A DNA stretch of 20,000 nucleotides from an uncultured virus (IMG/VR IMGVR_UViG_3300033512_000271). Its lineage: Duplodnaviria > Heunggongvirae > Uroviricota > Caudoviricetes. This document shows positions 1-20,000 of this stretch, piece after piece. The first letter of the stretch is position 1, and each line of letters starts with the position of its first letter. A model generated the notes under the pieces. That model saw only the letters and a list, made by a program, of their open reading frames with translations, did no database searches and was not told the origin of the DNA. The stretch lies in IMG/VR virus record IMGVR_UViG_3300033512_000271. One strand, 5' to 3'. The position numbers and the translations under genes are program-made.

Positions 1-240
1 AAGAAGTTGATGTCCTCTTTCGATAGACTTCGGAACGACCTCAAGACGAAAGCTGTCGGTACTGTGGATAAGATGTACAACGCTATGGTGCAGTCGCTTG
101 AAGCTAAGATGAAGTTAGTCAACTCCCAGCTTGAAGAGATCGGGATTTCTGTTTATGAGGGAATAAAACCGCTATTCCATTTACTGATCGACCAGTACAA
201 CACCTTTCTCGGCTTGGTGATAAACGCACTCCAAGCTGTG
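1..240 (+). other. Segment resembling the C-terminal end of the TP901-family TMP core (PhageMin_Tail-like)
   Basis: GTVDKMYNAMVQSLEAKMKLVNSQLEEIGISVYEGIKPLF matches, from memory, the pattern G.a.kMa..m..nL.g....l.Sa.e.l.I.ig..l.P that follows the TP901-family core. This implies the gene start and most of that core lie upstream of the window. Confidence 0.7.
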
Positions 241-3200
241 GGTAAGTTCACAAGCATGTTGGCTGGAGCGTTTGAGCCGCTGTTGAACTGGGTATCTGCG
301 ATTGCAGCCCCACTGATTCAGTTAGTTGGTTTAATTGCCTCGATAGCAGCAGCATTTGTTGTTTGGACAACGGTGGCAGCACTTGTCGAAGTGACTCTTA
401 CTGGGATATCGTTGGCAGCCACATATCTTGCACCAGCCTTAGTTAATGTTGTGGTCGGTCTGGGATTAGTGTCTGGCGGTATGTTGACGTTGACTGGTGG
501 GATATTGGCGGTCATAGCCGTGTTCCAAATTTTCAACAAGGATACGTTGGGCGGGTTGGTACAGGTGTTAAAAGCCACAATGTACATAGCCGCCACTGCG
601 ATCTTCACATTCTCAGAAGCATTCATCGAATCGTTTTCGTCTGCCTCCTCTGCAGTAAGCGGTGTGGTGGACGTGTTTTATGAACTTCTGAATGCAATCG
701 GAGTCCTTCCCGCAATTAATTCAACTGTTAGTATGATGAACTCACTGTTCACTGAGACAGGCGAGGTTAGTGTCGGGTTCAAGAATGTCTTGGTAGATAT
801 TGGGTACTACTCTAGTATTGCTGGTGGGATGTTGGGCGGTGTTTTAAGTGCGGCGATTCATGGGTTGATCATTTTGTTGACGCCCGTGACTACCCTGCTC
901 TCCATGTTTGGAAGTGTGATAATAAATTTCAGCTCACTGTTGCGTGGGATGCCAAGTGATGCCACAACGTTCGGCAAGTCTGTAAGTTCTGTATTTGGAG
1001 GAATTTATGAGGCAGCAGCATGGACGTACACTGAAATAGATTCGATTGTACAGGGGATATACTCGCTGTTCTCATCACTGAAAGACGATATCGAATTTAT
1101 CTGGGAAGACTTGTCTTCCAACTCTCTATTCGATAGTGTGATCGAGGGTATTGATGCTGTCAAGCAGGCATGGGCGTCGTTTACGAGCGGGATGCAAGGG
1201 ACAGAAGTAGGCTCTATCTCTGCGATGTTTGGTAGTTTGGCTGAAGACTCTTCCATGATTGTGGGAGTGCTATTGGACGAACTGGAAATAGCGTTTGGTC
1301 AGGTGGGGATTGCTCTCTTCAATGTGTTTGACGCCCCATTGAAAGCTGTGTACAAATTCTTCAACGAGATATTTAGCCTATTCAGACAATTCACAGGCAT
1401 GATCAGTCTAACTGACATAGCCCCGATTTTTGAATCACAACAAGCTCCCGAAGCACAATCAGAGTCACAAAATCAGGGCGGTGCAGCATCCAAACAACCA
1501 TCAGCCATCACAAGTTTCTATAAATCAGGAGATGTGCTTGCATCAGGTACTGCGTTTGTAACAACATTCGCAGGTGGAGTCATGGCAGGGCTGGGGTATT
1601 TAATCTCAGTCATAGAATTTGTGACTAGCAGCATTGACGCATACTTCCCACACTCTCCAGCTAAAGTCGGTCCACTTGGAGAGCTAGATACTTCTGGTGA
1701 ATCTTTAATCACGACATTCATGAAGGGTGTCTATGATGCTGCGACACAGGCAGATTTTAGTGGGCTGACCACATGGGCAGGCAGATTCTTTGTTGTGGTA
1801 GAAACCGTTGTAGGTGGCATTAAAGAAAGACTGTCAGGAATGTTCGATATCACGTTTAGTGATGTTGCGTCTAGCATACAAAACCTGGTTCTTCCTGAAG
1901 CCCAAGCATCACAAACTAGCGGTGTTGAAAACAAACAGACAACCCTGACGCCTGGACAATCACACCCAGTGTTCCTGCCACCTGTGGGACTTCTGGACAA
2001 GGTGACTGAGAACTTTAAAGCCAAACATCCTGGCGTGTTAGATGTAGCAGTTGAAGTGCAGAGCGATTTGTCTGATTACATCTTCTCCCTCGACAACCAA
2101 CTCAGAAAAGTTGGCTCACAATTCGTTGGTATGTGGGAAGATTTAGTAGGGTTTGTTGGATATGTTATTCAATCAGTGATCGACTTGTTGGCACAGCCTG
2201 CACAAGGGAGCGAGGTGTTTAAGACTTTAGCATTCGAGCCAGCAACAGCTATCCAAGATGTGGAACTGTGGTTGAGTGCAAGATTTCATGACATCTCTAT
2301 GTGGATGGATGGTCTCTATGAATCCATGAAAGATTCCACAACGTTTTTAATATCCAACATCCCGTCGTTGTCTGGTGTGCTGACATCCTCATGGGTGAGT
2401 GCCCAGATCAGCAGTTTGTCTGGATGGTTTAACACGTTCTACAACAGAATCGGTGATGCCTATACGTTCTTGTTCAATGGCATAGCATCTTTAGAACTGG
2501 ACGGCTTAGGGGATAACATAACACTCATAGCCTCTACGTGGGCATCAAACATTCAAGATGCCGCTGCCATGCTGGAACGGGCATACTTATGGTTGAAAGA
2601 CAAATTCTCTGGACTGATGGGGTATGTGAATGGTTGGCTGTCACCCTCTTCTACCCCCAGCCCCTCTTCTACCCCCAGCCCTTCTACTACACCAGCCAGT
2701 AGTTTTGGTAAAGCAGATGTCCCATCTGCACTCCCTGTATTTGAGAAGTTTAAGAGCTCTGTTTCGTTTGACGGTAGATTGCCTAACAATGTGCTGAACA
2801 GTCCGTTTGTGATGAAGGGATACAAGCCCCAAGAAAATGTCACAGACACACAGATCAACAAGGCGGCAAGTGCAATCAAAACAGCAATTGCGGATGGTGC
2901 TGTATCACTGACATCGTTCCCTCAAGACATTCAAGATGCTTTGGGTGGGAAAGAAGGGAAGTCTATGGTGGAAGCCCTTCGTAATAATGCCGCAGTCACA
3001 GTGAAATACAGTCATCAGAAGGACGCAGCAGACGCCACTCTACGAAGCCAGAGCAAGTTTAATACGTTTGGCGGTGCTCTCGATTCTATCGCCAACCCGG
3101 AGATGTTCTCCACTGGGTTGAGCAAAGAGAAAGACATTCAGCAAAAGCATCTGTCCTTCATCATAGATGTTGACCCGTTGACGTATTTCTTGTACGCAGT

Positions 3201-6200
3201 AGAGAAGGGGTTCGTGCAACTGGGTGTGATGTGGCACACTCATGTAACACAAAGAATAACCGATACGTTTGGTAGTGATAGTTGGCTGTCACAGGGATTT
3301 GAGGCATTCGATGCATTTTTCGGGTGGGTGTTGGGTGCAGCGTTGAAGATAGCAGTGCCTGTGGCAAGGCTAATTGGTTCTACGTTCCAGACAGCACTGG
3401 GTATCATCGAATTAACGTTCTTTGATATCTTTGAAACAATAGTGACGGGTGGGGCTAAGATATTCGCAAGTTTGTTCAAGATTTTTGTGGTGGACATAAC
3501 CAGTGTCGGGATGTCGCTATATAACATATTTGGGGGTTTGATTGGGGCTGTGGGTCATGTGTTTTCTGCAATAGCAGCGGTATTCACAATGGACATAGCT
3601 GGTGCAGCATCCCACATGAGTCTGGCATTCCAAGATGTGCTGTCTTCACTGTATCATGTCGGCAAGGGGATTTTGGCACTGTTCTACCCAGGTATTGCAG
3701 ATGCTATTTCTGGGGTTATTTCTGGAGTGTTGGACATAGTGGTTGGGGTGGGACGTGCGGGGGCTGAGTTTTATCTGATGATGGGTGGGTTGCTCAACAT
3801 GAAGGTGTTGATGATCCAGTTGGGTGCTGTCTGGTACGATTTCATGTTACGGGCAGATTTAGTGCGGAAGATATTCGATGCACTTGGGAACATGACAGCA
3901 ACTACGATACGGCTGTTTGAAAAACTGGTCGGGATAGATATTTCCAAGCTGTGGAAGGGTTTTGTCAACATCATCTCTTCGATGAAACACCTCCTCTCCG
4001 CAGTGAGTAAAATCTACGAAGCCATCAAAGCCCTGATTGTAGAAATGTTCTTGATGTTTAAGGGCACTGTGCAAGTTTTGGCGATTCTTCCAGTTGTCGG
4101 TAAATTTTTCAGAGACGTGGATGTTCAGTTGGCACAGATGGCTAATAAACGTGCTATGGTGATGGAAGTGGATTTACTTCCAAGAACCAATGCACAGAAG
4201 TTTATTGAAGCCTCCCAAGATGCTATACACGCATCTAAAGTGTATGGTGTGAAAGAAGCCGGGGCTTTAGCCGCAATGGGGTACTCTAAGACAAGATCAA
4301 TCGATCCAGAGTACACGACAGAATCAAAATACGATACAAGACGTGCCCCCAAGTTTGCCCCGCATACGGACTTGAAGGAGTTATCTCGACAACAATTGAC
4401 CGTGATAAACCGGTTCGAGAAACTCAAGAGTGCTTCATCAGTTGTTGGCGCAGAAATGAGAGCCGCACAAATTACATTTCTTGAAAAAGCTGTGAGGTGG
4501 AATGCAACACTGGTCAGCATGGCTGTGACAGCCTCCCAAGCATTCAGAATGTACTTTAGAGAATTTTTAGATTTCATGGCAATGGTTTTCCCTAAATCGA
4601 AATCATTGTTCACCAGTTTTGCGGCAGCCATTGACAAACAGTTGGTGGGATTTGAGAGAGCAGCTTCAGCAATCTTGTTCTTTAACACAGGGCTTTCGAC
4701 TACGGCAGGTAGAATGTACGCCGTAAGTGCTGTAAATAAAGCTCTTGCGTCTACGTTGAGTATGATCGCCTCTGCTGCTCGTATGGCAGGTAGTGCTGTC
4801 ATGACTCTACTCCACCCCTTCATTTATTTGAAGGATACTGTTAAATATTTGAACGTCACACTTGGCACATCGCTGTCCACGATAATGATGGCTATCACTG
4901 CGGTGGCATCATTCACAGAGTACTACGACAGATTATTGTCATTCTCAGACACCATAAAAGTGTACGTGGGAATCATCATGCAGCCATTTGAATCAATGGC
5001 TGAGGGCATGTATGTTCTCGATCACCTGTTGACATCCACAGAGACCTCTGAAAAAGCTGCTGTCAGCTTCCTTGCTGGATTTGTAGCGTTCCTGTCTATG
5101 GCGTTGTTGCCCATGAATCTGTTTGTTCTTGGGCTTATGACGTTATTCACCGTAATCAATATCAAACCAGAAATAGCGTCAGTAATCTACATGTTCTTCA
5201 AGAACTTTGGCAACTGGTCAGACGACGCCACGAGCTCCATTAGTTCATTGGGCGGGGTTATGTCTGGGTTTGTTAATGTGACTGGACAGGCTTTTATTGG
5301 GTTTTTTACAATGCTGATGTCGGTGATAACAGGGACAATTAATGCAGTGACATCACTGTCCTCATTGATCAGTACCGGGCTGTCATCTAACTTGTCCAAT
5401 ACTCTGGAGGTGGGTAGTGCGGGGGATTCCTTCTCTACAATGGCTGGTAAACGCTCGAATGTGGATTCATCAGTATGGAAAACAGAGTTTAGTGCCAGAC
5501 TGAAAGGTATGCGTGATTTTGCAAAATCGTTTGGAGAGTCTGACGATTCCAGTTTGAACCTTCTTCCCGGCATGTCAATAACTGTGGCTGACGTGAAGAA
5601 GGCGTTAGATTTCTCTGCCGTCAAACATGTAATGCCAGATTTCTTTAAGGAATACACAGGGGAGATACGGAGACTGGACGACGCCAGCATTAAAGACAGA
5701 CTTCAGTCAAACGTAGATAGGGGGCGTAAAACTAGGAAGTCGACGGACAGTGGCGTAAATAGTCTGGATCAAAACGCCATGAATGTCGACAGAATGGAGA
5801 CGGCATCAAAAGACGTGGTGGAAGTTCTCAGCAGAACTCCAGTTAAAATATTCGATGCTAACGTTACAGATAACGTAGGATTTTTCGCAAGTACGTTGAG
5901 TAAGTTGAATGAAGCACTGTTTTCTGTCTACACTGGAATGCAGAAATTCAAATTAGTAGACTTTTCTGTGGCTCTGATCGGGATCGGTGTGCTTGTGTTG
6001 GCATTGACTGGTAGTATTGGGATGCTAGGGTTTGGTATAGGAGGGGCGGTATTTATCGCCACTGCAGCAATAGCAACTTTAGGGCAAGTTATTGCTCGTA
6101 TGAATGATGTGTTTAAGTCCGCAAACAATTCCAAAGAGTTTTTGGAAGGATACATCCCGATGCTATCACTATTGGGTGCGGCGGTTGGTGTGGTGCTTCC

Positions 6201-9200
6201 ATTTCTATTCGGTATGAATGCGGTTATGTTGGGAATTGGGCTTACCATAACCACTGTGAGTTTAACATTCGGATTGTTGATGTCCTATGTCGATAAGTTG
6301 TCCCTCTCTTTTGAGAGCATGGGACAAGCACTCGGCATTGGCTTTAAACTTATGGAAAGAAACCCATTTACAGCTTTCGCTGAATCCATCTTTTATATAA
6401 ACAGTGCCATATCCCAATTTGTGGGTGCTAAGATTTTTGCAGCTATTGACTGGGCTGCCCCAACTGTCGGGATACAAGCAACCACCCTAGCTGTTGTTGG
6501 TATGGTAGCTGCGTTATCCTATCTCACAATACCAGCCACAGTAATCTTACCATCTGTTGTGCTTGGGTTTTCATTGTTGGGCGTAGCAGTGACCGCAGTG
6601 TCATTCACAGTGTATAACGCAAGTAAGATGCTTGATCTATCATTCAGAGATATCCAAAGCTCCATTGAAGGGTTGAGAGAGGTGGAAGTGTTTGGTTTGG
6701 TTGTGCTACAAGCTGTTTCTGTGATGGCAGCGTTTGCAGCACTATCAGCAGGATTTACCCCTCTAGGGATTGCCACAGCCATTGCTGTGGTTGCGTTTGA
6801 CATGATGGCTACATCGTTGGCTTTATTGGCTGTACAAATCAACACAATAGGCGACAGTAATGCAGGAAGCTCTATTTCAGTTTTCGGATACGCTATCTCC
6901 CAACTCTTAGACACCTTTAGATACCTGTTTGATATCATCTATTCGTTGAAAAACGAAATGCTGACCATCGGTGCTGTGGTGTTAAACATGCCCGTTATTG
7001 GTCTAGTAGCCAACATCTACAGAACATTGGTAGAGTTTCGTGGAGTACTCTATGAATTCGCTGACAATGTGGTGATGGTGTTTGGCGATTACACAGTAGG
7101 GCTGGCAGATGCAGAAGATGCAACACAGAGTTTTGGAAGAACGTTGATCTACATCTTCGCAGGGGTCTTGATAGCTATTGGTCTTATATCGTCCCCGTTG
7201 TACTTGCTCGCAGGAACTGTAACGGCGGTCGGGGCTTCAGTCTCGTCTGCATCTGTGTTTGTCGGTAGTGGGCTTGCCACCATTTCGGGGGCAGTGACCA
7301 ACGCTACTACAAGCATGTTACTGCTTACCTCCACGTTCAAAGAGTCGTTGTTGGTGGCATTCCTCACCCCTATGAACGTGTTAAGTCTGTTCTTATCACT
7401 GATCACTACGTTCCAAGAGAAGATCGCATCAGTGCACAAAGCCCTGCTGGACTTCATTGCAGACATCACTGGTCAACGGAATATGGTTGTCAAGATGGAG
7501 TATGAGCCGCAAATACTCACTAAGAAGAAAGATACAGACGGCAATCAAATAGTCGCCGACAGAACTACTCTGGGCAACACCCCATTGACACAAGCAGACA
7601 TCACCTCAATGGGTGCTACTGGCAGACAGCAACAGAACAAGATTGATACCCAGAATGCGTTTGCCAAGGATGCTGTCTCAGGGAACACTGCAGATAAATT
7701 CATCGTAGGGCTGACTGGGTTGACTCGTGAAATCCCCAATAGTATTGAGAGAATAAAAGATTCAGCGACCAAAGCAACTGTGTACACCCCACCACTATCA
7801 GCTTTAGCAGCGATTACAAACACAGTGATGGCTGGGCGGACATTGGGAGAAGGGCAGGAATTGGTATTAGTTGAAAAGTACACTGAATTGACTGGGGCTT
7901 CCACCAAGTTCATGACGCTGATATACGTCCTCATAGGGGCTGCCCTGCTTTTATTAGCAGCTTTCATAAAGGTCAGAATATCAGTGATGATGATGGAAGC
8001 TAAGGCGTTGGGTGAATTCAATGCGTTTAAAGCACAGCACACTGGAATCAAGAAGGGCAAGATCAAGCCTAAGTCATTAGCCAATGATGATGAACTGTCG
8101 TCAGAAGATTTTGTTATGTCTGGTACATTCAACGAATACTCCAGAAACGGTAAGCCAGTGTCAAAGATTGGTAGCTCAACTATCGACACTTTGTCCCATG
8201 CAGATGCTACTAAAGAGTATATGGCATATGTGAAATCCAATAAGACGGATTTGGTTGGGAAGAGTGATTGGATGAAGTTGCAGGTCAGTAAACTACGTGC
8301 TGAAAATGAGAAGCTGTCTACCATGACTTCTGAGTTTAAAGAGTCTGGTGGAATGGACTTGGAGTTCGTTGATAAAAGACTCGCAGTGCTGAAAGAGAAG
8401 GCTGGGGATTTAAAAGGCAAACACAACGCATATCAAGGAAGTATTGATGAAGTGGTTAGGACTGTGTCGAAGTTAGAAGCTGAGGAGGAGAAGTTAAAAG
8501 CGAAGATCGACAAGTATCGGGGCATGCCTAAATTAAACGCACGTCAGAAAGACTCGTATTCTACAGCCCAACAGTCTTTAGAAGGTACTAAAGAACGGTT
8601 GAGTTACAACAAGGCGTTGATTAATAGGTTGCGTCAAGAAAACAAAACAGCACTCATTGAAACCGAGGATGCTTACCAACGTCAAGAGATTGAGGTGAAG
8701 CAGTACGAAGACCTTCGCAAGAAGTTGATCAAAGGGAAAACTGTATCGGAGGCAGACATAAGTAAGAACATGTCTACCAACAGCGAGAAGATATTCCAGT
8801 ACGAAGACTATCTCAAGAGACATTCCGCCACATCAGGTGGACAGTCGTTAGTGCAAATGTCTCTCAACAACATCAAGAGAGAAGGATACACTGAGGAAGA
8901 CATAAACAATACACTGCGTTCTTCTAAACTGAACAACGCAAAAGTTAGCCCAAAGATTTTTTCACTCAAGTCCATGATGTCGTTTGGCACACTTGGGGAC
9001 AATGTGTCACCACATGCTCTGAACTTATTCAAGCTCAACAAGTTCAGAAGATCGACCAACAGAGAAATGTTGACTGACATCAAGCAAGGCGCATCTAGCA
9101 CATATCAGGACACTCAACCAGAAGTGGATAAACTCGTCAAAGAGTTATCTCCAGAAGCAATTGACTCCAACATGCGCAACGTGATACCTAGATTGCGTAA

Positions 9201-12200
9201 GCAGATGTACAACGCAACCTTGAAGAGCAGAAAGGGGGCTAACAAAGCTATCGGTTCCCCAGAGGAGATGGCTAGATTCCTCAATACTTACCAGTCACAA
9301 ATGAAGAGTTTCGTAGAGACTGCAAAGAATAGAATCAGTGATGAAGTTGATGTGGGTGAACGTGACAAGATTTTACAGACGATGGAATCATTGATGAACA
9401 AGAATATTCTTGCAATGACCAACACCGTCAATAAAGCCAACATGAAGTTGGATAACATCAAGCTGTACGAATTGAAAGCTGTTAGTGATGTGTTGGGGAT
9501 CGCATCATCACCAGTAAATGCGACACACTTAGCGCAGGCAACCCGCTATGGCTCTGAATTAGAAGCCAACTATGAGAAAAGAGAAAAGACGCCAAGTCAA
9601 GCTGTCAGAATAGTTGGACCAGAAGCATCTGAGAAACTCATTGCCACTGATGACGCATACCGCAGCAAGCGGGAAAAATTAATTCAGACAATGGTTGAGA
9701 GTTCCACCACTACATCTGCTTCATACAAGAAAGCCCAGCTTGCGATGATCGAGTTGGAAAGAAAGCACACAACTGATATTGTTGGTGAATTAGAAAAACG
9801 AGCCAATCAGATTAAAAACTCCCCATTACAAGATATTGAGGCGCAGTATGCTAAAGAGGAGTTGGAGGTCAAGAAAGGGTTTGTGAACTCCTACATCATG
9901 CTGCAAGCAGAACTTGACAGAAAAGCCGCTTCGTCTGCTGAGAAAGCCGTAATGCTCCAAGAGTTGGCTGCATCACAACGTAAAACGTTAGAAACGTTTA
10001 ACAGAAAAAGAAGTGATGAAACTGCTAAAGTTATGATGAAGATTGAGCTGGACGACATCTCAGCTAAACACAAAATCAATGACCTGAAGGCAAGTGCATC
10101 AGTCATAAGTGAAGAATATTCAGCGACACCCAAGAAGCAGAGCAATCAGTCTCCAGTTGTTGCAGCTAGAGGTCAGACCAAGGCAGACGATGCTTATGTA
10201 AAACGGTTTTCCCAATACATGGGAGATAGTGCAAAGGATTATGTGTTTGAAGTAAATCGTTTGGGTAAAGCGTTGGGTGTGATGCATGATGCCTTCTCTT
10301 CAATCGGCACCGGCATGAATAAGTCGTTTGCATGGGTATGGGGTATCGGCACACAGATTCACAATACGTTTGCTAAGTGGGACGAAAGTATGGGTTCCGC
10401 ATCAAACACATTGGTGAAATTTGCATACATGATGGTGTCTACTGTTATCAAGGCAGTAATATCATTTGCATCATCCATCAATGGGGCTATAGGCACAAAC
10501 TTAGGAAAGATGTTTAGCGGTATTGGGAATGCAATTGGATTCGTGTCTGCCAAAGTAGGTGCTAAGAGAACTGCAAAAGCTACTCACGAAGATTTATCAC
10601 CCACCACTAACGAAGTAGAAAAATTTAGTTGGAATGAAGCCGCACTCAAGACATTCGAGAAAAGTGTTCACGACGTGGACAAGTTCTTAGAGATAAGAAG
10701 CAATGCGGTTGCAGCCATAGTAGATGAAGCCAGAACAGTCAAACGCCTTAAAACCAGACTAGACTCGAATAAGGCTGACCAAAGTGAGTACGTGGCTGTC
10801 GAAGGGTGGAAAGAAGGGAAGGGGAGACATTCATCTGGTGTAGATATGTTTGCTAGGGGACCTAGTGGTTCTGATTTGATTTCAACCCAAAAGGCGATGG
10901 AAGCCCATATCGAGAAACAGATTAAAGGGTTGAATGACATCCTGACCTCTGCCGATATGACCACGACTCTATCACCAGAAAAAATCGCTACACTGAAAGA
11001 ACACAAGGCGAAGCTGAGTGCCCAACTTGAGAAGATGATTAAGACTGATCCAACGTTGAGAGCAGACATGACTCAGATGACGGCTGCCGAGTATCGCCAA
11101 CATCTATTGGATACAGTCTCAACTGAAGACCCGAATTCAGCAGTACCACTACCTGCAAATAAATTAGGTAAAGTGAAACGCACAGAGGTTGAAGTTAAAG
11201 GTGAACGCCACCTCAGCAGACTCAGCGACACAACTGACACCTATATTGCCATGCTAGAAGCTGGAGCACCATCGACCAGACTGAAAGCCTACGAGGTTAA
11301 ACTTAAACGGGCAAAAGTAGATGCAGAAAAGTATTTCGATCAATTCATCAAATCGTCTGAAGCACAAATCGAGACTTTGCGTAAACAAGCATCACTCGAT
11401 TCAATATCAGAAACACGTCGGGCAAAACTGCTTGAGATGGTTGCGAAAGAAGAAGCAGAACTGGCGCATGCTGTGTCCATGAAGTCAAGCATGTCTGCGA
11501 TTGAAGGGAGACAACAGAATGCAGTCGTTTCAGTCACATCACTAGATCGTGGTGTAGAGAACAAACGTCGCATAGCAAACTCTGCTAACTCTCAAGCCGA
11601 TGCTGTGTACAACGATGCAAACAAGAGTTTCTCAGATGTGCAGAAATCAGCATTCAAGTTTGTCAGACACACAACCAAACTGTTGGGCGACTTAACTGCC
11701 AAGCTGGACACCACAACTCAGAACATCGGTATCCTGAATGGCAAGTTAGCAAATGAACAAAACGATGTAGTGAAACAACAGATTCAATTGGCGATTAAAG
11801 AACAAGAATCATACGCCAACACCCTAGCAAGCTACATCAAGCACCACACAGATCAACTGCACTCACTAGAAAGCAGATTGCAAGCTGGTGAGCACGCACG
11901 ACTGAGAGTAATCAAACCATTTGGTGAATCCAAAGAGGTGGACATCAAGCCACTCACAATCGAACGTCACCAAAAGGCTCTCACTACCAGTAGTCAGCAA
12001 CTCAATCACAGCTACAACAACGAGAAGCTAGATTTCACATCTGTGCAAAAGCATGGCAACACCTTCTTAGCACACGCAAGCCAACTGCTAAAGCATTTCG
12101 ATCACCTGATTACTCAGTACACTCAGAACATCGACGCACTCAACGTAGCATTCGATGCCACCACTGACCCAGCACACAAATCTTTAATCCAAGATAAGAT

Positions 12201-15200
12201 TAAAGAGATGCATGCCAATCGTAATAAGTTCCAAGCAGACAAACATGCTCTGTTAGCACAGACCAATGACACATCTACACTACTCAACGCTGGTGTACCA
12301 CAACGTGATGCAAAACTCAAAGCCAATGCAATCACCGCACGTTCAACTGACCTCTTGGCTCAAGTCAAAATATTAGATGTAGAAAAACAACTACAGATAA
12401 TCTACGACACCAAGATCAAAAACCTGAATGACGAATACAGAGCAGCATTCAGTGCCGCACGTACACAATCAGAAAAAGACAAAGTACAAGCTACCCATCT
12501 AAGCAGAAGAGCAGAAGTAGATACTGATAGAAAGAAATCAACAGCCGTGTACACACGCATGCATGCTGATCCACTATCCATGCCTACCCAAGACTACTCC
12601 AGAATAGAATCAGACATCAAGATAGTCAATGCTGTCTCTGCAGCCGAGAACAGAAAACAACTCTCTATCAAAGCAGCAAAAGAATTCACTGACTTCTACA
12701 ACCATATTATTCGTACAATAAGTGGTAGATTAGAAAAAATGATGTCCACCGAAATAAGCGTCGGAGGAGACCAGTCAGCATCTCTGGGCAATGTACTCAC
12801 CAACCTATCGGGAATCTCATCCAAAACATGGACGGCTGTAATAAGACGGTCAGAAGAAAGAATCTCCAAGTACAATAAATTTCTGATCAAGAAACATGCA
12901 GAGTTCAGCCATAACGCAGAAACTGTATTCCAATTCGTTGAAACAACGCAAGGCAACACCCCATTCAACGATAACGACTACAAAGACTTGCTTAAAACTC
13001 TGACGACAAAACAGAAGCGCATTAACCCTGTTACCAAGAAAGAGGAAATCAGCAAGCCGATACTACGTGATGTACAGAATGCACAAGCTGCTATCGACTC
13101 TGCCCGTATTCAAACAGCACATATGGGAGTCACAGCAGAAGCTGACCCAGAAGAATTCAATAAAGTATTTCTCTCTAACTTGAGAGTAGTGCTTAAAGGG
13201 CTGGCTGATAAGAATTTGTATACAAGCATGGCACGGTCTAAGAATGTAATAGAAGCGAGAACCAAGACTGCATTGCCTGTGCTGCCCAAAGAATCTGTCA
13301 TAGGCATGTACAACACTTTGACCGAACTCCAAGCCCAAGCTCCTAAAGGTGCTGGAGTAGGATTCAATGCAGGCACAACTTCTAAGATGCAGAAGATAGT
13401 GGGCAGCCAACCGCTTACATCTGAAAGTTTCGGTAAGATGTCTGAAGAGAATAAGCTAGAAGTGTATCGTGCAGTAGAAGCTCACTCTAAGCAAATCACC
13501 GATACTAAACTCATCGATGACATGCGGAAGAAAGTTGGCTCTCTGTATCAGAAATCAGTGGCTGCTTCTACTACTGCTGAAAAAGAACTTATTACACGTG
13601 AAGCCAAGAAATGGGAAAAGATACTTACTACTCTCTTAGATGCTAATGTGCAGTTTGCTGCTGGGATGAAAGGTTCAGGTAGTATGGGCAGCCTCATCTC
13701 TCTATATTCAGATGCTGTGCAGAAGTACAATTTGAATATTGCTGCCCATGCCCATGAAGCTGAGGCACGGGTAAAAGAAGTTATCAAAGCTATGCGGAAG
13801 GTTGATGCAAATGATACTGCCGCTATAGAAGCTATCTTGCGTGACTTGACTGACCTGAACAACATTCAGCAAGGGTTGCCTGTTACCAAGCCTGTGGGCA
13901 GACCTCATAAAGAGCAACGTGGGAAAGAGTTGGGTCAAGCTCGCCCACCAGTAGCAGTGAGCCATGATTCAGTATCTCCTTCTGTACTAGATGAAACAGC
14001 GATTGCTGCTAAGAAGAAATCATTCAGTAGCGTTACCCAAGCAGAATATATTCAACATCTATCCAAGCTGAGTATGATGATTGGGAAGATGGAAACTGCG
14101 ATAGGTGGATTGGCTGGTGCTGTAAATAGAAATAGTGAATCTCAAGCGAGCACTATGGGCAGCTTGGATAAAAACTCTGTTGCCACTGAATCCAATACTA
14201 CTGCTACCCAGCACAGTGCTGATGTAGTACGTGAGTCGATTACTATAAGAGAGCATGCTACTCCTCGTACCCCACATACTACTGAAGCAGTGACTGCTAA
14301 ACTGGAAACTGGATTAGGGAAGAAAGAAGCTGAGGTGTGGGCAGCATTGAAATCTGCATCTGGCACTTCTTTAGCCCAATTATCTAAGCTGTCGCAGCAA
14401 TTACAAGGATTTCATTCTAATTTAAATCTACCTGCTGAACAAAAAGTTGGATATGACAGAACAGTAACTGCACTGAAGGCTACTAAGCAAGTACATGCTG
14501 CATACGCAGATGTCACTGGTATCGGTCATGCAGTCGTACAGCCCAAGGGTGGGATGACATCTTTAGTACAGGGCATGGCTAAGGATGATATTACTCCTAA
14601 GATGAAATCGTCTGTTATCAAGATGGTGATGGAACTTGATAAGGTGGGATTGGATAAATTCGGAATCCACATATCTGAGAAAATGCTCAAGCTAGTATCT
14701 TCTTCTAAAGGTTCTGGTAAAGCACTACTGGCTACCTTTGCTGAAGGTATGCGTGCAGGCGATGGTCAATTGATTAGAGAGTTGACTAAGATATTGCAAT
14801 TAATCGATGAACACTTCCCTCACTCAGACCCTAAACGTGGACCACTGAAGAGATTGACTGCATCTGGTAAATCTATGATGACTACCCTTGCAGAAGGGGT
14901 CAAGCATGGTGCATCTACATTAACGGGTGCTGTATCTGGTGCTATGGATGGTGTGAAGGGCACGGTGAAGAAAGCTGCCGATGATGTGAAGAAAGAATAT
15001 CGTAATGCTGTAGAGAAGAATCATAGTGGGGAAGCATGTCCAGTAGATGTTACTTCCAGAGGTGGTGCTGCTACTGCTGCCCAACCTAAGTCTGGATTCA
15101 TGGGTAAAGTACAAGAAGCATTCGCACATACCAAGGCTGCATTGACCGCTGTAGGTTCAGTAGGTATCAGTGGAGCAATTGGTGTTGGGAATGCTATGAA

Positions 15201-18200
15201 TGCGATGTCAGAAAGAATCAAATTTGCAAATGCTGCCGCAGTAGCCCTCAAATTCACACTAGGCGGTTTGTTTGGTGTATTGGGTGGCTTGATTGTTATG
15301 ACCGTCTCAAATGGATTCTATGAATACATTCAAGCATACCTAGACAGAATTGGTTTCTCATTTGAATTTGTGATTGGTATACTCAGAGGGCTGTGGGCAT
15401 CTATCCAACAAGCAGAAATATTAGATATTCTCAGTAACAAAGTCACAGCAGTCACAGCAGCAGTAGTTGGTCTAGCACTTGGTGTAAGCTACTTATTGCC
15501 AGTATTTGGATTGTTCGGTATTGCAGTGGGCTCAAGTATGGCTCTGTTAGGCGGTGTTGGTATCGTACTCGGTGCTGTAGCGGTCAGTCTTTTTACTATG
15601 GGCGATGCATTAAGTGCCGTTTCATTTAAAACACTGATCGACACTGCGATGGATTTCAGTGCAAATGTGATTCGCTTAAGTATCGACTTAGCTGGATTGC
15701 ACTTGGCTACCAGTCTTTTCATAAAAGGTGGATTACTTGGATTAGCCACTGCTTTGCAAGCCCCAACCATAGCAATGACTACTTTAGCATTCGGTATGTC
15801 TAAAGGCATCGCATTCTATGTTGGTCAATCAGTCGCTATGACATTGTTGATTGGCACTATGGCTGTGTTACGTGGTGCATATGTGGCTACCGAAGTGGCT
15901 GTATTGGCAATTTCTTCTGCAACAACTATAGCCACTACAGCAATGTATGGGTATGCTGCAGCAGCCAAGTCCAGTGCTCTTGTTGCACCACTGATTACTG
16001 CAATGACTGCTGCATGGACGTTACTGGGCACGGCTCTATCTTTTGTGAATGTGGCTATGGGTGGGCTTTTATTTAAAGCATTCGCACCATTGGGTACGAT
16101 GATACCAGCGGCTACTACTGCTATCTATGGGTTGGCTGCCTCTATGTCCACAGTACTGTTACCTGCCATAGTATCCATTGGAGGGTATCTTTCTATCATG
16201 GGTGCTGCAATGCTCGTCAATCCTATCACATGGATGGTGGCAGGCATAGCTGCATTGGCTGCGATAGTATATTTAGCAGTACACAGCTTCGGTACTATGA
16301 ATGATACGTTGGAAGACCTTGGTAGTGTTGCTCAAGTTGTGGGTTCTCTCTTGTATGCGGCATTTAATTGGCTGTCATTCGGCTTATTAGACCAAATCTT
16401 CCCATATGTGGATGCCTTGTTATTGATTTTCTCTAATATGGGCAAGTCGATCAGTAAAGGGTTGCAAGAATTAGAAAACGGAAACATCCTAACAGGATTA
16501 TTCGATATTCTAGTAGCACCATTTTTAGTATTTGGTGCGGCAATACTGAATATCATGGCGGCAGCATTCGATTCAGTGTTATTAGGCATACCTAGCTGGA
16601 TGGGCGGATGGTTAGGCAAAATAACATTCGGAATAGTGGAAGGTGGGAAGGGTGTATATGCCTCTATCGTCACTATCCTGACCTTTGACCCAATACAGCT
16701 TGGATATGATTTAGGTAGTAGATTCGTTAAAGCTATCGGCTCTGCAATAGTAAATGCACCATCAAATGTTACATCAGCAGTATCTGATTATTTAGGCGGT
16801 GCATACAACTACGTTACAGGCAGCACTCCTGCTACTGCCCCTCCTGTGCCTGATTCTACTAAGGCTGCCGCAGACATGGGTAAGAAGTCTGGGTGGAACT
16901 TGGCTAGTTATTTCGGGATGGGTGTATCTGAAGGTACTCAGCAAGCAGTAGGTAGTGTAGATAAGATGACTGCAGAGATGGACGCTTACCTGCCACACTC
17001 ACCATCTGAGAAGGGTGCGCTACAAGCACTCGACCAATCTGCATTCGCCATTCCTAAGACTATGGCAGATGGCATCAATGCGGGAACATCTGTAGCCGTA
17101 GATGCTACAGCTAAGATGACTACTGCAATCAACAACGAATTGGGCAAGATAAAATCTGTTTCTGCATCTGTTGGTGCTTTGATGACCTCGGCAGAAATGG
17201 AAGGCACTTTGCCTGCATTACAATTAAGTGGATTGCAGGATACGTCTAAGCCCTATTTTGTTCAATCAGATGGCATGCCTACCCTTGCCTATGGGGAAAA
17301 GAGTGCTGGGTTTAGCTCTGCCTCAGAAGTGTCTACTGTAGATTCATATCTACATGCGTACAAGTCCACTGGTGGCGATACTGATGCTGCTATGGCTGAG
17401 ATTGGTAAGACACCGGGTGCTGTGGACAGCTTAAATAATGTGTTGAGTAAATTCGGTTTAGGTGAAAAAGATGTAATGCGGTTGGAAGGCATTGTGAGAC
17501 AGTTAGGCACTGTTGCGGACACGTATGCAGCTACTAGCGATAACATGATAGCTCGTAAAGAAGTGATCGATGGCTCTATGAATGGGTTGTCTGAGGATGC
17601 TCTCAAACTGTTAGCTGATAAAGCGACCGCCATAGATGCAACCATGTCCACAGTAACCTCTAAGCAGAATATAGATGTTATAAACTCTGCTATGGCTGCC
17701 GTCCGCAAAGCTAACGAATCTGAAGCTGCGTTCCAACAAGCAGTGCAGATGATATTCTCCAATAGACCAGTTTCTGCTGATTTGATGTCTCGTCTGAATG
17801 ATAATCAATTGGAGAAATTGACTACTACAGCTAACGCCCCTAACATGGATGTGGTTAGTTCAATGATGGACTCAGTCACCAGAACGAATTATGTGTCTCG
17901 TGCTGATAATCCAGTAGCAGACTCCATCACCTCAGAATTAGATAAACGTAGAACAGCGGTTTCCACTGAACAAGACAAAGAAGCTATCGTTGCCATAGAC
18001 TCACGGATGAAGTCTTCATCTGCATCTAAATCTGGCTATGCTAGAAAAGAGTTATCAGAAATCATCAATCTGAAGAACGATGCAGAATTAGCTCACTTCA
18101 AGTCTCTTGTACAGTCTATGCCAGATGTGCTTGGTGTAGAAATCATCGATATGGTGAACAATCGTGAGAAAGAACTCGTCTCCCAAGCAAAAGAGATTGA

Positions 18201-19998
18201 CACCATAGCTGCTGAGATAGCTAGTAGGAACTTTGAGAGTCAATCAGAGTTCCAGACTTACCTTGATTCATTGAAGCTCACGGAAAGATTCTCTACAGAT
18301 AACTTAGATGTGCTGCAAGCTAAATTGGCTGAGGTGGGTGCTGCTAACCCAGTCGAAAAACAAGAAGTGGCTGGCATAGACATAGGTGGCTGGTTGAACA
18401 AAGGGTTCAAATCGGTGCCTGGTAGAGTGGGAGATGTTAATCAACGGATTGATACTGCTAAGTCACAACAAGCCCAACGTGTTAAAGCCTCTCGTGAAGC
18501 GAATATTACTGGTGTTGTAGAACTGCTCGCTTCAGACGATAAGGAAAAAGGGGCTACCCTCAATACAATCAAGACTCGTTTGATTAAGATTCAGACGGAA
18601 GCCGAGATTGAAGGATTCACTGAAGGGCAGAAGATGTATGCCCAGACCCAGAGAGAGTTGATGCAGGGTGCTGAGAAATCTTCTTGGTATAACCCAATGT
18701 CATGGCTGTCCACTGGTGGTGATGGTGCTAAGAAGCAAGACACCTTCACTGGTATCAAGCACCAAAATATGCAGGCTGCACAGAACGCCTCTATATGGGT
18801 TGATGCTGAAACCTCTTTGAAGGAGATGAAAGGGGCTATTCAGAAGAGCATGATGGAAGTTGATACGTTTGATGATTTTGTTAAACGTCGCAATCAACTC
18901 GGCTTGTACATGAAGCAGACCGACATCGAATCATATAAGCATAAGTGGGAAGAAATGGAGTCCACTAAGTACTATGCTTCACAGATGAACACTGCTTCTA
19001 AGGAACGTGGGAAAGGTGTAGAGGCTAGATTGGGTCGTAATGTCAAAGAACAAATGAGCAGCACTGGTCTAGGTTCATCTGAGTTGGGCAAATTGGCTTT
19101 CGGTATGGCTGACTTGACTAAGGGTGCTGATGGCACATACTCTCGTGACCTCAAGACAGGTGCTACCCCAGATGGTGAAGCGGCTATCTTAGATACTGTA
19201 CTTCAGAAGACTCATGAGTTGAAAGCTACTCGCGATGGTATGTACAAGTCTGAAGAACTGAAGATGGTGGAGTCCATCGACCTAGTTGGTAAATTGCTTG
19301 GTCTTGATAGTGCCCGTGTTGCAGCAGCCAAGGAACGCTACCAAACAGAAGTCATTGCTACTCGTAAAAAAGAGTTTGAACGCAACTTAGCAATGGCTTC
19401 ATTGGATGAAAATAGTAAGAAACAGTTTGAATCGATTGAGAAGTACGGTGTGGAAGAGGGAACGCTTCGCCATAAACAGAGCCGCATAGTAGAGGGAACA
19501 CAGGCTGTAACAAATCGCAGAACAGAAATGGAAACTGCGGGTATGTCTGAAGTAGATAAGAATCGTATCCTGTACACCCGCAGCTACGGGAAAGCTATTG
19601 CAGATCAACTTACCGCTATGGACAAGACTAAGGCTGCCAAAGATGCAATATACACTGCTGACATGCAGTTACAAACAGCAGGCATGCCTGAATATTTAGC
19701 AAAAATGACTGAAAACTCTCGCAAGATGTCAGCAGAAGATGCGAAAGCTATCAGTATGAAGGAACGTTTAACTGATTACACCAAACAAATGGCTGCGGGT
19801 CAACGTGAAATAGCTGCCCTATCTACCATGAACACTCAAGCAGCAGCCAGAGAACGTTTAATTTCAGAAAAAGGATTTACTGAAAAGCAAGCTGACGACA
19901 TCATGGGTATCGAACAAACCAAGAAGTCTTTGGAAAAGGCTAGAACCCTGAAGCTGGAAGTTGAGAAGTACCAACTGCTCAGTGAAACAGATCGTACA
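1..19998 (+). CDS. Giant phage tail tape-measure protein (TP901-like), partial at both ends, >6,666 aa
   Basis: Manual translation of frame +1 (KKLMSSFDRLRNDLKTKAVGTVDKMYNAMVQSLEAKMKLVNSQLEEIGISVYEGIKPLF... to ...KLEVEKYQLLSETDRT) shows no TAA/TAG/TGA over 6,666 codons. The TMP call rests on recognised motifs: a TP901-core-like N-terminal segment, AMLVNPITWMVAGIAALAAIVY (~16207-16272), PHSPAKVGPL-type modules, Trp spaced 11 residues apart, and alternating hydrophobic and coiled-coil-like composition. The ORF itself is near certain; the product call comes from motif recognition, not a database search. Confidence 0.9.
1543..1731 (+). repeat. PHS..K.GPL module, copy 1 of 3 (63 aa, protein-level repeat)
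   Basis: SGTAFVTTFAGGVMAGLGYLISVIEFVTSSIDAYFPHSPAKVGPLGELDTSGESLITTFMKGV; aligns without gaps to copies 2 and 3. Confidence 0.85.
2269..2493 (+). repeat. Two degenerate protein repeats, 41-aa period, with 11-residue Trp spacing
   Basis: WLSARFHDISMWMDGLYESMKDSTTFLISNIPSL (2269) vs WVSAQISSLSGWFNTFYNRIGDAYTFLFNGIASL (2392): 13 of 34 residues identical, no gaps. Confidence 0.7.
2644..2697 (+). repeat. In-frame 18-bp tandem repeat encoding a Pro/Ser/Thr linker
   Basis: CCCTCTTCTACCCCCAGC occurs twice exactly (2644-2679), followed by the degenerate copy CCTTCTACTACACCAGCC; encodes PSSTPS-PSSTPS-PSTTPA. Confidence 0.9.
5960..7400 (+). other. Hydrophobic cluster 1 within the TMP (multiple putative transmembrane helices)
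   Basis: Successive long uncharged runs, e.g. FSVALIGIGVLVLALTGSIGMLGFGIGGAVFIATAAIATLG, MLSLLGAAVGVVLPFLFGMNAVMLGIGLTITTVSLTFGLL, LAVVGMVAALSYLTIPATVILPSVVLGFSLLGVAVTAVSFTVY and LIYIFAGVLIAIGLISSPLYLLAGTV. Judged by eye. Confidence 0.7.
7990..14700 (+). other. Long K/E/Q/R-rich helical, coiled-coil-like region (~2,200 aa) within the TMP
   Basis: Charged, heptad-like sequence such as IDEVVRTVSKLEAEEEKLKAKIDKY and LGDLTAKLDTTTQNIGILNGKLANEQNDVVKQQIQLAIKEQE. Only one short amphipathic interruption (~10260-10560). Confidence 0.7.
14713..14901 (+). repeat. PHS..K.GPL module, copy 2 of 3
   Basis: SGKALLATFAEGMRAGDGQLIRELTKILQLIDEHFPHSDPKRGPLKRLTASGKSMMTTLAEGV. Confidence 0.85.
15230..16700 (+). 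other. Hydrophobic cluster 2 within the TMP, including the NPITW motif
   Basis: FTLGGLFGVLGGLIVMTV, VTAAVVGLALGVSYLLPVFGLFGIAVGSSMALLGGVGIVLGAVAVSLF, VLLPAIVSIGGYLSIMGAAMLVNPITWMVAGIAALAAIVYLAV and ILVAPFLVFGAAILNIMAAAF. Confidence 0.75.
16888..17076 (+). repeat. PHS..K.GPL module, copy 3 of 3
   Basis: SGWNLASYFGMGVSEGTQQAVGSVDKMTAEMDAYLPHSPSEKGALQALDQSAFAIPKTMADGI. Confidence 0.8.
19381..19998 (+). repeat. Degenerate ~47-50-aa protein repeats running off the window edge
   Basis: Anchors MASLDE, ETAGMSE, QTAGMPE, LSTMNT and YQLLSE are spaced 47, 47, 48 and 50 codons apart. A YG pair recurs exactly 47 codons apart (KYG at 19441, SYG at 19582). Confidence 0.55.
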
Positions 19999-20000
19999 GC

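Follow-up and report, generated by a model that had tools for sequence, protein, structure and literature searches.

Tape-measure proteins (TMPs) are the textbook molecular ruler, and Pb2 of phage T5 is a tape measure with both membrane-fusing and wall-degrading activity. The length of the tail is set by the TMP, and the tails of Thermus phages P23-45 and P74-26 are described as longer than 800 nm (PMC9022992) and, for tails of this type, as 'nearly 1 µm' (PMC10034513). The TMP of P23-45 is reported to contain 5,002 residues and a fused enzyme (PMC10770324), and no TMP above 5,002 residues was found in the parts of the literature covered by a non-exhaustive search. The measured record is 5,002 residues, with a tail of about 0.8–0.9 µm; the gene described here is under selection, spans at least 11,541 codons, and has tape-measure similarity at its ends.

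The window, which is the whole 20,000-nt stretch of DNA analysed (IMG/VR record IMGVR_UViG_3300033512_000271), contained nothing but this gene, so that no tail tube, chaperone, Dit, or baseplate gene was in view beside it. With moderate confidence, the window was interpreted as the interior of a TMP gene that encodes at least 11,541 residues in an uncultivated tailed phage, probably a large one, infecting a peptidoglycan-walled bacterium. We read it as an extreme, far larger version of a known kind of TMP. When compared with gp96 of P23-45 and the TMP of P74-26, which are likewise giant TMPs carrying an enzyme domain, the present protein was at least 2.3 times longer and had three TMP modules in addition to ~30 membrane-like helices. 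No RNA-polymerase part was present in the visible chain, from which the N-terminus is missing, and no Thermus phage was among the matches listed in the similarity searches. The TMPs of the TP901-1 family (PF10145, PhageMin_Tail) had in common with it a module, ..P-H/S-S-x-x-K-x-G-P-L.., located after a hydrophobic stretch. However, ordinary PF10145 members were 700–1,900 residues long (lengths of HMMER matches), whereas in the present chain the module recurred at residues 509, 4894, and 5623, and the PF10145 core was not found in the visible part.

Features along the analysed stretch (residues are those of frame +1)
Feature	Residues	Nucleotides	Strand	Basis
Internal fragment of one giant gene, 6,666 codons, both ends open		1..19998	+	Stop counts; dN/dS vs L001
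Tape-measure-like region	3-459	7..1377	+	phrog_1272 E 7.9e-23; phrog_991 E 9.6e-10; phrog_1533 E 4.3e-6
Hydrophobic block 1	94-314	280..942	+	Kyte-Doolittle >=1.6; uncharged runs of 37-49 residues
TMP module copy 1, ..PHSPAKVGPL..	509-584	1525..1752	+	Module HMM E 2.1e-27; phrog_6435
18-bp x ~3 tandem repeat, Ser/Thr/Pro linker (..SSTPSPSSTPSPSTTP..)		2644..2697	+	Repeat search, translation
Hydrophobic block 2	1107-1367	3319..4101	+	Hydropathy
Weak fourth TMP-like stretch, lead only	~1159-1354	3475..4062	+	Module HMM E 0.0033; phrog_1272 E 0.0018; phrog_1535 E 0.031
Hydrophobic block 3	1685-1783	5053..5349	+	Hydropathy
Hydrophobic block 4 (largest)	1982-2471	5944..7413	+	Hydropathy; uncharged runs up to 66 residues
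Single strongly hydrophobic helix	2633-2667	7897..8001	+	Peak hydropathy 2.63
Charged, proline-poor region without homologue	~2700-4729	8098..14187	+	24-34% K/R/D/E, 0.8-3.2% Pro
TMP module copy 2, ..PHSDPKRGPL.., within PHROG match 4730-4993	4894-4981	14188..14979	+	Module HMM E 2.1e-24; phrog_6435 E 2.8e-10
Hydrophobic block 5, between module copies 2 and 3	5079-5532	15235..16596	+	Hydropathy
TMP module copy 3, ..PHSPSEKGAL..	5623-5707	16867..17121	+	Module HMM E 9.3e-19
Charged, proline-poor region, continuing into the relative	~5750-6666	17248..19998	+	Composition

Extent, selection, and continuity of the open frame

Frame +1 was free of stops over bases 1–19998, with 0 TAA, 0 TAG, and 0 TGA in 6,666 codons, whereas the remaining five frames of the window contained 137, 315, 474, 500, and 511 stops. 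The first-pass annotation had described this frame as stop-free and truncated at both ends, and the search across frame +1 for an in-frame stop, which it had named as contrary evidence, found none. Since no stop type occurred at all, the frame is open under any genetic code. Frames +2 and +3 had ~7% stops per codon, which excludes chance as the source of 6,666 consecutive open codons. It was also true that the ORF track had missed the frame, as the default list omits frames running off both ends; the frame was listed only when open-ended ORFs were allowed. The largest genes stay hidden where ORF lists drop such frames.

The window contained 0 ambiguous bases (N) and was non-repetitive, with a single short tandem repeat, and self-BLASTP of the window protein at E 1e-2 detected no internal repeats. 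The four longest minus-strand ORFs (157–293 aa) contained no Pfam family and were set aside as shadows of the coding frame. An Rfam search of the window gave no match.

In a metagenome contig 96% identical to the window (L001), the frame was open through all 4,328 codons. The catalogued protein of the relative, P0081 (5,591 residues), begins at the contig edge, corresponding to residue 5951 of the window, and closes at a stop; from this residue onward, 684 of 716 residues were identical between the window and L001/P0081. Joining the window to this 96%-identical relative gave a span of at least 11,541 codons between the first codon of the window and the stop (6,666 + 5,591 − 716), which is a lower bound because the N-terminus lies further upstream. 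The mass of a protein of at least this length is about 1.24 MDa. The earlier figure of more than 6,666 residues stands as a lower bound but was too short, since the relative adds ~4,875 codons.

Frame +1 is under purifying selection. The dN/dS value against L001 was 0.105 over the last 716 codons of the window, and the 139 nucleotide differences between the window and L001 were distributed as 27, 11, and 101 at codon positions 1, 2, and 3. Among the variant sites listed for other runs, 26 of 40 were at the third codon position. The frame also stayed intact along 7.8 kb of a wastewater contig of ~94% identity, the two sequences differing in net length by 18 nt. Targeting by a diversity-generating retroelement was considered for the clustered variant sites at 14777–14911 and rejected, because the sites were not adenine-specific and thus did not have the look of such targeting.

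The contig comparisons also bear on an assembly artefact, in which a chimeric or collapsed join produced a false long frame. Among the contig matches listed, none covered the whole window alone, and bridging of every junction was not visible. However, when contigs were compared with the window, 30 of 30 depth bins were covered in each of four sequencing runs, and the only two joints reported across these runs were same-length diverged patches, not rearrangements. The chimeric join envisaged by the first-pass annotation was thus sought in contigs of four runs, and no structural joint was found. One contig was identical to window positions 1–8031 except for 2 differences, and a contig from a different habitat matched positions 12175–19967. 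In addition, an independent assembly overlapped the last 2.1 kb of the window and carried the same frame onward, and 6,666 stop-free codons would not survive a random join. An artefact was consequently regarded as scarcely credible. None of the sequencing runs listed for the window was an RNA dataset.

Tape-measure similarity and a VgrG3-type wall hydrolase domain

Residues 3–459 matched positions 503–924 of the 1606 positions of phrog_1272, 'tail length tape measure protein', with an E value of 7.9e-23. As the match begins at profile position 503, a TP901-type core, if present, would lie upstream of the window. Two matches to phrog_6435 were found in the window (E 2.8e-4 and E 2.8e-10). A HMMER search against 1.84 billion proteins gave 78 matches, and in 78 of 78 the best stretch was inside residues 301–651. 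These matches were centred on a module of ~80 residues, preceded by a hydrophobic stretch and common to the window and PF10145-bearing TMPs; PF10145 itself was above cutoff, at the N-terminus, in 12 of the 18 matched proteins that were scanned. An HMM of the module, for which 34 of the 78 library matches were used, found three strong copies in the window (E 2e-27 to 9e-19), compared with one or a few in ordinary PF10145 TMPs. The module was mostly located at 0.7–0.9 along the chain of the library matches. By BLASTP, residues 641–986 of one of them (P0014) aligned with window residues 5370–5692 (E 4e-14). Among the weak tblastn matches listed for residues 1–700, every one that lay in an annotated record fell on a gene annotated as a TMP or tail protein.

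PF10145, TIGR01760, and any other Pfam or NCBIfam tape-measure model were absent from window residues 1–6666 and from L001. The proposal that the protein is tape-measure-like was nevertheless supported by profile matches at both ends and by the module shared with PF10145 proteins, and the TMP profile match, the lack of which had been named as evidence against it, was obtained. The basis of this similarity is a set of PHROG profile matches and one short module, both of which a non-phage protein could have borrowed.

No match was found for ~9,000 of the 11,541 residues in Pfam, NCBIfam, PHROGs, HMMER, and word-indexed protein searches. Among 50,697 phage records, no relative was detected by megablast or by tblastn at E 1e-5 with residues 1–2000. 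Exact-DNA scans with the first and last bases of the window gave no match in IMG/VR viral contigs or metagenome contigs, and protein-pattern scans found no relative in IMG/VR viral contigs or in 185,579 species genomes. Word-indexed protein searches found no giant relatives (3,666–11,666 aa) with residues 1–5000 and no shorter relatives with residues 1–700. The Atlas gave only sub-threshold tape-measure leads, with scores of 0.87–0.90.

The C-terminal end was observed in the 96%-identical relative, outside the window. A GG..P..GE.GPE..P motif, which we take to be the TMP-type C-terminal motif, occurred twice at residues 5416–5480 of P0081. The C-terminal motifs of the relative matched phrog_12798 (E 6.2e-8) and phrog_34082 (E 8.4e-8) near the C-ends of those profiles, and also matched annotated TMPs of Streptomyces, Synechococcus, Salinibacter, and Haloarcula viruses.

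Residues 1566–1727 of L001 formed a VgrG3-type wall hydrolase domain (PF21277, E 1.3e-37; PDB codes 4NSO and 4NOO, E 1e-19), which was also matched by the 'putative VgrG' and 'chitosanase-fold' tail proteins of jumbo phages. Only this C-terminal peptidoglycan-hydrolase domain was in common with Vibrio cholerae VgrG3; the matching domain is outside the window, and unlike in VgrG3, no gp27/gp5-like spike domain preceded it in the Pfam and NCBIfam search. A candidate second wall hydrolase was noted by eye at residues ~1450–1545 of L001, where the sequence contained SxHxxGxAxD ... HxH, presumably the LAS/M15 zinc peptidase signature. The top Pfam match of this region was Peptidase_M15_4, which was weak (E 0.14; bit score 13.2, cutoff 25).

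The sequence could alternatively belong to a giant envelope or secreted bacterial protein, to a tailocin or contractile injection system, or to a conjugative element; in each case the tape-measure modules and the wall hydrolase would have been borrowed. The lack of any phage context in view, the absence of relatives from the phage collections searched, and a hydrolase family named after the type VI secretion spike are in keeping with such an origin, and giant bacterial genes tied to cell-wall degradation have been described (bioRxiv 10.1101/2023.11.21.568195), although 'tape measure' had 0 occurrences in the accessible portion of that preprint. This origin was judged improbable, as all named profile matches above noise were phage 'tail length tape measure protein' families, and those at the N-side, middle, and C-end kept the order of ordinary TMPs. 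In Pfam and NCBIfam searches of the window and L001, nothing from the adhesin, Ig-like, cadherin, gp27/gp5 spike, or conjugation families rose above cutoff; MobA, with an E value of 0.022, was far under its own. The adhesin, Ig-like, cadherin, and beta-rich repeat arrays of giant bacterial surface or predatory proteins were absent from the non-repetitive chain. The species genomes lacked a relative, as noted above, and the only plasmid match was an annotated phage TMP.

Hydrophobic blocks and tail length

Approximately 30 membrane-helix-like segments, defined as Kyte–Doolittle 19-residue windows of at least 1.6, were grouped in five blocks and confined to residues 94–5532; ordinary TMPs have few membrane-like helices, and the number in the window protein was far higher. 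Residues ~2700–4729 had no counterpart among Pfam families, NCBIfam families, or tail PHROGs, and the Atlas gave only sub-threshold TMP leads for them.

The hydrophobic blocks would suit a TMP homologue in which the ruler is a minority of the chain. The rest, consisting of membrane-helix stacks and coiled coil, would be a payload or conduit that is stored compactly or cleaved and then ejected as a trans-envelope channel, and the tail would be ordinary or moderately long. The modules also lie far apart, as though several tape-measure-like units had been strung together, the chain includes one or more folded enzyme domains, and enzyme-carrying TMPs are described (PMC10770324). However, the 5,002 residues of P23-45 and its tail of more than 800 nm correspond to ~0.16 nm per residue, fused enzyme included, so the entire chain seems to count in the sole measured giant case. 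No evidence of a cleavage site was found, and FAxGG...GExGPE joints were confined to the very C-terminus, with none as internal cassette borders. A ruler confined to a minor part of the chain was considered less probable than the main reading, yet worth weighing.

For a TMP that acts as a ruler over its whole length, the tail would be about 1.7 µm if every residue counts at ~0.15 nm, by analogy with measured phages; with the real length of 11,541 residues or more, this replaces the earlier estimate of 1.0 µm. That the tail exceeds 1 µm is a substantial possibility rather than the expectation, the remaining weight falling to a chain that is in large part payload or conduit material and not ruler. 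The fuller picture, in which a mat phage, with a relative in wastewater, has a tail of ~1.7–2 µm and a single 1.2-MDa ruler of strung-together tape-measure units, is more doubtful. If true, the tail would have about double the length of any known so far, its added length and the ~30 membrane helices would serve to reach and breach cells buried beneath sheaths or slime layers of great thickness, and no larger phage protein would yet have been linked to a defined structural role. A tail near 1.7 µm may stretch ideas on the assembly, integrity, and use of the tube; alternatively, the ruler rule may fail in giant versions, whose chain would be mostly an injected conduit or payload.

By analogy with lambda, T5, and P23-45, the chain would be loaded in the lumen of the tail tube as an extended, mostly helical bundle and would set the length of the tube. 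On infection, the chain would be ejected, the hydrolase would open the wall, and the hydrophobic blocks would insert into the membrane or membranes to give a conduit for DNA. Pb2 of T5 is alike in concept, as an ejected ruler with wall degradation and membrane insertion, and is about one-tenth the size of the present protein.

The composition is in keeping with a chain that is largely helical, poor in proline, and interspersed with hydrophobic segments. The AF2 model of residues 4880–5720 was almost all helix, with a mean pLDDT of only 40.3, and that of the M15-like domain had a pLDDT of 41.8; as both models were of low confidence, the helicity is to be read as a tendency only. Proline was mostly below 3% along the chain, and cysteine occurred once in the 6,666 residues of the window and 0 times in the 5,591 residues of P0081.

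Extent of the open frame

Frame +1 of the window contained no TAA, TAG or TGA in 6,666 codons (bases 1–19998), and the other five frames carried 137–511 stops each. The stop frequency of roughly 7% in frames +2 and +3 makes a chance origin of frame +1 impossible, and the result is independent of the genetic code because no stop of any kind occurred. The window contained no N bases. A count as low as the 137 stops of minus frame 1 is expected on the strand that faces a long coding frame, and four minus-strand ORFs (157–293 aa) contained no Pfam family. The first-pass annotation had described this stop-free frame correctly, including that the ORF track missed it; the frame was listed only when open-ended frames were requested, which explains its absence from that track.

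A pattern scan of a metagenome collection gave a single relative, L001, formed by the terminal 12,987 bases of a contig 24,624 bases long. Window residues 5951–6666 were identical to the first 716 codons of L001 at 684 of 716 positions, and the window's frame stayed open to the end of L001 (4,328 codons in total). The catalogued protein of this contig, P0081, comprised 5,591 residues, began at the contig edge and terminated at a stop. Therefore, the gene had at least 11,541 codons from the window's first codon (6,666 + 5,591 − 716; about 1.24 MDa), exceeding the more than 6,666 aa proposed earlier. This length is a lower bound, with the N-terminus of the gene open; the match to phrog_1272 started at profile position 503, so some hundreds of residues would lie further upstream.

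When the window was compared with L001, 139 of 2,148 bases differed, with 27, 11, and 101 at codon positions 1, 2, and 3, respectively (dS 0.243, dN 0.0255, dN/dS 0.105). The giant frame is real and under selection. Logan contigs from four runs, three from microbial mats (three studies) and one from wastewater, covered 30 of 30 bins of the window in each run. One contig matched 1–8031 with 2 differences, and a wastewater contig, about 94% identical, covered 12175–19967; its length there differed from that of the window by 18 bases net, which preserves the frame. Third codon positions accounted for 26 of the 40 among the variant sites listed (1,153 more exist). Among the matches listed (32 of 295 pieces), no single contig spanned the window and bridging was visible for part of the junctions. 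A chimeric join, a concern of the first-pass annotation, was checked with these contigs, and only two joints were reported, both same-length diverged patches. Misassembly as the source of the long frame is very unlikely, since L001 continues the frame and the contigs cover the window in all four runs.

Similarity to tape measure proteins

No Pfam or NCBIfam family was found in the window. Among PHROGs, phrog_1272, annotated as tail length tape measure protein (TMP), matched the visible start, and phrog_991, phrog_1533, and phrog_6435 also matched. A full HMMER pass of residues 1–1200 against 1.84 billion representative proteins (E ≤ 0.001) gave 78 matches, all with their best stretch within residues 301–651. 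One of them reached E ≤ 1e-10, and none reached E ≤ 1e-30. Pfam was run on 18 of the 78; 12 had an N-terminal PF10145 (PhageMin_Tail), 4 had no family, and 2 had unrelated or sub-threshold ones. An HMM built on 34 of the 78 hit regions defined a TMP module of ~80 residues, found in three copies and a weak fourth in the window, and in none in P0081. The module usually lay at 0.7–0.9 of the chain in the HMMER hits and in some stood in tandem with a hydrophobic hairpin. One such hit, P0002 (a 478-aa fragment), had three tandem units of ~155 residues, each a module (..LLPSSDAKKGPLSNL..) plus hairpin; thus, this pair can serve as a repeat unit in other TMPs.

Coordinates of features in the window and L001
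Feature	Position	Strand	Support or remark
Tandem repeat, 18 bp x ~3	2644–2697		encodes Ser/Thr/Pro linker
Antisense ORF	4125–4823	minus	
Antisense ORF	5187–5690	minus	
Antisense ORF	7545–8426	minus	
Antisense ORF	17289–17762	minus	
phrog_1272	aa 3–459		E 7.9e-23
phrog_1272, weak match	aa ~1160–1354		E 0.0018
phrog_6435	aa 4730–4993		E 2.8e-10
TMP module, copy 1	aa 509–584		module HMM E 2e-27
TMP module, copy 2	aa 4894–4981		module HMM E 2e-24
TMP module, copy 3	aa 5623–5707		module HMM E 9e-19
TMP module, weak fourth	aa 1159–1243		module HMM E 0.003
Membrane-helix-like block 1	aa 94–314		
Membrane-helix-like block 2	aa 1107–1367		
Membrane-helix-like block 3	aa 1685–1783		
Membrane-helix-like block 4	aa 1982–2471		plus lone helix aa 2633–2667
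Membrane-helix-like block 5	aa 5079–5532		
VgrG3-type peptidoglycan hydrolase	L001 aa 1566–1727		downstream of window; PF21277 E 1.3e-37

The last ~150 residues of P0081 contained two 'FAxGG / GGF ... GE.G(P)E..LP' motifs, which matched tape-measure PHROGs near the C-ends of those profiles and annotated TMPs of Streptomyces, Synechococcus, Salinibacter, and Haloarcula viruses. Together, the PHROG, module and C-terminal matches indicate a chain that is tape-measure-like along its visible length, at the start, internal sites, and end, in the order of ordinary TMPs. The tape-measure-like identity first suggested is upheld by the PHROG profiles, the module common to PF10145 proteins, and the C-end motifs. 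Much less probably, the frame encodes a non-phage giant protein; every named hit belonged to a phage tape-measure family, no adhesin, spike or conjugation family appeared (Pfam and NCBIfam searches of the window and L001), and the sole plasmid hit was itself a phage tape-measure gene. The largest TMP found in the literature listings and passages searched, that of Thermus phage P23-45, has 5,002 residues (PMC10770324), compared with at least 11,541 codons here.

Chain anatomy and tail length

About 30 membrane-helix-like segments (overlaps merged) lay only within residues 94–5532, and none in P0081. Residues ~2700–4730 and ~5750 onward were 24–34% K/R/D/E and proline-poor, and the chain had 1 cysteine in the window's 6,666 residues and 0 in P0081. 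BLASTP detected no internal repeats in the window protein, and the linker repeat was the window's sole tandem repeat. An AF2 model of residues 4880–5720 consisted almost exclusively of helices, with a low pLDDT of 40.3. The predicted hallmarks of this giant TMP gene, in its visible part, are many membrane-like helices and repeated TMP modules, not nucleic-acid enzymes.

The hydrolase domain of L001 matched PDB 4NSO/4NOO (E 1e-19) and jumbo-phage tail proteins. Directly before it, L001 4350–4640 (aa ~1450–1545) carried a SxHxxGxAxD...HxH pattern. The pattern suggests a candidate M15/LAS-type zinc peptidase, as a lead only, because the match to Pfam Peptidase_M15_4 was sub-threshold (E 0.14) and the structure model was poor. 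Further on, L001 ~9150–9480 (P0081 aa 3049–3161) encoded 113 residues without charge, rich in Gly/Ala/Asn/Ser (..AGANLTAGGINASANIAAGGANANANL..), a probable low-complexity spacer.

According to PMC9022992 and PMC10770324, lambda gpH and other TMPs are extended in the tube lumen, set tube length, leave first on infection and help build the conduit. By analogy, the tail would carry the giant protein until its ejection, after which the hydrolase domain(s) of the protein would cut the wall and its hydrophobic blocks would insert into the membrane(s). On the scaling used in the first-pass annotation, its figure of ~1.0 µm would become about 1.73 µm (11,541 visible residues × about 0.15 nm). P23-45, with its 5,002 residues, has a tail of > 800 nm (PMC9022992), so the whole chain seems to count in the only measured giant case. 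A tail longer than 1 µm is nevertheless somewhat less likely than not, because the three modules lie scattered along the chain, membrane helices are numerous, and about 9,000 residues lack any homologue. These homologue-free residues would suit a chain serving mostly as conduit or payload equally well.

Composition and local variation

Codon-position G+C was non-random across the window. Position 2 was low in most of the window, whereas in 14–18 kb the lowest value was that of position 3. In 2-kb bins, position-3 G+C went from 0.47–0.50 in the first 10 kb to 0.33–0.42 in the second, and AT skew was strongly positive from 8 to 14 kb. The shift may reflect charged-region composition or a mosaic origin of gene parts.

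Dense alternative letters common to the X1 mat and X5 wastewater runs occurred at 14777–14911 (aa ~4926–4971, in module copy 2). The wastewater contig had small deletions at 15014–15071 and was 18 bases shorter than the window over 12175–19376. This cluster, without adenine specificity, resembles a patch of allelic or recombinant origin within a conserved module. Furthermore, of the 32 residues that differ between the window and L001, 22 fell within 100 residues (aa 6451–6550, ~19351–19650), a locally variable stretch whose surroundings are conserved; the wastewater contig showed a same-length diverged patch at 19376–19475.
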